Positions 1 through 64,000 of a stretch of DNA of 64,000 bases are shown here, one piece after another; position 1 is the stretch's first letter; the number at the start of each line of letters is the position of its first letter. The position numbers were made by a program, and so were the translations under genes. The stretch is from the NCBI GenBank assembly GCA_947445775.1, contig CANFEB010000001.1, positions 80,484-144,483 of the forward strand, in the 5' to 3' direction. Source of the stretch: Oligoflexales bacterium (lineage in GTDB: Bacteria > Bdellovibrionota_B > Oligoflexia > Oligoflexales > RGVZ01). The notes under the pieces are model-generated. The model had not been told where the DNA came from, searched no databases, and was given only the letters and a program-made list of their open reading frames with translations.

Positions 1-1773
1 CCGCGAGGGATCCGTGGCGCTGACGTCGGCATCAATGAGGCAAATCCATTCAGAGTTTGCCACAGATTTGGCGTGGGATTTTTGGTCAGATTTGTGTTCA
101 GATTTGTGTTCAGATTTTTTTTGGTATTTTTTTTCGTATGTTTTCAATGATACGGTTCGCCCATCGACGAGCCGGTAGATCCCGTCGCCTCCGCTAGGCT
201 CCAACCGACCCACACGGTCCGCATAGCCCGCCAGAATCAATTTCGTGATTAGCTCAGATGCCCTGCCTGTTGCTGTCAGATCAACTGGCTCAAGATTTTT
301 TTCCCCAGCAATGCGGGCAATCTGCGCAAAGGCAGACGCCCTTCCCGCCTGGGCTCCCTCACTGACTCGGGCGGCAAACGTCACGGCCGCGCCCAGGGCC
401 TTCAACCGTTTACCCTCATGAACAATCCTGGCGAGGCGAGGATGCAGCGGGTATTTTGCCATCTCCCTTCCAATTTCGGTCAAATGGCCTGCTTGATCCA
501 GAGCACCCAAGGCCCGCAACAAAGTTGCGCTGCCTGCAAAACGGACCGCTTCCGGCGGATCCACCCAGGGCAAGTCCCTGACGATATTCAAAACGGGCTT
601 TGGTCCCGGCACATCGACTACACAGGCAACTTCTAGCAAGGTTTGACTCAAATCAAGGCGCATGATTTCCGGAATTTCAAAAGCAGCGCGACTGCGAAAA
701 TCAAATTCTGAGTACAAGCGGAGCACCACCCCAGGCCCGCGTCGCGCCGCACGACCCGCACGCTGTATGCATGACGCCTGGCTGACGCGTTGAAGTTTCA
801 ACGTCGGCAAACCAGCCCAATTTGAAAACGACGGAATTTTCGCCAGCCCGGCATCGACAACGATGTTTACGCCTTCAATTGTCAGCGAACTCTCGGCAAT
901 ATTGGTCGCGAGGATTATTTTTGAACGTTGGGAAATTTCAAAAACTCTGCGCTGTTCTTGTGGTGGCAAGGACCCATGCAACTTGCAAATCAGGTCACTT
1001 GAAAAACCAGCGATGCTCGCCAACTGGTCGGCACAGCGGTCGATCTCGGGGGCACCCGGCAAAAAAATCAAAACGTGACCAGGAACAACACCCATTGCGG
1101 CGAGAGCTTTGCGTCCGCTTGAAATTGCAGCGGTGATGCGCTCGTAGATGCGCCCAGAAAACATCTCCACCGATTCCGACTGGGTGGCACTGACCTCATG
1201 GATAACCGTCAACGGATAATTCTCTGCGGCCGTGGTCACCACAGGAGGGTGGCCCAGAGCCTCCGCCAGTTTTTCAACATCAAGCGTTGCCGACATGACT
1301 ACTAATTTCAGGTCAGGACGCAGGCCCGCCTGCAACTGGCGCACTGCCGCAAGGGCAACATCTGTGTGCATGTGGCGTTCGTGAAATTCGTCAAGAATAA
1401 CGACACCAGCTCGGGACAGTTTCGGATCGGCGATCAGGTAACGTAGCAGCATCCCCTCGGTCATGAATAGAACACGCGTTGCGGATGTGGCCTCATGTTC
1501 AAAACGAATATGATAACCGATGGTTTTACCGCAAGGTTCTCCGCATTCAAAGGCCACGCGCTGTGCTGCCAGACGCGCAGCAAGGCGCCGCGGTTCCAAA
1601 ACGATGATTTGCAATCCCGGTTGAATGCAATCCATGAGGGCTGGCGGGACGCGGGTTGTTTTTCCGCTGCCAGGAGTCGCCTTGATGATGAGGGTGTTTG
1701 CAGAAGAAAGATTTTCTTTGACCTGCGCCAAACATGCATCGATGGGCAGTGAAATGTTCTCGGGCAAAGTCAT
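1..1773 (-). CDS. hrpB: ATP-dependent DEAH-box helicase HrpB, N-terminal ~590 codons (3' end runs off the window)
   Basis: Absent from the ORF track because it is edge-truncated. My translation from ATG 1773-1771 gives MTLPENISLPIDACLAQVKENLSSANTLIIKATPGSGKTTRVP (P-loop) and VVILDEFHERH (DEFH box). The frame stays open to position 1. The ATG overlaps the tdk stop (ATGA). Confidence 0.8.
   Translation of the reverse strand, partial: MTLPENISLPIDACLAQVKENLSSANTLIIKATPGSGKTTRVPPALMDCIQPGLQIIVLEPRRLAARLAAQRVAFECGEPCGKTIGYHIRFEHEATSATRVLFMTEGMLLRYLIADPKLSRAGVVILDEFHERHMHTDVALAAVRQLQAGLRPDLKLVVMSATLDVEKLAEALGHPPVVTTAAENYPLTVIHEVSATQSESVEMFSGRIYERITAAISSGRKALAAMGVVPGHVLIFLPGAPEIDRCADQLASIAGFSSDLICKLHGSLPPQEQRRVFEISQRSKIILATNIAESSLTIEGVNIVVDAGLAKIPSFSNWAGLPTLKLQRVSQASCIQRAGRAARRGPGVVLRLYSEFDFRSRAAFEIPEIMRLDLSQTLLEVACVVDVPGPKPVLNIVRDLPWVDPPEAVRFAGSATLLRALGALDQAGHLTEIGREMAKYPLHPRLARIVHEGKRLKALGAAVTFAARVSEGAQAGRASAFAQIARIAGEKNLEPVDLTATGRASELITKLILAGYADRVGRLEPSGGDGIYRLVDGRTVSLKTYEKKYQKKSEHKSEHKSDQKSHAKSVANSEWICLIDADVSATDPSR
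86..118. repeat. 12-bp tandem repeat TCAGATTTGTGT x ~2.7
   Basis: Read directly; lies in-frame inside hrpB and encodes (SEHK)n. Confidence 0.8.
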
Positions 1774-2384
1774 TTTCCTGCAGACCCTGCGATTTTCGCA
1801 TCGTAACATCCCGCGCAGGTGGGCAAATATTTTTCCTCGCAGCCAAGATCCACCACAGACTCCGGGTTTTCCAAATCATCAGGGTCGTTTGAACTTGCGC
1901 CGCCAACGGCGCGGCCCCCGACCATTTTCAGATTATAGACCGCCTTTTTGTTGCAAAAAGCACAAGTCGTCTTCACTTCCTCGATGGCATCGGCAAGTTC
2001 AAGAAGCCTTAGACTTCCGGGGAATAGCCGCCTGCGAAAGTCCGTGCGCAGACCGTAGCAAATAACGGGGACGTTAAAATCTGTGGTGATACGCCGTAAC
2101 TGTTCAATCGCCTGGGGATCAAGAAACTGGCATTCGTCCACGAGCAAGCAGTCAATCCCGCCCAGGAGCGATTCGTTGATTCGCTCACCGGCCGCCAACA
2201 CAATATCAGCCTCTTGTTCTAGGCCGGCCCGCGAACGAACTCGATTAGCGCCAAATCTGGTATCCAAGGCTGGCTTGAGAATCAGAATTCTTTTTTCTTG
2301 TTGCCGGTAGTTGTGGGCCACCGCCAGTAGATTAAGGGTCTTTGCGCTGCCGACTGCACCGTAACGGAAATATAATTTAGCCAT
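1770..2384 (-). CDS. tdk: thymidine kinase
   Basis: ORF 1770-2429. The internal ATG at 2384 gives MAKLYFRYGAVGSAKTLNLL (P-loop). Also LLVDECQF and the C-terminal Zn pairs CAFC / CAGC. The start overlaps the upstream stop by 8 nt. Confidence 0.9.
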   Translation of the reverse strand: MAKLYFRYGAVGSAKTLNLLAVAHNYRQQEKRILILKPALDTRFGANRVRSRAGLEQEADIVLAAGERINESLLGGIDCLLVDECQFLDPQAIEQLRRITTDFNVPVICYGLRTDFRRRLFPGSLRLLELADAIEEVKTTCAFCNKKAVYNLKMVGGRAVGGASSNDPDDLENPESVVDLGCEEKYLPTCAGCYDAKIAGSAGK

Positions 2385-3828
2385 GAGGCGCCTTTGCAAT
2401 TGCTGTCTCGTTTGTGGAATATTCGACAATGGTTTTTTTATTTTCGATGATCAATGGCGCAAGTCCGCCGCCGGTTCCGATGTTGACCACGGGGCCGGCT
2501 GAGAATCGCGAAACGCCGCCACCACACAGTGGCGGTGTCCCGGAATTTAAAAAAACAGAGGCATCAACGTAGCCATGAATGACCTCGTTACTGGCCTTGC
2601 TGCTTAAGATGACTTGACTCTTGTGGCGCCGCCCGGCCATGCGTCGCTGAATAATCCAGACGTCGGAAGATTCTGCGGTGATCCAGCGCCAAAAAAGCGC
2701 AGGTGTAACCGTGTGAGAAACCTTCAAAAGATTTTTTAGCCGAACTTGATTTTCATGTTGATCCAATTCACTGCCAACAAAAACTAGATGGCCACCGTAT
2801 CCCGATGAACCCTTGATTACGAAATCGGCGCAATTTCCGACGAAGTCGGCCTCGGATTCACCAAATTCAGAGCTGATCTGCGCAATGGAGAATTTAGCAG
2901 ACGCAATGACTCGCGTCCAAGGCACGCGCCCGCAGATTGCCGCGCGTTGCTCTGGCGAAAGGCCCGCGGCGGCAGAAAGGCTGTCGTTGCTGGCCAGCAC
3001 CGACACCATCGCCAAAAACGCCTTGACCTCATAGTGGGCACTCACGGGATTGTAAATCCGGTGACGACGCGCATCACGCAGGGCAGTCAATAATTGCGAA
3101 TGACCTGATAGGTGCGATAGGCGCGATGCAAATATATGCCGGTATACGAAATCGGCGGGACGCTGACCCCACTGCGCAGGGGTCACCCGAAAGGCCTCGA
3201 CACGGCCTTGCCAGCGGTCTTCCAAGTACATCAATTCGGCCAACTGAGAATCGCCTTCACGGTGCAGTATGGCAACGCGGGGGCGGGCTGTCCGACCTTG
3301 GCGACCATCGCCTTTGGTACGGACATCATTACCGCCGCCGTCACGGTGCCAACTCTCCAGCAAACTATCAAGAAGGTCGTCGCTGTTGCCGCCAATGGGC
3401 GCGGCCATGCCACTAGCAGCCGACCATGCATTCATAACCATGTCACTATAAGCCTGCATGGCTGGAATGGTGCAATTGGCCTCAATCACCTTCAAGTCAT
3501 CGCCGTGCCAAAACAAATCAAAGCGCATGGTCGCAAAACCAGAATTGGCATCGGGACTGCAACGGGCCGCTTCGCGTTCAATGCCGTCCAACCCACCAAA
3601 AATTCGCTGCCAAAGCCCCTGATTTTCAGGACGTTGGATCCAAGACAATACACGCGGAAAACAAGCAAGGATCAACCGAGCATCGTGGACTAGAAGTTGC
3701 CAGTCACTGTTAGCGACGACAACCGGACTCAAGGCGACGGGAATCGGACGCCACGTTGCAGAAGATTTGTCCCAGGTGGACAGATTTTGCCGCCGCAATT
3801 CACTTTGAAATTTCGATAGGTCCAACAT
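2377..3828 (-). CDS. ATP-grasp superfamily protein (glutathionylspermidine-synthase-like or circularly permuted ATP-grasp; family uncertain)
   Basis: ORF 2377-3882, probable start M19. Motifs MRFDLFWHGDDLKVIEANCTIPAM, FVIKGSSGYGGHLVFVG and C-terminal GGGVSRF..NIGTGGG resemble ATP-grasp elements. Confidence 0.4.
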   Translation of the reverse strand: MLDLSKFQSELRRQNLSTWDKSSATWRPIPVALSPVVVANSDWQLLVHDARLILACFPRVLSWIQRPENQGLWQRIFGGLDGIEREAARCSPDANSGFATMRFDLFWHGDDLKVIEANCTIPAMQAYSDMVMNAWSAASGMAAPIGGNSDDLLDSLLESWHRDGGGNDVRTKGDGRQGRTARPRVAILHREGDSQLAELMYLEDRWQGRVEAFRVTPAQWGQRPADFVYRHIFASRLSHLSGHSQLLTALRDARRHRIYNPVSAHYEVKAFLAMVSVLASNDSLSAAAGLSPEQRAAICGRVPWTRVIASAKFSIAQISSEFGESEADFVGNCADFVIKGSSGYGGHLVFVGSELDQHENQVRLKNLLKVSHTVTPALFWRWITAESSDVWIIQRRMAGRRHKSQVILSSKASNEVIHGYVDASVFLNSGTPPLCGGGVSRFSAGPVVNIGTGGGLAPLIIENKKTIVEYSTNETAIAKAPHG

Positions 3829-4579
3829 CAGAGACCGCCTGTTTTTCTGCCTGCATCCCCACGGCATCAAATATGACATCAAGGCGCAGCGATGGGAAAT
3901 GAGAAGGATGAAGGCCCGCGCTGTTTGAAGCGAGGTACTCCGCCAGCCGTGCGTCTGGCGAATCTTCCTGGCTTGCGCCTAGGAGCACAGCAAAAGCGCC
4001 GACTTTGAGCAGGGTTTCGGGCCGCAGCACTAGGGATTCAAATAGTGCGTGACCGAAGATGCTCAGGCGCGCATTCGCGGCGGACAGAACTCGTTTGATT
4101 TCCCCTGGATATGCGTGCGGATCGCCCTGGCGGATGCGCCTGATTTCGCCCGCCAACCAAAAGGCAGCACTTTGATCATCCACCAGCACAATGACACCAG
4201 CCTCATCCACAAGGGTCAAAAAATCACGGCGTGGGCCGCGTTTTCCGGGCAGCTCCGTGGCCATGGCCTCCATGTGGATTCGGTTGATGGCGCGTTTAGA
4301 ATGCGGAAAAGTCCGCCAGGCCAATACATTGAAGAGGTCGTGAAGGGAGTTTTTGCGAACCGGCAGGACGCCTTCGGTAAAGATGCGAACTTCATAATTG
4401 CCACGTCCCACAGCGAAATCCACGCGCAATGGCGGTGGGCCAGAGGGGTTTTGCGGCAACAAATCACTTAAAATGGCGTCGAGACTTGCAGCCGATCCTG
4501 ATTCAAAAGCAGGCCAAAGGACTTGCGGCGGCACCGCAAGCCCTGCGAATTCCCCTCGGTCTGCCAATAAAGTGAGCAT
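3800..4579 (-). CDS. DUF3025-like protein
   Basis: 259 aa. SLHDLFNVLAWRTFPHSKRAINRIH recalls the DUF3025 signature. First gene of the overlapping four-gene operon. Confidence 0.4.
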   Translation of the reverse strand: MLTLLADRGEFAGLAVPPQVLWPAFESGSAASLDAILSDLLPQNPSGPPPLRVDFAVGRGNYEVRIFTEGVLPVRKNSLHDLFNVLAWRTFPHSKRAINRIHMEAMATELPGKRGPRRDFLTLVDEAGVIVLVDDQSAAFWLAGEIRRIRQGDPHAYPGEIKRVLSAANARLSIFGHALFESLVLRPETLLKVGAFAVLLGASQEDSPDARLAEYLASNSAGLHPSHFPSLRLDVIFDAVGMQAEKQAVSDVGPIEISK

Positions 4580-4688
4580 CAGCGGTTACAAACTTCCAAT
4601 AATTTCATGCAATTTAGATTGATTTAAGTATTCAATGCGAATTTGATCAGATAGTCTGCCCACTCAACTTTTGCAGGAGAATTGTGTC

Positions 4689-4907
4689 ATGGATCAACCG
4701 GAACTTTGGTGGAGCAAGGTTTTTGGACCTGCTGATCCCGATACGATCTTAAATCGCATCGATGAATCCATCGAACTCGAAGACTACTGCGACCGCGCAG
4801 AGGGCTTCATGGACCTCGTCGAAGAAGCGCTTGGCAAAAGCATTCCGGCCCCCCAAATCAAAGATATCGCCCTTGGGCTGATGACTTGGGCCGAAACTCA
4901 AGAATAA
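4689..4907 (+). CDS. small acidic hypothetical protein
   Basis: ORF 4671-4907. The ATG at 4689 is preceded by GGAGA. No recognisable motif. Confidence 0.35.
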   Translation: MDQPELWWSKVFGPADPDTILNRIDESIELEDYCDRAEGFMDLVEEALGKSIPAPQIKDIALGLMTWAETQE

Positions 4908-5075
4908 TACAACCAGTTGATTTAATTGGTTTTATAATTATTTCCTCATGCTTTTCCAAAAGCTTCCGAAGATCTTAGTAATGAGCGCCGGCTTGCCCCA
5001 GGCGGGTGGGTTTTTTGCACCCGCTACGTCTGGACTAAGGCTTCTGGCAGCTCGCCAAAGGAGGCATTGGGGATT

Positions 5076-5381
5076 ATGAAGAAACCGCTGACGTACAATG
5101 AGAATGTGTACTTTTTCCAGCGCGACCGCGAGCTCATCCATAACATGGAAGAGAAGCGGCGGCAGGTGGAGCACCGACGTGAAATGCACGATCACGTAGG
5201 ACATTGCACCGCTTGTGGAGAAGACACCATCGCGGTGTTGTTGGAGACTGCGCACATGCATGTCTGTCCAACTTGCCACGGTGTGTTTGTTGAAGGTGAG
5301 GCTGTGTCGGAGTTGATCCGGCGCGACGCCGTCCACATGGTAACGGGCGGAAAACGGAGGAGACGAAACAATGCCGCATAA
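5076..5381 (+). CDS. zinc-ribbon protein (TFIIB-type zf-like)
   Basis: ORF 5067-5381. ATG 5076 lies 11 nt after AAGGAGG. Two CxxC pairs (CTAC...CPTC) followed by HGVFVEGEAVSEL. Confidence 0.5.
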   Translation: MKKPLTYNENVYFFQRDRELIHNMEEKRRQVEHRREMHDHVGHCTACGEDTIAVLLETAHMHVCPTCHGVFVEGEAVSELIRRDAVHMVTGGKRRRRNNAA

Positions 5382-5614
5382 GGTTTTAGTTTCGGTTTTG
5401 TTTTAGGTTTTATTTTAGAATCCGTGCTCAACGAGCGTCTGGTGCAAACACTGTGCTAGGCGCTCGTCGGCGTTTGTTCCCGGAATTATTGTAAATTTCC
5501 CTTAAAAACCCCACCCGACCAAAGCCGCCGCCATAGTTTTTCTCCAGTCTTTCTGTAGTTTACCGATAACGAAGACGGTGGCGTTTTGTTTTTGAATCAA
5601 TCGGGAGTAAAACC

Positions 5615-7795
5615 GTGGCCTTAGCCAAAGCACTGCAACCACAGCCACAAAACCTGTGGCCCATGTCCCTTGCCGGATCAGCGCACATGCGCCCCTGCAT
5701 CGTCGTGGCCAGAGACTCCGAAGGCAAATACTTCGCGATTCGCGCAACCTCAGGCGGCCCAGGTCTGGACATAACCAAGCTTGAGGCGTTCCTCTTTGAA
5801 CAACTCCGGGCTAATGGGGTTCAGGCGGTTTTGCAGTCGAAATTTGGGTCTCAGGGCGGCAATAAAAGCATCGAGCCAACGGTGGACTTTATTCTGAGGC
5901 TCCACGAACACGGACTCCTTGAACCCCTCAGCAATCACGATTTGATGCAAAGCATCGAGATGCTGGCATCGCAACACCGGGACGCGGTAAAATCCGGTCC
6001 CCGCGTGGATTCGGTGGCAAATTCCACGACCACCACAACCTTTCTGAGAATTGCGGGGCACCCGGCCGTTTCATGGCTGATCGGCGCAGCGTTGATTACC
6101 CTTTGCATCAATCCTGTGATGGGGACGACCCTTAGCATCGACTCCGCCGTGCGCCTTTTGGAAACCCCGGCTGCGACCCTAGGGGGACTTTGGTTGGCGA
6201 TCCTTGCCACCTCGACCATTTACGGGCTCTGCGCCAACGCCATGACCCAAGGCGCGCTCCCGGCCTCGTTGCGCACTGAAACCGTTATCAAGTTCGAACG
6301 GCGCGGCCTGTTTTTTCTAATCGCCAATTTCGACTCGAATGCCGTCGACATGTTGACCCGCACCGAAGAGCTGCGCCTGCGCGCCAGTTTTTTAGCGCTG
6401 CCGTGGATTGGGTGCGGCTTGGCTGCAATTGCCAGTGGCGGTGGCATTGCAGGTGAATCGTTTTTGATAACCTTTGCCTTTGCCTTTGCCTTGGTCGGCT
6501 TGCGTGAAACCAGCCCCCTTGAACGCGGCCAACTGGTCGCCTTTTTGGAAGCCTGGACCCTGCGATCGAATTTGCTGGAAAGCACGCGGTCTTTCCTGCG
6601 CAAGGGGCTCTTACGATTTGATCACGAGATTGCCGGCGGTGAAGGCGTCCTCGCCACCACGATGATTGCCTGGATGGCGGCTTTGACCTTTTACGGTTCT
6701 GAAATATTGATTTCAAGTGTGTACGAACTTGGCAATCAAGTATCGACGTTGGCCTCTGACAAAATCACTCGCCTCGACATTGCCAATGCGGCAGCGTCGG
6801 TCGCATGGCTAATCATGTTGGCCATCGTTTCGGTTGGCGGCATGATCCGCCTTGCCGCCATTCCGTTTCAAAATGTTTTCAATCTGGCCGCAATTCCTCT
6901 CAGAGCCTTGCGTCCAAAAGCACTTTTGGCTTTGACCAACAAAATGACGCCCCAAAATCTGATCCGTGTTTTGAGCGGCATCCCAATATTTAGCGACTTA
7001 AGCACGGCCCTGATGGCCCAAGCCATCAAGCTCTCCGAAATCCTTCAAACGATCCCTGGTGAACTCATTGTAAAACAGGGCGAATTGGGTCAAGACTTTT
7101 ATGTCATCCTTGAGGGTGATTTTCTGGTCGAGGTTCGCGATGAAAATGGCCAACTTTTGCACCATGAGCTACTGATCGCCGGTGATTCATTCGGCGAAAT
7201 AGCCATAATTCAGCATGGGGCGCGCACCGCCACCGTCAAATCAATGGGGCATGGAGTGGTCCTTTCCGTGTCTGAAGCTGCCTTTGATTTGATGTTTCCA
7301 AAAAACCTAAAAACGCGAGAGGATCTGACCCGAATCATGCGCATCGTAAAACTTCTGCGGGAATCTGACGGGCTGTCGTATTTGACGGCGACACAAACCT
7401 TGAACGTTGCGCGGGCCGTAACCCCCAAGTCATCTAAAGCTGGCGACGTTTTAATTGTTGAAGGAGATCCCAAGGCGGACTTTGCACTGCTCATCAATTC
7501 TGGTTCAGTGAAGGTCACCCTCAAGGGGCAGGTGCTTGCAGAGAATTTATCCCGCGGGCAGCTGGCTGGCACCACTGCCTTGATGAACGATTCGCCACGC
7601 ACTGCAACGGTTATCTGCACTGAAGACGCGACATTTTTTGTACTTGGTCGCCAAGACTTTATGAACGCATGCAGCTCTAACGCAGTGATTGCAATATTGC
7701 TCGGCAACATGACCGGAGCCCACCTGAAATCTCAAAAGACTGTTGGTCAGGATGGCGATCCAGCGCCACAGAAAACAGAAAGGAGCGCGGCATGA
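5615..7795 (+). CDS. polytopic membrane protein with two C-terminal cyclic-nucleotide-binding domains
   Basis: 726 aa; GTG start 7 nt after GGGAG. Hydrophobic core of about 300 aa. Tandem CAP_ED motifs: FGEIAIIQHGARTATV and TTALMNDSPRTATVIC. Confidence 0.75.
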   Translation: MALAKALQPQPQNLWPMSLAGSAHMRPCIVVARDSEGKYFAIRATSGGPGLDITKLEAFLFEQLRANGVQAVLQSKFGSQGGNKSIEPTVDFILRLHEHGLLEPLSNHDLMQSIEMLASQHRDAVKSGPRVDSVANSTTTTTFLRIAGHPAVSWLIGAALITLCINPVMGTTLSIDSAVRLLETPAATLGGLWLAILATSTIYGLCANAMTQGALPASLRTETVIKFERRGLFFLIANFDSNAVDMLTRTEELRLRASFLALPWIGCGLAAIASGGGIAGESFLITFAFAFALVGLRETSPLERGQLVAFLEAWTLRSNLLESTRSFLRKGLLRFDHEIAGGEGVLATTMIAWMAALTFYGSEILISSVYELGNQVSTLASDKITRLDIANAAASVAWLIMLAIVSVGGMIRLAAIPFQNVFNLAAIPLRALRPKALLALTNKMTPQNLIRVLSGIPIFSDLSTALMAQAIKLSEILQTIPGELIVKQGELGQDFYVILEGDFLVEVRDENGQLLHHELLIAGDSFGEIAIIQHGARTATVKSMGHGVVLSVSEAAFDLMFPKNLKTREDLTRIMRIVKLLRESDGLSYLTATQTLNVARAVTPKSSKAGDVLIVEGDPKADFALLINSGSVKVTLKGQVLAENLSRGQLAGTTALMNDSPRTATVICTEDATFFVLGRQDFMNACSSNAVIAILLGNMTGAHLKSQKTVGQDGDPAPQKTERSAA

Positions 7796-8187
7796 TCGAA
7801 CGCCTTCTCCCCTTGGCCCTGATGAGCGGCATGGGCGCCAAAGGGTATGAAAAAAAGGACGTGGTCACCGACAAGATGAAGCAATTTGTCACGAGCATCG
7901 AACGGGTGGTGAATTATCAGCGTATTTCAACTGTGGCCCACGCCATAGAATTGGCGATGATCGACGAAAATCCGCCGAAAATCGAAGACCCAAAGATTTT
8001 CAAGGCGACCGTCAGAGAACTCGTCGGGATCGGCAAAAAGGGCAAGGGTGACGCCTCGAAAGATTACTGGGGATCAGAATTGCGCATTAAAGTAAAAGCC
8101 AACACCTTTGTCGTCTTCTCGGCTGGGCCGGACAAAAAATGGAGCACCAAGGACGACCAATCGGTCATGGCCGAGATCATTCGTTGA
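7792..8187 (+). CDS. soluble T2SS GspG-C-like (pseudopilin globular domain) protein lacking a prepilin N-terminus
   Basis: 131 aa with an ATGA overlap onto the upstream gene. KDYWGSELRIKVKANTFVVFSAGPDKKWSTKDD resembles the DPWG...SxGxDG...DD motif of GspG. Confidence 0.4.
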   Translation: MIERLLPLALMSGMGAKGYEKKDVVTDKMKQFVTSIERVVNYQRISTVAHAIELAMIDENPPKIEDPKIFKATVRELVGIGKKGKGDASKDYWGSELRIKVKANTFVVFSAGPDKKWSTKDDQSVMAEIIR

Positions 8188-8197
8188 TCATTCGTTG
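8176..8197. repeat. 11-bp tandem duplication ATCATTCGTTG x2 spanning a stop codon
   Basis: Read directly; covers the TGA at 8185-8187. Confidence 0.8.
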
Positions 8198-8218
8198 ATC
8201 AAGAGATGATCTCAGCGC

Positions 8219-8500
8219 TTAAATTTTGGTTCCATAGACTAATCGGATTGCTTGGGTTCTGCTCTTAGAATCCGAGGAACCAGTGCCGCTGGATTTAGAA
8301 ACAGAGTCATTCAATTCAATTCCAACCCCGACATTGTCCTGGCGCCCCACTGCAAACCGAGCCTGAAAGTTGATGCCTTGACTTGAACTTGAACTTGAAC
8401 TTGAACTTGAACTTGAACTTGACCCATCATTTACGGCCCCAACAGATTCTTTCCCTTTTTTTATGGCGACCGCAGCCTCAATATTCAGGGTTTTATTGCC
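8219..8500 (-). pseudogene. start-less 3' remnant of a beta-strand-rich envelope protein gene (tentative)
   Basis: Open frame with no start codon: ...AAVAIKKGKESVGAVNDG(S)14QGINFQARFAVGRQDNVGVGIELNDSV...RTQAIRLVYGTKI*, stop at 8219-8221. Not in the ORF track because it lacks a start. Confidence 0.25.
8381..8422. repeat. hexanucleotide microsatellite (ACTTGA)7
   Basis: Seven perfect units read directly. On the minus strand it encodes poly-Ser in the remnant frame. Confidence 0.9.
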
Positions 8501-9349
8501 ATGACCAATGCCCGCAATAACCTCTGTGCTATTGATGAAGTTAAAAAAATACCGGCACTACTAGACACCATTCACCAGATTATTTTCAAGAAGAAGCAAA
8601 AATTCGCCCTAACTGGATCGAGCGCCAGAAAGTTAAAAAGGGTGGCGCAAATCTTCTGGCGGGTAGAGCCCTCGTATATCATTTGTATCCCCTGACCTTT
8701 GCAGAGATGGCAGATGACTTTGATTTGTTAGAGACCCTTCAGTATGGCAGCCTGCCAGAAATCGTAAACGCTTCATCACGAGAGGAAGCGCAAGAAACGC
8801 TTCGTGCGTACGTTAACACGTATCTGCGCGAGGAAATTCTCATCGAACAACTCGTACGTAACGTGACCCCTTTTCGTAAATTTCTTGAGGTCGATGCCCA
8901 GTGTAATGGGCAAATCATCAATTACGCGAAAATCGGCCGCGACTGCGGCGTCGATGGGACCGCTATTGAACGGTATTTTCAAATTCTTGAGGACACTCAT
9001 GTGGGATTTACGCTGCAGCCATTTCATCTATCAATCCGCAAACGGCAGGCGCAAAAACCGAAGTTTTATTTTTTTGACCTTGGTCTTCGACGGTTTTTAG
9101 AGGGGCTGATTTCATTTCCCGCAGTTGAAGGTAACTTTCAGTTTGGAAAGATATTCGAGCATTTCATTATTTTGGAAATCATGCTGTTGACTGAATATTA
9201 CAAAAAGGACTTTCGCCTTAGTTTCTTGATGACTAAGGAAAACGCCAAAATTAATTTAATTGTGGAACGACCTGGTCAAAAAACTCTCGCGATCGAAATT
9301 AAATCAGCGAAATTCGTCGATGAAGTCGAAATCGCGAAAATGCAACGCC
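8501..9349 (+). pseudogene. AAA_14/DUF4143-type ATPase fragment 1 (no P-loop, frameshifted, 3'-truncated)
   Basis: Starts at Walker B (CAIDEVKKIPALL). A 1-nt loss in the G-run near 8640 splits ORFs 8501-8695 and 8683-9387; the expected reading is SSARKLKRGGANLLAGRALVYHLYPLTF. Ends at IEIKSAKFVDEVEIAKMQRL. Confidence 0.75.
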
Positions 9350-10303
9350 TGGGCAGTGCTCATCGACGAAGTTCAAAAGATTCCTGAATTATTAGATGTG
9401 GTTCACCGACTGATTGAAGACAGGGGCATCAAATTTGGGCTTACCGGGTCAAGCGCCCGCAAGCTTAAGCACGGTGGCGCAAATCTTCTCGCCGGTAGAG
9501 CATTTGTCTATAATCTATTTCCCTTCACGTCATTTGAACTCGGTGATTCTTTTCGCCTTGAGGATGCCTTGATGTGGGGCACTCTTCCGAAAATCCATGG
9601 GTTACAAAACGCGGATGATAGAATTCAATATCTCAAATCTTACGCTAATACGTATATTCAAGAAGAGGTTTGGGAGGCTCATCTCATTAAGGATTTAGTC
9701 CCATATCGGCGCTTTTTACAAGTTGCGGCTCAAACCAACGGGGCCGTCATAAACTATTCACACATCTCAAACGACACACGTGTTGACCCCAAAACTGTTC
9801 AACGTTATTTCCAAATCCTTGAGGAAACGTTACTTGGTTTCTTTTTAGAACCATTTCATCGATCCCTTCGAAAGAGGCAGCGTGCCAATCCCAAATTCTA
9901 TTTTTTTGATATTGGCGTCCAGCGCGCGTTGACAGCTGATTTCGCGATCGATTTTGGGCGTGGATCTTTGGGTTTTGGCAATCGATTTGAGCATTTTGTA
10001 ATTTGTGAAATTGTCAGGTTGAATCACTACCATCAATCCCGGTTTGACATTTCATTTATTCGCGAAAATGACGACCTCGAAATTGATGTTGTACTCTCTC
10101 ACCCAACGGGGAAACTTTGGTTCATCGAGATTAAATCGACGGACTTCGTGCAACAAACTCATTGCGAAGCCCTTGAGTATTTCGGCGAAAAATTTCACGA
10201 CGCAAAATGCGCTGTCTGGTCTTGTGACAAAATAGCCAAATCATTTGGAAAAATATCCGCGCTACATTGGCAAAACGGACTTCAGGACGTCTTTGGAATT
10301 TAA
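9350..10303 (+). pseudogene. AAA_14/DUF4143-type ATPase fragment 2 (5'-truncated at Walker B)
   Basis: In the frame of ORF 9260-10303, homology begins at VLIDEVQKIPELL...GLTGSSARKLKHGGANLLAGRAF, with C-terminal LEIDVVL...WFIEIKST (nuclease-like D..E.K). There is no Walker A anywhere upstream. Confidence 0.75.
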
Positions 10304-10327
10304 TCAGGGGGCAAGGCATGCAAAAGC

Positions 10328-10353
10328 CCCGAGGAAATTTCTCGGGTTTTTTT
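10328..10353 (+). terminator. rho-independent terminator
   Basis: CCCGAG-GAAATTT-CTCGGG followed by T7, 25 nt after the stop at 10303. Confidence 0.7.
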
Positions 10354-10368
10354 GCAATTTGCTTGTGA

Positions 10369-11355
10369 CTATTTTTTGTAAATAACAACCAGCTCGTCGG
10401 TTTCCTTTGGCGCGGAAGCTTCGACGATGGTTAGAGAGTTATTTTTTGCATCGTACTGCCAGGTTGATGATGGCAATGTGACTCCGTTTACCGAAACGCT
10501 TATTGATGCTGAATTGGCTGACTTATGAGTAAGAATAAATTCTTTTTTGGATTCCTTGGTGATAATTGCCGCCGCAAGTTGATTTAGAAGTGCTGTCCAG
10601 TCTTCCTGGCAAAGGTCCAATACAGTGCCTTTTGTTGCGGCCGCCAGGGTTTGGTACTCGGCACCAACTGCAGCGATGTCGCACTCGGCGTTATTTGAGC
10701 CATTTTTAAGACCAATTAATCCGTGGACAAAAGTCTTATCTTTCATCATGGCATTTCCAGTGATGAATGATTGGAAAACACTAGAGGTCGTGCCACGGGC
10801 ATTGTCATCGGTCACAACGATAATGTGCTTGTTGGCTTCGGCCCGGAGCGACGAAGTACCAGCAGCACTACTAATATAGTCTTTAAGAACTTTGAGCGCG
10901 TCATTACTATTTACCATGGTGTTCACCAATAAAATTTTGTCGTCGGCCGCAGGGAATTTGAAGTTCTTACCGATCATGATGATCTTGAAGTCCAGAGCTT
11001 TTGCTTTTTCTTTGAGGGTCGTGATGAAGGTAGCCATGTTTTTTTCAAGCCGGGTCTTCTCTGAACCCATGCTACCGCTGGTGTCCATGGCAAAAACAAT
11101 ATCAACGGCAGCTACTTTTTCAGTTAAAGCGCCCTTGAATTTTTCAGTCACGGTGCCGTCGCCAGCGACCGCTATATCCGCGTCACCTTTATTGGGAGCG
11201 CCATCGGTCGATTTCTTCATAGTGCCGTCACCGGCAAAATTACTGTCCGAGCAGCTCATTATCAAACCAACCCATAGTATTGCACCAAGTGATGTGAAGA
11301 AACGCGCTGTACCAAGGCGGACTAAAGAAGTCTTTTCACTTTTGGCGTTTCTCAT
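10369..11355 (-). CDS. von Willebrand factor A domain lipoprotein
   Basis: Lipobox LIMSC and MIDAS motif VDIVFAMDTSGSMG. The gene is AT-richer than its flanks. Confidence 0.75.
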   Translation of the reverse strand: MRNAKSEKTSLVRLGTARFFTSLGAILWVGLIMSCSDSNFAGDGTMKKSTDGAPNKGDADIAVAGDGTVTEKFKGALTEKVAAVDIVFAMDTSGSMGSEKTRLEKNMATFITTLKEKAKALDFKIIMIGKNFKFPAADDKILLVNTMVNSNDALKVLKDYISSAAGTSSLRAEANKHIIVVTDDNARGTTSSVFQSFITGNAMMKDKTFVHGLIGLKNGSNNAECDIAAVGAEYQTLAAATKGTVLDLCQEDWTALLNQLAAAIITKESKKEFILTHKSANSASISVSVNGVTLPSSTWQYDAKNNSLTIVEASAPKETDELVVIYKK

Positions 11356-11566
11356 TGGGCGATATCCTTGCTGGCATGTTTTTAATTACCGATAAAAAAC
11401 TGAGGTAAATGCTCCGAGAACTCTCTTATCGGTTAGATGCTCAGAAAATTTCGCGATAACTCGTAAATACCCGATAATACTGATTTTAGGAGCGCCTGAT
11501 TAGGATGGGCAAGGGGAGGGGTTTTTGTTGAAGAAAAGCGATTGTAAGAAATGCAAGCACACTTCA

Positions 11567-12175
11567 CTACGGCGATAGAAGGCTGGTTTTCCAGTCGCCA
11601 GTACTGGCCTTTTCGTAAACCACGCGTTCGTGCAAGCGGCTTGGTTGTCCCGTCCAAAATTCAATGCGCGTCGGCGTCACACCAAAACCGCCCCAATGCG
11701 GCGGACAGGGCACGGGAGCATCCTTGAATTTGGCTTCGAATTCCGCAACGCGGCTTTCGAGGTCCGCATAACTGGCAATCTCGCGGCTTTGCTTTGATGC
11801 CCAGGCCCCAACCTGACTACCACGCGGGCGAGTCGCAAAATAGGCTTCGGATTTTTCGCGAAGGAGTTTCTCGGCAGTGCCGTCAACCCGGATTTGACGG
11901 TTAAGTGTCGGCCAAAAGAAGATCAACGTCACAAACGGATTGGCGGCAAGTTCGCGGGCCTTTCGGCTCTCGTAATTCGTGAAAAAACAAAATTTGCCAT
12001 CTTCGACAGCCTTTAACAAAACAATGCGGGCCGATGGCCTGCCATCAAGGGCGATCGTGCAAAGCGTCATGGCGTCGGCATTGGCGAGGCCACCATTCAA
12101 GCCGTCCTTGAACCAGGTATCAAACCACTCGAAGGGGTCGCGTATGGAATTGGTTGAGGCGTTGGAGGGGGGCAT
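11567..12175 (-). CDS. pdxH: pyridoxamine 5'-phosphate oxidase
   Basis: 202 aa. Motifs RIVLLK, FFTNYESRKAREL, YFATRPRGSQVGAWAS and HWGGFGVTPTRIEFW. Confidence 0.9.
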   Translation of the reverse strand: MPPSNASTNSIRDPFEWFDTWFKDGLNGGLANADAMTLCTIALDGRPSARIVLLKAVEDGKFCFFTNYESRKARELAANPFVTLIFFWPTLNRQIRVDGTAEKLLREKSEAYFATRPRGSQVGAWASKQSREIASYADLESRVAEFEAKFKDAPVPCPPHWGGFGVTPTRIEFWTGQPSRLHERVVYEKASTGDWKTSLLSP

Positions 12176-12202
12176 GGCGGCGTTCCTTAAAGAAAGAGAC
12201 GA

Positions 12203-13870
12203 CTAGTTGATCCAATTTGGCAAGGCAACCGAATCTCGCGCAGAATCATCAAGCACTGCACGGCCAATGCGCACGCCATCGAGGGCCGCACTCACAATAC
12301 CGCCTGCAAACCCAGCACCCTCACCGGCAGGAAAAATCCCAGGATGACTGACCGATTGCAACGCGCGGTCGCGCACCATGGACACTGGCGCCGAAGTTTT
12401 TGATTCAAGGCCCACAACAACCGCTTCAGGGGATAGATATCCACGCATGGTCTTGTTGTAATCGTGCATCGCCCCGCGCAGGGCTTTAACGATAAAATCA
12501 GGCAGGATCTGATCCAGGCGCGCATTGGTAATGCCAGGCTTGTAGGTCGACATGATGGCGCCCTTGGAAGCGCGCCCCTTCATGAAATCAATCAACCGCT
12601 GCGCCGGAGAGTTGTAATTACTGCCGCCCGCCGTAAATGCCTGGCGCTCCAAGGCAGCCTGATAGTGCATGCCGTCCAAGGTATGACCCTTGAAAAAATC
12701 TTCGCGCAACACATTCACAACCACAGCGGCATTGGCAAAACCACTTTTGCGGCCGTGATAACTCATTCCGTTGATCGCCAGGTGGCCAGGCTGAGCGCCG
12801 GTGGGCATCAAATGACCGCCGGGACACATGCAAAAGGTCCAAATGCCGCGCGAGGTCGACGTTGGATTGAGGCCACCTGCGGCGTGGGGCGTGCTCTCCA
12901 CCTGGGCGGCAAGTTTGTATTCGGCGGCAGCCGGCAGGGAACACGATCCAAACTGGATGCGATTGATTTGTTCTTGAGGGTGTTCAATGCGAGCCCCCAT
13001 AGCAAAGGGCTTGGGCACCATGGCCAGGCCCCTATCGAAAAGCATCTGGTAGGTGTCGCGGGCCGAATGCCCAATGGCGATGATGAAATGGTCCGTGGGA
13101 AGTTCGCGGCCGTCGTCAAGTTTAACAAGCCAACGCGCCGTTCTGCCGCCTTCAGAAAAATCAATGAAACGGTGGCCGAAAATAAATTCCGTTCCGAGGG
13201 ACTTCAAATACTCGCGCATGTTCCAGGCAACGCGCATCAAAAAGTCGGTTCCGATGTGAGGCTTGGCATCGTAAAGGATGTCGGCCGGCGCACCATGGCG
13301 GACAAACTGCTCGAACACATGACGGATCAACGGATGGTTTTTACCGCACGTTAGTTTGCCGTCAGAGAAAGTCCCGGCGCCACCTTCGCCAAAGCAGTAG
13401 TTGCTCTCCCCCTGAAAAGTCCCCGTGCGCCGCAGTTTATTCACCGTGCGCATGCGGCCTTCGACCGATTCACCGCGTTCGACAATGATGCACGGCTGGC
13501 CAGCAAGGGCCATGGTCAAAGCGGCAAAAATCCCGGCGGGGCCGGATCCAATGATGACCGGCTTGTGACGCACGCGCACCGCACCATGATCCAAGCCAGC
13601 AAGGGGATCGGCAACATTGATACCGGGAGATTTCTCGGCAACCGCCTGATTTCGCGAGAGGATTTGATCTTCGTCCTCTAGGTCCACGTCGACGGAATAC
13701 TTATAGACGATGGCCGATTTGCGGCGGGCATCCAGGGATTTTTTAAGGATCGTCATGGCCTTAAGGTTCGCCTGCGACACCCCCAGCATGCTGGTGACAG
13801 CTTGCTGCAGGGCATCCGGTGGAACATCCGTTCCAGCAGGGATTACAACCTCTTTGAGGCGCAGGGTCAT
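12203..13870 (-). CDS. FAD-dependent oxidoreductase (COG2509-like)
   Basis: 555 aa. Dinucleotide fold VIIGSGPAGIFAAL, CFGEGGAGTFSDGKL, C-terminal FPAGEGAGFAGGI. Confidence 0.7.
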   Translation of the reverse strand: MTLRLKEVVIPAGTDVPPDALQQAVTSMLGVSQANLKAMTILKKSLDARRKSAIVYKYSVDVDLEDEDQILSRNQAVAEKSPGINVADPLAGLDHGAVRVRHKPVIIGSGPAGIFAALTMALAGQPCIIVERGESVEGRMRTVNKLRRTGTFQGESNYCFGEGGAGTFSDGKLTCGKNHPLIRHVFEQFVRHGAPADILYDAKPHIGTDFLMRVAWNMREYLKSLGTEFIFGHRFIDFSEGGRTARWLVKLDDGRELPTDHFIIAIGHSARDTYQMLFDRGLAMVPKPFAMGARIEHPQEQINRIQFGSCSLPAAAEYKLAAQVESTPHAAGGLNPTSTSRGIWTFCMCPGGHLMPTGAQPGHLAINGMSYHGRKSGFANAAVVVNVLREDFFKGHTLDGMHYQAALERQAFTAGGSNYNSPAQRLIDFMKGRASKGAIMSTYKPGITNARLDQILPDFIVKALRGAMHDYNKTMRGYLSPEAVVVGLESKTSAPVSMVRDRALQSVSHPGIFPAGEGAGFAGGIVSAALDGVRIGRAVLDDSARDSVALPNWIN

Positions 13871-14165
13871 TGGCAGGGAATCCTTATTAATAAAATACGT
13901 CGAATACTATTAGAATGACCATCGAAATAGGTCAAGATTATTAATTGGCTTTGAATATGCCTCATCGGTCCCGATTTAGGCACCGAGGGTAATGGGTCTG
14001 GATTGAGAGAAACCGCATAAGTCGCCAAAGATATGGCCAAAAAGTCAATTCGACCCGTGACGCAATACGGCAGTGCATCAAACATGCAGGTTGACTTTAC
14101 CTAATAATATCATAGAGTTGGAATATCTGAAGCATAACTTCTAATTTTCTAAGGATTTCAGCATT

Positions 14166-15346
14166 ATGACCTCTCAAATCAAACGAGACTTCAATCTGGC
14201 TTCGAGAATTTCAGTTAAGTCCCTGTTTTTATTCGGACCAAGGGCCACCGGTAAAACCACGCTGATCAAGGAACAACTGACCAGCAAGGTTTTTTTAATC
14301 GACCTTTTGAAATCTAAATATTTCTTGCCACTGAGCCAAAGACCATCTGAATTAATTGAAATGATCCGGGCCGAGAAGCCAGAAATTGTGGTTATCGATG
14401 AAGTGCAGAAGCTACCAATTCTTCTCGACGAGGTGCACAACCTCATAGAATCCACAAACATTCGTTTTCTACTGACTGGCTCCAGCGCTCGGCGACTAAA
14501 GAGACAAAACGCCAATATGCTCGGAGGACGAGCCTCAAAAGCTGCATTATACCCGTTAACGTGGTTTGAACTAAATCGAGATCAGAAATTCGACCTCAAT
14601 CGCTACATTCAATTTGGAAGTCTGCCACGCGTGTATTTTTCTGAGAATCCTGCCGAAGAACTTTATGACTATGTTGATGTCTCTATCTGAAAGATGAAAT
14701 TCAGGCTGAAGCCGCCGTTAGAAATTTACCAGCGTTCAGCAGATTTCTCAAAATTGCCGCACTCAGCAGTGGCGAAGTTTTAAATTACTCAAACGTTGCC
14801 AGCGACGTAGGCCTCTCCGCAAATACGATCCGAGATTATTTCGCTATTTTAGACGACACACTTTTGGGATTTCAACTTGAACCTTGGAAATCCGCAAAAT
14901 CAAGAAAGTCCATCGCCAAAGCAAAACACTACCTGTTTGACTGTGGAGTCTTAAATACACTTTCTGGCAGCAAAAGTGTCGACAGAAACTCAAATATATA
15001 CGGCACTTGTTTTGAACATTTTATTTTGTATGAAATCCGGGCGTATAGTTCTTATCGACAACGGCGTTGGGACTTGAGCTTCTGGCGCACTGAACACGGT
15101 GTCGAAGTCGATTTAATTATCAATGACCACATAGCGATCGAAATTAAATCCACGGTCAATATCACTGCCAAAATGAAGCGCGGCCTTGAAATCATTGCGA
15201 TCGAAGCATCGTGGAACATGCGCATCATGGTAAGTCACGATCCCATCAAAAGGTGCGATGAAAATGGAATTCACATGATCCCGTACCCTGACTTTCTGGA
15301 GACACTCTGGAACGGCGGCTTCGACGACGCTGCAGAAAGCAAATAG
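14166..15346 (+). pseudogene. AAA_14/DUF4143-type ATPase, full length but frameshifted
   Basis: Walker A GPRATGKTT, Walker B VVIDEVQ, C-terminal VEVDLIINDHIAIEIKST. The frame breaks at about 14682 (GTC-TC-TATCTG, an apparent +2 TC). Beyond the break the frame reads YLKDEIQAEAAVRNLPAFSRFLK, continuous with ORF 14864-15346. Confidence 0.8.
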
Positions 15347-15361
15347 AAGAAACCTAACGGA

Positions 15362-17572
<2,211 letters not shown>

Positions 17573-17690
17573 TTAAAAAATCGCTATTTGAGCGTTTCGA
17601 AAGTTTAACCTAGTTCGACCTATAAGTCTTAATGCCCCAAATTCCACGACAACGACCACTTTTGTGATTCATGCCATAAGATTTGGCGGT

Positions 17691-18767
17691 TTATTGACAA
17701 GCCTGCGCCTCAAAGGTAACCGCCGAGGGTCGCAGCTGAAAAGCGGCACATTCGCCGCTGGGCCGATTAAAAATTAATTTAATATTTGTATCTTGCGACG
17801 AAAACCGGGTGGACGCCGCCCAACCATTCACCTGGACGCCTAAGTCCCCGTCGGTGAAGAGGCTGGCATTTTTAGTTCGGACCGACGCCGCGGCCTTCAG
17901 CAGGCGCCCCGCCTTGGAATTATCGACTAGGTTGAGCAACTCCGAGCGCTCGAAAAGGCGGCAAGCCCCCAAGCGGTCACCAGCCGACTCTATTGCGGTA
18001 CTGCCACGACTCAACAAACAAGGCCTGCCGTCAGATCCGTCGTCATAACCACGCCAGAAACGTTGCTGGACAGGAACCTCGCTGCGCGGGCCAACATACC
18101 GCCCGTCAACGCGCCCGGCATACCGGTAGGCGCGGCCTGTGATGGGCTTGGACTGCCCGCTGGCGGGGCAGGAAAATGCGGCACTGGTCGCCATGACGCT
18201 GCTCGCCTTGCGGTCCTGAACCGCCTTGGAAAGGTCCCGCGAACTGCATGCAAATGTCAGAGTAAACGCTGCGATCTGGCGGTCAACAATCATGGTGTCG
18301 TCACCGGCCAATGCGATGCTGTCTGGGGGCATAAAAATGGCAAGCGGCTTAGCGACACATGCCGTTACGTCAGCCTCGAATCTTAACTTGAGCTGCCCTG
18401 CAGACTTGCCCTCAGGCGGAACATGCCAGGCCTCATCGGTCACAACAAATTCGCCATCACAGAAAATGGAGTTTTGAATATCAGCTGCCGTGCCACCAGC
18501 TGCCGCGGCCATTACGCCATCATCAAAATCAAACATTCGTCCAAGGGACGCATCGGCGAGGGCCCTCGATCCCTGGATGGTCGTGTCCAATTCGGCCTTG
18601 GAGGCCACTGAAAATCCTGTGCCATCCATCACATTGCGATTGTCATCAAGGACGTTACCGCCATCTTGGACTTTGCGCTTGGAATCGCTGCCCTTACCGC
18701 ACGAGGTTGCCAATGCCGCCAGCAAAACCGTTGCGCTCAAGAACGACAAGAACGAATGGAATCTCAT
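17691..18767 (-). CDS. Cys-containing lipoprotein, unknown function
   Basis: ORF 17691-18854. Start M30 gives MRFHSFLSFLSATVLLAALATSC (lipobox). Confidence 0.55.
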   Translation of the reverse strand: MRFHSFLSFLSATVLLAALATSCGKGSDSKRKVQDGGNVLDDNRNVMDGTGFSVASKAELDTTIQGSRALADASLGRMFDFDDGVMAAAAGGTAADIQNSIFCDGEFVVTDEAWHVPPEGKSAGQLKLRFEADVTACVAKPLAIFMPPDSIALAGDDTMIVDRQIAAFTLTFACSSRDLSKAVQDRKASSVMATSAAFSCPASGQSKPITGRAYRYAGRVDGRYVGPRSEVPVQQRFWRGYDDGSDGRPCLLSRGSTAIESAGDRLGACRLFERSELLNLVDNSKAGRLLKAAASVRTKNASLFTDGDLGVQVNGWAASTRFSSQDTNIKLIFNRPSGECAAFQLRPSAVTFEAQACQ

Positions 18768-18948
18768 GTGATCACGCCACCTGGGAAAGTTCGCAAAGAA
18801 ATTTTCGGTAATTACGCCTGGTAATATCATCTCGCAAAACGGGCTCGGCTTCAATTGCGAACCAATTCCAGTCGCGTTGCCTTAAACTGGTGGCTATCAA
18901 AGATTCTGGTATAGTTTTAGTTGGGGCGAAAATCGGGCGAGGACACCC

Positions 18949-19653
18949 ATGATGCAGGCTAATGTGAACGCTGGAAATCGTGGTGTTGGATGTTTGATTG
19001 TTTTTTTCGTGACAGGGCTGACCCTGTTGGGCTGTGGCACTACTGCGCATGCAATGCCCGGCATAGGCAACGACCGCGAATCAACAGGCACCCCAGCAGC
19101 AACTAATGCCCCTGAATCAACTGGCGCCCTCGAATCACCAGACGCTGGCGGATCGGGTGTGACCGACGACGGGCGCCTTCTGGCCCCACGAAAAAAATCG
19201 GCCCGGCGCGGGCGAGAACCCAGACTTTGGAGCATCGGGGGGCGGGTGGGCAGCCTTGGCAATATGGGCATCCTCACCCAATACATTGGCGAGGGTGCTG
19301 TCGCCTGGAATTTCGGCATAAATTTTAAGGACTATGGTGGCAACCCAGCCCTTGGAATGACTCTGGAGCGCCTGCATCTATTTGACGACGACTTTAATTC
19401 GCTGACCTGGGGAAACCTGCCCAAGTGGCATGAAAGTCGCGGCAAAATCGTTTACCTGGCTGGCCCCGGAGTCCAAATGGACGCCCAAGGGCTTTACCCG
19501 CGGATCTCAGCGGGAGCGCAGTACACGATGGTGGGCGACCCGCTCACCTGGTCGGCCCAGGCAACGCTATTTGTTGGGCAATTGGCCGGCACCAAGCCCG
19601 AAGTCGGCTTGGGAATAACCCCGGAAATCGGGGTTAGGTATGTCCTAGAATGA
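18949..19653 (+). CDS. hypothetical lipoprotein with a beta-rich C-terminal half
   Basis: Signal peptide with LLGC lipobox, a Pro/Thr/Gly linker, then alternating beta-like segments. Confidence 0.45.
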   Translation: MMQANVNAGNRGVGCLIVFFVTGLTLLGCGTTAHAMPGIGNDRESTGTPAATNAPESTGALESPDAGGSGVTDDGRLLAPRKKSARRGREPRLWSIGGRVGSLGNMGILTQYIGEGAVAWNFGINFKDYGGNPALGMTLERLHLFDDDFNSLTWGNLPKWHESRGKIVYLAGPGVQMDAQGLYPRISAGAQYTMVGDPLTWSAQATLFVGQLAGTKPEVGLGITPEIGVRYVLE

Positions 19654-19828
19654 ACTCTCAAGGGACTTGGGTGATTTTTTGCTTGCCGAACGGCGGCCGG
19701 TGACATAGTTAGCCTTCGAATCCAGTTTTTGAAATGACGCGAATCGAATTGTTTTTCCCATATAAGCCAGCGATTGGGCTGGTGTTTCTACAGGGCGCCG
19801 CAAATGCCCTTCTATGAGGAGACCGAAG

Positions 19829-20401
19829 ATGATCTGTTTCAGCACCCGTACGTTCTTGTCCCGCACTGTCCTAGTCCTGGCCTCTATCTTGCCTTCGTTT
19901 CTGACCTCATGTGGAGAGGCACCGAGTGAATCGGCTGCCTACCTTGCTAGCATCTCCTCGAATAACAAGCCTGGTTTTCAAAACGATTCCCGCTTTCCGA
20001 CCACCCCAGATTCCGAAATGACCCCGGGCAGCAAGTGCAGCAAGCCGGATTCTTATCGCTACAGCGAAAGAGTTCCCTACTGTGAACGCGACGTGGAAAC
20101 CTCCCGCAAGGCCCGCCTTTTTGTGGCTTACGACCGCGAGCTTGGCTTTACGACGGGCCACATGCAACGTACCCAGTTCAAGATCGACCATCACATTCCA
20201 TTGTGCATGGGCGGCAGCAATGAAAATGACAACCTGTGGCCCCAGCACAGCACGGTCTATGAGCTGACTGATCCAGCAGAAGGCTACCTGTGTGAGCAGA
20301 TGTCATCTGGCCGCTTGCGCCAAGCTCAAGCCATTGCGATCATTCGCGAGATGAAGCAGGCGCCAGATCGCGCCCGTCAAATCCTGCCCGACGCTTTCTG
20401 A
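19829..20401 (+). CDS. exported HNH nuclease-like lipoprotein
   Basis: ATG 19829 lies 7 nt after GAGGAG. Lipobox FLTSC. HNH core FKIDHHIPLCMGGSNENDNLWPQH. Confidence 0.6.
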   Translation: MICFSTRTFLSRTVLVLASILPSFLTSCGEAPSESAAYLASISSNNKPGFQNDSRFPTTPDSEMTPGSKCSKPDSYRYSERVPYCERDVETSRKARLFVAYDRELGFTTGHMQRTQFKIDHHIPLCMGGSNENDNLWPQHSTVYELTDPAEGYLCEQMSSGRLRQAQAIAIIREMKQAPDRARQILPDAF

Positions 20402-20424
20402 ACAGACTTTAAGATTATTTTTTA

Positions 20425-20456
20425 ATAGCCGCTGGCGCGAAAGTGCCAGCGGCTAT
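20425..20456. terminator. 12-bp perfect hairpin between convergent genes
   Basis: ATAGCCGCTGGC-GCGAAAGT-GCCAGCGGCTAT. It contains the TAG stop (20453-20455) of the 829-aa gene. There is no clean U-run on either side. Confidence 0.45.
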
Positions 20457-22942
20457 TTACTTATTACGTCAAGGCGCCGCAAGTTCAGTGGCACCATGAT
20501 TCTGGAAGCAAGGCCTTGATCTTGGCGCCAGGCACTGTATTCGGCCCCCAACAACCACGCCTCAAAATCACGCAGCACGGGAAGTCCGGTCCGCATTTGT
20601 TGCAAGGACTGCAAGGCTTGACTGTGATCTGGATGGATCAACGTGGTCAGGCGTGCCAGCAATTGCCCCAAAAGAACCTGCGCCTCTTGATCGGTGAAGT
20701 TGCGGCTCTCTTGGGATAAATCTTGCCAGGCAATGCGTTCTTCGGCGGAGAGATCTCGCAACCACCGCGCAACCTTCGAGGTCTGAGCCTTGTATTCAGG
20801 GACTTGAGCCACTCGGGGAATCATCTCTGAAACAAATGAAGCCAGGCGTGTCACCTGCCAGTTCCAGGCACTGATGCCCAGGCGATGCCCCAAAATCACA
20901 TAGAGCAAACCCCAAGCAGATGCCGGAGCAACCTGCACAAACGGAGGCAACGCCACCCCGCCAAACCCAGCTTGTTCGTGAGAGAACCGGTAAAGTTTGG
21001 GGCTCGCCGGCAACCATTTAACAGCCTTCAATGCGCCGTCGACCTGGGTCTCGATCGACCCTGCAGGGGAAGAAATGGATTTCAGAATGCGCGCCCGGCT
21101 GTCAAAGAGGCTGAGCAACTCCGGCAGGCGTGGACCGATGCGCAACAAGGCGCGGAAAAACCTGGCCTCGCGCGGCGCAAGATTTGCCAGAACTGCAGGC
21201 TCGATTGTCGACAAGGGAGACGCTAAAAAAGGGCAGAACCCGCGCTTTTCTCCGGATATCTGGAGCGCATGATGCGCCGCGGGAACAAGCACCTGACGCA
21301 TCGACAATACCGTCGCCACGCGCCATGCCAGGTCGGTTGATTGGGTGGCGTTGGCCGACTGCCAGATGGAATCAAGATCATGATTGGTCAAACCAGCGAC
21401 TGCCGCCTTTTTGAGAATCGCCAGGCGACGGACATCGGGCGATTTTTTTTGGTTTGCAATTCGCTCAAGCTCGTTGAGAACGATCAGAGGCGTGCGCCAG
21501 CTCGTTTTCAAATAACTTTCAATATCGTGGGCACTGAACGAATCGGATTCGCCGGCAATGGTCAATTGCGCCAGCATGGAACGCTTCTCGCCATCACCAG
21601 CCAAGGCATGCCGGGAAACATGGTGCGTCGCGGCCCGTAGCAAATCACTCCAGCGAAATGGCAAGGCAAAGTCGGCATCTGCAGACACATTCATGATCAT
21701 GCGGCGACTCTTCCAAAGGGTCTCCTCATGGCCACTGCCGTGAGCAATATACTGATGAAGCAAGGCAACCCCATGCCACCAGGCATCAAGCAATCTCGTG
21801 GCGTCACCCTCGACTTTGAGGGGGCCCTGCCAGAGCGCAGCATCCAACGGCGCCGGATGAAACGTCAGTGCGTTCGTTTGGAGCGAGGCATAAAGCGCTG
21901 GCAATACGCCGGCGAGGTCGCGATTCAAGACAATCATTTCGGACAACTGCCCCCAAATTTCTGGCAGCTGCGGAAAATTGCCCAACACACCCTTGAGAAC
22001 TTCATTCAGGCGGGCACGTCCTGAATCGCGCGAACCTGCCGATTTTCGGGCTGCGGTTAGGCGCTTGTCGAGAACATCAAAGCGTTGTTGCCAAGTCCCT
22101 TCGGACATTTGGACTTCCAGGGGATCTGCCGCGGCGGCGGGGGTATCTTTTATCGTTTCATTGAGCATGGCAACGGCATCAGGATGGCGCTCGCTTGCGC
22201 GCGAAATCAAGCGGACTAGATCACGGACATCGAAGTCAAAACCAAGGTCCAGTGCAATCCGCGCAGCTTTCAAGACAACATCTTCGTAGGAATTTTCCTG
22301 ACCTGACTCAGAAATTTTGGAGGCTTCAAGAATTGCGGCCCGGTTGGCGCGGAAATACATGAATGCTGGGGATGGGTCAGATCCTCCGCTAAGAAAAAGA
22401 AAGATCACGAGACGCTCGGCGGGCAACAACTGGGCAGCATCCCGTGAACGAACGAGAGTTTCTGCGACTAAATCAAAACGTCCGGCACCCCACGCCATGG
22501 TGGCCAAGCGCTCGCGGACCGACGGGTGCAAGTGAAAATAATAGGCGAAGCGTCCTTCGCGCAAGGTCGCGGCTAGATCCAACAAATCCTGGCGGGTGCC
22601 GTGAATTGCACATAATTCAAGGAAATGCGCCGCCGAAATATCGGCTGGTGCAAGCATGAAAAGGTTCCAGGCGACCGGCTGGAGCTGCGGCCACCTTGCG
22701 CCAGAGTTAATCAGTGCAGACAACACCTTGCGGTGCTGGGCATCGGGCGAAGGTGCAGATGATGGCGAAGCAACTGTTGGTGCTGATGGCGGCGACGTGA
22801 TTATGGGTTGCGCTGCCCGTGGCTTTATTGCGGCCAAGCCGCGTTCAATAACCTCGGCCATCGGCGCACCATTGGCACGCGCCTCACGCAGGATGCGCGC
22901 AAACTGGGTGGCAGACATGTCGGGCTTGTCATGCAAAGGCAT
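20453..22942 (-). CDS. large hypothetical protein (829 aa, predicted helical, no recognised domain)
   Basis: Long uninterrupted ORF with no signal peptide and no motifs I recognise. Confidence 0.5.
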   Translation of the reverse strand: MPLHDKPDMSATQFARILREARANGAPMAEVIERGLAAIKPRAAQPIITSPPSAPTVASPSSAPSPDAQHRKVLSALINSGARWPQLQPVAWNLFMLAPADISAAHFLELCAIHGTRQDLLDLAATLREGRFAYYFHLHPSVRERLATMAWGAGRFDLVAETLVRSRDAAQLLPAERLVIFLFLSGGSDPSPAFMYFRANRAAILEASKISESGQENSYEDVVLKAARIALDLGFDFDVRDLVRLISRASERHPDAVAMLNETIKDTPAAAADPLEVQMSEGTWQQRFDVLDKRLTAARKSAGSRDSGRARLNEVLKGVLGNFPQLPEIWGQLSEMIVLNRDLAGVLPALYASLQTNALTFHPAPLDAALWQGPLKVEGDATRLLDAWWHGVALLHQYIAHGSGHEETLWKSRRMIMNVSADADFALPFRWSDLLRAATHHVSRHALAGDGEKRSMLAQLTIAGESDSFSAHDIESYLKTSWRTPLIVLNELERIANQKKSPDVRRLAILKKAAVAGLTNHDLDSIWQSANATQSTDLAWRVATVLSMRQVLVPAAHHALQISGEKRGFCPFLASPLSTIEPAVLANLAPREARFFRALLRIGPRLPELLSLFDSRARILKSISSPAGSIETQVDGALKAVKWLPASPKLYRFSHEQAGFGGVALPPFVQVAPASAWGLLYVILGHRLGISAWNWQVTRLASFVSEMIPRVAQVPEYKAQTSKVARWLRDLSAEERIAWQDLSQESRNFTDQEAQVLLGQLLARLTTLIHPDHSQALQSLQQMRTGLPVLRDFEAWLLGAEYSAWRQDQGLASRIMVPLNLRRLDVISK

Positions 22943-23096
22943 CCACCCTTTATTGGCGCAACCGCTCTTGGCGACTTAGACCGGTCTCGAGTTTAGTTTT
23001 CATGATATTTCTAGTTTACCATGAAAGCCGGATTATTCACGGTTGCGGCCGCCCCCCTGAGTCCGGTAGAATTCCTGAAACAAAAAGAGGCAAAAA

Positions 23097-23882
23097 ATGC
23101 TGCCATATCCGGACATTGACCCTGCAATCTTTACCATCGGCTGGTTTCAACTGCGGTGGTATTCCCTGATGTACATCATCGGCCTTGTTGCCTCGTTTCT
23201 ATTTCTACGGCGCGCGGCACGGAATGGCAGACTTCAGATGACCGACGAACAGATCGAAACCAGCCTCGTTTACGCGTTGATTGGAATGATCCTCGGTGCC
23301 CGCATCGCCTACGTCTTCATCTACAACTTCGATTACTACCGCAATCATTTGAGTGAAATGCTCATGATCTGGCAGGGTGGACTGTCATTCCACGGTGGTT
23401 TTGTCGGCTTGATCACAGGTCTGTTCATTTTTTGCCGCCTCAATAAAATCGAATACCTGAATGTTACCGACAACGTTGCTGCGATCATTCCCGTCGGCCT
23501 CGGTTTCGGCAGGCTTGGAAACTTCATCAACGGCGAATTGTGGGGGCGGGTAACGGATGTTCCCTGGGCGATGGTATTTCCAACTGGCGGACCACTTGCA
23601 CGGCATCCATCACAAATTTATGAGTCGTTTCTCGAAGGCTGGTTTTTGCTGGCACTGACGCTGTTCGTATACTCGCGAAAACCAAAAACCGGGGTGGTGT
23701 CAGCAACTTTTATCCTTGGTTATGCAAGCTTCAGATTCATTGGGGAATTTTTCCGCGAGCCCGACGCACAGCTCGGCACAGTCCTTGGTCCCTTTTCAAT
23801 GGGTCAGGTCCTGTGCGCCGTGATGTGGCTGTTTGGAGCTTTTATCTTTATGTTGTCCCAGTCAAAGACCCGGCGAGCCTGA
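23097..23882 (+). CDS. lgt: prolipoprotein diacylglyceryl transferase
   Basis: 261 aa. WQGGLSFHGGF and GRLGNFINGELWGR. Confidence 0.9.
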   Translation: MLPYPDIDPAIFTIGWFQLRWYSLMYIIGLVASFLFLRRAARNGRLQMTDEQIETSLVYALIGMILGARIAYVFIYNFDYYRNHLSEMLMIWQGGLSFHGGFVGLITGLFIFCRLNKIEYLNVTDNVAAIIPVGLGFGRLGNFINGELWGRVTDVPWAMVFPTGGPLARHPSQIYESFLEGWFLLALTLFVYSRKPKTGVVSATFILGYASFRFIGEFFREPDAQLGTVLGPFSMGQVLCAVMWLFGAFIFMLSQSKTRRA

Positions 23883-24800
23883 CGCGGGTGCTGGAGCAGC
23901 AACTGGCGCTGGCGCTGGAGCAGTAACTGGCGCGGATACTGGCGCTGGAGCAGTAACTGGCGCGGACGCCGGCGCAGCAACTGGCGCGACAGCCGGTTTT
24001 GCGGCCGGATCGACCGCACCCAAGGCAGCAGATTTAGCAGATTCCTTTTCAACGGGAAGATCATCTTTCGGCAGACCTTTGCAATCAGCAAATTCCTGCC
24101 GCAACGATGAGTTCATCTCCTTGAGCAAGTCGTATTCCTTGCCCGACCGAACCCGACCAAAATACTCACTCAACTTCACCGACTTATCGGCACTCATAGT
24201 TTCAAGGATCAACGTCACTTGCTTCTGACGCAGGCGCTTGAACATGGCAACCACGAGGTCGTCATCCATCTTTTCGAATACTGGGGCGGCCTTTTTTGGC
24301 TCCATCTTGTCGTACAACTGCACGAGTTTATCGAGGCGTTCGCCCTTCAAATCCTTTTCTTGCTGAATATTCTGGGCGAAAAACTTGCGTTCCTCCTCCA
24401 GACGTTTCAGCTTGCCGTCGATCGACTGTTCAAGACCCTGAAGTTGCTTTTCGCGTTTTCCAAGCAGCATGACTCGTTCATCGATTTGCTTTTTTTTGCG
24501 GTCCGCCATGGACAGATAGCGGGCCACGTCTTCTTTCTGCAACTTATCCCGATTAAGGGTCGGCAGCTCTAATAAATCATCGAGAAAACTTTTGCGACCA
24601 GCGTCAGCCGGCGCGGCGCCCTGCGCGCTGCCGCCACCTACTGGATCACCGCTGCCCGCAGCATGCAGGTCCGCCTCGCCAAAATGAAGATAGCCTGATT
24701 GGACTGCCAAAAAAACGCCCAGAAGACCGACCTTCGCGCCGGCAACCCATTTGATCCAGGCAGGAAACCCGCTGCGAGACTTTTCAAATACATGAATCAT
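23862..24800 (-). CDS. flagellar MotE/FlbB/YlxF-like protein (MgtE_N-type domain) with an Ala/Pro-rich tail
   Basis: KLVQLYDKMEPKKAAPVFEKMDDDLVVAMFKRLRQKQVTLILETMSADKS. Sits after fliJ, as ylxF does in fla operons. Its 3' end overlaps lgt by 21 nt. Confidence 0.65.
   Translation of the reverse strand: MIHVFEKSRSGFPAWIKWVAGAKVGLLGVFLAVQSGYLHFGEADLHAAGSGDPVGGGSAQGAAPADAGRKSFLDDLLELPTLNRDKLQKEDVARYLSMADRKKKQIDERVMLLGKREKQLQGLEQSIDGKLKRLEEERKFFAQNIQQEKDLKGERLDKLVQLYDKMEPKKAAPVFEKMDDDLVVAMFKRLRQKQVTLILETMSADKSVKLSEYFGRVRSGKEYDLLKEMNSSLRQEFADCKGLPKDDLPVEKESAKSAALGAVDPAAKPAVAPVAAPASAPVTAPAPVSAPVTAPAPAPVAAPAPASGSPGL
23887..23994. repeat. degenerate ~30-bp tandem array (2 near-perfect units plus partials)
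   Basis: GGCGCTGGAGCAGTAACTGGCGCGGA occurs at 23911 and 23941. Encodes (APVTAPAPVS)n in the MotE-like tail. Confidence 0.75.
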
Positions 24801-24806
24801 AATTCG

Positions 24807-25256
24807 TTACCTCGAATTCAAGAATCTACGGAGTGCAATGTCGTCATGGCCCTTTTGCTCATTGCGAGAAATTTCCTTTTTAAATCTTTCGCGATGGGTT
24901 TCCTGGAGTTTCTCTACCGCACTGAGTTCACGCTGGACAATGTTGACCCGCATCACTTGGGCCTGTTCAGCAAGGTCCGCCTCTTTGAGCCTCTGAAAAA
25001 AAACAAATAGAGTCTCACGTGCGTGATCAACGGCCGCCTCAAGAGCCAACAGCATCGGCCGTTCTACCGACTCGCGTTCCGCATTCAATCGCGTCACGCC
25101 GTTCAAATACTTTTGCTGCCAGGCCATCAATTCCGATTCCAACTTGACCTTCTCGCGCAAAATCGCTGCCAGTGCGACGGCTTCGGCATCTACCCGTGTT
25201 TTTTTTATGTCCAACACTGGCACGAGCCGGGCAATTTTTTTAAGATGCTTCTGCAT
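24807..25256 (-). CDS. fliJ: flagellar export chaperone FliJ
   Basis: 149-aa coiled-coil protein immediately downstream of fliI. Confidence 0.55.
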   Translation of the reverse strand: MQKHLKKIARLVPVLDIKKTRVDAEAVALAAILREKVKLESELMAWQQKYLNGVTRLNAERESVERPMLLALEAAVDHARETLFVFFQRLKEADLAEQAQVMRVNIVQRELSAVEKLQETHRERFKKEISRNEQKGHDDIALRRFLNSR

Positions 25257-25289
25257 TCAGCGTTTCCATCTTCAGCAACGAAATCAAAA

Positions 25290-26663
25290 TTACATTCGGC
25301 CAGCCAAAATCCCGCGCACCGCAACCAGTGCCTCATCAAAGGTCGAAACCTCATCGATATCCTGACGCAAAAAACGTTCAATCTGCGGCATCAATTGAAT
25401 GGCCAGATCAAGCTGAGGATTTGTTCCCTGCTGATACGTTCCGATCTGAATGTAATCGTAATTTTCTTCGTAAACACCCAACAGCGACCGCAGTTTGTTG
25501 GCGATCGCCCAATGATCCTTCGAAACAATGTCGAACATGACGCGGCTGGCACTTGTCGGGACATCGATAGCCGGAAAATGGCCCTTGGACGCCAAGGATC
25601 TTGACAGGTTGATGTGGCCATCAAGGATTGATCGGGCAGCATCTGGAATCGGGTCGTTGAAGTCATCGCCGTCGACAAGGACGGTATAAAGTCCACTGAT
25701 ACTTCCTGAGCCTTCTGGCATTGGCCCGCAACGCTCCAATAGTCTTGGCAGCAATGAAAACGTCGACGGCGGATAGCCCTTGGTCGTGGGCGGTTCACCG
25801 ACAGCTAGACCAATTTCACGTTGCGCCATGGCCACGCGGGTCAGAGAGTCCATCATCAATAGAACGCGTTTACCTTGAGCGGCAAAATACTCAGCGATTG
25901 CCGTCGTCAGCTTTGCCCCACGTAGGCGCATGAGGGGAGATTGATCTCCCGTCACCACCACCACCACAGATCGTGCCAGGCCCTCTGGGCCCAAATCGCG
26001 CTCAAGAAATTCCCTGACTTCCCGACCGCGCTCACCGATCAAACCAATCACGTTGATGTCGGCAGACGATCCCCGGGCAATCATGCCCATCAACACGGAT
26101 TTACCGACCCCAGAGCCGGACATGACGCCAATGCGCTGCCCCTCGCCAAAGGTCAAAAGACCATCCATGGCGCGAATGCCCAGGGTCAAGTGACGATCAA
26201 TCCTCTTTCGTTCCATCGGGTTAGGCGCCGCTCGATCCAACGGCACCGTGGCGCATGACCCCGGAATGGCCACCCCCAATTTTCCCGTGAGCGGTTGCGC
26301 CATCGGATCAATGACCTTACCAATAAGATGATCGCCAACCACAACATTGTCAAAACGGTGGATTGCGGTCACGGCGCAACCAGGAGCAATGCCGCCAAGG
26401 TTGTTGTAGGGTAAAATCAGAGAACGATCCCCGTGGAAGCCGACCACTTCACCCAAAACCTCTCCCTGTTGGCCACCAATGGCAATGGAGACAATCGTCC
26501 CCAACTGAGATCCGGGCAAAAAAGCCTCAATGACGGTACCGACAACATCGCAAACCTTGCCGCGGGGATCCCAGTTGATATGGGAAAATGAACGGGCCAG
26601 ATCACCCCGAGAAAATTGCCGCAGATTCACTGAATTTTTTGCGCTGTCTTCCACTGGCATCAA
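25290..26663 (-). CDS. fliI: flagellum-specific ATPase FliI
   Basis: Walker A GSGVGKSVLMGMI and Walker B LLMMDSLTR. ATGA overlap with fliH. Confidence 0.95.
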   Translation of the reverse strand: MMPVEDSAKNSVNLRQFSRGDLARSFSHINWDPRGKVCDVVGTVIEAFLPGSQLGTIVSIAIGGQQGEVLGEVVGFHGDRSLILPYNNLGGIAPGCAVTAIHRFDNVVVGDHLIGKVIDPMAQPLTGKLGVAIPGSCATVPLDRAAPNPMERKRIDRHLTLGIRAMDGLLTFGEGQRIGVMSGSGVGKSVLMGMIARGSSADINVIGLIGERGREVREFLERDLGPEGLARSVVVVVTGDQSPLMRLRGAKLTTAIAEYFAAQGKRVLLMMDSLTRVAMAQREIGLAVGEPPTTKGYPPSTFSLLPRLLERCGPMPEGSGSISGLYTVLVDGDDFNDPIPDAARSILDGHINLSRSLASKGHFPAIDVPTSASRVMFDIVSKDHWAIANKLRSLLGVYEENYDYIQIGTYQQGTNPQLDLAIQLMPQIERFLRQDIDEVSTFDEALVAVRGILAGRM

Positions 26664-27964
26664 CTCGCTTTCCCGGTCTTATCGTCTTTGGCAAACAACG
26701 TGACATCGGCCTGGCTGAGAAGATTCTTCACCATCTTTTTTGCCTGGACATCCACCACACTCAACTGGGATTCGAGGCGGAATTCCCACGGAGCAATATT
26801 TTGGTCCTTAACCAAGTGAGTTTCCAGATCCTTGATGCCAGCTTTTGCCATGGCGTCAGCCGTTTCTGGATTCACGCGAATTTTGAACTGGTCGCCCTTA
26901 ACAGTTTCCGAGACGGCCTTACGCATGATCGTTGCAAATGAATCTGGGCGGATCTCGAATTCGCGCTCCAAAAGCGCCTCGCCCATGGCCTGGCAAAGAT
27001 CAAAAAAGTTCTGCTGAACATTGTCCAGAATCTGACCTTTCAAGGACTCAAACTCCCGGATCAACTCGGTAGCCCGACCGAAAAACTGACTAGCAGTCTG
27101 ACGCGCGCCTAATTCACCCTTTTCCTCGCCAGTTCTGAAACCCGTCTGATAGCCTTCCTGGAACCCCGCGTCCTGTCCGGTTTTACGTCCCTCTTGTTCG
27201 GCAGCATCCTTGGCCTCGGCCACAGCCTTAGCCATCTCGCCCTCCATCTCCTTACGGACTTTCCAGGCTTCGGCCGCCGTCTTCTCAACCGTGTTTGCCG
27301 ATTCACCTTCGCCACCAGAAGTTGCGAGAGGAATGAAGGAACCTGATCCCACGGCTGTGGTTTTCGTCTTTTCATCGCGATTGATGCGAAATGATCCTGC
27401 CTCGCGCTCGAGCGAGGTAACCTCCTGGCGGGGGGTATCCGAAGCCTCTTTCGCACCCTCAGCGGTCTCGGACCAGCCATCTACCGCTGATGTCGCGGCA
27501 GTGGATGGCGCAGCCTCGGATGATGATGCCCCAAAATCCTGTGGGCTCGCATGGCCCGCCGAATCACCCTCACCAAAGATCATTGCAAGCTGGCGCTGGC
27601 CCTCGTCACTAAGTTCCATGGCGTCGTCACCTCGTCCTATCCGGCGCCGCCGACCGGTTGAGGGAGAAATGGCGTCACTCCATTCCGGCGTAAAATCGAC
27701 CGGCTTGATGATAAACCGGTCGCCGTCTTGCGACTTCAACGCCTGATCAAATTTTGGATGCACCAAGACCGTTTTCTTCAAATCCGCATCGGTGTGCAGG
27801 CGGGCATGAATGATGGTCGAGTCCTCATTGTCAAATGAGGCCATGGGTGTCGGGCAGATCTCTTCAAACGAATAAGCGACCACCGCAACATGTTTGATTA
27901 ACCGGTCATTGGCCTTGATGAAGCGGCCCGCTCGTTTTTGACCATCCGTGTTCATCGTTGCCAT
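26660..27964 (-). CDS. fliH: flagellar assembly protein FliH with a ~230-aa N-terminal extension
   Basis: C-terminal ~200 aa: GFQEGYQTGFRTGEEKG...FKIRVNPETADAM...RLESQLSVVDVQAKKMVKNLL. ATG at 27964 (M4 of the ORF). Confidence 0.65.
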   Translation of the reverse strand: MATMNTDGQKRAGRFIKANDRLIKHVAVVAYSFEEICPTPMASFDNEDSTIIHARLHTDADLKKTVLVHPKFDQALKSQDGDRFIIKPVDFTPEWSDAISPSTGRRRRIGRGDDAMELSDEGQRQLAMIFGEGDSAGHASPQDFGASSSEAAPSTAATSAVDGWSETAEGAKEASDTPRQEVTSLEREAGSFRINRDEKTKTTAVGSGSFIPLATSGGEGESANTVEKTAAEAWKVRKEMEGEMAKAVAEAKDAAEQEGRKTGQDAGFQEGYQTGFRTGEEKGELGARQTASQFFGRATELIREFESLKGQILDNVQQNFFDLCQAMGEALLEREFEIRPDSFATIMRKAVSETVKGDQFKIRVNPETADAMAKAGIKDLETHLVKDQNIAPWEFRLESQLSVVDVQAKKMVKNLLSQADVTLFAKDDKTGKAS

Positions 27965-27969
27965 GATGA

Positions 27970-29586
27970 TCAAGCCCCCTGGTTAGGAGTAAGGATCATT
28001 CTGATGGCCTCAACGGTCCGCTTGGGATCGTTCTTGGCCACGTACATGATTTGGTCTTGAGGCGTCATTTTATCAAAAGGCACTTCTTCTTTAACGTGGA
28101 GCGACTGGACCATGGACTGCTCTAGATCGGGCCTGTACTCCTCGATCACGGTGGCCTGGTGTTTGCGTTCATTATCGTAAGTCAACCAGCGGAAGTAGGG
28201 GCGTACTATAAAGGCAAAAAACAGAATCAACGAAACAGCAACCGCTATTGAAGTCGCAATGGTCGAGAAATATTCCCGCTTTTCTTGCGTCTCCATTGAG
28301 ATGACCTGGCGCTGTGCATTGTCGAGCTGAAACATCATGTTGGAAACTTGAACTTCATCGCGACCGTCTTTGAATCCCATGGCGCGCTTGACTAGTTCTT
28401 CAAGCTTTTTCATTTCCTCATCTGATCGCGGGTCAAATGCCGGTTTTACCCCATCACCAATAACCTCTTGTTTTCCGTCAACTAGAACTGCCGCTGTAAG
28501 GCGCCGAACGGTTCCAACAGGCATCAGCTTTTTGCTGACAGTCTTGGAGACTTCAAAGTTCACAAGTTCAGAGTCACGTTTATTTGAGGACGAATTTCCC
28601 GAACTGGACGGGGTTTCTTGTTCTCCCGGAACGTTGGACTTGCTTCCCGGAATGCCGGTCGGATTTAGCCCAGCCCCTTGCATGGCTTCCCCCGATGTGT
28701 TCCGGGAAACCACCGCTGTCTTGTCAGGGTCAACATCAGAGATGGTTTGCTCTTCTTGGGTAAAATCCACGGTGGCATCCACCTTGGCATCCACGCGGTC
28801 GTGACCAACGACCTTGCCAACGATGGAACGAATTTTTTCCTCGATCTCCCGTTCGACGGCCTGCTTATAGGCCAGCATTTCTTTGGTCATCTTGGTGGCA
28901 AAGTCCTCGGATTCAATCTTGGTCAGGAGCTTTCCCTCCTGATCGATAATGGAAATATTGTTGGGCTTAAGGCCCTCTACCGCCCGGGAAACAAGATGCT
29001 GGATGCCCCGAATTTGCTTTTCTTCAAGGGAAGATCCCCGTTTGCTCTTGATGTAGACAGACGCCGTGGGTTCTTTTTGCTCCTGCACAAACACCGATTG
29101 CTTTGGCAAGACAATATGCACGCGCGCCGAGTTGATGCCGTCAATTGACATTATGGTCCGAGATAGTTCACCTTGAATGGCCCTAAGCCGGTTGATCTGC
29201 TGTTCGAATTCTGTTCGGGCAAACTCTTGTTTGTCAAATTTTTCCCAGCCGACTACGCCATGCGCCGGAAGGCCTTCTTGGGAAAGTTGCAGGCGCAGGC
29301 TAAGTACGCGCTCTCTGGGGACCTTAACACCCTTGGAATCAACGACAAAATCATTGACCCCATTGCGCTTGAAGTGTTCCACGATGGCCTGAGAGTCCTC
29401 GGCGCTTAGGTCGATAAAAACATACTCGTACGGATCCTCACGCCCGGTGATCAAAAGCCCGGCCATAACCGCGAGCAACGCTGCCGCAATGACCCCGACG
29501 GTCATTTTGCGGGGCATTGACTGCGCATTCCAGAACGCGCTCGTCTGGGCCCAAACTTTGATGATGAAATCGCGAAGATTATTCAC
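27970..29586 (-). CDS. fliF: flagellar M-ring protein FliF
   Basis: 538 aa with an N-terminal TM segment, a YscJ/FliF-like region (LSAEDSQAIVEHFKRNGV...) and a C-terminal TM. Confidence 0.85.
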   Translation of the reverse strand: MNNLRDFIIKVWAQTSAFWNAQSMPRKMTVGVIAAALLAVMAGLLITGREDPYEYVFIDLSAEDSQAIVEHFKRNGVNDFVVDSKGVKVPRERVLSLRLQLSQEGLPAHGVVGWEKFDKQEFARTEFEQQINRLRAIQGELSRTIMSIDGINSARVHIVLPKQSVFVQEQKEPTASVYIKSKRGSSLEEKQIRGIQHLVSRAVEGLKPNNISIIDQEGKLLTKIESEDFATKMTKEMLAYKQAVEREIEEKIRSIVGKVVGHDRVDAKVDATVDFTQEEQTISDVDPDKTAVVSRNTSGEAMQGAGLNPTGIPGSKSNVPGEQETPSSSGNSSSNKRDSELVNFEVSKTVSKKLMPVGTVRRLTAAVLVDGKQEVIGDGVKPAFDPRSDEEMKKLEELVKRAMGFKDGRDEVQVSNMMFQLDNAQRQVISMETQEKREYFSTIATSIAVAVSLILFFAFIVRPYFRWLTYDNERKHQATVIEEYRPDLEQSMVQSLHVKEEVPFDKMTPQDQIMYVAKNDPKRTVEAIRMILTPNQGA

Positions 29587-29597
29587 TGGTCACTCCG

Positions 29598-29951
29598 TCA
29601 GACAGGCATCCGCATAACTTCTTGGTACGCTTCAAGGGCACGATTTCTGACTTGGACCATGAGATTGAAGGTCAGCTCTGCCGTCGATGTGGCGAGCATG
29701 GCCTCATGCAGATTCTCAGACTTTCCCGTAGCCACCGCCGTGGTCATCTTGTCTGCTGTCTTGGCACTTTCATTGACCTCAGAGACGCGGGCTTGCAACT
29801 GGTCAAAAAAAGACATTTTTCCGGTGGAAGCCGGAGTGTCCTGCTGAACAGGGGACGGCATGCCCGTCGTTGGACCTTCGCGACGGATTTCATTGAACCT
29901 CGCGAACAGGTCTTCTGCTGCTTTCGCTGAAATTGACATTTGTGAAGCCAT
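29598..29951 (-). CDS. fliE: flagellar hook-basal body protein FliE
   Basis: 117 aa. C-terminus TAELTFNLMVQVRNRALEAYQEVMRMPV. Confidence 0.75.
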   Translation of the reverse strand: MASQMSISAKAAEDLFARFNEIRREGPTTGMPSPVQQDTPASTGKMSFFDQLQARVSEVNESAKTADKMTTAVATGKSENLHEAMLATSTAELTFNLMVQVRNRALEAYQEVMRMPV

Positions 29952-29973
29952 GTCAGTCCTCCATCATTTCGGA

Positions 29974-30417
29974 TCAACGACCAATTTCCAGAGCCTTCAT
30001 CGCCATTTGCTTGGTTTCATTCAATGCGGTTGCATTCGCCTCATAGGCGCGCGTTGCCGAAATCATGTTCACCATTTCACTCATCACTTGAACGTTGGGC
30101 ATTTCAACGTAGCCATCAAGATCTGCATCTGGGTGCGACGGATCAAGAACCCGTCTCGGTGCGCCTTGATCCTGGTGGATTCCCGTCACTTGCACTTTGG
30201 CAAGCTTTGCATTGTAGGTTCCATCAAGGTAATCGCCGAACTGATCGCCCGTCGGTTTTGCCGTAAAAATAACGTCGCGGCGGCGATAGGCTCCGCCCTC
30301 TTCCGTGCGAGTCGTTTGGGCATTTGCCAGGTTAGTGCTTAATACGTTCATGCGCAGGCGTTGCGCCGACAGTGCGGACGAGCTAATCGCCATCGACTTG
30401 AAGGTGCTCATGCTCAA
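29974..30417 (-). CDS. flgC: flagellar basal-body rod protein FlgC
   Basis: LSAQRLRMNVLSTNLANAQTT; 147 aa. Confidence 0.9.
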   Translation of the reverse strand: MSMSTFKSMAISSSALSAQRLRMNVLSTNLANAQTTRTEEGGAYRRRDVIFTAKPTGDQFGDYLDGTYNAKLAKVQVTGIHQDQGAPRRVLDPSHPDADLDGYVEMPNVQVMSEMVNMISATRAYEANATALNETKQMAMKALEIGR

Positions 30418-30839
30418 CGGCCTCCACTGATGGCATACCGGAGCATGCCGAGTTTACGATTCAAAGTCTCCACGGATGCCCGGTACAAAATCTGGTTCTC
30501 AGAGAACTGGGCCATTTCCGTGTCGATGTCCACCGTGTTGCCATCGTGCGCTACAGATTCTGTTGGCCTGACGAAGACGTCTGGCCTGATCGTTCCGTCG
30601 GCCTGAGTGAAAGCGTTATGCAAATGTTTGGGGTTGTTGGTGCGAACTGGGATAGCCTCGCTGCCACCAGTCACTTCTTGCAGCTGCTTTTCAAAGTCAT
30701 AGCCAAGGGCGCGAAATCCCGGTGTCTCTGCATTGGCAATGTTGCTGGTGATCACCTGGCTGCGTCGCATCCGGTGACCCAATGCCGCGACTTGCACCTT
30801 GTCATTGAAATCGAACAAGCTATTAATGGCTTGGCTCAA
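30414..30839 (-). CDS. flgB: flagellar basal-body rod protein FlgB
   Basis: SQVITSNIANAETPGF; 141 aa; 4-nt overlaps on both sides. Confidence 0.85.
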   Translation of the reverse strand: MSQAINSLFDFNDKVQVAALGHRMRRSQVITSNIANAETPGFRALGYDFEKQLQEVTGGSEAIPVRTNNPKHLHNAFTQADGTIRPDVFVRPTESVAHDGNTVDIDTEMAQFSENQILYRASVETLNRKLGMLRYAISGGR

Positions 30840-31960
30840 GTTGCCCTCCCTGTCAGCGGTGCGATCACGTCGATCCCTTCCGCTGAAAACTCATTGATCT
30901 TATTGCGCAACGTGCGAAGGCTGATTCCAAGCGTCTTGGCTGCGTGAGTCCGGTTGCCCTGATGATGCTCAAGGGTCCGCAAAATGAACTGAGTCTCGAC
31001 AGCCTGCAGGGTCCGTCCGACGGGAAGGGCTTCAATCCATGCGTTGGCTGCGGAGTCTTGAAGGCCACCAACTCCCTCAAAGCCGAGGTCCACAGCCTGA
31101 ATGACGTCCGTTGTAGAAGTAACCACCGCGCGCTTGATGACATTCTGCAGCTCACGAACGTTGCCCGGCCATGTGTAGGCGCGCAAGGCCTTGCGAGCAT
31201 CGTCAGTAAGGCGAACGGGACTGCGCCCGGCCGCAATGCATTCTTTTTCAGCAATATGTTGCGCGAGCGCCTCAATGTCTGCCGGGCGTTGGCGTAGGGC
31301 CGGAACTTCGATGTGAAGGACATAAAGTCGGTAGTACAGGTCCTGCCTGAATTCACCCCTGGCAACCATTGCCATTGGGTCGACGTTGGACGTGGCAATG
31401 ATGCGGCCATTGAGAGAAACGTCGGAGTTGCCACCAAGACGGCGGACTTTGCGCTCTTCAATGACTCGCAGCAATTTTGACTGATTGCCAGCATCTATAT
31501 TCGTGACCTCATCCAAGAGTAGCGTGCCATTGTTGGCGCTTTCAACGAGTCCAATCCGGTCAGCAATGGCACCAGTGAAGGCTCCCCTTTGGAAACCAAA
31601 AAGTTCACTTTCAAACATCGTTGACGGGATTGCAGAACAGTTCACTGCAACAAACGGACCAGCAGAAAATACTGACCGGGCATGAATGTACCGGGCAATT
31701 GTTTCCTTGCCGCAACCCGACTCACCAGTGATTAGAACTGGTAGGTTAACGGCTGCAATCTGGTCGGCAATTTCTTTGATACGGCGCATGGCTGGATCGG
31801 CAACAAGCCAACCACCATCGCAAATGAACGACTCGATGGGCGCGGGGGCTGCTTGCTTAGCCCGCGCATAGTCGACATAGGTAGCAGCAGATTCTGGCTG
31901 GCCAGCCGGCCTGGAACCTGCCTGCGAAACAAGATCTTTACGAAGGGCTACGTTGTTCAT
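30836..31960 (-). CDS. sigma54-dependent transcriptional activator (AAA+ plus HTH, no receiver or sensor domain)
   Basis: LITGESGCGKE, ELFGFQRGAFTGA (GAFTGA), LLLDEV, C-terminal HTH NRTHAAKTLGISLRTLRNKI. Only about 55 aa precede the AAA+ core. Confidence 0.85.
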   Translation of the reverse strand: MNNVALRKDLVSQAGSRPAGQPESAATYVDYARAKQAAPAPIESFICDGGWLVADPAMRRIKEIADQIAAVNLPVLITGESGCGKETIARYIHARSVFSAGPFVAVNCSAIPSTMFESELFGFQRGAFTGAIADRIGLVESANNGTLLLDEVTNIDAGNQSKLLRVIEERKVRRLGGNSDVSLNGRIIATSNVDPMAMVARGEFRQDLYYRLYVLHIEVPALRQRPADIEALAQHIAEKECIAAGRSPVRLTDDARKALRAYTWPGNVRELQNVIKRAVVTSTTDVIQAVDLGFEGVGGLQDSAANAWIEALPVGRTLQAVETQFILRTLEHHQGNRTHAAKTLGISLRTLRNKINEFSAEGIDVIAPLTGRAT

Positions 31961-31990
31961 CGAATCACTCCGTTCGATATTTTGTGCGGC

Positions 31991-32012
31991 GCGGAACTCA
32001 CGCGGAACTCAC
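31991..32012. repeat. 11-bp tandem direct repeat GCGGAACTCAC x2 in the activator leader
   Basis: Read directly, 31-52 nt upstream of the activator ATG (31960). Confidence 0.8.
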
Positions 32013-32024
32013 ATTGTTTGAAAA

Positions 32025-34334
32025 CTATTTCTTCTGGATCTGGGTCAGCCTTTCGGTGGCCAGATTTGCATAAAAAAGATTGTTGCCATCAGCCTTAGCC
32101 TTCTCAAGTGCAGCCACGGCCTCATCCTTGCGGCCGGCCCGGTAGAGCAGCAAGCCGGCTTTGTAGAGCGTCTCTGCGCGTCCCTCCCAATTTTCGCTTT
32201 CGGCGGCAACTAGGCTGAAAATGCGACCGGCATCTAGGTATTCATTGTCCTTGCGGTATTCCTCGCCCAGCTCCAACAACTGGTCCATCCAGGCTTTACG
32301 CGCCGCCTTGTCATCGCCAAATTGAGATGGTTTCATCTCACGCAACATATCCAGAGCAGCGCGGCGCTCTTTTTCCATTCCAAGAACAGAAAATCGCGCG
32401 GCAAGACTGGAAATCAATTTTGCAGAAGCCGCCGATGGCGCGAATTCATTTTTGAGGTCCGGAGTCGCCGGTCCAGTCGATGTTGTTTGGCGGGCGCTGA
32501 AATTATCCTTCCATGACGACAGAATCAATTTGGCAGGGGTGCGCAATTTGGCGGCCAAGCCGAGTGATGACTCCAGTGGCTGGCGAAAGGCTGCATACAA
32601 CTGTTCGCGCTCTGTTGGTTTGAGCCCTGCCAAGGTGGCCGCCATTGCGCGGTCAGCTTCGATCATGTGGCGGTTGAAGGGAGAGATCTTAGTCTGACCT
32701 GATTTGATGCGAGTCAATAATTCAACGGATTCAGACGCCGTTTGGGCCAACCAGAATTGCGCCTTGAAACGGTCAACTCCCGTGCCTTCCTTGGCAGCCG
32801 AATCGTAGAAGTCAACGGCGGCTTGGGGCTGACCAATGCTTCGGTATGACTCGCCAAGTGCCCAGGCCGTCTTAGGGTTTTTGCGGACCGATTGCAGGGG
32901 TCTTGGCAACAATTCAAAAGTCTGTACGGCCTCCACATGACGCCCTGCCAGCGATTGCTCCTGAAGCAATCCATCCAGACGAAGGCGCAGGCGCGTCAAG
33001 AGTTCAGCGCGCATCGGATCAAATTCTGCGGTTTTGTAATCACGAAAATAATTTGCGGCGAAGTTTCCAGCATCCACCGTCCAATTGCGACGACTATCTA
33101 GGCGGGCGGCCAACAAGAGGGATGCCGTCAAAAATCTTGTCCTAGGATGAGTCAGACTAGGAAATGCTGATTCAAGATCACGGACCTCCATCTCGTCCAG
33201 TTCGGGAATTGGTGATTTAGTTTTCGCAGAGGCGTTACGCCAAAAAGATGTTCTAAGGACTTTGCCGGCCCGATAGTCTGGGGAGGCCGTCGCAACGTCG
33301 AGTGCTGCCAATGCCGGGGCAACTTTTGGCAAAATATCAGTTTCGCCAGCGATTGCGGCCTCCGTGGCGTGGACGTCGATCAGACGCATGGCGGCCAGGG
33401 AATGAAACGGCGTGCCTGGAAATCGTTTCGTGATCGTGTCGTAATAGCCGCCGGCTAAAGATAAATTCCCCTGGCCAAGGTGGATCTCCGCCATGCGCCA
33501 AAGGCTGGCCGGGTCCCGTTCAATCGCTAGCGGATCATGGAATAGCAGTTGCTGATAGACGGACATCGACCGGAGCTCTTCGCCGTTGGCAAACAGGTCC
33601 GCGGCGAGGTCCGACAAACCTTTTGTCGATGCCATGGCCTTGGCACATGCCTCCACCGGAATTTCGCCGGCGTACTTGGATTTTGCGGTAAGGGAGTCAA
33701 ATCGGTAAACGGGATCGCTCAAACGATCCCACGAAGCGGCGCGACCGGGCTTGGCCTGTTTCAACTGGCTGCACAGGTCAGCCGCATTTTCGAACTTTTT
33801 TGGGGCAGGCTGAAAAATTCTGCGCTGAGAGGCCGGTTCTGTTGGTTTCGCGGCAGGCACATTCTGCGCAAGGGCCGGTTTGAGGTCATTGCCCGTCACT
33901 GGCAACCCATCTGTGGTTCGTGCTGGGGTGTATCCCCGTTTGAAAATCGCGACCACGAGCCGAAATGGCTCCTCGAAATCATTGACCGTTGCGACGACAT
34001 CGCGAGACTTCAGCTTCATCATGATCTCGACACCATCAGCGCCTCTGTCTTTGACCAGAAGGCGGCGAATGAGGTCCTCGTCGTAGCGCTCAAGGGCTTG
34101 CAATTCTGTCGATGAGGTTTTTAGGATTTCGATCCTGACCGTGTTTTCGACTGCGTCATACTTCGCCGTGTAGGGGCGGGTGTCGGGAAAGGGCAGGACA
34201 ATCTCCGAATAATCGGCTGCGATCGCGGGGGCACTTTGCAGACAAAGCACCATTGCAGTCACCGGCGCCAGAGCTTGGGACGCAAAGCGCAGGGTTTTAA
34301 CATGGAGAATCCATGACCGTGAACGGGAGCCCAT
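32025..34334 (-). CDS. secreted TPR-repeat protein (769 aa) heading the flagellar cluster
   Basis: Signal peptide ...SAPAIA-AD and an N-terminal beta-module (possibly AMIN-like, PFRLVVAIF). TPR-like C-terminus (AETLYKAGLLLYRAGRKDEAVAALEKA). Confidence 0.6.
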   Translation of the reverse strand: MGSRSRSWILHVKTLRFASQALAPVTAMVLCLQSAPAIAADYSEIVLPFPDTRPYTAKYDAVENTVRIEILKTSSTELQALERYDEDLIRRLLVKDRGADGVEIMMKLKSRDVVATVNDFEEPFRLVVAIFKRGYTPARTTDGLPVTGNDLKPALAQNVPAAKPTEPASQRRIFQPAPKKFENAADLCSQLKQAKPGRAASWDRLSDPVYRFDSLTAKSKYAGEIPVEACAKAMASTKGLSDLAADLFANGEELRSMSVYQQLLFHDPLAIERDPASLWRMAEIHLGQGNLSLAGGYYDTITKRFPGTPFHSLAAMRLIDVHATEAAIAGETDILPKVAPALAALDVATASPDYRAGKVLRTSFWRNASAKTKSPIPELDEMEVRDLESAFPSLTHPRTRFLTASLLLAARLDSRRNWTVDAGNFAANYFRDYKTAEFDPMRAELLTRLRLRLDGLLQEQSLAGRHVEAVQTFELLPRPLQSVRKNPKTAWALGESYRSIGQPQAAVDFYDSAAKEGTGVDRFKAQFWLAQTASESVELLTRIKSGQTKISPFNRHMIEADRAMAATLAGLKPTEREQLYAAFRQPLESSLGLAAKLRTPAKLILSSWKDNFSARQTTSTGPATPDLKNEFAPSAASAKLISSLAARFSVLGMEKERRAALDMLREMKPSQFGDDKAARKAWMDQLLELGEEYRKDNEYLDAGRIFSLVAAESENWEGRAETLYKAGLLLYRAGRKDEAVAALEKAKADGNNLFYANLATERLTQIQKK

Positions 34335-34392
34335 GGGACCTCTCGCGTGGTTCGCAAAGTGAACATTTCTAGTCTCTGAGTCTTTTAGCTAG

Positions 34393-34408
34393 AGCAAGGG
34401 TCGTGCCA
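34393..34408 (-). promoter_or_regulatory. sigma54 (-24/-12) promoter
   Basis: Minus strand reads TGGCACGACCCTTGCT, an exact match to TGGCACG-N4-TTGCW. The GC element lies about 60 nt upstream of the TPR gene ATG (34334). Confidence 0.75.
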
Positions 34409-34645
34409 ACGGACAGACCAGCGCAAGTACCGTTGAACCCTGCACATTTTTCACCCGAAAGTTTCTTCCGGCCAAAATTCTGCAGGGTGCAATTTTGGCA
34501 CAGGAAGGTTCTGCCTCTGCCAAAGATCCGGCGGGAATTGGCCATGGCTCGTCAAGTCACTGACGCATTCGCCAAAGTTCTGGCTGCTTAAGAACACTCC
34601 GGGTCACATTGGATGGGGAACCTGATTTTTTTTTGAAACTTTTCC

Positions 34646-34672
34646 TAAAGTGACGACAAGATTGGTCGATAA
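34646..34672 (+). promoter_or_regulatory. sigma28 (FliA)-type promoter
   Basis: TAAA-N15-GTCGATAA, against the consensus TAAA-N15-GCCGATAA. Lies 56 nt upstream of the PilZ ATG at 34728. Confidence 0.55.
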
Positions 34673-34727
34673 GTATCTAGGCGTTGGTTTTGGTTTATCG
34701 GGCAAACATCAGGATCATTGGGATAAA

Positions 34728-35087
34728 ATGACACAATTCCGAATCAGGTCAAAACGAGTGGAGACCCGCCGATTTCGGGTATCCGGCCGCGCCGTTGGGC
34801 GTATTGTGACCTTGTCCGGCGACCGTTTACTCACCGTCAGGCCAACGGATGTTTCTCGGCGGGGCCTGGGCTTCATCGCCAAGGAACCGTTGCCTCATGG
34901 CGGCCAGTTTTGGTTTGAAATCGACGAGGCCCGCCTGCGGGTCGAGGTCATCCACTGTCATTCACACCTTGGCATTGAAAACATGTATCACTGCGGAATT
35001 TTCACCCGGGATCCCGACATCGACTTGGAGCAAGTCTTTGCACAACTGGGGTTGCTGGAAGAAGCCCTTCAGGCTGATGGCTTTTGA
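34728..35087 (+). CDS. single-domain PilZ protein (c-di-GMP receptor candidate)
   Basis: RRFRVSGR...TDVSRRGLGF matches RxxxR...D/NxSxxG. ATG 34728 was chosen because the ORF-track GTG at 34650 lies inside the putative promoter. Confidence 0.65.
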   Translation: MTQFRIRSKRVETRRFRVSGRAVGRIVTLSGDRLLTVRPTDVSRRGLGFIAKEPLPHGGQFWFEIDEARLRVEVIHCHSHLGIENMYHCGIFTRDPDIDLEQVFAQLGLLEEALQADGF

Positions 35088-37444
35088 ATCGCAGACATTA
35101 CGCCCGCCAAGGACACATCCCGTTTACGGATCACCGGGAAATCCACGCCGCTTTCCAGATGACTAAGATCCCAGTCGCTGCAAATGACAATATCAAGAAC
35201 ACCCGCTAACCGAGCGCGCTGAGCCAGGGCCACGCCATCCATGCCGCCTCCATCAAACTGATAATCCGTGACGAGAATGGGAGATCGCGACAAGATTCCG
35301 ACGTCTTCCGCAAGGTTCACCAAAAATTCATCGGGTGTCCCGAATACAATGATGTCGGCATCGTTTGACTGGCGCTCCCACATGTCGCGCACAAAGGGAC
35401 TGTCGTCAACCACAACAAGAAGCCTGCGGCGAAGCATCTGGTCACGCAGTCCTGAGAGTGGCCCACTGCGCATGATCAGATTCATGTCCGGTAGGCCGCG
35501 GTCAACTGGGATGGAAACCTCTATGGTCAGAATGCCGGTTGCCGGGACATGATTATAGCGGACTAGACCGCCCATGGATTCGGCCAGGCGCTTAATGATC
35601 ACCAGACCAAGGCCCCGGGATTCCTTACGGCCCCTGATCCGTCCTTCCTCAAAAACGGAAAAATCGGCGGCGGAAAAATCAGGCGCAACATTGCTCACCG
35701 TCAGCAGACAACATGGGGTTGAGTTATCGTCGTTGTTTGGGTTGTTAATTGCGCCTTCACTCGTCAGAATTTGAATGACGGAACTTCGAGGCGATGCCGC
35801 CGCCGCATTGTCCAGCAAGTTATCGACGATTCGACGCATCGCCACCGGATCACCACACAGCTTGGAGCGATGTCCCCAGGTGGTCTTGAAATCAACCCCA
35901 CGCCCCTCAAAGGAAGGCAGCAAAGCCGCCAGCGAGGCCTCGGTAATATCCAGCACCGAAAAACTTTTTCGTGTTGGATTGTGGCCTATCAGGTTTTGGT
36001 CCTGTTCAAGGGCAGTCAATTCAACCAAAAATCCGTCAAGGTAAGCCAAATTTTGGGAATCTTTGAGTTTCACGATGCGACGAAGGTCGTGGACAATCAT
36101 TCGGGCCTGGCGGGCCATGGCTGATTTCGCAATCTGCGTGGCCGACAAGTCCAAGCCAATCTTGTCCATCCGCGCGTCGCGGCGGGCTGACCTTTTGATC
36201 AGCTCAAAAAGAAATGGAATCAGCGCAGCGAGAGCCGCCGAGGTCGCAGATAACCCGGTTAAATGTTGCGTCCACAACGCCCCCACAAAACAAAGACCCG
36301 TCCAGATCAGACCCAGAATCATTGCCGCAGCCAACTTGTTTATCATTGCGATCAACAGACCAATCACTGCCATCAGGACAATCGCAAAGGGCGACCAGTT
36401 TGAAACTGGAATAGAAAATATTCCATCAAGGCTTGCCGAGCTGATCACCGCAAGGCGCGAAAGCAGTGGTGAGTCAGCTGGGCCGACGATAACCAGCAGG
36501 GGAATCTGATGCTGGGTTTGCCCATCTGACTTTCCCTGCTCCAACAAGGCGTCGATTGACTCGGGTGCAAATGCTAAAAAATCCCGCTGTGACAAGGCTG
36601 GTGCTGCTAATAGACCCTTATGAATGGCGACTTCCCGGACACCGACCATGACCCTGCCATTAGATATCGAAGCCCCCAATAAAGCCTCGCGGGGCGTCAA
36701 AGCCAAGTCTGCGACGAATCGGTCTTCCCGCCAGCGTGCGATTGGCATCAAAAAATCAGAGTCGCCGCCCACCAAACCATAGCCGGCTAAAACATCTGCA
36801 AACTCTGGAGAAGGCCCAACTAAGATTCTGTGGGAAATATCCGGGATTTTCTGCAAATCCATAAGGGTGGTTGCCTGCCTCGAATTGGCCAGATCCTGAA
36901 TGAACCTTTCCACCGGTGTGCCAAACAGCAATGGGTCAGCAGAAATAACTCCTGGCCGAGGATCCACGAACCTCAGTGGTGCATAGACTTTCATGCCCGC
37001 TGCCGCAGCCTCGCGAAAAACATCAAGAAATCCAGGCGTGGTTGCGTTGACTCTGGAAAAAATGGACTCCTCGGGAATCACGACCTGGGTGGCGCCCAGC
37101 GAACGGATGGCCGCAAAAATCTCCCGCCAGTCTTCAACCCCAGGTGACAACCGCCCAGTGCGTCTACGCCAGGGCTCATCCCACCCAAAAGACCGGATTC
37201 GGGAATCAGGTTTACGAAAATTTAAATCCTGAAAATCTTTTGAAAAAAAGCGCCGCGTGCGAATTTCCACTGTGTCACGCAAGCCGATACCAAGGGACGA
37301 AAATGCCAAATAAGACGCGCCAAAGGCCGCCATCGCGGTAACGGCAAGCGAGGTCTTTGAAATCCGGGTGAACCAGCGGATCCAGTCGTATGGATTCATG
37401 CGTAATATGGACGTCATGGGTTTCATGGGTTTCATGGGTTTCAC
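35069..37444 (-). CDS. hybrid sensor histidine kinase (CHASE2-like periplasmic domain, HK core, C-terminal receiver)
   Basis: H-box region ARMIVHDLRRIV, N-box IVDNLLDNAAAAS, G-box SRGLGLVIIKRLAESMGG, REC LLVVVDDSPF...LVTDYQFDGGGMDG. Confidence 0.65.
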   Translation of the reverse strand: MKPMKPMKPMTSILRMNPYDWIRWFTRISKTSLAVTAMAAFGASYLAFSSLGIGLRDTVEIRTRRFFSKDFQDLNFRKPDSRIRSFGWDEPWRRRTGRLSPGVEDWREIFAAIRSLGATQVVIPEESIFSRVNATTPGFLDVFREAAAAGMKVYAPLRFVDPRPGVISADPLLFGTPVERFIQDLANSRQATTLMDLQKIPDISHRILVGPSPEFADVLAGYGLVGGDSDFLMPIARWREDRFVADLALTPREALLGASISNGRVMVGVREVAIHKGLLAAPALSQRDFLAFAPESIDALLEQGKSDGQTQHQIPLLVIVGPADSPLLSRLAVISSASLDGIFSIPVSNWSPFAIVLMAVIGLLIAMINKLAAAMILGLIWTGLCFVGALWTQHLTGLSATSAALAALIPFLFELIKRSARRDARMDKIGLDLSATQIAKSAMARQARMIVHDLRRIVKLKDSQNLAYLDGFLVELTALEQDQNLIGHNPTRKSFSVLDITEASLAALLPSFEGRGVDFKTTWGHRSKLCGDPVAMRRIVDNLLDNAAAASPRSSVIQILTSEGAINNPNNDDNSTPCCLLTVSNVAPDFSAADFSVFEEGRIRGRKESRGLGLVIIKRLAESMGGLVRYNHVPATGILTIEVSIPVDRGLPDMNLIMRSGPLSGLRDQMLRRRLLVVVDDSPFVRDMWERQSNDADIIVFGTPDEFLVNLAEDVGILSRSPILVTDYQFDGGGMDGVALAQRARLAGVLDIVICSDWDLSHLESGVDFPVIRKRDVSLAGVMSAIQKPSA
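37415..37441. repeat. 9-bp tandem repeat CATGGGTTT x3 at the kinase 5' end
   Basis: Encodes MKP-MKP-MKP-M; each unit supplies an in-frame ATG. Confidence 0.9.
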
Positions 37445-37619
37445 GCGTTTCTTGCAGCCTGAGAAAGAAAATCAATACAAAAAAACTGGAACGGCATCCC
37501 TCCGTTGTTTCGGCCTACGCTTCGCCTTCTGAAGCCCTTTACCCGGCCGTATCACGCCGCAAATTTGTCCAAAGACCAAAAATCGGTGATAATCACCCTT
37601 CATTCTGGAAGGTTGCTCC

Positions 37620-38342
37620 ATGACCAAGTCCATCACAATCAATGCCTTGAAATTTGCCTATCCCAGCCACGAGGATGTAATCGACATCGACCACCTCGCC
37701 ATCTCGTCCGGAGAACGGATTTTTGTCCATGGACCATCGGGGTGCGGCAAGACGACATTGCTTGGATTGATGTCAGGAATCCTCACAGGGCCGCGCGGAA
37801 GCATTGAACTTCTCGGCCGTGATTTGCAGGGCATGACGCCAGCACAACGCGACCGTTTCCGGGGCGAACATATCGGTTATTTATTTCAAATGTTCAATCT
37901 GCTGCCCTATTTGAGTGTCATAGAAAATATTATTTTGCCCCTGAGATTGAACCGTGGGCGGCTTGGAAAAATATCTGGGTCACGGGAATCTGCCCCGAAA
38001 AATCTAGCTATAAATCTAGCTAAATCTCTGGCCGAAACTCTGGGCATCGATCACCTACTGGATCGCAACGCGACAGAGTTGAGCGTCGGCCAGCAGCAAC
38101 GAGTTGCCGCCGCACGGGCCTTGATTGGAAATCCTGAGATCCTCATTTGCGATGAACCAACTTCCGCGCTGGACTCGGTTCATCGCGACCGTTTTCTGGA
38201 CCTTTTGTTGGGCATGAACGTCACCGGAAAAACCACCGTGATTTTTGTCAGCCACGATCAAAGCCTGGCTCACAGGTTTGATCGGACCATCGATTTGTCC
38301 ACGCTCAACCGCAGATTTCGTGCATCGACCGGCGACGATTAA
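37620..38342 (+). CDS. ABC transporter ATP-binding protein (MacB/LolD-like)
   Basis: GPSGCGKTTLL, LSVGQQQRVAAARAL, ILICDEPTSALD. Confidence 0.85.
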   Translation: MTKSITINALKFAYPSHEDVIDIDHLAISSGERIFVHGPSGCGKTTLLGLMSGILTGPRGSIELLGRDLQGMTPAQRDRFRGEHIGYLFQMFNLLPYLSVIENIILPLRLNRGRLGKISGSRESAPKNLAINLAKSLAETLGIDHLLDRNATELSVGQQQRVAAARALIGNPEILICDEPTSALDSVHRDRFLDLLLGMNVTGKTTVIFVSHDQSLAHRFDRTIDLSTLNRRFRASTGDD

Positions 38343-38353
38343 GGAGTAGACCA

Positions 38354-39619
38354 TTGCCAACGATCATTCATCTTGCCTTGCGATCAATCATGAACCGGCG
38401 CGTCACCAGCGCCCTGACTATATTGGCCATCGCCCTGAGCATGTCGCTACTCTTGATCGTCGAGCGATTGCGCACCGGCGCGCGCGAGGGTTTCACGGGT
38501 GTCATCAGCCAGACGGATGTCATTGCTGGGGCCCGCAGCAGTGCAATTCAACTTTTATTGAACAGCGTTTTTCACATCGGCAATGCGTCGAATAATGCTT
38601 CGCCAGAAACCTGGGAGCACTTTCGCAGACATCCAGCTGTGGCCTGGACCATTCCCATCGCCATGGGGGACAGCCACAAGGGCTTTCGCGTTATCGCCAC
38701 CAACACCGACATGTTCCTGCATTATCACTATCAGCGCGACCGTCGCCTGGAGTTTGCGTCTGGCCGGGAATCTTCAAACGACCACGAGGTTGTCATCGGT
38801 GCGCGTGTCCGTCAGGATTTAGGTTATAGCGTTGGCACAAAACTGGTTCTCGCCCACGGACTGGCGGTGGAATCTTTCGTTAAACATGAAGACCATCCGT
38901 TTGTGATCACTGGAATTTTAAAATCAACGGGAACGCCCTTGGACCGGAGCTTGTTTATCACTTTGGCCGCCATGGGGGAGATGCACGCAGATGGCGCGGA
39001 GCATCAGGAGCATCAGGAGCATCAGGAGCATCAGGAGCATCAGGATTCTAAAAATACGAGCCACCTGCCGGGACTGACCGCGTTTTTTATCGGCACCAAA
39101 TCGCGAACTGATGCCTTGGCCCTGCAACGAGAAATCCAAACCTATGAATCCGAACCCATGACCGCAGCCCTGCCCGGCCTGACCCTGGCCCAACTATGGA
39201 GCACGCTATCCTATGCCGAAGAGGCTCTGCGAGCCGTGTCGATGCTGGTGATTGTGGTCGGCCTGTTGAGCATGATCATAGCCCTCTACAATTCCCTTAA
39301 CGAACGCCGCCGGGAGATGGCTATTTTGCGTGCCCTCGGTGCTCGACCTTGGATGATCACCGCCATACTTCTTGTCGAGGCCGGTCTGTTAACGGGCATT
39401 GCAGTGATCACCAGCATTGCCATGACCTACACCGCATTGGCTGGGGCGACGGGGCTGATTGCCGCCAACTTTGGACTGGCCTTGCCGGTGACGGGACTTT
39501 CTGGCGAAGAGTGGCTACGCCTTGGGGTCATGTTTCTGACCGGCCTGGCCATGGCCGCCCTGCCAGCATGGCGCGCCTACCGCAATGCCCTTGTGGACGG
39601 GCTGACAATCCGGATATGA
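38354..39619 (+). CDS. FtsX-family ABC permease
   Basis: TTG start 7 nt after AAGGAG. N-terminal TM, a large periplasmic loop and three C-terminal TMs typical of MacB/LolC. Confidence 0.75.
   Translation: MPTIIHLALRSIMNRRVTSALTILAIALSMSLLLIVERLRTGAREGFTGVISQTDVIAGARSSAIQLLLNSVFHIGNASNNASPETWEHFRRHPAVAWTIPIAMGDSHKGFRVIATNTDMFLHYHYQRDRRLEFASGRESSNDHEVVIGARVRQDLGYSVGTKLVLAHGLAVESFVKHEDHPFVITGILKSTGTPLDRSLFITLAAMGEMHADGAEHQEHQEHQEHQEHQDSKNTSHLPGLTAFFIGTKSRTDALALQREIQTYESEPMTAALPGLTLAQLWSTLSYAEEALRAVSMLVIVVGLLSMIIALYNSLNERRREMAILRALGARPWMITAILLVEAGLLTGIAVITSIAMTYTALAGATGLIAANFGLALPVTGLSGEEWLRLGVMFLTGLAMAALPAWRAYRNALVDGLTIRI
38999..39043. repeat. 9-bp tandem repeat GAGCATCAG x5
   Basis: Encodes (EHQ)5 in the permease periplasmic loop. 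Confidence 0.9.
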
Positions 39620-39629
39620 CTGGAATGCC

Positions 39630-40160
39630 ATGAAAACGCCTCAAATCATGATGATCGTCGCCCTTATACTTGCCCCGGTTGGGGGAATGCTCCTGCATAC
39701 CTGGATGTCTAACCCCACGCCTCAGCCGAAACCTGCCGACTTGTCCAACGGGGCGGCTCCAGAGACTGCCGGCGAAGGTGCCTCTGGCGCCGTCAAAACC
39801 ATTGAATGGCCCGATCTCGCGCAGTATGACCTAAAAACAGGTAAACCATCGGAACTATTGAAGAATCTAGACGGCCGCCTAATCCGCCTGCCGGGCTTCA
39901 TGGTGCCCTTGGAAGACAACATGAAACTGGTCAAAGAGTTTCTGTTGGTGCCCGATCCCCAGGCCTGCATCCATTATCCGCCGCCGCCCCCCAATCAGCA
40001 GGTTTTGGTTCAGATGGTGGGCGAAGAATCTGCGTCGGTTGATTGGAAGCCAGTTTGGGTCGAGGGCCACCTGCGAATCACTGCGGGAACAACCAAATAT
40101 GGAACGGCGATATTTCAAGTCAAAGCCCGCCACACGGAAACTTACAAGGCCGGGTTTTAA
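39630..40160 (+). CDS. DUF3299-like exported protein
   Basis: FLLVPDPQACIHYPPPPPNQ motif; N-terminal TM or signal segment. Confidence 0.6.
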   Translation: MKTPQIMMIVALILAPVGGMLLHTWMSNPTPQPKPADLSNGAAPETAGEGASGAVKTIEWPDLAQYDLKTGKPSELLKNLDGRLIRLPGFMVPLEDNMKLVKEFLLVPDPQACIHYPPPPPNQQVLVQMVGEESASVDWKPVWVEGHLRITAGTTKYGTAIFQVKARHTETYKAGF

Positions 40161-41203
40161 TGAATCAATCTGGCGGACTCAGCATTCATTCCGGGCGATG
40201 GGCGGTAAAGCTTGCGTCGCGCCTGCGTTTTTTATTTCATCCCATTTCGCTCTTTGTTGGCCTGCAAATCCTTTCTGTGACCACGATTGTCTTGTGGGTC
40301 GTCTGGTTCACAAAGCAGGAAGATCGCATCAAACAACTGGTCGGCTCCCGCCAATGGGCCAGCATTGAGGGCGGAACCACCGTCGTGATCCTCGTGATTG
40401 GGTGCATCCTCCTGGGTGGCATTTTGGTTTTGACGGTGGTCTGGTTCCTGAATGGCCTACGCCAGAGTGCGATCATCAAACAACAAAGAAACTTCCTGTC
40501 GAGTGTCACCCACGAAGTGCGCTCGCCCCTGGCCAGCATCCAACTGGCGCTGGAAACCCTGGGCAGCCGGGTTTTGGAGCCGCAAATCCGGGACCGTTTG
40601 CTGGCCGGAGCCCATCAAGACATTGCCCGCATGACGCGCCTTGTGGACCAGATTCTGATTGCAGCACGCTTGGACAGAGGGATCACCTTATTTGCAGAAG
40701 GCCCTGAAACCATTGATTTAAGTGAATGGCTCCCGGCCCTCGTTACCGACATCACGAGTCATGCTTTAAAACTGGGAAACATCGAAACACCGGGCCAGTC
40801 GCAGGTCCTGGTGGATGTGACCCCTGGAGCGCTGCTCTGGGTGCCAAGTGAGACCCTGCGCATCGTCGTTGAAAATCTGATTCAAAATGCCCTTAAATAT
40901 TCGCCGGCCAATGCCGTGGTGCTGGTCCGGGCGGCACATCAACACAACGGCAGCAAAATTCTCATTTCGGTGATTGATCAGGGAATGGGCTTGGACCCAA
41001 AAGAAATCAAACAGGTCTTTCGGATCTTTCGCCGCGGCAAGCGGGCCGTCAAAAAAGCCATTCCCGGCACTGGGCTTGGGCTTTATATTGTTGATTCAAT
41101 GACTCGGATTATGGGCGGACGTGTCCGGGCTGAATCCCCCGGCATCAATCAAGGTTCGACCTTCACCATTGAGTTGCCGTCAGCAGCGGGGCGCAAAACA
41201 TGA
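40160..41203 (+). CDS. sensor histidine kinase
   Basis: ATG at 40160 (TAATG overlap). Two TMs, H-box SSVTHEVRSPLASI, G-box GTGLGLYIV. Confidence 0.85.
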   Translation: MNQSGGLSIHSGRWAVKLASRLRFLFHPISLFVGLQILSVTTIVLWVVWFTKQEDRIKQLVGSRQWASIEGGTTVVILVIGCILLGGILVLTVVWFLNGLRQSAIIKQQRNFLSSVTHEVRSPLASIQLALETLGSRVLEPQIRDRLLAGAHQDIARMTRLVDQILIAARLDRGITLFAEGPETIDLSEWLPALVTDITSHALKLGNIETPGQSQVLVDVTPGALLWVPSETLRIVVENLIQNALKYSPANAVVLVRAAHQHNGSKILISVIDQGMGLDPKEIKQVFRIFRRGKRAVKKAIPGTGLGLYIVDSMTRIMGGRVRAESPGINQGSTFTIELPSAAGRKT

Positions 41204-41985
41204 CCACCAACACGACAACCAACCGGCGAAGCGGCACCGTTTTGCTCGTTGAAGACGAACCCAATTTGGCGTTCACCCTGGAACTCAACCTGAAGGCCGA
41301 AGGTTTTAAAGTCACAGTCTGTATGGACGGTGAGGCTGCCGAAAATTTGATCCGCACATCGATCGAACCATTTGACTTGTACTTGTTGGATGTCAACTTG
41401 CCGGGGCGCAGCGGTTTTGAAATCGCGGCTGCGATCCGGGAAAAAAATCAGCACGCAGGGATTATCTTTTTGACGGCGCGAGCCAGCGAATCCGATTCGG
41501 TTCACGGCCTGTCACTAGGCGCTGACGATTACATCACCAAACCCTTTCGCCTAGCCGAGCTACTCCTCAAGGTCAAACGAACCCTGGCCCGATGCGCCAT
41601 GTTTGATTCAGGAGAGTCTTTAGCTGCTGGCCCGTTGGCGTGGGGACCGTTTCAACTGGATCCAGAAAAACTAAAAATCAGTTCGCCATCTGGAGTTGCG
41701 GATTTGACGCGACTTGAGGCCGACATGCTCAGGGAATTTTTTGTAAATCCCGACAAGGTTTTAAGCCGTCAACACCTTCTCGCAAAAGTCTGGGGTGTCA
41801 GTCAGGATGTTGAAACCCGCACGGTCGACAATTTCGTGGTCCGTTTGCGCCGCCTCATTGAAAGCGACCCGACAAATCCTCGTTATTTGAAAAGCGTTCG
41901 GGGTCGCGGCTATGTCCTTTCCGACGAGGACGCTGCCAAGGACGCTGCCAAGGACTCTGGCAAGGACGCTGGCTATGCACCTTGA
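41200..41985 (+). CDS. OmpR/PhoB-family response regulator
   Basis: VLLVEDEP, LYLLDVNLPG, and a winged-helix C-terminus (RTVDNFVVRLRRL...RGRGYVL). Confidence 0.9.
   Translation: MTTNTTTNRRSGTVLLVEDEPNLAFTLELNLKAEGFKVTVCMDGEAAENLIRTSIEPFDLYLLDVNLPGRSGFEIAAAIREKNQHAGIIFLTARASESDSVHGLSLGADDYITKPFRLAELLLKVKRTLARCAMFDSGESLAAGPLAWGPFQLDPEKLKISSPSGVADLTRLEADMLREFFVNPDKVLSRQHLLAKVWGVSQDVETRTVDNFVVRLRRLIESDPTNPRYLKSVRGRGYVLSDEDAAKDAAKDSGKDAGYAP
41929..41973. repeat. 12-bp tandem repeat GACGCTGCCAAG x ~3.7
   Basis: Encodes the DAAK-DAAK-DSGK-DAG tail of the regulator. Confidence 0.85.
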
Positions 41986-42889
41986 ATTTGAAAAATGGCA
42001 CGGCTGCAACAACGACTTCGTGGTGGCGTGGATCCAACGCACTGACAAAGATCTTATCATTCCAAGTTTGCAGCGCCAGGCGGCGCGAATTTGCAGCCGC
42101 ACAGGATCTGGCATCGCCGCCGACGGCCTGTTGATTTTGGTGACGCGAGACCGTCGGGAACTTTACCCGGAGGAACTCATCGTCATCAACTCGGATGGCA
42201 GCCTGGCAAAAAACTGCGGCAACGGATTGCGCTGCGCCGCCCGCAGCGTGCTTCGCAAATTACAAGCAGCGGGCACAGCACCAGGTGACATGCCTCCGGC
42301 TTTTGAACTTCAGATTCAAGGTCGAGTATTTTGGTGCAAGGTCTTTGACCAAAAAGTTTTTGGCGCCAAGGGTTTTATCGGGGTCGGCATGGGCGAGGCC
42401 GAGGTCGAAGCCATCGGAGCAGGCCACCGCCTGCGGGCTGCCCTTGAACTGGCCCTTATGTCACCCCGCGCCGATCAACTTGCATTTTACCGAGTCGTCA
42501 TTGGAAATCCGCACTTGGTTTTGCTTGGCATGCCGCCTGATGCAATGCGACTCGCGGCCTTTGCTGAGGCGATTCAAAATCTTGACGGTTGGGATGGCAT
42601 CAACGTCCACTTTGCGGAAGAATCTGCCACGGTCAAAAACGTGAGCGTCCAAGTGGACCAATCGTGGACGGTCCTTCCGTGGGAGCGCGGCGTTGGTCTG
42701 ACCCAGGCGTGTGGCAGCGGGGCCGTGGCTGTCGCAGCCGCCGTTGCAGCCCAAGACGCCATGGGCGAAAGCGAGGGCTGGACCATGATTCGCATGCCCG
42801 GGGGCGATCTTTTTATTCAAATCGCCGAAGAAAATCATACACTGGCTGGACCGGCGGAGCTTGCCTTCACTGGGGCGTTGGAAATCTGA
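41975..42889 (+). CDS. dapF: diaminopimelate epimerase
   Basis: ATG 41975 gives MHLEFEKWHGCNNDFVV. Also NSDGSLAKNCGNGLRCAA and ACGSGAVAVAAA. Confidence 0.8.
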   Translation: MHLEFEKWHGCNNDFVVAWIQRTDKDLIIPSLQRQAARICSRTGSGIAADGLLILVTRDRRELYPEELIVINSDGSLAKNCGNGLRCAARSVLRKLQAAGTAPGDMPPAFELQIQGRVFWCKVFDQKVFGAKGFIGVGMGEAEVEAIGAGHRLRAALELALMSPRADQLAFYRVVIGNPHLVLLGMPPDAMRLAAFAEAIQNLDGWDGINVHFAEESATVKNVSVQVDQSWTVLPWERGVGLTQACGSGAVAVAAAVAAQDAMGESEGWTMIRMPGGDLFIQIAEENHTLAGPAELAFTGALEI

Positions 42890-42899
42890 ACCAGAAATC
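42851..42899. repeat. direct repeat copy 1 (dapF 3' end, includes the stop codon)
   Basis: CCGGCGGAGCTTGCCTTCACTGGGGCGTTGGAAATCTGAACC... recurs at 43351 with 1 mismatch in the first 42 nt. Confidence 0.9.
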
Positions 42900-42920
42900 C
42901 GAAATCCGAAATCCGAAATC
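42894..42920. repeat. 7-bp tandem repeat GAAATCC x ~4
   Basis: Read directly; intergenic. Confidence 0.9.
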
Positions 42921-43045
42921 GTGCATCGGTTACACAGATGCGATGTCGTTAGTAACGATCCTTTGACTAAGGTAGACTTGATAGTAAAGACTTCGTTACT
43001 AGATGAAAACGTTAGTAACGTTCCCGTTACATCACGAGGGCTGAG

Positions 43046-43348
43046 TTGAGCAAGCCGAAGGGATTACCCGGCTCGGTTCGTTCCTCGCAAAACTGGATCG
43101 GTAGAAGTCGACCGGGCTTGGCACAATTTGTCCCTCTACCTCTGCTGGTACGAATCGGCAGATGAGGCCGTCAATATGATCAGCGTACTATTCAAGTTAG
43201 TATCGCGAGACCGGACGACAGCAAGTGTTATGCAGCTGCTCGATATTACGAAGTCGAACATATGTTTACCGGTGAATATGCTCTGCCATATTGGCTCTTG
43301 AACTTGCTAAACGCTCAAGATGTGCCGTATAACGAGCAGCGGGGCCGT
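43046..43348 (+). pseudogene. Fic/DOC-family gene remnant (5'- and 3'-truncated, in-frame stop, catalytic motif degenerate)
   Basis: One frame reads KGLPGSVRSSQNWIGRSRPGLAQFVPLP...R*...AAARYYEVEHMFTGEYALPYWLLNLL. Compare Fic PGxFRxxQNWIG...FVPPP...HxxFExIHPFxDGNGRxxR, which has similar spacing. Confidence 0.4.
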
Positions 43349-43350
43349 GG

Positions 43351-43399
43351 CCGGCGGAGCTTGCCTTCACTGGGGCGTTGAAAATCTGAACCGGAAATC
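43351..43399. repeat. direct repeat copy 2 of the dapF 3' end
   Basis: Exactly 500 nt downstream of copy 1; about 48/50 identical. Confidence 0.9.
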
Positions 43400-43413
43400 T
43401 GAACCGGAAATCT
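43382..43413. repeat. 13-bp tandem repeat AAATCTGAACCGG x ~2.5
   Basis: Read directly; intergenic. Confidence 0.85.
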
Positions 43414-43427
43414 AAAAAGGCCACGGG

Positions 43428-44222
43428 ATGAAATCTAAAGCCAGCGCCCAATCTCAATCCAACAACGTGCCTGCTGTTATACCTGCCATTGAAAAAACGG
43501 GCGAGGTCGCTAAACGGGTTGCGCTGCTGATGCCGCTAGTCCGAACCCTTCAGGCTTATCATCGCCACCAGGTGGTGGGTCTGCGCAACCTGCCAAAGTC
43601 CGGTCCGTTCTTGATCGTCACCAATCACAGTCTGGCCACCTATGACATCATGCTGCTGTTTGCCGCCATTTATCAAAACTCCCGCCGCCTGGTGCGTCCC
43701 CTGGTCGACCGCGCATTCTGGAAAGTCCCGTATCTTGGGGATTTGATGAATTTCTTTGGTTCGGTGCAGGGCAGCAACGATGGCGGCAAGGAACTTCTGG
43801 CCGATGGCAACATTGTCGCCGTTGCCCCTGGGGGAATGCAGGAGGCCTTGCGGCCCTCAGAAGAACGCTATCAAGTGCGTTGGAGCAAACGTCGGGGATT
43901 CGCGCGCATGGCCATGGAGGCTCAAGTTCCCATCATCCTTGCCGCTTGCCCGCGGGCTGACGACATGTTTGAGGTCTATCCGAATTTTCTGACCAAAATG
44001 ATTTACGACCGCCTGCGCTTGCCGCTGCCGTTGATGCGCGGAATTGGCCCGACGATCATTCCGCGTCCTGTCAAGTTGGTGCATTACTTGAGCGAGGCCA
44101 TGCGCCCGCCCAAGATTGACGCCGATCCTGAGGTTAACCAAAAACGCCTCGAAGCCTGGCACCAGAAATTGACCAAGCGCATGCAGCAACTCATCGGAGA
44201 AGCCATTGCCCATGAAAACTGA
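43428..44222 (+). CDS. lysophospholipid/glycerolipid acyltransferase family protein
   Basis: LIVTNHSLATYD (H-x-D acyltransferase block) and VAPGGMQEA. Confidence 0.55.
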   Translation: MKSKASAQSQSNNVPAVIPAIEKTGEVAKRVALLMPLVRTLQAYHRHQVVGLRNLPKSGPFLIVTNHSLATYDIMLLFAAIYQNSRRLVRPLVDRAFWKVPYLGDLMNFFGSVQGSNDGGKELLADGNIVAVAPGGMQEALRPSEERYQVRWSKRRGFARMAMEAQVPIILAACPRADDMFEVYPNFLTKMIYDRLRLPLPLMRGIGPTIIPRPVKLVHYLSEAMRPPKIDADPEVNQKRLEAWHQKLTKRMQQLIGEAIAHEN

Positions 44223-45195
44223 AGCTGTATTGATCTCTGGTGGCTGCGGCTACATTGGCAGCCACGTTGCGCGTCAGTTGTCTGACGCAGGTTACCGGCC
44301 AGTGGTTATTGATACTCTGGTAACAGGATTTCGCGAACTTCTGGTTTGCGACGAGGCCTTCGTCCACGGAAATTGCGCCGACAAAAACCTTGTCACTAAA
44401 ACAATCAATGAGCACAAAATCACGACTGTGATGCACTTTGCGGCATCGGCCGTTGTGCCTGAGTCGGTCGCACATCCCATGGCGTACTACAGCAACAACG
44501 TTGCCAACAGCCTGGCCTTGATTGAGGCAAGTGTTGCTGCTGGGGTGAAGAACTTTATTTTTTCCTCCACTGGATCTGTTTATGGAGAAAATGCCCCGGT
44601 TCCAGCCGGCGAGGACGACCGGGCGGAGCCAACAAATCCGTATTCGCGTTCAAAGCTGATCACCGAGTGGATGCTTAAAGACATTGCCGCCGCCACTGGT
44701 TTGAACCACGCAATCTTGCGCTATTTCAACGTTGCCGGAGCCGATCCGGGCGGGCGCCAGGGGCAAAAATCAAAAACTGCAACCCACCTGATAAAAATCG
44801 CCGCAGAAGTTGCCTGCGGCAAACGCGAATCCTTGAATGTGTATGGCAGCGACTATGACACTCCCGACGGGACGGGCGTGCGGGATTACATCCACGTCGA
44901 GGACTTGGCTTCGGCTCACCTTGCGGCGATGAATTTTCTGGTTAAAGGCGGCGCCTCTGGGACCTTCAACTGCGGCTACGGCCACGGTTTTTCCGTCCTC
45001 GAAGTCATCCGTGCCGTTGAGGCCGTCACTGGAAAACCTCTGCCGGTCAAAATGGCTCCGCGCCGCCCCGGCGACATTTCATCATCGGTTGCCGACAATC
45101 GCAAAATCAAGGACCAGCTGGCATGGCGTCCCAAATTCGATAACCTCGAAACCATTGTCCGCCACGCTATGGCTTGGGAAAAATCCCTCGATTGA
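44212..45195 (+). CDS. galE: UDP-glucose 4-epimerase
   Basis: ATG 44212. ISGGCGYIGSH Rossmann fold and PYSRSK (YxxxK). Confidence 0.85.
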   Translation: MKTEAVLISGGCGYIGSHVARQLSDAGYRPVVIDTLVTGFRELLVCDEAFVHGNCADKNLVTKTINEHKITTVMHFAASAVVPESVAHPMAYYSNNVANSLALIEASVAAGVKNFIFSSTGSVYGENAPVPAGEDDRAEPTNPYSRSKLITEWMLKDIAAATGLNHAILRYFNVAGADPGGRQGQKSKTATHLIKIAAEVACGKRESLNVYGSDYDTPDGTGVRDYIHVEDLASAHLAAMNFLVKGGASGTFNCGYGHGFSVLEVIRAVEAVTGKPLPVKMAPRRPGDISSSVADNRKIKDQLAWRPKFDNLETIVRHAMAWEKSLD

Positions 45196-45334
45196 TTTTT
45201 GCTTCGGTCAAATCGGCCCACAACTCGCGCATTGCTTGACACATTCCAAGGGGGCGACGCCGTGCCAAATGAGTCAGTCGTTACTTCTTTGACAGGGTTT
45301 GAGCAGGTAGGCAAAGAGTGGTTTGACGAGATGG

Positions 45335-45356
45335 GCAACCGTTACATAACGGTTGC
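45335..45356. other. 9-bp perfect hairpin GCAACCGTT-ACAT-AACGGTTGC
   Basis: Read directly. An A-run follows on the plus strand, so this is not a canonical terminator for galE. Confidence 0.3.
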
Positions 45357-45437
45357 ACCAAAAAAATAACTAGCCACCATCGTAAACATTTTTATTTCCT
45401 GGGCGTTTCGCGTGACTCATGCAGGGGCGCCAGCGCC

Positions 45438-46494
45438 CTAAAACCCACAGTCCTTCAACATATCTTGCCAAGGCATGATTTCGATACCATCGCGGTGTAA
45501 ACGCTCGGTCCCCTGATAGGCGACGATGGCGCGATGGGGTTTTCCATAATAGCGCGCGAAACTTGCGAGCCCCGTCAGATCCGAGTCGCCAATATTTCTT
45601 GTGGCTTTGATCTCTAGGGCGATGGTCTCGGTGGGGCGCTCAATAATTAAATCAACTTCAGCGCCATGCTCGGTTCTATAACTGGAAAGCCTCACGCCAA
45701 TTTCATCGCGCGCAGAGATGCTGTGCAAAATCTGGGTAACGACAAGAGTCTCAAAAAGCGTTCCCTTGCGGTCATCACTCACAATGAAGTTACCCAACAA
45801 ACCATTGAGTACTCCGGTATCAAAAAAGAAATATCTGGGATGCTGAACCAAACGCGTGCGCGTGGATTTTGCGAACGCTTCCAATCGATGAACAATCAAC
45901 GTGTCCTCGAGGATCTCAAAAAACCGACGTGCAGTCTGGTGGTTCACCTGAGCCTGTATCGCAAGTTTTTGAATATCTAAAAATTGGCTGGACGTTACCG
46001 CGGCGAATTTTAGAAATCGCGCAAATCCCTCAATATTTCTTGTAAGCGCCTCTGCCTGAATCTCCTCTTTCAGATAAGTCGCCGCATAGGAAGAAAGCGT
46101 TTTAATTTTATCCCTCTCGCTATCCTCGGTATATATCCCCGGCAGCGAACCAAACGCCATCAACGCATTTTCATTCGCCTGGTAATTGAGTTCAGCGGCT
46201 ACGAGTGGCCCCATTGCGAAGGCATGAATGCGCCCGGGCAACAAATTGGCTTGTCCCCGCCGCAGCTTTCGCGCGCTGGACCTCGTCAATAAACACGATT
46301 TGATCGCGGTTTTTGGGATTACTCCGTTGCTCTAATCGCCTCGGATCCGCCGCATAGTCAAGATACTCTCCCTCGTGGGCAAGATTGATCTTCAGTGCAT
46401 TTGGAAAGATTTGACCCAAAAGAGTGGACTTGCCAGTCTGCCTGGGACCAAAAATTAATGGGCTTTTTTTTGGGCGCTTTACACGTCGTGTTGA
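45438..46494 (-). pseudogene. AAA_14/DUF4143-type ATPase, decayed (5' stop, internal out-of-frame deletion)
   Basis: Walker A LIFGPRQTGKSTLL (46423-46449) lies downstream of an in-frame TAA (46495-46497). FIDEVQR is joined directly to ARKLRRGQANLL at about 46272, with roughly 25 codons missing and a frame change. C-terminus AEVDLIIERPTETIALEIKAT. Confidence 0.75.
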
Positions 46495-46596
46495 TTATCC
46501 CGCGTATTTTCAACGCATAGCAACAATATTGATCCGAGTCAGTCCCTTCAATTCGTCCAGGCTACGAGGTCAACCAAACTTCAGCGGCAAAGAAAA

Positions 46597-47478
46597 TCAA
46601 TCAACGGACTTCACAATCGAGTTTTCAACGTCACGTTCTGTCGACTGTGCCGCCGCCAAGTTTGTGACAAACTCCGTCAACAGACTCATTTGTCGTTCCG
46701 TTACATGCTCAAAACTCATGCCGGCACTTGCACCGGTAATGGACAAACGACGCACCCGTGCAGATAGTCGGAAAATTTCACCCTCTGCAGGCGATAGCAC
46801 ATCGGAAATGGGGATCTGAAGGCGAACCTGGGATTGCAAATCAAAACTCAACGTTGAATCACTAGTTGCAATCATGCCCCCATGCAAACTGATGTCGACC
46901 AAGGTGCCCTTGCGCCAGGCATCACTGCCCAACATCTGAAACGAAATGGGAAGCGCGACCTTGAAGCGGCGACTACGCCGCCGATTTTTATACTCAAGCG
47001 CTTGTTTCACTCGGGCAATGAGATTGATCGGAGTCATTCCCTTCAAATCGACGTAATCGTCATTCTCCTGATGGGCGAGAAGGATTTGGCGGTAGGCAGT
47101 TGTCATTTCCTTAGGTTCGCGGGTCAGAAATAAAACCGGCAGGCCTATTGTTGCCTTTTTTTCTTTCATAAACCGAACTAGCTTTAACAACCGGTCTCTG
47201 GGTGCAAACGAATCATCGAGGATCATAAGCTGGATGTGGCGCGATACTTGTCGGGCTAATTCCTCGGGGGTTTCTGGTCGCACGACGACGAAGGCCTTGC
47301 CCAGTTCTTTAAAATATTTCCCAAGAGCGGACTCAAGTTCACCGGAGAAATTTGCGCCCAATGCCAACACAATAAAGGTCTTTTGTTTTTTCTTCGGGGC
47401 CGCGAGGTAATCCGCAACTAGACCGGCACCAGCCCCGCTCTTTTTTTCCTCTCCTGTTGATTCGACATCGTCCGTCAT
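46597..47478 (-). CDS. receiver-like domain plus PilZ domain protein
   Basis: Start M43 (TGATG overlap with the upstream stop). REC-like LMILDDSF. PilZ RRSRRFKV...LVDISLHGGMI. Confidence 0.65.
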   Translation of the reverse strand: MTDDVESTGEEKKSGAGAGLVADYLAAPKKKQKTFIVLALGANFSGELESALGKYFKELGKAFVVVRPETPEELARQVSRHIQLMILDDSFAPRDRLLKLVRFMKEKKATIGLPVLFLTREPKEMTTAYRQILLAHQENDDYVDLKGMTPINLIARVKQALEYKNRRRSRRFKVALPISFQMLGSDAWRKGTLVDISLHGGMIATSDSTLSFDLQSQVRLQIPISDVLSPAEGEIFRLSARVRRLSITGASAGMSFEHVTERQMSLLTEFVTNLAAAQSTERDVENSIVKSVD

Positions 47479-49106
47479 CAAAGGGCTCCCGAGCCAACGC
47501 GTTTTTGAATGCTCCATCCAGCGACATGCTTGAAAAATGAGTAGGGCTCGATCCGGACCCCACTCAGGTTTTCTTGAAACGCTGCGTGATGGGTCAACGT
47601 CCAAAGGAAAATGTAGGGCGTCTCATCAGCGATCACTGCATGTAGCTTGCGATAAATAGCTCTTTTTTTCTCGAAATCGTTGGTTGCGTCGGCTTCGGTT
47701 AACAGGGCGTCAACACCTTTGTTTTTTAATTGAACAAAATTGTTGCCCCAAGGCCCAGCACTGCTCGAATGAAAGAGGCTCATGATGTTGCTGGCGTCGT
47801 CAAAACTCCATGATGCCAGGGTCATGTCATAATCATGTTCGAACAGGACCTTCTTTTTCCAGGCGACCCAGTCCAGAAATTGCAAATCCAACTTAATACC
47901 AGCCTTGGCAAAGTAAGATTGCAAACCCAAAACAATCTTCTTCAGAGTCTCGCCTTCTCCGGACACCGGCACCACCATCGTCAACTGAAAGGGCACGCCC
48001 TTGGCGTCCTCTAAAATCCCGTCGCCATTTTTGTCGGTAAGTCCTGCCGCTTCGAATAATTGTTTGGCACGCGCCAGATCATATGTGACGGATGGAACAT
48101 CCAGGTTGTACGCCCACGATGTCGGGGGAAATGGTCCGGAAATCAACCGACCCCGCCCCTGAAAAAAAGCCTCCAGCATTTCTTTGCGATTGACCGCAAG
48201 TGATAGAGCCTGACGGACCCTGCGGTCAGCTAGGGCCGGCCGGGAATTGTTCAGGGCCACAAAGCTATAAGACAGTGCGTCGTAGGGGAGCAGCAGCAGG
48301 CGCTTGTCGGCCATGATTTCACCAAGGTCTCTGGGGCTGACATAGGTGACAAGATCCAAGGCACTGAACATCAACGACTGCGCCATGACACTTTGATCGG
48401 CGTAGCTCTTCATTACGATGGTTTCGATTTTGGGAGTGCCACCGAAATAGCCGGGGTTGACCCGCAAGAGAACCTCGCCCTGCTTGTTGGACTTGATGAA
48501 TTGATAGGGACCTGTGCCAATTGGATGCTGCGCAAAGGCGCTGTCTCTGAATAACGTGCCTGCCTTGACAGCTGCTAGGGAGGATGCCGGCAGGATTTTA
48601 AACATCAGCATTCGAAGCGGGTCGACGACCGCCCTGCGCAAAGAAATTTTGACTGTGAACGGATCGATCTCCTCGGCCGAGGCAATGCCAGAAAACCGCT
48701 CGAAATTTGGTATTCCAGAACGGGCCTGGGTCAGAAATTTGACTGTGGCAACGACATCACTAGCTTGGAATGCCGGCCCAACATCTTTTGCAGAGGCTTT
48801 GACCGACGTTGCCGTTGGATGCCAGGTAACGTTGTTGCGCAAATGGAAAATAACTTCCGAGCCAGTTTTAGAAACCTCCCAGCTGATTGCCAGGCCGGCC
48901 ACATAGTCACCGCTGCGGCCGATATCCACCAGCCCATCAAAAATCAAATCCGACATTCGTTGAGCCGTAGCCTCGTGGGCCGTATAGGGGTCATAAGTCT
49001 CAAGACGCCCGGTCTCGCCGTAAACCATGCGATTTTCGGCTGCAAGTAATTGCCCGGAGAAAGCAAACGCGGTTATTGCAATGCTAAGACCAAAAATTAT
49101 GGACAT
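47478..49106 (-). CDS. family-5 (Opp/Dpp-type) solute-binding protein, orphan
   Basis: Signal peptide, then LETYDPY...MSDLIFDGLV...VTWHP. No permease or ATPase genes adjacent. Confidence 0.7.
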   Translation of the reverse strand: MSIIFGLSIAITAFAFSGQLLAAENRMVYGETGRLETYDPYTAHEATAQRMSDLIFDGLVDIGRSGDYVAGLAISWEVSKTGSEVIFHLRNNVTWHPTATSVKASAKDVGPAFQASDVVATVKFLTQARSGIPNFERFSGIASAEEIDPFTVKISLRRAVVDPLRMLMFKILPASSLAAVKAGTLFRDSAFAQHPIGTGPYQFIKSNKQGEVLLRVNPGYFGGTPKIETIVMKSYADQSVMAQSLMFSALDLVTYVSPRDLGEIMADKRLLLLPYDALSYSFVALNNSRPALADRRVRQALSLAVNRKEMLEAFFQGRGRLISGPFPPTSWAYNLDVPSVTYDLARAKQLFEAAGLTDKNGDGILEDAKGVPFQLTMVVPVSGEGETLKKIVLGLQSYFAKAGIKLDLQFLDWVAWKKKVLFEHDYDMTLASWSFDDASNIMSLFHSSSAGPWGNNFVQLKNKGVDALLTEADATNDFEKKRAIYRKLHAVIADETPYIFLWTLTHHAAFQENLSGVRIEPYSFFKHVAGWSIQKRVGSGAL

Positions 49107-49115
49107 GCTCGCTCC

Positions 49116-50543
49116 CTAGTTCTGCAAAAAGACTGGCCGCAACTGCTGCAACGCCCGTCCTTGGAGTTGGACACCTTGATTGGTCAGCGCAACGAAAACC
49201 TTGTCCCAGGCGCCGACCTGGGCGCGAAAACTTAAGACACCAAGCTTCGACATCATGATGTCGCGGTTCATCTTGGTGTTGGTCCTGAAATAGTAGGTCT
49301 TACCCTCGTACATGTCGTAGGCATGAATGGGATTGAACAACGATGGATCGCGCTTCACAAAGATGACTTTTCGCGCATCTGGAGTCCAAGCCGGACCAGT
49401 GTTTAGGTCCACAACGACATCTCTGGCCACCAGATGATTGGCGAGGGCTTCATCTGATAGGGGAAATCCCCGAGCATCGGTCGGCACGACATGAATATTC
49501 CAATGGGTGTTCTCATCAAATGAATCTTCGCTTTTTTGGCGTACAGCACTGTAAAACGCAATAAATCGTCCATCGGATGACACCGTCGGCCGCAGCTCAT
49601 CGGCCTCGCTTTTGGTGATATTGAAGGGCTGGCTCCAGCCTTGGCCGCTGCCACCTCCGCTGGTACTGGCCTTGCGCCGCGTCATGACCACATCATGATT
49701 GCGGGCGTCACCACTGGAAAAAACAATCCTCTTGCCATCCGGGTACCACTCGGGAAACAAGTCAGGCTCGCCGGAATTGCTAACCTGCAGCACTTTTTGT
49801 TCGTCAACTTCCACAACGTAAATTTTTGCAGTCCCCTTCCGTGAACTGACAAATGCAATTTCGTTTCCGGATGGATTCCACGAGGCGTAACCATTTTTTG
49901 CGCGACTCGAAGCCACAGTTTTCTCACCGCCCGCCACGCTGCCGACGTAAATATTAAATTCCCCAACGCCGCCATTCGAAACAAAGGCAAAGCGGTTGCT
50001 GTCACGCGACCATCGCAGCCCGGCATTATACGACAGCATTGAACTGCTATTTCCTGACACGTTGCCAGCAACACCCTCGATGAAGCTGCCCCGATCCGAC
50101 ATTGGCAGGACCATAAGTTCCCTGGCGAAATCCCCCATCAAATCCTTCAACAGGATCCGGCGGTTATCGGCGCCGATGATTTCAAAACCAAGGTAGACCC
50201 CATCTGCAGACCAACTTAAATTGGCTTCATTCAGGGAATCATTTCCGTCCGTCAATTTGCGAACCTCCACCATCTGAACGCCTTGGCGTGCCGCTGGCAA
50301 ATCGGCATAGAGCCGCTCAAAGGTCTTCGCCCCAGGAAAAAAGCGCTTAATGAACGCTGGAAAATAGGCGCCATCTGTCGCCTTGAAATCGACCAGTTTG
50401 TCACGTTGATCCCGCTTGAAATATTTCTCGACCCAAGCACGAGGCGCCCACGCCTGTCCACTGGTGGTACAGCCGGTGGCCGTCGCTATGCTGCTGACGG
50501 TGATCGCCGCGGCTATGGCAATTTTTAAGCGTTGAAGACTCAT
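49116..50543 (-). CDS. TolB-like beta-propeller (PD40 repeat) lipoprotein
   Basis: Lipobox ATGC. PD40-like repeats ASWNPSGNEIAFVSSRKGTAKIYVV and PEWYPDGKRIVFSS. Confidence 0.65.
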   Translation of the reverse strand: MSLQRLKIAIAAAITVSSIATATGCTTSGQAWAPRAWVEKYFKRDQRDKLVDFKATDGAYFPAFIKRFFPGAKTFERLYADLPAARQGVQMVEVRKLTDGNDSLNEANLSWSADGVYLGFEIIGADNRRILLKDLMGDFARELMVLPMSDRGSFIEGVAGNVSGNSSSMLSYNAGLRWSRDSNRFAFVSNGGVGEFNIYVGSVAGGEKTVASSRAKNGYASWNPSGNEIAFVSSRKGTAKIYVVEVDEQKVLQVSNSGEPDLFPEWYPDGKRIVFSSGDARNHDVVMTRRKASTSGGGSGQGWSQPFNITKSEADELRPTVSSDGRFIAFYSAVRQKSEDSFDENTHWNIHVVPTDARGFPLSDEALANHLVARDVVVDLNTGPAWTPDARKVIFVKRDPSLFNPIHAYDMYEGKTYYFRTNTKMNRDIMMSKLGVLSFRAQVGAWDKVFVALTNQGVQLQGRALQQLRPVFLQN

Positions 50544-53506
50544 CGGCTGGAAAGTCCTGCCTGGGTTTGTTTCAGATAGACTCTAGCGTTATCGGCCAGA
50601 ATTTTGCTCTGCTTGTCGAGGTCATCGGCCGGCATCACGTTGTCTAGATACTCACGCCAAGCGCGGTTGGCATTATCTAGGGCAGATTGATCATTGATGA
50701 GGAGCCAGCGCCGGTGAAAACTCAGTGCCCGGAAGTATTCCAAATTTTGCACCGACTGCTTGAAGTCCTTTTTGGGAAGAAACCGGGTATATTTTGCAGC
50801 CCGATCAAGTATGGCTGCCGCCTTGCCAAAGCCTTCGGCGGCAGCCTTTGGATTCGACCGCGACGATTTTTCCGCGATCATATGGATCGCCATGCCCTCA
50901 TTGATATGGGCGCCAATGAAGCGCTTATCGATGAAATCACGCACTTCTGGAACTGCCGTAACGCTGGCAAAAAATTGCTCGGCCTTGGCCGGGTCATTCA
51001 ACTTTCCCAAGGCCAATTCACCGGCAATATGGCGACTGACCAAAAAGTCGGTGTGATTTTCCGGAACCTTTTCCAGGACTGCAATGGCTTCTATAGTTTT
51101 TCCCGCGTCGGCCATTTTTTTGGCATTTGTGATCACGTCGGACTCAAGATGAACTGCGCGGGATCCCGTCAGATCTAGCGTTCCAGCCTCGACCTCAAGA
51201 ACGGTTGCATATTTTTTATAGCCATCTGGTCCAGCGATTTCCAATTTTACAAAGGCCCCGGCCCCATCAAGGCGGGTATCAAGAGGCGTCTTGCCGGATA
51301 GTTTTCCCTCGAGAAATACTGAGGCCCCCGCAGGGACAGAATCAACACGCAGGCGCGTCGCCTCTGCTTCGATTGTCACCTCAATTTGCTTTCCAGTGGC
51401 CGGGGTGGCATCCAGGATTGCTTGATTCCATCCGGCCTTCGTCACGGCAACCTTTCCCGTCGCCCCGAGCAACGATCGCGGAAGGTACACAACCCCATTT
51501 GAATTGCTCGTGCCGATCCAGACATCGTTGAAATAGACATTGGCTTGGGGAACTGGACGGGGATCATCACTAGCCCTGCTGCGCACGAGGATCGAAGACG
51601 TTCCATCCTTTGATGACAAGGTCTTCAATGCTCTTGGCGGCTTGGATGCTTCCTTCGCCTCTGGCTTGGCGGTGGTTGCCTCAGGCTCTGCGGCCACGGA
51701 ATGGGTAAGGGTAGACTGGGCTGGCATGCCCCGCATGACCACAAGGTCTCCGCGGCTGATTGTTTTTCTTGAAGGCTCCTCATCGACAACCAAAGCCAAC
51801 TCGGCACCCGCATCGCTGGATGCGGCGCCGCCCGCCGAGGTCATCTCTGACTCGGGAATCCTGGCACTGGCAATGTTTGCGATATTTTGTTTCCGTGCCC
51901 GGACATTCATTTGCGCGCCGAAGACATCAAACCGGTCGCCAGGTTTCACAATCGCAGCCAGTTGCCCGGGCAACAGGACGCGAATCTGCCCCTGTTCAGC
52001 TGCGGTGACCACGCCCTGAAAGGGCAGCGACCGGACGAGGCGTTCAACAACACTGTCGATTTGGGTTTGGATTTGAGCCAGCTTCTCGGGTTTGGAGGCA
52101 TCGCCGCTTATTTCTTCTTTGGCCGCAGCCATCACGATGCCTTTTGCGTCGACTGCCACCAGTTCAAGGAGGGCCCCCCCCGCGTGCCGCGAGAATGACC
52201 GGCGGATCCGCAAGTCTGGATGTTTATGGCCTGGATTTACTTTGGTCATAATTTTCCGCGAGAACACTTTCCGGTCCAAGGCAGCGTCGGTCAATTTCAA
52301 GAGAGCGACGGATGTTGCCTGGTCCAGTGTCGATGATGTTTGGCGTGAGTCTTCAACGACGGCTACAGGCAGCCTTGGATGTCCGCTCACGAAATGGCGT
52401 GCGAGATGAATGTCGCCGTCGGTATTGAATTCCGATTCACAGGACTCGGGCAGAAAGCCTTTTGGTGGTGCCATGTCTACTTTCAAGGTAGAGCCAATGC
52501 CGCGCTTGCCGGCCGTCGACCCTTTGAACGTAAACCTAAATCGTCCAGCCTTGTCGGTTGTCCCTGCTGGCTTGCCATCAATGGAGATCAACACGCCTTG
52601 AAGCGGGACGGTCGAGGTTACTCCGCGCCCATAGGCGAGGATTTGCATCGTCTGACCTTTTTGCATTTGCAAACGCACCAGCTTGTTGTTCGCATCAATA
52701 AGAAGGTCTTGGGTTTCTGGAACGTAGCCTGATTTTGCCAGGCGCAGTTCCCATTCAGTTCCCGGTTCCATTCTGACCGCACAGCGACCTCTGAGATTCG
52801 TTGTGCACAGCAGTTTTTCTGGAATTTCGATTTGGCCTTCACGATCCCCTTCGCCGCCCATTCTTGGAACTGCGCCAATGCGCACGCCAACTAGCCCGGC
52901 ATTGCCAGAGAAAACGTGAAAGGTGACCAGAACATTTTGTGGAGGGCTTGGTTTTTCTTCTTTGGGGGTCTCTTGCTTGGCGGGCTCAGATTTCTCTGGC
53001 GCTAATTTTTCTGGCTCCGTTTTTTCAGGAGCTATGACCGGAGCCGTAACCATTGCCAAAACTTCAGTGGCCGGACTTTCGGTCGGTGCCGGCCTTGCCT
53101 GTGCTGCCTGCGCTGCTGCCGTCAGGCTTGGTGGGTTGGCCTCTACTGTTTTTGGTTTGGGCACGAAATACATCACCGCCTTCACAACAACGGGACGAGT
53201 CGACGATTTGCTGAGGTCCAAGGTTTCGACGTGTGGGGCAAAGTAATAACTGTCGCTGATCTTGGTGATTTCAATTGCAACTTGCGAGCCATCGACTATC
53301 GCAGGCTTTACCTCAAGAATTCCTTTGGCATCGGTTGATCCGAGGATTCGCCCACCAACCCTGACCTGGGCCTCGTGCACCGGGTCTCCCTGATTGGTGC
53401 GAACTTCAACCTTGATTTGCGTGATGGTTTCGCGCTGGCAAGAGGCTGAAGCCAACGCAAGTGTCATGGCCAAAGGCAAACAGCTAAACCAGGAATGTCT
53501 CGGCAT
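50540..53506 (-). CDS. large multidomain lipoprotein (carboxypeptidase-regulatory-like/PEGA beta-sandwiches, LpoB/FlgO-like module, TPR-like C-terminus)
   Basis: ATG 53506 lies 6 nt after GGAG. Lipobox LASASC. PEGA-like RLRVDSVPAGASVFLEGKLSGKTPL. Helical-repeat C-terminus. Confidence 0.55.
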   Translation of the reverse strand: MPRHSWFSCLPLAMTLALASASCQRETITQIKVEVRTNQGDPVHEAQVRVGGRILGSTDAKGILEVKPAIVDGSQVAIEITKISDSYYFAPHVETLDLSKSSTRPVVVKAVMYFVPKPKTVEANPPSLTAAAQAAQARPAPTESPATEVLAMVTAPVIAPEKTEPEKLAPEKSEPAKQETPKEEKPSPPQNVLVTFHVFSGNAGLVGVRIGAVPRMGGEGDREGQIEIPEKLLCTTNLRGRCAVRMEPGTEWELRLAKSGYVPETQDLLIDANNKLVRLQMQKGQTMQILAYGRGVTSTVPLQGVLISIDGKPAGTTDKAGRFRFTFKGSTAGKRGIGSTLKVDMAPPKGFLPESCESEFNTDGDIHLARHFVSGHPRLPVAVVEDSRQTSSTLDQATSVALLKLTDAALDRKVFSRKIMTKVNPGHKHPDLRIRRSFSRHAGGALLELVAVDAKGIVMAAAKEEISGDASKPEKLAQIQTQIDSVVERLVRSLPFQGVVTAAEQGQIRVLLPGQLAAIVKPGDRFDVFGAQMNVRARKQNIANIASARIPESEMTSAGGAASSDAGAELALVVDEEPSRKTISRGDLVVMRGMPAQSTLTHSVAAEPEATTAKPEAKEASKPPRALKTLSSKDGTSSILVRSRASDDPRPVPQANVYFNDVWIGTSNSNGVVYLPRSLLGATGKVAVTKAGWNQAILDATPATGKQIEVTIEAEATRLRVDSVPAGASVFLEGKLSGKTPLDTRLDGAGAFVKLEIAGPDGYKKYATVLEVEAGTLDLTGSRAVHLESDVITNAKKMADAGKTIEAIAVLEKVPENHTDFLVSRHIAGELALGKLNDPAKAEQFFASVTAVPEVRDFIDKRFIGAHINEGMAIHMIAEKSSRSNPKAAAEGFGKAAAILDRAAKYTRFLPKKDFKQSVQNLEYFRALSFHRRWLLINDQSALDNANRAWREYLDNVMPADDLDKQSKILADNARVYLKQTQAGLSSR

Positions 53507-53530
53507 CGCGATCTCCAAATGTTTCACGCA

Positions 53531-54034
53531 TCAAAATTGCGGAAGAGTCAAAACCGCTCCGCCTTCACCGCGGCTGGCAGCAGGATCATTGTTTATGTCC
53601 AATGTTTTTGTCCGCGCTTGTCCGATTGGCTTGAGCACGAGATTGATGCGCTGTGATTTTGTCAGATCGATTTTCTGGGATACAGGTTCATAACCTGGAA
53701 CCAGAGCTTCGATTAGGTATTTGCCTTTGGGCAGGTCATGGGTGCTGACAAACGAGCCATCTTCTTCGGGAACAAGAATCATGGATGCCGTCTCATCCGG
53801 ATTCATTGCGTCACCATTGGTCGGGGCAGCACTCGCATCAAGGCGGGTGACGTTCACCCGGGCGTCACGTAGCGCATCTGGCCCTAAATCTGGCCCTTCA
53901 AGGCGCCCAGAAACGGTGGTGGCGCAGCCTGACAGCATCGCGACAGTAAGGGCGCATGAAAATAAAAATGATCGTGCTGGAAAACATGAGGTTCGGAAAC
54001 ATGAGGTTCGGAAACATGAGGAGTGGCAGGCCAT
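53531..54034 (-). CDS. carboxypeptidase-regulatory-like domain lipoprotein
   Basis: Start M20 of the ORF. Lipobox MLSGC. Single beta-sandwich (KGKYLIEALVPGYEP). Confidence 0.5.
   Translation of the reverse strand: MACHSSCFRTSCFRTSCFPARSFLFSCALTVAMLSGCATTVSGRLEGPDLGPDALRDARVNVTRLDASAAPTNGDAMNPDETASMILVPEEDGSFVSTHDLPKGKYLIEALVPGYEPVSQKIDLTKSQRINLVLKPIGQARTKTLDINNDPAASRGEGGAVLTLPQF
53982..54021. repeat. 15-bp tandem repeat AAACATGAGGTTCGG x ~2.7
   Basis: Encodes SCFRT-SCFRT-SCF inside the signal-peptide n-region. Confidence 0.85.
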
Positions 54035-54167
54035 GGCACTAATCTCCACAAAGGCAACCGGGTCTAATTGATTTTTCCCGCGCTGGGACATTCAATTCTA
54101 CACTTTTATCCCTGTGTTTTTAAGCCTTTGGACCAAATAGATTGAAATTTGCGGGTCGCCCCGGAAT

Positions 54168-55151
54168 TCACCCTTCCTCTTCCGAGGCTTTCGAGGCTTT
54201 CGAGGCTTCCGAGGCTTCGGGAGCGGACGGTACCACTGCGGGCTTAATGATTGCTGTGGGCGCGGCAATGGGCGTGGTGACGGGCGTGGTGACGGGCTTG
54301 GTTATGACAGGTTTTTTCGCTGACAGCGCTTGGCTGCTGGCAAGGTGACTAAAGCGCATGTTCACTGGAATCGTGTAGGAGGAACGGTAATTGTCCCCGT
54401 TTCCCGCAAAGGCAATGTCCACCGTCAGCACCCGCCCCTCAAAATGGGGGGGCAAGGCAAACACAAAACTACGGCGGGAATAACGTCGGATTCCAAATCT
54501 CTGCCCTTGATCCGTATTCAAGGGCTCGCCAGTTGTCGATAGGGTCATGGTTTTGGGGATCGTGACATTCAAGCGTTCCCCACCTAGCTTCTCCAATCCT
54601 GCGACGGCCCAGATGTAACCTTCGGCCTTCAATGTAGCCTCCCGGTTGCGCAGATCAAAAAACAGTTCAAAACCACCGTCGCGGGGAACAATCGATGGAT
54701 TTGATAATGAAACCGGCGACTTATGGTCCTCGCGGACGATGACTTTAGCCTTTTCCGGGGTGTCGGTGATGACTCCCGTGATGCCCCCAATTCCAACTTC
54801 GGCTCCAGTTGGCTTGGCGGCTGGCTTGGCGGCTTGGCCAGAATACCTGCGTTCATTAAGCTCGGGATAGGCTTGCTCAAAAACTCCGTCATGCAGGGTC
54901 TGGTATTCGAAAATGACCGACCTTGAGGTGCTCAATTCGGCTCGCAAATCGCTTTGCTTGGCCTGCATTCTCAGTAACAATGCGCCAGCAAAAAAGGCCC
55001 AAATAACCACAACCGCAGAGGCCATCATTACAATAGAAGCCGTACGCAAACTGACCCTGATGGTTTTCGTCTTGGCGGCGTCGACGAAATAGATCAGGTT
55101 CACGTGGCGTTGCGTGCTAAAAAAAGATTTTAGGTTTCGACGGGTCGCCAT
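54168..55151 (-). CDS. single-pass membrane-anchored periplasmic protein, unknown function
   Basis: N-terminal TM IVMMASAVVVIWAFFAGALLL, a coiled segment, and a repeat-rich Pro/Thr/Ala tail. Confidence 0.5.
   Translation of the reverse strand: MATRRNLKSFFSTQRHVNLIYFVDAAKTKTIRVSLRTASIVMMASAVVVIWAFFAGALLLRMQAKQSDLRAELSTSRSVIFEYQTLHDGVFEQAYPELNERRYSGQAAKPAAKPTGAEVGIGGITGVITDTPEKAKVIVREDHKSPVSLSNPSIVPRDGGFELFFDLRNREATLKAEGYIWAVAGLEKLGGERLNVTIPKTMTLSTTGEPLNTDQGQRFGIRRYSRRSFVFALPPHFEGRVLTVDIAFAGNGDNYRSSYTIPVNMRFSHLASSQALSAKKPVITKPVTTPVTTPIAAPTAIIKPAVVPSAPEASEASKASKASEEEG
54183..54218. repeat. 9-bp tandem repeat CGAGGCTT(T/C) x4
   Basis: Encodes the EAS-EAS-KAS-KAS tail. Further 12-bp duplications occur at about 54271-54294 and 54811-54834. 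Confidence 0.85.
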
Positions 55152-55183
55152 ATTTCTACCGGTTGCAAGTTGATTTTAAATAA

Positions 55184-55212
55184 ATTTTAATCAAATCAGA
55201 AACTTTTATCAA
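55184..55212 (-). promoter_or_regulatory. sigma70-like promoter for the envelope operon
   Basis: Minus strand reads TTGATA-N17-TAAAAT. The -10 element ends about 33 nt upstream of the ATG at 55151. Confidence 0.4.
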
Positions 55213-55234
55213 CTCTAGGCCATTTAAATATATT

Positions 55235-56401
55235 TTGAATAGATTAAGCTCAACAATATCACCCCTGCAAATTGCCATCATCCGCTCATCCAGTATCGGT
55301 GACGTGGTGCTTGCCACGGCTGCCGTCGCCTATGCACGTGCGTGGGGCCGCCGTCGCAATCAGACCCTTACAGTGCATTGGATTGGGCGTGATCCAGCCC
55401 TGAGCCTGATCCGCGCATGCTGTCCTGATGTTGTCTGCCATACGATTGACTCCGTTTTGGATCAGGGATCTGGCGCACTTCCTCCGCGCATTGACATTTG
55501 TGTGGACCTGCAAAGCAACCTGCGCTCGCGCCGCCTAGCTTGGCGTCTGGCGCGGCGTCACGGCGCAGTTGTCACCAGGCCATCCAAACGTTATCTGGCC
55601 CGTTCGCTTTTGGTCCTTGCCGCCAGATTGTTGGGACGAAGCCGCTTGAGTCTGGCGGTGCACGAGGGCCTCACCCAAAAGCAATCGGGCGCACCCCAAT
55701 ACCGCCTTGCTGCCCAGGCGATGGCCCGGGCTTTGCAGAAATTAGATGGCCCATCGGAAACCAAATTAGTGGCCGACGCCCGCCCTGAACTCGTTCCACC
55801 TGCGCCAGATCCACGCCTCAATGACGCCACCACAAAGATCTGGTTGGCCGTGGCGCCAGGCGCGTCGCATCCGACAAAAAAAGCGCCGGTCACAATTTTT
55901 GAAGAGATTCTGATTTTATTGGCCGAAAAAAATCCGGTCTATAGCCCCTATGTAAACTCCACAGCCCTGACTTCTACATCCACGACACCCATAGCCATCG
56001 TCCTGCTAGGTGACAGTCGCGAGCATGCCGACTGTCTAGACCTCGAACGGCGCTTGACCGCCCTACCTTGGCCGGGCCCTGTGCTCAACCTGGCCGGGAA
56101 CACGACCTTGCCGGAAACGGTGGCCATTCTTGCGGGGTGCCGAGCCATTCTGAGCAATGACTCCTCTCTGGCTCACATTGCCGAGGCCCTGGGAAAACCC
56201 GCCTTCACGCTCTTTGGTCCGACGGACGAAGCCTTTGGATTTGGGCCGCACCTGCCGACCAGCCGCGCTTGTTCCGTTGCCCTTGGCTGCCGCCCTTGTT
56301 CAAAACATGGCAAAGCACCGTGCCGATTTGACGACCAAGCCTGCTTTCGCTTGATCGACACCCGAAGCACCGGGCTGGCTTTGAAAAAGGTTTTGTCATG
56401 A
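55235..56401 (+). CDS. glycosyltransferase family 9 (LPS heptosyltransferase-like)
   Basis: IAIIRSSSIGDVVL and LAGNTTLPETVAILAGCRAILSNDSSLAHIAEALGKP. TTG start. Confidence 0.7.
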   Translation: MNRLSSTISPLQIAIIRSSSIGDVVLATAAVAYARAWGRRRNQTLTVHWIGRDPALSLIRACCPDVVCHTIDSVLDQGSGALPPRIDICVDLQSNLRSRRLAWRLARRHGAVVTRPSKRYLARSLLVLAARLLGRSRLSLAVHEGLTQKQSGAPQYRLAAQAMARALQKLDGPSETKLVADARPELVPPAPDPRLNDATTKIWLAVAPGASHPTKKAPVTIFEEILILLAEKNPVYSPYVNSTALTSTSTTPIAIVLLGDSREHADCLDLERRLTALPWPGPVLNLAGNTTLPETVAILAGCRAILSNDSSLAHIAEALGKPAFTLFGPTDEAFGFGPHLPTSRACSVALGCRPCSKHGKAPCRFDDQACFRLIDTRSTGLALKKVLS

Positions 56402-57732
56402 TGCTAAAAAATTCGGCGGGCTGCACGCGCGTCGCGAGAAAATTTGCCGCACTGGGATCATCGCTTCTCATCGAAATTATTTTTCAGGCGATGGCGATGA
56501 CATTGAAAATGACGATGGCGATGGCGATGATCATCCTTGGCCGATTGCCAGCCTTTGCCACAAACTCCCTGGCGCGCCAAATCACCGGGCGCACCCACGG
56601 CGCGGACTCGATTGAGGGCTTGCCTCGCTGCCGCCCGGAGAGTCGTGGCGACCTGCTATTTTTTTGCAGTTCTGCTGGCGAGTTCGAGCAAGCCCGACCA
56701 GTCATTGACCGGCTGAGTGAAAGCCTAGGGCTGGAACCAATGATCCTTTTTTTGTCGCGCTCTGGGCTGGAATATATTCGAGCACGCGGCGAAAAAATCC
56801 GAGCCGCCCTGGCCCCCCCCGACACGCTCTGGAGGTGGCGCCGTTTTGATTCTCGCCACAAAATTTGCGCGTCCGTGGTGATCCGTCACGAATGGTGGCC
56901 GTCATTTCTGAATATTTTCGGCGGAAATCGCCCCATGCTGTTGATTGATGCTGGGCGGCCAGCCGGCTCTCCGAACTCCAAACTAAAAAATCTCGGTCGT
57001 GGATATTTGGCCAGGCAATTCACCCAGATTTGTACGGTTGACGAAGCCAGCCGGACTTTCTTTACGAAACACTTCGCAATTGACCCCGCAAAAATAATGG
57101 CCACCGGAGACACCAAATACGACCGCGTGATGGACCGCGCCGTAAAAACCGTCGTCGGCGACGACCTGCGCCGCCAGATCAGCACGTTTGCCAAAGGGCG
57201 AAAAATTCTTGTCGCCGGCAGCATCTATGCCGCCGACATCGCCTTGCTGATGAAATCCTGGCGAGACCATCCAGAACTTGCGACCTCGTGGGCCATTGTC
57301 GCCGTCCCCCATTATCCAGATCAAGCCACGGCCCAGTCCCTACTAAAACAGATTGGCGGCGCAGGCTGTGATCTCCTCATCGTCAGCCGGATGGGGGTTT
57401 TGGCAGAGCTTTATTCCCTGGCCGATGCCGCGTGGGTTGGTGGTGCCTGTCACAATAAGATTCACAACTCCCTTGAACCGGCGGCGCACGGAGTGAATTT
57501 GGGGTCTGGCATGAAATTCAGTAACAGCCCTGAGGCGGTCCAGATGCACCGGGAAGGCGTTTTGCATGCGCTAGCCGGGGCCGATTCGGTGGCCCAGTGG
57601 CTGAAAACGCTGGAGCTCCCTGCAGCGTCGCCCCCGGGTGAACGTCCCCCTGCGAGCCTGGCCTTTGTGACGGCGCGGACCGGTGCCGCGCAAAAGATCT
57701 GTGACCTACTTGAGGCGAAACTTAATGCTTGA
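56398..57732 (+). CDS. waaA: 3-deoxy-D-manno-octulosonic acid (Kdo) transferase
   Basis: LLFFCSSAGEFEQARPVI and GGACHNKIHNSLEPAAHGV. ATGA overlap with the GT9 gene. Confidence 0.6.
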   Translation: MMLKNSAGCTRVARKFAALGSSLLIEIIFQAMAMTLKMTMAMAMIILGRLPAFATNSLARQITGRTHGADSIEGLPRCRPESRGDLLFFCSSAGEFEQARPVIDRLSESLGLEPMILFLSRSGLEYIRARGEKIRAALAPPDTLWRWRRFDSRHKICASVVIRHEWWPSFLNIFGGNRPMLLIDAGRPAGSPNSKLKNLGRGYLARQFTQICTVDEASRTFFTKHFAIDPAKIMATGDTKYDRVMDRAVKTVVGDDLRRQISTFAKGRKILVAGSIYAADIALLMKSWRDHPELATSWAIVAVPHYPDQATAQSLLKQIGGAGCDLLIVSRMGVLAELYSLADAAWVGGACHNKIHNSLEPAAHGVNLGSGMKFSNSPEAVQMHREGVLHALAGADSVAQWLKTLELPAASPPGERPPASLAFVTARTGAAQKICDLLEAKLNA

Positions 57733-59260
57733 AAAACAACTGATCATCAATGCCAACGAATCCGAAACACGCATCGCGCTTTTGGAGCGCGGCGACCTGG
57801 CTGAACTATACATTGAACGCCATCACGAACGCGCCATGGTCGGCAATATCTACAAGGCCCGGATCAACCGGGTTCTGCCGGGGATTCAGGCCGCGTTCAT
57901 CGATATTGGTGCCGATAGATCCGCATTTCTCTATGCCGGCGAGGTGATCAAAGAAGACATCATTCACGCCAACGAAGCTGATTCCGAAGCTGATTCCGAG
58001 GGCGATTGGCCAGAGGAGGACATGGGAAAACCCGCCCGGGTGAATCGCGGGCCTATTGAAAAAATCTTGTCCGAGGGCCAGCAGATCCTGGTCCAAATCA
58101 GCAAGGAGCCCCTCGGCACCAAGGGGGCCCGTGCCACGATGCATGTGTCCCTGCCGGGGCGCTATCTAGTCCTCGTTCCCGGGGCTTCCAAAATCGGAAT
58201 TTCCAAGAAAATTGCTGATGACGATAAACGCCAGCAACTGAAAAACCTCGTCAAGTCGATGAAACCAAAAGGCGTCGGTGTGATTGTCCGGACTGCGGCC
58301 CAGGATGCCGATGAGCGCAGCCTGGCTAAGGACCTGCGGTTTCTAATCAGAACCTGGCAGAGGATTCAACTGAGGGCCCCACGAGAATCTGCGCCGACCC
58401 TGCTTTACCAAGATTTGGATTTAGTTCGCAAAGTGACCCGTGACCTTTATTCAGCGGATGTCAGCAAGATTGTTATCGACAACCAAGAGGGGTTTGACGA
58501 GCTCTCGAGATTTCTCAATGCGACGACTCCCGGCGCTGCAAAAAAACTGGAGCTCCACACGGCGCAGATTCCGCTCTTTGATCTTTACGGGATCGAAATG
58601 GATATTGGGCGGGCCTTGGGCCGAAAAATTGATTTGCCATCTGGCGGCCATTTGATCATCGACCAGACCGAGGCCTTGACGTCGTTTGATGTGAATACCG
58701 GAAAATTCGTTGGCCACGGCAATGCCCGCGACACCATCGTTAGGACCAACATGGAGGCCGTCCCCCAGATCGTCCGCCAGCTGCGCCTGCGCAACATTGG
58801 CGGCCTCATTGTCCTGGATTTCATCGACATGGAACGCGAAGCAGACCGGGAAAAACTTTTCCTTACACTTCAAGAAGCATTAAAGCAGGACAAAGCCCGC
58901 AGCACGGTTCTGCGCGTCAGCGAACTAGGCCTGGTTCAGATGACCAGAAAACGCACGGCCGAATCACTGGAACGCCAGTTGATGGAACCGTGTCCTTGCT
59001 GTGATGGGCGCGGCAGGATTCGCAGCACCCAAACGGAATCCTACGATTTAATCCGTGAGGTGATGCGGCTGTCGTTGCAAAGCGGCAAAAAATCCCTGCG
59101 GTTGCGGCTGCGCGACGACATCCGCGACTGGCTCCTTCATGAAGAACAGCCCCTTTTTGACCGCATCTTAAAAGACTTTGGAGTGACAGCCATTTTCGAA
59201 GACGCGCCCGTGAGCCGGGCGGATTTAAGCCAAGACGCCTACGAGGTCTTTCCCGCTTAG
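57725..59260 (+). CDS. rng: ribonuclease G (RNase E/G family)
   Basis: ATG 57725. S1 domain VGNIYKARINRVLPGIQAAFIDIG, the DFIDM motif, and a Zn-link CPCCDGRG. Confidence 0.8.
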   Translation: MLEKQLIINANESETRIALLERGDLAELYIERHHERAMVGNIYKARINRVLPGIQAAFIDIGADRSAFLYAGEVIKEDIIHANEADSEADSEGDWPEEDMGKPARVNRGPIEKILSEGQQILVQISKEPLGTKGARATMHVSLPGRYLVLVPGASKIGISKKIADDDKRQQLKNLVKSMKPKGVGVIVRTAAQDADERSLAKDLRFLIRTWQRIQLRAPRESAPTLLYQDLDLVRKVTRDLYSADVSKIVIDNQEGFDELSRFLNATTPGAAKKLELHTAQIPLFDLYGIEMDIGRALGRKIDLPSGGHLIIDQTEALTSFDVNTGKFVGHGNARDTIVRTNMEAVPQIVRQLRLRNIGGLIVLDFIDMEREADREKLFLTLQEALKQDKARSTVLRVSELGLVQMTRKRTAESLERQLMEPCPCCDGRGRIRSTQTESYDLIREVMRLSLQSGKKSLRLRLRDDIRDWLLHEEQPLFDRILKDFGVTAIFEDAPVSRADLSQDAYEVFPA

Positions 59261-59309
59261 CAGGGGCCTTCGCGTTTGCTCAGGGTGACGACAGCATTTT
59301 TCCGACAGG

Positions 59310-59326
59310 TTGGCTCATCGCAACAG
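59310..59326. repeat. 17-bp direct repeat TTGGCTCATCGCAACAG, left copy
   Basis: Identical to 60338-60354. Confidence 0.9.
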
Positions 59327-59416
59327 TGACATTTATCAGCGACTTCGTCCCCTCAACTAGTTTCTGGCGCGAAAGCGCGAGAAACTATCCCGAGCGTAGC
59401 GAGGGATCTCGATGCG

Positions 59417-60282
59417 CTACCCATAGCGTTGTTTGGTCGGCGACCAGTCCGACATAGATTCTTTCGGTCCAACCACTTCACTCGCATGCTTGCGCGCCTG
59501 TGCCATGAAACCGGTGCCGAGTTCCTGTTCGGCAGCAGCTTGATTGTGGCGACGACACCGCAAAGTCAAATTTTCCTCGCTATGTTTACCGCCGCGACAC
59601 CACATTTTAATGTGGTCTAATTCTAGCATCGAACGCTCGGGGCAGCGGCTGCCGCCGGAATGCCTCCACGTGCATTGACCGCGGTCGCGTAGCCATACTG
59701 TGTGACGAATCGCCGCTGGAATTGCTGGACGGGTTGCTGGTTTTTTGTATGGACTCTGACCGCCATTCCCTGGAGAAGCGGGCTCGGAGACTACTTCTGC
59801 GTCGGTCTCTGTCTCTACTTCGGCCATGGCCGTCTTCGCCGGAGAAGGAGAAGGAGAAGGAGAAGGAGAATTTTCGAAGCGCGCCATTGCCCTTTCCGCC
59901 TTCCTAAGTGGGTCACGTTTATCAAGCAAATCTTCGAGAGCCTTAACCAAAATTTCGGGCAGCGACGGCATGCGACCGCCACCCCTCATGTTAGCCAGGA
60001 CCTAGCGGGCTCGGTCCAACAATAGAAGTGCCACCTCTCTTTTTGATTTGTGCTTGATACCATCAAGAAGGAACTCAGAATTTGCCTGAGTGATTTTCGG
60101 CGCAATTAGAGCCAAGTGAGACACTTGAGTCTCGACAGATTCCAGCAGCTTTCGCGCCGTTCAAGTTCACCGATGAGCGACACGGATTGGCGTGGCACAC
60201 ATTTTTTAGAAAAACTTCAAACATGCATCGAGGAACGTACTAATGGCGAAGCCTGACGTTCAAAAATCGTGTCAAGCGACAT
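59417..60282 (-). pseudogene. HNH endonuclease gene (DUF222-like N-region) with an in-frame TAG, upstream frameshift(s) and a probable internal deletion
   Basis: ORF 59417-59989 carries LELDHIKMWCRGGKHSEENLTLRCRRHN. The same frame upstream reads TARKLLESVETQVSHLALIAPKITQANSEFLLDGIKHKSKREVALLLLDRAR-TAG(60002-60004)-VLANMRGGG. Further 5' pieces lie in other frames, up to the ATG at 60282. Confidence 0.65.
59841..59870. repeat. hexanucleotide repeat (GGAGAA)5
   Basis: Encodes (SP)5 in the HNH ORF. Confidence 0.9.
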
Positions 60283-60337
60283 CTCTTGGATAGGAAGAGC
60301 TTAGGGGGTACGGGACGAAGTCGCTGGTGAATTACAG

Positions 60338-60354
60338 TTGGCTCATCGCAACAG
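60338..60354. repeat. 17-bp direct repeat, right copy
   Basis: Spans the last three codons and the stop (60343-60345) of the ATPase gene. Confidence 0.9.
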
Positions 60355-61563
60355 CCCAAAAAGATGCAGTGGAATTCGTCGCCCAGAACTTGCTTCGATG
60401 CCGTCGACAGCCACCACGCGCTTTAGGTCACCCCGCACCGGGTTTGCCGCAAATTGCCGTTCGGTCTTGCCGGAGCCACCAACTTCGACAGCGATCTGGT
60501 CGTCAACGATAAAGTCGATATTACCTAGAGACTTCACCGAATGGTGGGGACGAAGGCTGGTACAAAAGAAGGTCTCGCGAACTGTGCCTATAGATGGTTC
60601 AACTCGATGGGGTGCTGTGATGGCGGCCAGCAAATTTGTATTTTCCAGATAAACTTTTTCTGGTTTGCGGGCAGATTTGATCCCAGTTCCAGCAGCGGCA
60701 ATTGTTTGTAACAAACGGCCATGTTCCAGACAGTCGAGGAAATGATAGGTCGAGGCTTTTGCAATCCCCAAATTTCTGCTCAATGCTTCGATATTCAAAT
60801 GGAATGGTACGGTGGAGGAAACGATCCAAAGTATCTTTTTGAGTGTGTTGACCTTTGCCGCGGAGATCGCGAATTGACTCGTGAGATCTTCGGAAACAAC
60901 TTTGTCTATGATGTTTTGCAAACGCTGGTGATAACCCTCGAGGCCTTGCATAAAAAACGGATAATGGCCGTACTTCAGGTAGTTCCTGAACGCGTTGAGT
61001 AGATTTCCTTTGGCCGCCAGGTCGCGCGCGATGGTCGAGTGATGGGCGATCAAATCATCTAGCGTAATAACGGCTATGTCGCCTTGGCCTGTGAGGTGCA
61101 AATATTCTCGAAATGATAATCCAGGCAAATCGTACCAGAGTACGCGTCGTGACAAATCGGCATTCCCTTTTGTCAGTGCAGACGAAGAGCTGCCGCTGAT
61201 CCAAATCGATTTTTTTGGGTATGTGTCAATTAGGCTTTTAATCTCTGCGCCCCAGTCGGTGGCACGGTGGGCCTCATCAATGATAAGGCCCTCGCCTCCA
61301 CGCTTAAAGTATTCCCGACCGATATTGTAGACCCCAAGGGCTGACACTTCGACATGATCGGCGGAAATATAGAGGCAGCGCTCGTGCGAGCCAAAAACTT
61401 CCCAGTATTTTTGCAGCAACAGGGTTGTTTTGCCGACCCCCCGGCCGCCTGTGAGGCCAATAACGCGAGCATTCCAGTCGATGTCTAGGACGTTCACTCG
61501 CGAATAGGACTTCGGAACCTCTGCGGTGACCAGATCGTGGATCTCTATGATGTTATCGAGCAT
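60343..61563 (-). CDS. AAA+ ATPase with C-terminal nuclease-like domain (AAA_14/DUF4143-type, divergent subfamily), intact
   Basis: 406 aa. Walker A GGRGVGKTTLL, Walker B LIIDEAHR, C-terminal IDFIVDDQIAVEVGGSGK. Confidence 0.75.
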   Translation of the reverse strand: MLDNIIEIHDLVTAEVPKSYSRVNVLDIDWNARVIGLTGGRGVGKTTLLLQKYWEVFGSHERCLYISADHVEVSALGVYNIGREYFKRGGEGLIIDEAHRATDWGAEIKSLIDTYPKKSIWISGSSSSALTKGNADLSRRVLWYDLPGLSFREYLHLTGQGDIAVITLDDLIAHHSTIARDLAAKGNLLNAFRNYLKYGHYPFFMQGLEGYHQRLQNIIDKVVSEDLTSQFAISAAKVNTLKKILWIVSSTVPFHLNIEALSRNLGIAKASTYHFLDCLEHGRLLQTIAAAGTGIKSARKPEKVYLENTNLLAAITAPHRVEPSIGTVRETFFCTSLRPHHSVKSLGNIDFIVDDQIAVEVGGSGKTERQFAANPVRGDLKRVVAVDGIEASSGRRIPLHLFGLLR

Positions 61564-61605
61564 TTTGCGCCCTCATGAATCGTATTATGTAATATACGAT
61601 AAATT

Positions 61606-61639
61606 GAATAAATCGTCTAGTAGAGTAGACGATTTATTC
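61606..61639 (-). terminator. 14-bp perfect inverted repeat (hairpin; terminator or operator)
   Basis: GAATAAATCGTCTA-N6-TAGACGATTTATTC. On the minus strand it is followed by AATTTAT. Lies between the lipoprotein stop (61672) and the ATPase start (61563). Confidence 0.4.
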
Positions 61640-61671
61640 TAGGGAATTGCCCCGCCCGCTAACCTGAGATC

Positions 61672-62568
61672 TCACTTGGTCCGGCACGACACGCGGCTGG
61701 AGACCTCATTTGGCGACAGCCCGGCCACACAGACGCGCATATTCAAATTGAATCTGGCCTGGCATTTGCCGTTGCCATCAGCGGAAAGTTTTACGTTGGC
61801 CACATTTCCAGGATTAGTGTCGACCTCGCAGGCGGCGGGTGTTGACTCGGCCGCATCACACGACGGTTGGATGGGCGGACAATCACCGGCGTAACGGTCC
61901 TGGCCCTGGCAAGAAATATCCTGCAGCAACTCAGGATTCAAATTACGGGAACACGCTTCCCGGGCCAACTCAGTTCGCGCAACACAACTATTTCCGCCCC
62001 AGGCGACTAAGGGTCTCTCGGACGGGGTGGCACTTCCCGCATACCTTTGCGCGGTGCAGCGCGACGGATCAAACAAGGTGATGCACATACCAGGAACCAC
62101 CGGACACTTTTGTCCACTCGCATCCGGCGCGCACTTGATGGCGTCTAGAGCCTTGACGTCCCAGCCCCGATTGCAGGCCTCGGACAACACCGCTTTGCGG
62201 GCCTGACACTCATTCAGCGAAAATGCATAAGGACGATGCCCCGGCGTCAAGATAGTTCCTGAAAATTCACGCAACTCACAAAATGTTGCCACGCCGCCCG
62301 CCGGGCAGACCTTGTCCAATTCCTTGCAAATATCGGGCTTCATCAGCGCTGCACCGCCTGAAGACGCACCCTCGCCAGCTCCGCCTTTCATTCCGGGATC
62401 GACCGGACCAATTGATTCTTGAATGGGGGAACCATTGGCATCACCGCCCAGCCCACGAGATGACCTGACGGTTTGCTTGCCCAAGCAGGCTGAAACCATA
62501 GCCAAGGGCAAGGCCAGAGCGAGGCATGCGGTGGCACAGCGCAGAAAAATTTTAGTTGGCCGCATCAT
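61672..62568 (-). CDS. Cys-rich lipoprotein with three ~65-75-aa Cys-patterned modules
   Basis: Start MMRPTKIFL... with lipobox MVSAC. Recurrent pattern C-x6-7-CP...C(Q/V)AR-x6-7-(A/V)C...(K/S)C. The start overlaps the flgD 3' end by about 14-17 nt. Confidence 0.6.
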   Translation of the reverse strand: MMRPTKIFLRCATACLALALPLAMVSACLGKQTVRSSRGLGGDANGSPIQESIGPVDPGMKGGAGEGASSGGAALMKPDICKELDKVCPAGGVATFCELREFSGTILTPGHRPYAFSLNECQARKAVLSEACNRGWDVKALDAIKCAPDASGQKCPVVPGMCITLFDPSRCTAQRYAGSATPSERPLVAWGGNSCVARTELAREACSRNLNPELLQDISCQGQDRYAGDCPPIQPSCDAAESTPAACEVDTNPGNVANVKLSADGNGKCQARFNLNMRVCVAGLSPNEVSSRVSCRTK

Positions 62569-63592
62569 GGTTCTCCGTGGCGTCAGATTCAGCTTCTTCA
62601 GTTGTCGCAAAAACCACCGGGATATCAAGGCCAACTTGGCCATCAACGTTGTCATTGGCTTCGGAGGCCGATACTTCCATGTCAGCCGCGCCAGCCGCGC
62701 CAGCCGCAGCAACCTTAACCTCGGTCTTAACTTTTTCTTCCGCCATCCGCACCGCCACCACGTCCTTGGCAGAAATTTTGCCGGCCGCCGTCATAAAGGC
62801 ACCTGCGGGATCTTTCAAATCAACGCCGGTGACTTTGATACGCGTCTGCACCGGAACCGGAACGGCTTGCCCCTCATCAGCAGTGGCCGTGATGTTAAAC
62901 GTGTAGGCCCCGTCTTTAAGTCCCTCGCCGTTGCTCCCCAGGCCACTCCATTGCAAATCCTGCTCGCCTTCACGCAATTGACCGAGGTCTTCCGTGGCCA
63001 CGATCTCGCCATTTTCATCTCGGACTTCCAGGGAAGCCCCGGCAATTGGCCGGTCGATATTAAAGCTGACCTGACCGGGGCTGCCCTTGGAAATCAGCGC
63101 CCGCCCGCCCTCTATCGTCACATCACGCCCGACGTAGTCCAGCATGCCGAAATTGCGGCCATTGCTCTGGCCCTTCAGCATTTCTGTCAGCGTCTTGTTG
63201 ACGTTGAGCATTTGCTCGAGGCCGTTAAACTGCGCCAACTGGGCGGCCATCTGGGCGCTGTCGTCAGGTTTCAGCGGATCTTGATTTTGCAATTGGGCAA
63301 TAAACAGTTTTAGAAAATCGTCCTTATCCAACTGGTTCTTTGGACCCCGCTGTGGGTTATTGCGTTCATTGAGGAGCTTATAAAAATCCTCGTCGGTCTT
63401 TGCCCCAGACAAATCGCCTTCCTTGCTGGTTGCACGGTCTCTGGCGGCGTCGATGTTTGAACTCATGAGAATATTTTTGAAGGAGGCGTCTCCTTCACCC
63501 GAAACAACCTTTGCTGGACCCTTGGAATCCGCGGGCCCCGAGGCGGCCTTGCCCGTGTACGGACTGATTTTGTCTTGTAAGGTAGCCTGCAT
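62552..63592 (-). CDS. flgD: flagellar hook assembly/capping protein FlgD
   Basis: ATG 63592 after GGAGAGG. DDFLKLFIAQLQNQDPLKP and a FlgD Ig-like C-terminal region. Confidence 0.85.
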   Translation of the reverse strand: MQATLQDKISPYTGKAASGPADSKGPAKVVSGEGDASFKNILMSSNIDAARDRATSKEGDLSGAKTDEDFYKLLNERNNPQRGPKNQLDKDDFLKLFIAQLQNQDPLKPDDSAQMAAQLAQFNGLEQMLNVNKTLTEMLKGQSNGRNFGMLDYVGRDVTIEGGRALISKGSPGQVSFNIDRPIAGASLEVRDENGEIVATEDLGQLREGEQDLQWSGLGSNGEGLKDGAYTFNITATADEGQAVPVPVQTRIKVTGVDLKDPAGAFMTAAGKISAKDVVAVRMAEEKVKTEVKVAAAGAAGAADMEVSASEANDNVDGQVGLDIPVVFATTEEAESDATENHDAAN

Positions 63593-63674
63593 GGTGTCCC
63601 CTCTCCGTCGCCTATTTAGATTCAATAATCAAATTCAATAAATTCCGAAATTCAAAAAAACTTGACCAGCCAAT

Positions 63675-64000
63675 TCAAGCGAGGACTTTAATCCGCCCAG
63701 AGCCGCCGACCGTACGGTCGCTGAGATCCACAATTCGAAATGACCGCAACGCCTGGCGGCCCACCTGCTCATTCAACGCCTCAATGGACGGCCCACGGCC
63801 CAGGCTTTGCTTTCCAGACTGAGGGCTTCCCTCGCGCCTCTCGTCAAAGCCGCCCGACCAGCCCTGATTGGCCGGGCCACTGTTGGGTCCGGACCAAGAT
63901 CTGGAATCAAATTCACGAAGCTGCAAATTTTGTTCGCCGAGCGATGCCTTTAACTGCGGTAACTCGCGGGTAATCATTTCGCGTAGCTCTTCGGAGCCAG
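63675..64000 (-). CDS. fliK: flagellar hook-length control protein FliK, C-terminal part (5' end outside the window)
   Basis: The frame is open to 64000: ...GSEELREMITRELPQLKASLGEQNLQLREFD..., which is Flg_hook-like. The position immediately upstream of flgD is canonical. Confidence 0.5.
   Translation of the reverse strand, partial: GSEELREMITRELPQLKASLGEQNLQLREFDSRSWSGPNSGPANQGWSGGFDERREGSPQSGKQSLGRGPSIEALNEQVGRQALRSFRIVDLSDRTVGGSGRIKVLA

Follow-up and report, generated by a model that had tools for sequence, protein, structure and literature searches.

A probable IS1202-family insertion sequence with a decayed HNH endonuclease gene at the stop codon of an ATPase gene in an Oligoflexales bacterium

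The closest known systems to the element analyzed here are the insertion sequences (IS) of the IS1202 long-duplication group (ISTde1, ISCARN53/62/63, ISShha1, ISVbsp4 and ISVisp7), formerly the IS1202 group of ISNCY. The IS1202 family is characterized by TGT/ACA ends, imperfect inverted repeats of 24-26 bp and an additional internal site for transposase binding. The transposases of this family have been modeled on TnsB of Tn7, and the seventh residue after their catalytic E is Q, not K/R (PMC10132070). In the ISTde1 group, direct repeats of 15-17 or 16-17 bp are produced (both ranges are given in one study), and the listed members include ISVbsp4, ISVisp7, ISShha1 (TSD 16) and ISTde1 (TSD 17). 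Some IS1202-family members carry passenger genes. The transporter IS (tIS) ISKpn21, ISKpn65, ISRel10 and ISShal2 have a single additional, unrelated ORF inside their inverted repeats; these passengers are hypothetical, with no Pfam match, and most of them are found in the 5-bp-duplication (ISAba32/ISAjo2) group. No report of an HNH endonuclease passenger in the IS1202 family was found in the literature.

We examined a 64,000-nt stretch of Oligoflexales DNA (hereinafter the window) that contains a cassette at positions 59309-60354, direct repeats included (the window copy). With a probability of roughly 0.9, this cassette is a non-autonomous, internally deleted IS1202-family transporter IS of the ISTde1-like long-duplication group, with an HNH endonuclease gene as cargo. 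It shares with that group transposase remnants that match the NF033594 profile, a 5'-TGT at the transposase-proximal end (IRL), inverted repeats of ~25 bp (21/25 positions matching) and, in sibling copies, second subterminal repeats. It differs from the published members in that its duplication, measured by identity, has 18 bp rather than 15-17 bp, the transposase-distal end (IRR) starts with TGA instead of TGT, the passenger is an HNH gene, and the window copy lacks the transposase and the inner repeats. Compared with the tIS listed above, the distinctive features are the nature of the passenger, an HNH nuclease, and the host, an Oligoflexia (Bdellovibrionota) lineage. As in MITEs and other deleted non-autonomous IS, the termini and the duplication persist without a transposase, and many differently deleted copies are present in related genomes; unlike MITEs, the element is neither miniature nor uniform, each copy having its own deletion pattern and much of the passenger gene being retained.

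The cassette is a real transposon insertion. It is flanked by two copies of GTTGGCTCATCGCAACAG, at 59309-59326 and 60337-60354, with 1,010 bp between them. A flanking duplication of 17 bp had been described previously; the repeat itself stands, but its length is 18 nt by identity, one base longer, or 17 if one base matches by chance, and the boundary could be misplaced by one position. When the 17-mer was compared with the rest of the window allowing up to three mismatches, the only additional match, at 38144, contained three mismatches. The right copy of the repeat covers the 3' end of an ATPase gene, supplying the last three codons (L-L-R) and the stop, plus 6 nt beyond. This gene, the host target (AAA_14/DUF4143 by Pfam; 60343-61563, minus strand; 406 aa), has been kept intact because the duplication regenerates its last three codons and stop. 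On the opposite side of the cassette lies the convergent RNase G gene (rng; 57683-59260, plus strand), which was identified with Pfam and from the gene map of a contig of a related strain (L033).

That contig contains the empty site. It has the same synteny as the window (FlgD, a 297-aa protein, ATPase, rng), with 97.7% nucleotide identity in both flanking genes, and its ATPase (P0087) is an orthologue of the same length that is 98% identical. The gap between rng and the ATPase gene is 24 nt, and the stop codons of the two genes have only one ACAGGTTGGCTCATCGCAACAGCCC between them. As the repeat is present only once in this empty site, the insertion of the cassette and its duplication are proven, which confirms the footprint that had been proposed on the basis of the inverted termini, the target-site duplication and the decayed HNH gene. 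The empty site was located through the 98% identical ATPase orthologue; the search with the exact ATPase sequence returned filled sites only, in contigs broken inside IRL (nine Logan contigs with an identical ATPase all end 46 nt past the ATPase stop).

Directly inside the duplication, the inverted termini previously described are present at 59327-59351 and 60312-60336, with 21 of 25 positions matching and a perfect 15-nt core. Their 25-nt consensus, with up to three mismatches allowed, occurs at these two sites only, compared with an expectation of 0.00 from shuffled sequence. The triplets at the two ends, TGTAATTC... in IRL and TGACATTT... in IRR, account for one triplet mismatch. IRR ('end B'; 59327-59359, minus strand) includes the 25-nt terminal inverted repeat at 59327-59351, and its outer 33 nt are conserved, the ends of two sibling copies (L012 and L016) being 100% identical to it over 33-35 nt. 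IRL ('end A'; 60312-60336, minus strand; TGTAATTCACCAGCGACTTCGTCCC) consists of a single repeat in the window copy. Sibling copies possess two units at each end: two tandem 27-nt units, 27 nt apart, in IRL (L008, L013, L014 and L019) and, in IRR, two units at a distance of 25 nt (L012 and L016). Both inner units have been lost from the window copy, where IRL resembles a hybrid of the outer and inner units and the inner subterminal repeat of the siblings' IRR (CTCAACTAATCAGCAATATCGTCCC) is absent. Given the loss of these inner binding repeats, mobilization of the window copy in trans is doubtful.

A leader adjoining IRL (60283-60311, minus strand) could be aligned with three sibling copies (L008, L014 and L019). 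It is followed by a deletion junction at ~60283-60286, where all of the transposase gene but the short tail described below has been lost; in the inferred ancestor, this gene would have been about 1.2 kb long. At the other end of the cassette, the 3' segment 59360-59488 contains a hairpin with 13-nt arms (TAGTTTCTGGCGC / GCGCGAGAAACTA; 59358-59387); this segment gave no match in the fetched sibling copies (blastn of 59352-59500 against the collected loci). A scan of 58500-61000 against Rfam (E up to 1) produced no matches, and hence there is no intron or ribozyme behind the ends. Promoter and terminator predictions within the cassette were as numerous as in shuffled sequence.

The search for more copies of the termini, suggested by the sequence-only reading, was productive: sibling copies that share them were found at other loci. 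In genome_contigs, one Oligoflexia MAG contains four occurrences of a 21-nt end motif, which lie at contig ends or close to them and are distributed over three contigs. Three further matches were located outside this MAG (L010, L015 and L011), and the two that were examined are due to chance (L010, a rpoB-like coding stretch, and L015). Likewise, the only two matches of the motif in metagenome_contigs are chance ones, in a rpoB-like 'IYQRLRPG' stretch and in a membrane-protein gene. The order IRL, transposase remnant, HNH gene was observed in L008 and L019 (the latter being the same site as L013). Two other loci, L021 and L009, show a transposase remnant followed by the HNH gene on short contigs that do not include IRL; in L009, the HNH gene (P0002) is intact and the adjoining transposase gene is broken. 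A flanking repeat of 15-16 bp was deduced by combining L012 and L014. No intact copy, with transposase, HNH gene and both ends, was recovered, and therefore the ancestor had to be assembled as a composite of differently deleted copies. A possible target preference was considered on the basis of a comparison of the window 18-mer with a coding site for 'RCRRHN' in an HNH gene beside the L012/L014 copy (11/18 identical positions in the opposite orientation relative to the IS, 7/16 in the same orientation); this idea was dropped because the flanks of L008, L016 and L019 share nothing.

The earlier proposal that the cassette has no transposase, so that the HNH protein might itself be the mobilizing nuclease, does not survive the comparison with these siblings, in which the HNH gene is separated from the TGT end by remnants of a DDE transposase gene. 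The window itself is not devoid of transposase sequence either: the 3' end of the gene, 14 codons plus the stop (RCRLTRFLNVRLRH*; 60240-60284, minus strand), is still present and is all that is left of it in the window, and the same 14-codon tail closes the transposase reading frame in L019. The adjacent remnant of the spacer between the transposase and HNH genes (60189-60239, minus strand) is 87-92% identical to the corresponding sequences in L008, L009, L019 and L021.

The C-terminal region of the transposase shows 53% identity over 36 aa to a full-length transposase (P0208, 385 aa), and the sibling remnants align with the same protein with 45% identity over 201 aa (E 2e-56). The full-length transposases related to the remnants are 385-403 aa long. 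The NCBIfam profile NF033594 (transpos_ISNCY_2) matches a natural transposase fragment (P0086) with E 1e-11, a 96-aa stitched fragment with E 1.5e-14 and a 181-aa composite, stitched across frameshifts and copies, with E 1.1e-38; for two close relatives of P0208, the scores exceed the profile cutoff of 250 bits (360 for P0207 and 317 for P0210). In the L009 remnant, the segment 'QDRL / VPELRLNGIT' (...SIQDRL / VPELRLNGIT), which spans a frameshift, matches ERAFDTFQDRLVPELRL of the Pseudoalteromonas transposase and would correspond to the motif that follows the catalytic E and includes the family's Q at E+7; the catalytic E is not preserved. When an intact transposase of the lineage was sought, a word-indexed search gave only fragments of 61-139 aa, and in an exhaustive search of representatives the full-length relatives were all at about 47% identity or lower.

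By tblastn, the nearest annotated relatives are genes labeled 'ISNCY family transposase', with 38-43% identity, in IS of 1.74-1.75 kb on Vibrio and Pseudoalteromonas plasmids. These IS are bounded by TGT...ACA and contain 2-3 subterminal repeats at a spacing of 27-29 nt, their ends TGTTAACACCAAGCGACTTTGTCG and TGTGATCACCAAGCGATTCTGTCG can be aligned with TGTAATTCACCAGCGACTTCGTCC, and two of them (L022 and L023) are flanked by perfect repeats of 16 and 17 nt. They have the same end architecture as the element, and their duplications are close to it in length. The element had been regarded as outside the standard IS classes; in fact, TGT ends, imperfect inverted repeats of ~25 bp, subterminal repeats and a 16-17 bp duplication constitute the published ISTde1-type signature, which we could reproduce on the annotated relatives.

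Most of the interior of the cassette is an HNH endonuclease pseudogene (59417-60188, minus strand), which was delineated using PF01844, translations, the homologues P0002 and P0003, and blastn comparison with L008 and L009. Its identification as an HNH gene holds: the window ORF 59417-59989 matches PF01844 with E 2e-5, its 25 bits exceeding the gathering score of 21.4 (21.6 bits for the intact homologue P0002), phrog_333 'HNH endonuclease' is matched with E 3e-9, and the HNH motif is located at about 59540-59647. The reported in-frame TAG at 60002-60004 is real. One internal deletion had been suspected, and comparison with intact relatives of 329-345 aa reveals three, with losses of about 84 nt at the junction at about 60019-60022, about 108 nt at about 60145-60157 and about 190 nt at about 60179-60188. 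The last of these took the RBS with it, as well as the start codon and the first ~28 codons of the gene. The linker of the protein is encoded in part by a (GGAGAA)x5 hexamer array (59841-59870), which reads SPSPSP on the minus strand.

A DUF222-type N-terminus had also been suggested. The HNH proteins resemble those of the DUF222-HNH repeat families of actinobacteria (e.g., REP13E12) in the C-terminal HNH motif, the long alpha-helical N-terminal region and the multicopy occurrence, but differ from them in that PF02720 is matched neither by the reconstructed window protein nor by five intact homologues (P0002, P0005, P0006, P0013 and P0041), even with E values up to 10 allowed, and the suggestion was abandoned. 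When a profile of 22 HNH homologues was compared with PDB sequences, the only matches were marginal ones to Cas9-HNH (E 0.1 or worse); such matches tell nothing about the N-terminal domain of these proteins. Intact HNH homologues with 52-54% identity are encoded without IS ends or a transposase in related genomes (L002, L040 and L039), with upstream synteny common to L002 and L040. Given this independent occurrence, the HNH gene is probably cargo and appears to have the status of a passenger in the IS.

Three other explanations of the cassette can be weighed against this reading. It is extremely unlikely that the cassette represents a new class of elements, bounded by inverted repeats and generating duplications, in which the HNH nuclease alone makes the staggered cuts. 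Such an interpretation is suggested by the HNH gene being the only sizeable gene between the termini of the window copy and by the 18-bp duplication, which is unusually long compared with most IS families; yet, apart from the transposase remnants upstream of the HNH gene in siblings with the same termini and the 14 codons kept in the window, relatives that encode a transposase and no HNH protein make the same 16-17 nt duplications and have alignable ends, and no such termini are found near the HNH homologues of L002, L039 and L040, which are intact. The overlap of the repeat with the 3' end of a gene that it regenerates, as is often seen with integrative elements, could alternatively indicate an att core, with the inverted repeats serving as binding arms of a tyrosine or serine recombinase and the integrase having been lost. 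The probability of this explanation is close to nil: no copy contains a recombinase remnant, the termini match IS1202-family ends, and the copies (window, L008, L019 and L016) occupy unrelated sites with different flanks, so there is no common att sequence.

A functional partnership is unlikely as well, namely one in which the HNH protein assists a TnsB-like transposase, cutting the second strand as TnsA does or nicking the target, in a two-nuclease variant of the family. The position and orientation of the HNH gene, downstream of the transposase gene, are the same in every copy with enough sequence, the HNH gene outlives the transposase gene in some copies (P0002 in L009), and the TnsB-based model of IS1202 transposases (PMC10132070) invites the comparison. 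The element indeed shares with Tn7 the TGT/ACA ends, the multiple internal transposase-binding repeats and a second nuclease gene within the element, but homologues of TnsA, TnsC, TnsD and TnsE are absent and the Tn7 duplication is 5 bp. The closest full-length relatives are single-ORF IS that produce the same duplication with no HNH gene, the published family is single-ORF except for a few unrelated passengers, and the HNH family is found intact in related Oligoflexia with neither IS ends nor a transposase. The constant gene order would be expected anyway if all copies stem from one capture event.

Under the preferred interpretation, that of an IS1202-family IS with a passenger, we infer an intact ancestor of about 2.8 kb that would have comprised, in this order, IRL, the DDE transposase gene (~390-400 aa), the HNH passenger gene (about 330 aa) and IRR. 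IRL would have started with 5'-TGT and contained two tandem ~27-nt transposase-binding repeats, and IRR would have contained two repeats as well. The transposase, either its own or one acting in trans, would have attached the IS ends at staggered cuts, 17-18 bp from each other, on either side of the AAA_14 ATPase stop codon; the stretch between the cuts would have been duplicated during repair. Deletions between short repeats could then have removed the whole transposase gene and both inner end repeats, along with the HNH start codon and two further segments of the HNH gene, and a GAG-to-TAG change would have added a stop to the latter. The window copy is now dead.

The main value of these findings is corrective: the cassette appears to be a case of textbook IS decay and not a new transposon class. 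The transposase disappears before the termini and the target duplication do, and the gene that survives between the termini need not be the mobility gene. If, instead, the HNH protein does prove to be an accessory factor, the Oligoflexia lineage would represent a two-nuclease variant of the family and not an IS with random cargo. Under the interpretation favored here, the IS1202 long-duplication group would extend to an Oligoflexia (Bdellovibrionota) lineage and gain one clean pair of filled and empty sites, and an HNH endonuclease would join the short list of IS1202-family passenger genes. The duplication of 17-18 bp lets the IS land on a stop codon without damage to the gene.

The 1-kb cassette lies between the RNase G gene (rng; 57683-59260) and a minus-strand gene for a 406-aa AAA_14/DUF4143 ATPase (60343-61563). 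Reading of positions 58800-60900 together with a repeat finder delimited a perfect direct repeat, GTTGGCTCATCGCAACAG, at 59309-59326 and 60337-60354, that is, 18 nt rather than the 17 nt of the sequence-only reading; no further close copy of the 17-mer was found across the window. As had been proposed, the right copy covers the last three ATPase codons (L-L-R) and the stop, and it extends 6 nt past the stop. Directly inside the direct repeats, inverted repeat arms (59327-59351 and 60312-60336) match at 21 of 25 positions with a perfect 15-nt core, and the 25-nt terminus consensus (three or fewer mismatches) occurs at just two sites in 64 kb, with 0.00 expected from shuffles. No Rfam family matches the cassette region.

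The corresponding empty site was found on L033, a 6-kb Logan contig that encodes an ATPase orthologue of equal length (P0087, 98% identical) in the same synteny (FlgD, a 297-aa ORF, ATPase, then convergent rng), with 97.7% DNA identity to the window in both flanking genes. Here the gap between the ATPase gene and rng is only 24 nt, and the junction reads ...TTACAGGTTGGCTCATCGCAACAGCCCAAAAAG..., with the 18-mer present once. Therefore, the insertion of a 1,010-bp segment with duplication of a 17-18 bp target overlapping the ATPase stop codon is proven, and the duplicated target restored the end of the ATPase gene. The stretch from the rng stop to the duplicated target has about 30 extra nt (GGCCTTCGCGTTTGCTCAGGGTGACGACAGCA) that are absent from the empty-site strain (window 59262-59308 compared with L033:4496-4519), an indel that has no connection with the IS. 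The ATPase hits PDC-S01, a candidate defence family of PADLOC (E 3e-24); its homologues with 71-78% identity are found in gene surroundings of quite another kind (L034, L035), so that it could be an accessory gene in its own right.

The window termini are homologous to the ends of a multicopy element. When the 21-nt motif ATTNAYCAGCGACTTCGTCCC was scanned against one genome per species, four sites were found in one metagenome-assembled genome (MAG) labelled Pseudobacteriovorax antillogorgiicola (Oligoflexia, Bdellovibrionota), all ~100-320 nt from a contig end. Nine Logan contigs with an identical ATPase all stop exactly 46 nt past the ATPase stop, inside the element end, and such a fixed break point is the expected product of a multicopy repeat. 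The architecture at the MAG contig ends is fuller than that of the window copy: end A (IRL, transposase-proximal) consists of two units 27 nt apart, TGTGATTCATCAGCGATATCGTCCCG then TCTGAATTAATCAGCGACTTCGTCCCG, followed by an RBS and ATG, and end B (IRR, transposase-distal) of TGACATTTATCAGCGACTTCGTCCC then CTCAACTAATCAGCAATATCGTCCC. The window IRL is one, apparently hybrid, unit, and only the outer 33 nt of IRR are kept. Of the three matches to the motif outside the MAG, two were examined and both are coding-sequence coincidences, one of them rpoB-like.

Two features of the MAG (CAMDHM01) concern its own copies. On contigs 10 and 15 (L012:1-160 and L014:1-180), the sequence that borders the IS ends on the outside comes from the HNH gene itself, in pieces of 26-31 nt (...NLTLRCRRHNQA codons); the L012 flank and window 59536-59561 are 100% identical over 26 nt, and both flanks share GCGGTGTCGTCGCCAC. 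It looks as if the IS had inserted in the HNH gene carried by an older copy, duplicating 15-16 bp, and deletions had later trimmed the site. The 90-aa P0084 runs from the transposase start in L013 over the contig start and continues into the 14 terminal codons at the opposite end of CAMDHM010000008.1 (74,650 nt; L013:1-240 with L016:7950-8000). This contig may be a circle, or assembly may have collapsed it at the IS.

The sequence-only reading held that no transposase is present; sibling copies, however, contain remnants of a DDE transposase between IRL and the HNH gene. HNH homologues with 67-100% identity are numerous and mostly broken, each differently. Locus L008 (P0010) shows two IRL units, a ~400-nt frameshifted ORF, the HNH gene and the end B interior; L019, which shares its insertion site with MAG contig L013, shows IRL, a longer remnant (P0080, 132 aa), a C-terminal remnant and HNH. 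L021 retains ...WCLIAMIDDATSE..., the first catalytic D region, and L009 retains ...QDRL / VPELRLNGIT, a stretch corresponding to the motif that follows the catalytic E. The fragments hit the NCBIfam model NF033594 (ISNCY family transposase): 96 stitched residues gave E 1.5e-14, a 181-aa composite, which we joined from different copies and across frameshifts, gave 1.1e-38, and P0086, a natural fragment, gave 1e-11. With P0081 as query, an exhaustive HMMER search covering 1.84 billion representatives yielded full-length relatives of 385-403 aa (44-47% identity); against NF033594, P0207 scores 360 bits and P0210 317 bits (cutoff 250). The ordered remnants can be aligned with both ends of P0208, at 45% identity over 201 aa (E 2e-56) and at 53% in the C-terminal 36 aa, and the N-termini also agree (MAAGGIFMTKNE and MCQGGLVLSKNE). 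Given that the L019 transposase frame reads ...VHVYEDGLISLYYGHIRLDHELVVLPKRRW...RCRLTRFLTFRLRH* and that the window keeps RCRLTRFLNVRLRH* at 60240-60284, a trace of the transposase gene is present in the window, with everything upstream of this tail, back to the IRL leader, deleted. None of the collections searched yielded an intact transposase of this lineage. In environmental assemblies, the lineage comprises many copies with differing deletions and frameshifts (P0004-P0076; L008, L009, L019, L021), the deletion junctions often lying at short direct repeats, e.g., AATCCGTGTC.

A tblastn search of PLSDB with the composite matched 4,826 plasmid records; among the matches listed, those with an annotation are named 'ISNCY family transposase', and Pseudoalteromonas, Vibrio and Shewanella provide the best ones (38-43% identity). 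Two plasmid elements, L022 and L023, are complete single-ORF ISs (~1,748 and ~1,736 bp; transposases of 502 and 507 aa). They are flanked by perfect repeats, 16 nt and 17 nt long, and have TGT...ACA ends with 2-3 subterminal repeats at 27-29 nt spacing. Their termini, TGTTAACACCAAGCGACTTTGTCG and TGTGATCACCAAGCGATTCTGTCG, can be aligned with the window TGTAATTCACCAGCGACTTCGTCC, and the L022 transposase scores 426 bits against NF033594. These are the features published for the IS1202 family, to which Harmer, Pong and Hall (PMC10132070) ascribe TGT/ACA ends with 24-26 bp imperfect inverted repeats, an extra internal transposase-binding site by each end, and a DDE transposase that resembles TnsB and has Q at E+7. 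The long-duplication group includes ISTde1 (17), ISCARN53/62/63 (16-17) and ISShha1, ISVbsp4 and ISVisp7 (16; about 1,737-1,742 bp; 504-507 aa) (PMC10132070); according to Siguier et al. (bioRxiv 10.1101/2022.12.17.520857), 15-17 or 16-17 bp repeats define the ISTde1 subgroup, a few members have unrelated genes as passengers, and Deltaproteobacteria are among the taxa that harbour the group. Therefore, the element belongs to a standard, recently formalised IS family, and the long duplication, which at 17-18 bp is close to the published range, is a hallmark of that family, not an exotic trait.

The HNH pseudogene on the minus strand of the cassette interior (PF01844, E 2e-5, above the gathering score) is decayed, with an in-frame TAG at 60002-60004. 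Intact relatives have 324-345 aa, and comparison with L008 and L009 maps three losses, of about 190 nt (including the RBS, ATG and first ~28 codons), about 108 nt and about 84 nt, the last being, relative to the intact P0002, an in-frame loss of roughly SRITAEGDLLPAEATFELRVTLTKSQGEL; no sibling matches its final ~130 nt, which include the region of a hairpin with 13-nt arms. The suggested N-terminal DUF222 resemblance was not borne out, as none of the members tested has a detectable DUF222 domain, and neither Pfam nor NCBIfam nor PDB sequences gave an informative match to the N-terminal two-thirds. The linker contains a perfect (GGAGAA)x5 array (59841-59870) encoding SPSPSP; sibling proteins have APAPAP or shorter versions instead, so that array length seems to vary among copies. 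Given that distant homologues (52-54% identity) are intact in L002, L040 and L039 with no IS termini or transposase nearby, the simplest reading is that the HNH gene is a passenger captured by one IS lineage, which became a transporter IS. The upstream genes are common to L002 and L040; in both (L002:2960-5007, L040:3996-6038) the HNH gene follows genes for a ~251-aa HTH_3-like protein and a DLH-type hydrolase, which may be the conserved chromosomal context of the ancestral gene.

The original observation was accurate and its interpretation as an insertion footprint is proven, but the proposed novelty, an HNH-only element outside the standard IS classes and mobilised by its own nuclease, is unsupported: it is contradicted by the transposase remnants, which occupy the correct position and order in siblings, by the fit of termini and remnants to IS1202, with a duplication close in length to those published, and by HNH homologues without IS termini. 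An integrase/att origin is contradicted on two counts: no copy shows a recombinase, and the flanks differ from copy to copy. That the HNH protein assists the transposase in a TnsA-like role is very improbable, given that HNH-free relatives generate duplications of about the same length.

The cassette is the decayed remnant of a transporter IS of the IS1202 family, with a probable HNH passenger; intact relatives share the element's architecture and make duplications of about the same length. By analogy with the family, a TnsB-like DDE transposase would have bound both the terminal repeats and the subterminal ones, and would have joined the 3' ends to target phosphates with a stagger of ~17 bp; the ancestor was probably ~2.8 kb, and deletions between short repeats would have come later. 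The window copy may have decayed after insertion or may have been already defective and mobilised in trans; given that it has neither transposase nor inner repeats and that its HNH gene is broken, it is now inert.

Follow-up and report, generated by a model that had tools for sequence, protein, structure and literature searches.

The flagellar hook-cap gene flgD is usually followed by flgE. In the DNA stretch analysed here (the window: 64,000 nt of contig CANFEB010000001.1 from an Oligoflexales bacterium), flgD is followed by a gene for a cysteine-rich lipoprotein, and the question raised by this locus is whether its product belongs to the flagellum or is an envelope protein with another function. 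The host lineage is obscure and mostly uncultured. The open reading frame after flgD, described in an earlier note on this DNA with its strand omitted, proved to be a real gene located on the minus strand (Table 1).

A mechanically compiled list of open reading frames places this frame at 61672-62712, the biologically sensible start being further inside. The gene ends with a TGA stop codon (61674-61672, minus strand), and the minus-strand sequence at its start reads ...ACGGAGAACC ATG ATG CGG CCA ACT AAA..., with in-frame ATG codons at 62568 and 62565 corresponding to overlaps with flgD of 17 and 14 nt, respectively, in agreement with the approximately 14-17 nt reported earlier. The second ATG (62565) is likely the start codon, as evidenced by a GGAG element 7 nt upstream, by the GGAGAAC-N4-ATG layout recurring with an identical 14-nt overlap in relatives L001, L002, L004, L005, L006, and L017, and by a 93% identical homologue (P0001) that begins with MRPTK. 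The Shine-Dalgarno spacing and the starts of relatives both back this codon, and the overlap is thus not an artefact of a wrong start call. It suggests translational coupling of the lipoprotein gene to flgD in this clade: the closer relatives, too, have overlapping frames and a ribosome-binding site situated inside flgD, an arrangement that would tie expression of the lipoprotein to that of flgD. The GC content (0.578) and GC3 (0.60) of the gene are both close to the flgD values, so it looks native. A search for sigma-54-like elements in the region from fliK to the lipoprotein gene found none on the coding strand. A perfect hairpin downstream of the stop codon (RNA fold of the region, -22.2 kcal/mol) may be a terminator or the border of a downstream inserted segment.

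Table 1. Features of the fliK-flgD-lipoprotein region (positions in the window; residues are numbered from ATG 62568).
Feature	Positions	Strand	Details
Lipoprotein gene	61672..62565 (alternative start ATG 62568)	-	Product of 297/298 aa; open reading frame and translation
Overlap of flgD 3' end and lipoprotein gene 5' end, 14 nt	62552..62565	-	flgD stop codon TAA, 62554-62552
GGAG Shine-Dalgarno element within flgD 3' end	62573..62576	-	7 nt 5' of ATG 62565
Predicted signal peptide and lipobox, residues 1-28	62485..62568	-	...LALPLAMVSA/C (slash marks the cleavage site), lipidated Cys28
Disordered Gly/Ser/Ala-rich tether, residues 29-77	62338..62484	-	pLDDT 25-50 in both AlphaFold models
Module 1, residues 78-148	62125..62337	-	C81, C88, C97, C121, C132, C146
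Module 2, residues 149-222	61903..62124	-	C155, C162, C171, C195, C206, C220
Module 3, residues 223-298	61675..61902	-	C230, C237, C247, C269, C280, C295
Perfect 14-bp hairpin	61606..61639	-	33 nt past the lipoprotein stop codon; terminator scan
flgD, hook-cap gene, 346 aa	62552..63592	-	Pfam FlgD 2.3e-20, FlgD_ig 2.2e-17
fliK 3' end, hook-length control; gene runs off the window	63675..64000	-	Weak Flg_hook match on the fragment

Besides its Pfam domains, the flgD product matches the NCBIfam FlgD model at 3.2e-41, under that model's curated cutoff; its length is unusual, the protein being extended at the N-terminus and ending in an acidic C-terminal tail, and a strong Shine-Dalgarno element precedes its ATG (63592). 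Complete Flg_hook genes occupy the fliK position in L001, L004, L010, L012, L013, and L030. The other flagellar genes of the window, revealed by Pfam analysis of the large open reading frames, form a second cluster (25290-31960) encoding a sigma-54 activator, flgB, flgC, fliE, fliF, a FliH-like frame and fliI; this flgBC-fliEF...fliI cluster is located about 30 kb from the lipoprotein gene. Pfam detected no FlgE domain in any large open reading frame of the window, and a scan of the window for the N- and C-terminal motifs of rod and hook proteins matched only flgB, in line with the previously noted absence of flgE. No FlgE-like frame was found within 10 kb of the lipoprotein gene in 29 related loci, nor did the genes for 575-625 aa proteins located downstream of it in distant relatives contain flagellar domains. 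The hook operon is rearranged as fliK-flgD-X, with flgE located elsewhere, and the ancestral fla operon is clearly fragmented in this lineage. The lipoprotein itself could not be taken for FlgE, since it lacks the Flg_bb_rod, FlaE and Flg_bbr_C domains (Pfam, E<=1) as well as the rod/hook motifs; its likeness to FlgE is limited to the position in the operon, and where FlgE has an N-terminus for type III export, it carries a Sec signal and a lipobox.

The signal peptide is followed by a lipobox of the [LVI][ASTVI][GAS]C type, with the sequence MRPTKIFLRCATACLALALPLAMVSA-C. Both the MVSAC lipobox and the Gly-rich linker recognized earlier are borne out by the translation, and the lipobox with its Cys28 is near-invariant in the family, this cysteine showing no variation in the close clade and at least 90% conservation among 62 relatives. 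The gene lgt is present in the window (23097-23882). An aspartate after the lipobox cysteine causes retention in the inner membrane, a rule set up in E. coli that may not hold in Bdellovibrionota. This residue is never Asp in 65 family members, which by the E. coli sorting rule suggests outer-membrane targeting, and the lipid probably anchors the mature lipoprotein there. The tether that follows carries a short conserved motif, (V/I)QE..x.P...G.KGG, with residues Q50, P55, G59, K61, and G63 invariant in the close clade. Its length varies from 13 to 84 aa across the family (median 29), and the approximately 50 residues present here could be enough to span much of the periplasm.

The rest of the protein consists of three modules of 70-76 aa, sharing the pattern C-x6-C-x8/9-C-x21/23-C-x10-C-x13/14-C. 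Their 18 cysteines are separated by 6, 8, 23, 10, and 13 residues in each of the first two modules and by 6, 9, 21, 10, and 14 in the third, with 8 and 9 residues between the last cysteine of one module and the first of the next, and all 18 are invariant in the eight closest sequences. The earlier note was right about three modules with the same cysteine pattern, as well as about the three C-x-AR...C segments that it quoted, but each module contains six cysteines and its register was wrong in modules 2 and 3, where the CP dipeptide follows C1, while in module 1 it follows C2. BLASTP comparisons of module 1 with module 2 (E=8e-9) and of module 2 with module 3 (E=0.002) indicate that the triplication is not due to chance. 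Module 2 is the most conserved in the family, with the spacing x6, x8, x23, x10, x13 in most of 91 copies.

The module could not be assigned to any known family, as stated before. The lipoprotein has no match in Pfam (E<=1) or NCBIfam, and these libraries contained no credible match for 62 relatives either. In PDB, neither the profiles (full-length and module) nor a single module used as query had a match at E<=10. A word-indexed search of 5.8 billion proteins retrieved seven close homologues (51-93% identity), in which all 18 module cysteines and the lipobox cysteine are invariant. An exhaustive HMMER search of 1.84 billion cluster representatives yielded 95 matches at E<=1e-3, including 66 at E<=1e-10, nearly all of them 180-330 aa long and comprising a lipobox, a linker and three modules; one repetitive protein of 1562 aa (P0022) was discarded as a spurious match. 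The few named records are annotated as "hypothetical protein [Oligoflexales bacterium]," and the genome matches are metagenome-assembled genomes, which bear the label Oligoflexales or Pseudobacteriovorax except for two that are unclassified. Judged by these searches, the lipoprotein founds a family not described before and seen so far only in Oligoflexales.

Structure prediction with an alignment of eight sequences was poor (pLDDT 53.8); the AlphaFold model obtained with 62 sequences was confident, with a mean pLDDT of 82.9, mostly above 90 in the modules, and a pTM of 0.72. In this model C1 and C2 of each module lie in an N-terminal loop and C3 in the first of two successive strands, after which come a helix and a strand containing C6. 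The helix runs from C4 to C5 (14 residues), and a short turn precedes the C6 strand. In module 1 (pLDDT about 90) the predicted elements are helix 79-85, strands 95-99 and 114-117, helix 120-133 and strand 144-148. A Foldseek search of PDB with the full-length model revealed nothing significant, the best match being ribosomal protein eL20 (E=0.054, rmsd 14-17 Å), and no likeness to known flagellar ring or disk proteins; nothing significant was found in BFVD either, where a Pandoravirus Kazal-like protein (rank 36, E=2.6) was dismissed as noise.

Six cysteines are retained in 239 of 253 aligned module copies, and all losses of the substitution type are paired: C1 together with C5 in P0087 and P0090, and C2 together with C4 in P0074. 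Such losses point to disulfides 1-5 and 2-4, and hence 3-6; this connectivity is implied by three informative sequences, with no contrary case. The C4-x10-C5 spacing is invariant in the 239 copies and C5-x13-C6 nearly so, while the C2-C3 loop is 8 to 14 residues long and highly variable in sequence. Conserved positions other than cysteines include WG-x-N before C4, A/L/A on the helix, L-x-P-x-x-L-x-x-I before C6, and PD-x-S-x-G between modules; they are chiefly core hydrophobic or turn residues, and no conserved residues of a catalytic type were seen in the family. The conservation of cysteines and core, the lack of catalytic-type residues and the variable C2-C3 loops make binding rather than catalysis the most likely activity, and the module fits a rigid scaffold displaying variable loops, unlike an enzyme.

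The linkage to flgD was analysed in relatives, including 15 additional metagenome loci retrieved with a degenerate DNA pattern for WG-x-N-x-C-x-A-x7-AC-x3-L-x-P, one of which (L025) was a chance match. Loci were scored with the module and FlgD HMMs and counted only if they contained sufficient upstream DNA; in the others the gene was cut by a contig end or too little upstream sequence was available. In every locus counted (21 of 21), flgD directly precedes the lipoprotein gene and shares its strand, and no family copy away from flgD was found among the scored loci. Co-occurrence with flgD, proposed earlier as a check, is therefore the rule, and the combination that would have spoken against a flagellar connection, a known non-flagellar domain in a gene missing from beside flgD, was not observed. 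The linkage persists at 24-36% identity, and the order fliK-flgD-lipoprotein gene, with gaps of 18-53 nt, was found in P0012 (36% identity), P0014 (34%), and P0049 (24%). The junction itself is an overlap of at least 14 nt in closer relatives and a gap, mostly of 15-53 nt, in distant ones. Same-strand, overlapping or closely spaced genes conserved in divergent relatives are the marks of an operon, and here they place the lipoprotein gene in one with fliK and flgD. In the close clade (L001, L003, L004) the order is alpha/beta-hydrolase, fliK, flgD, lipoprotein gene and convergent RNase G. The downstream neighbours vary by clade, being the convergent RNase G, the above-mentioned 575-625 aa proteins of no assigned function or a 111-aa open reading frame. 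The upstream block (L21-L27-Obg...PepN, alpha/beta-hydrolase, fliK, flgD) is syntenic across the clade. As this synteny extends over non-flagellar genes, the adjacency to flgD is weaker evidence than it appears and could partly reflect inherited gene order.

We infer disulfide bonding, an outer-membrane location, a flagellar role and a binding mechanism for this protein, and the strongest functional clue is its universal and often translationally coupled position after flgD. We give about an even chance to its being a non-enzymatic envelope lipoprotein that serves as a flagellar accessory made at the hook-assembly stage. It would be produced from one transcript with fliK and flgD, exported by Sec, lipidated by Lgt and then cleaved ahead of the lipobox cysteine. 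The lipid would anchor the mature protein in the outer membrane, followed by the flexible tether of about 50 residues and three modules of about 70 residues, each with a strand-strand-helix-strand core and an N-terminal loop presumably pinned by disulfides 1-5, 2-4 and 3-6. It would then act by binding, as a periplasmic accessory or scaffold of the basal body, its production being timed to the rod tip reaching the outer membrane and to hook-cap assembly. A working flagellum is expected in this bacterium, since Oligoflexales relatives are predators in which a single flagellum was observed (PMC12865303).

The protein could instead be a general envelope lipoprotein unrelated to motility, of a structural or adhesive nature at the surface or in the periplasm, that follows fliK-flgD by inherited order. 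This is possible, although clearly a minority reading: non-flagellar genes are also kept in conserved order nearby, the alpha/beta-hydrolase gene overlapping the fliK start by 4 nt, the protein shows no likeness to flagellar families (Pfam, NCBIfam, Foldseek, hhalign), and the fla operon is fragmented in this lineage, with flgBC-fliEF...fliI far off and flgE elsewhere. Against it, the flgD-lipoprotein junction is kept in every locus counted in spite of divergence to 24% identity and replacement of the downstream genes, the closer relatives combine frame overlap with a ribosome-binding site inside flgD, and the family was found only next to flgD. The high cysteine content and the CP and CPP motifs might also suggest a metal- or redox-active protein, in which the 18 cysteines act as ligands or as a thiol-disulfide relay. 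That is very improbable, because the lipoprotein has no CxxC pairs, its cysteines are widely and fixedly spaced in a folded alpha/beta module and are lost pairwise, as disulfide partners would be, and it is exported to an oxidising envelope; the bacterium also encodes a haem peroxidase-family protein (Pfam; frame 15362-17560).

A further alternative, compatible with the flagellar role, is that of a three-headed Kazal-like serine-protease inhibitor tethered in the envelope, with C2-C3 as the reactive-site loop, which would guard exported hook-stage subunits (FlgD, FlgE, FliK) or the envelope of the cell itself against the proteases of a predatory bacterium. Kazal domains have disulfides 1-5, 2-4, and 3-6 and the order loop, hairpin, helix, strand; the AlphaFold modules follow the same order (C1/C2 loop, C3 strand, strand, C4/C5 helix, C6 strand), and the pairing deduced from the three informative sequences is the same. 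Many copies carry the loop motif C-x-x-[ED]-[FYW]-x-P-x-x-C, such as CTLEFRPSKC (P0031) and CTYEFKPSRC, similar to the loop CTLEYRPLC in the third domain of ovomucoid, and an Asn lies two residues before C4 (WG-x-N-x-C), as in the Kazal TY-x-N-x-C. The presumed reactive loop is hypervariable upon an invariant scaffold, and three heads in tandem are reminiscent of ovomucoid. The predatory lifestyle of Oligoflexales relatives (PMC12865303) also fits. The cysteine spacing, on the other hand, is not that of the family: the PROSITE-type Kazal signature is C-x7-C-x6-Y-x3-C-x2,3-C, that is, x7, x10 and x2-3 from C2 to C5, while C2-x8/9-C3-x21/23-C4-x10-C5 is observed here, with x8, x23 and x10 being typical. 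Pfam gave no Kazal match for the lipoprotein (E<=1) or for 62 relatives (E<=0.1), profile and sequence searches of PDB were empty, no Kazal chain was present among the 50 Foldseek PDB matches listed, all with E >0.05, and hhalign of the 253-module profile against seven Kazal domains (all confirmed as Kazal_1) gave probabilities of 0.1-0.4%. Canonical reactive loops have to keep a fixed conformation, and a C2-C3 length of 8 to 14 residues is atypical for them; the module 2 loop in the clade of the window reads CITLFDPSRC, in which the residues recalling ovomucoid are missing; the neighbourhood encodes no partner protease; and the neighbouring alpha/beta-hydrolase of relatives, considered as a possible secreted partner, has no signal peptide and is cytoplasmic. 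Membership in the Kazal domain family was thus rejected on spacing, hhalign (<1%), Pfam, Foldseek and the variable loop, and Kazal was kept as an analogy. The previous statement that the spacing does not fit Kazal stands for spacing and profile, but the element order and the deduced pairing are Kazal-like. An inhibitor of this kind is, in our estimate, unlikely. Still less probable is a new class of flagellar component in the form of an outer-membrane-tethered Kazal-like array made with the hook cap. Such an array might shield the unfolded exported subunits of the hook stage from the predator's own envelope proteases, or it might engage the cap and the rod tip, helping the hook to get across the outer membrane or to evaginate it.

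Few bacterial machines have been studied as thoroughly as flagella, yet newly imaged lineages have each revealed lineage-specific periplasmic parts. For Oligoflexales, a little-known predatory order of Bdellovibrionota, the lipoprotein gene is a concrete and testable candidate of this kind. It also introduces a protein family, and with it a small disulfide-rich fold, that are absent from Pfam, NCBIfam and PDB. If the Kazal-like reading is true, canonical protease inhibition would be linked to flagellar assembly, and we know of no such link described before; if the array reading is true, a fold of the protease-inhibitor type would have been recruited as a dedicated flagellar assembly factor. 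If the Kazal-like reading is false, the family would still be a marker and a cryo-tomography target for Oligoflexales flagella.

Besides FlgE, three known systems are relevant for comparison. Kazal domains (Pfam Kazal_1/Kazal_2, MEROPS I1), as in ovomucoid, share with the lipoprotein six cysteines per module, an aromatic-x-Pro in the C2-C3 loop of many family copies and three tandem domains. In the lipoprotein module, however, the hairpin has 13 additional residues, C5 lies about two helical turns away from its Kazal position, and the C2-C3 loop has one extra residue and no fixed length; here the protein is a lipoprotein encoded in a bacterial flagellar operon, with inhibition as a candidate activity. 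The ring-building motifs of EscJ/PrgK and FliF (alpha-beta-beta-alpha-beta) share with module 1 the order helix-strand-strand-helix-strand, and two of these proteins, EscJ and PrgK, are likewise lipoproteins with domains in tandem, belonging to type III secretion machines. Modules 2 and 3, in contrast, are devoid of the first helix, and ring-building motifs are not disulfide-stapled; identity with them was rejected, as hhalign against FliF of this genome gave 0.1% and Foldseek produced no EscJ, PrgK or FliF match. The third group comprises lineage-specific flagellar envelope lipoproteins, namely FlgH of the L-ring and FlgP of the Vibrio/Campylobacter basal disk. No match to FlgH, FlgP or related proteins was found for the lipoprotein in Pfam and NCBIfam; it differs from them in sequence and fold, with disulfide-rich tandem repeats on a long tether, and its gene follows flgD rather than lying among ring genes. 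Like it, they are Sec/Lgt lipoproteins encoded with flagellar structural genes; the periplasm or the outer membrane surrounding rod and hook is the presumed site of action, and FlgP, FlgT, and the Pfl proteins are lineage-restricted, as is the family described here.

FlgD, encoded immediately upstream of the Cys-rich three-module lipoprotein, is unusually long, with 346 aa in the window and 337–425 aa in the relatives. It is extended at the N terminus by about 75 aa, and its C-terminal tail is Ala/Gly-rich and then acidic; the last codons of this tail overlap the 5' end of the lipoprotein gene. In relatives (L001, 6085–6897; L030, 1780–2592; both outside the window), an alpha/beta-hydrolase gene overlaps the start of fliK by 4 nt, so the hook operon there seems to be headed by a non-flagellar enzyme. 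The hydrolase is cytoplasmic and lacks a signal peptide.

Within the otherwise disordered tether of the lipoprotein, residues 50–63 form a motif with the approximate consensus VQE-x-x-x-P-x-x-x-G-x-KGG, of which Q50, P55, G59, K61 and G63 are invariant among the closest homologues; a role as a linear motif for binding is conceivable. A BFVD search with the lipoprotein model as the query aligned several uncharacterised phage proteins of 57–74 aa to a single module, with rmsd of 2.8–3.7 Å and target-normalised TM-scores of 0.46–0.67, at E-values of 0.8–3.1, which are not significant. This suggests that the small fold formed by the bare strand-strand-helix-strand core is a common one.

Two genes, coding for an AAA_14/DUF4143 ATPase and an HNH endonuclease, separate the lipoprotein gene from the convergent RNase G gene. 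Both are absent at the related loci L001, L003 and L004, while the closest relative, L031, contains the ATPase gene and lacks the HNH gene. The GC3 of this segment (59417–61563) is 0.52–0.55, versus 0.60–0.64 in its neighbours. The segment looks like a recent insertion, possibly of a mobile or defence-related nature. The AT-rich hairpin located just past the lipoprotein gene may be a terminator, or may mark the edge of the insertion that carries the ATPase gene.

Coordinates of features in the window
Feature	Position	Strand	Remark
ORF, 501 aa	2377-3882	minus	
ORF, 387 aa	17691-18854	minus	
ORF, 829 aa	20453-22942	minus	
lgt	23097-23882	opposite to YlxF-like gene	abuts YlxF-like gene
YlxF-like protein gene	23862-24800	minus	MgtE_N domain; last gene of fliI-side cluster
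fliF and 437-aa ORF	26660-29586	minus	ORF directly after fliF, 4-nt overlap
TPR-protein ORF	32025-34334	minus	first gene of cluster, followed by sigma-54 activator, flgB, flgC, fliE, fliF
Sigma-54 -24/-12 element, perfect, TGGCACGACCCTTGCT	34393-34408	minus	just upstream of TPR-protein ORF
HNH endonuclease gene	59417-59989	minus	
AAA_14/DUF4143 ATPase gene	60343-61563	minus	
Hairpin, perfect, 14 bp	61606-61639	minus	33 nt past lipoprotein stop
Tether motif	62380-62420		
flgD	62552-63592	minus	

Searches against Pfam returned no matches to the three large ORFs of 501, 387 and 829 aa, even at E ≤ 0.5. In the second flagellar cluster, the FliH match of the 437-aa ORF is confined to its last ~115 residues, leaving the N-terminal ~300 residues without any match. 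Between fliF and fliH, the usual place of fliG, there is no recognisable copy of that gene.

The fliI side of this cluster ends at the YlxF-like gene, beyond which lies lgt. In fla operons of the Bacillus and spirochete types, fliK-flgD-flgE come next after the YlxF-like position. Compared with this order, the ancestral fla operon appears to have been broken at the YlxF-like gene in the window, with fliK-flgD moved about 38 kb away.
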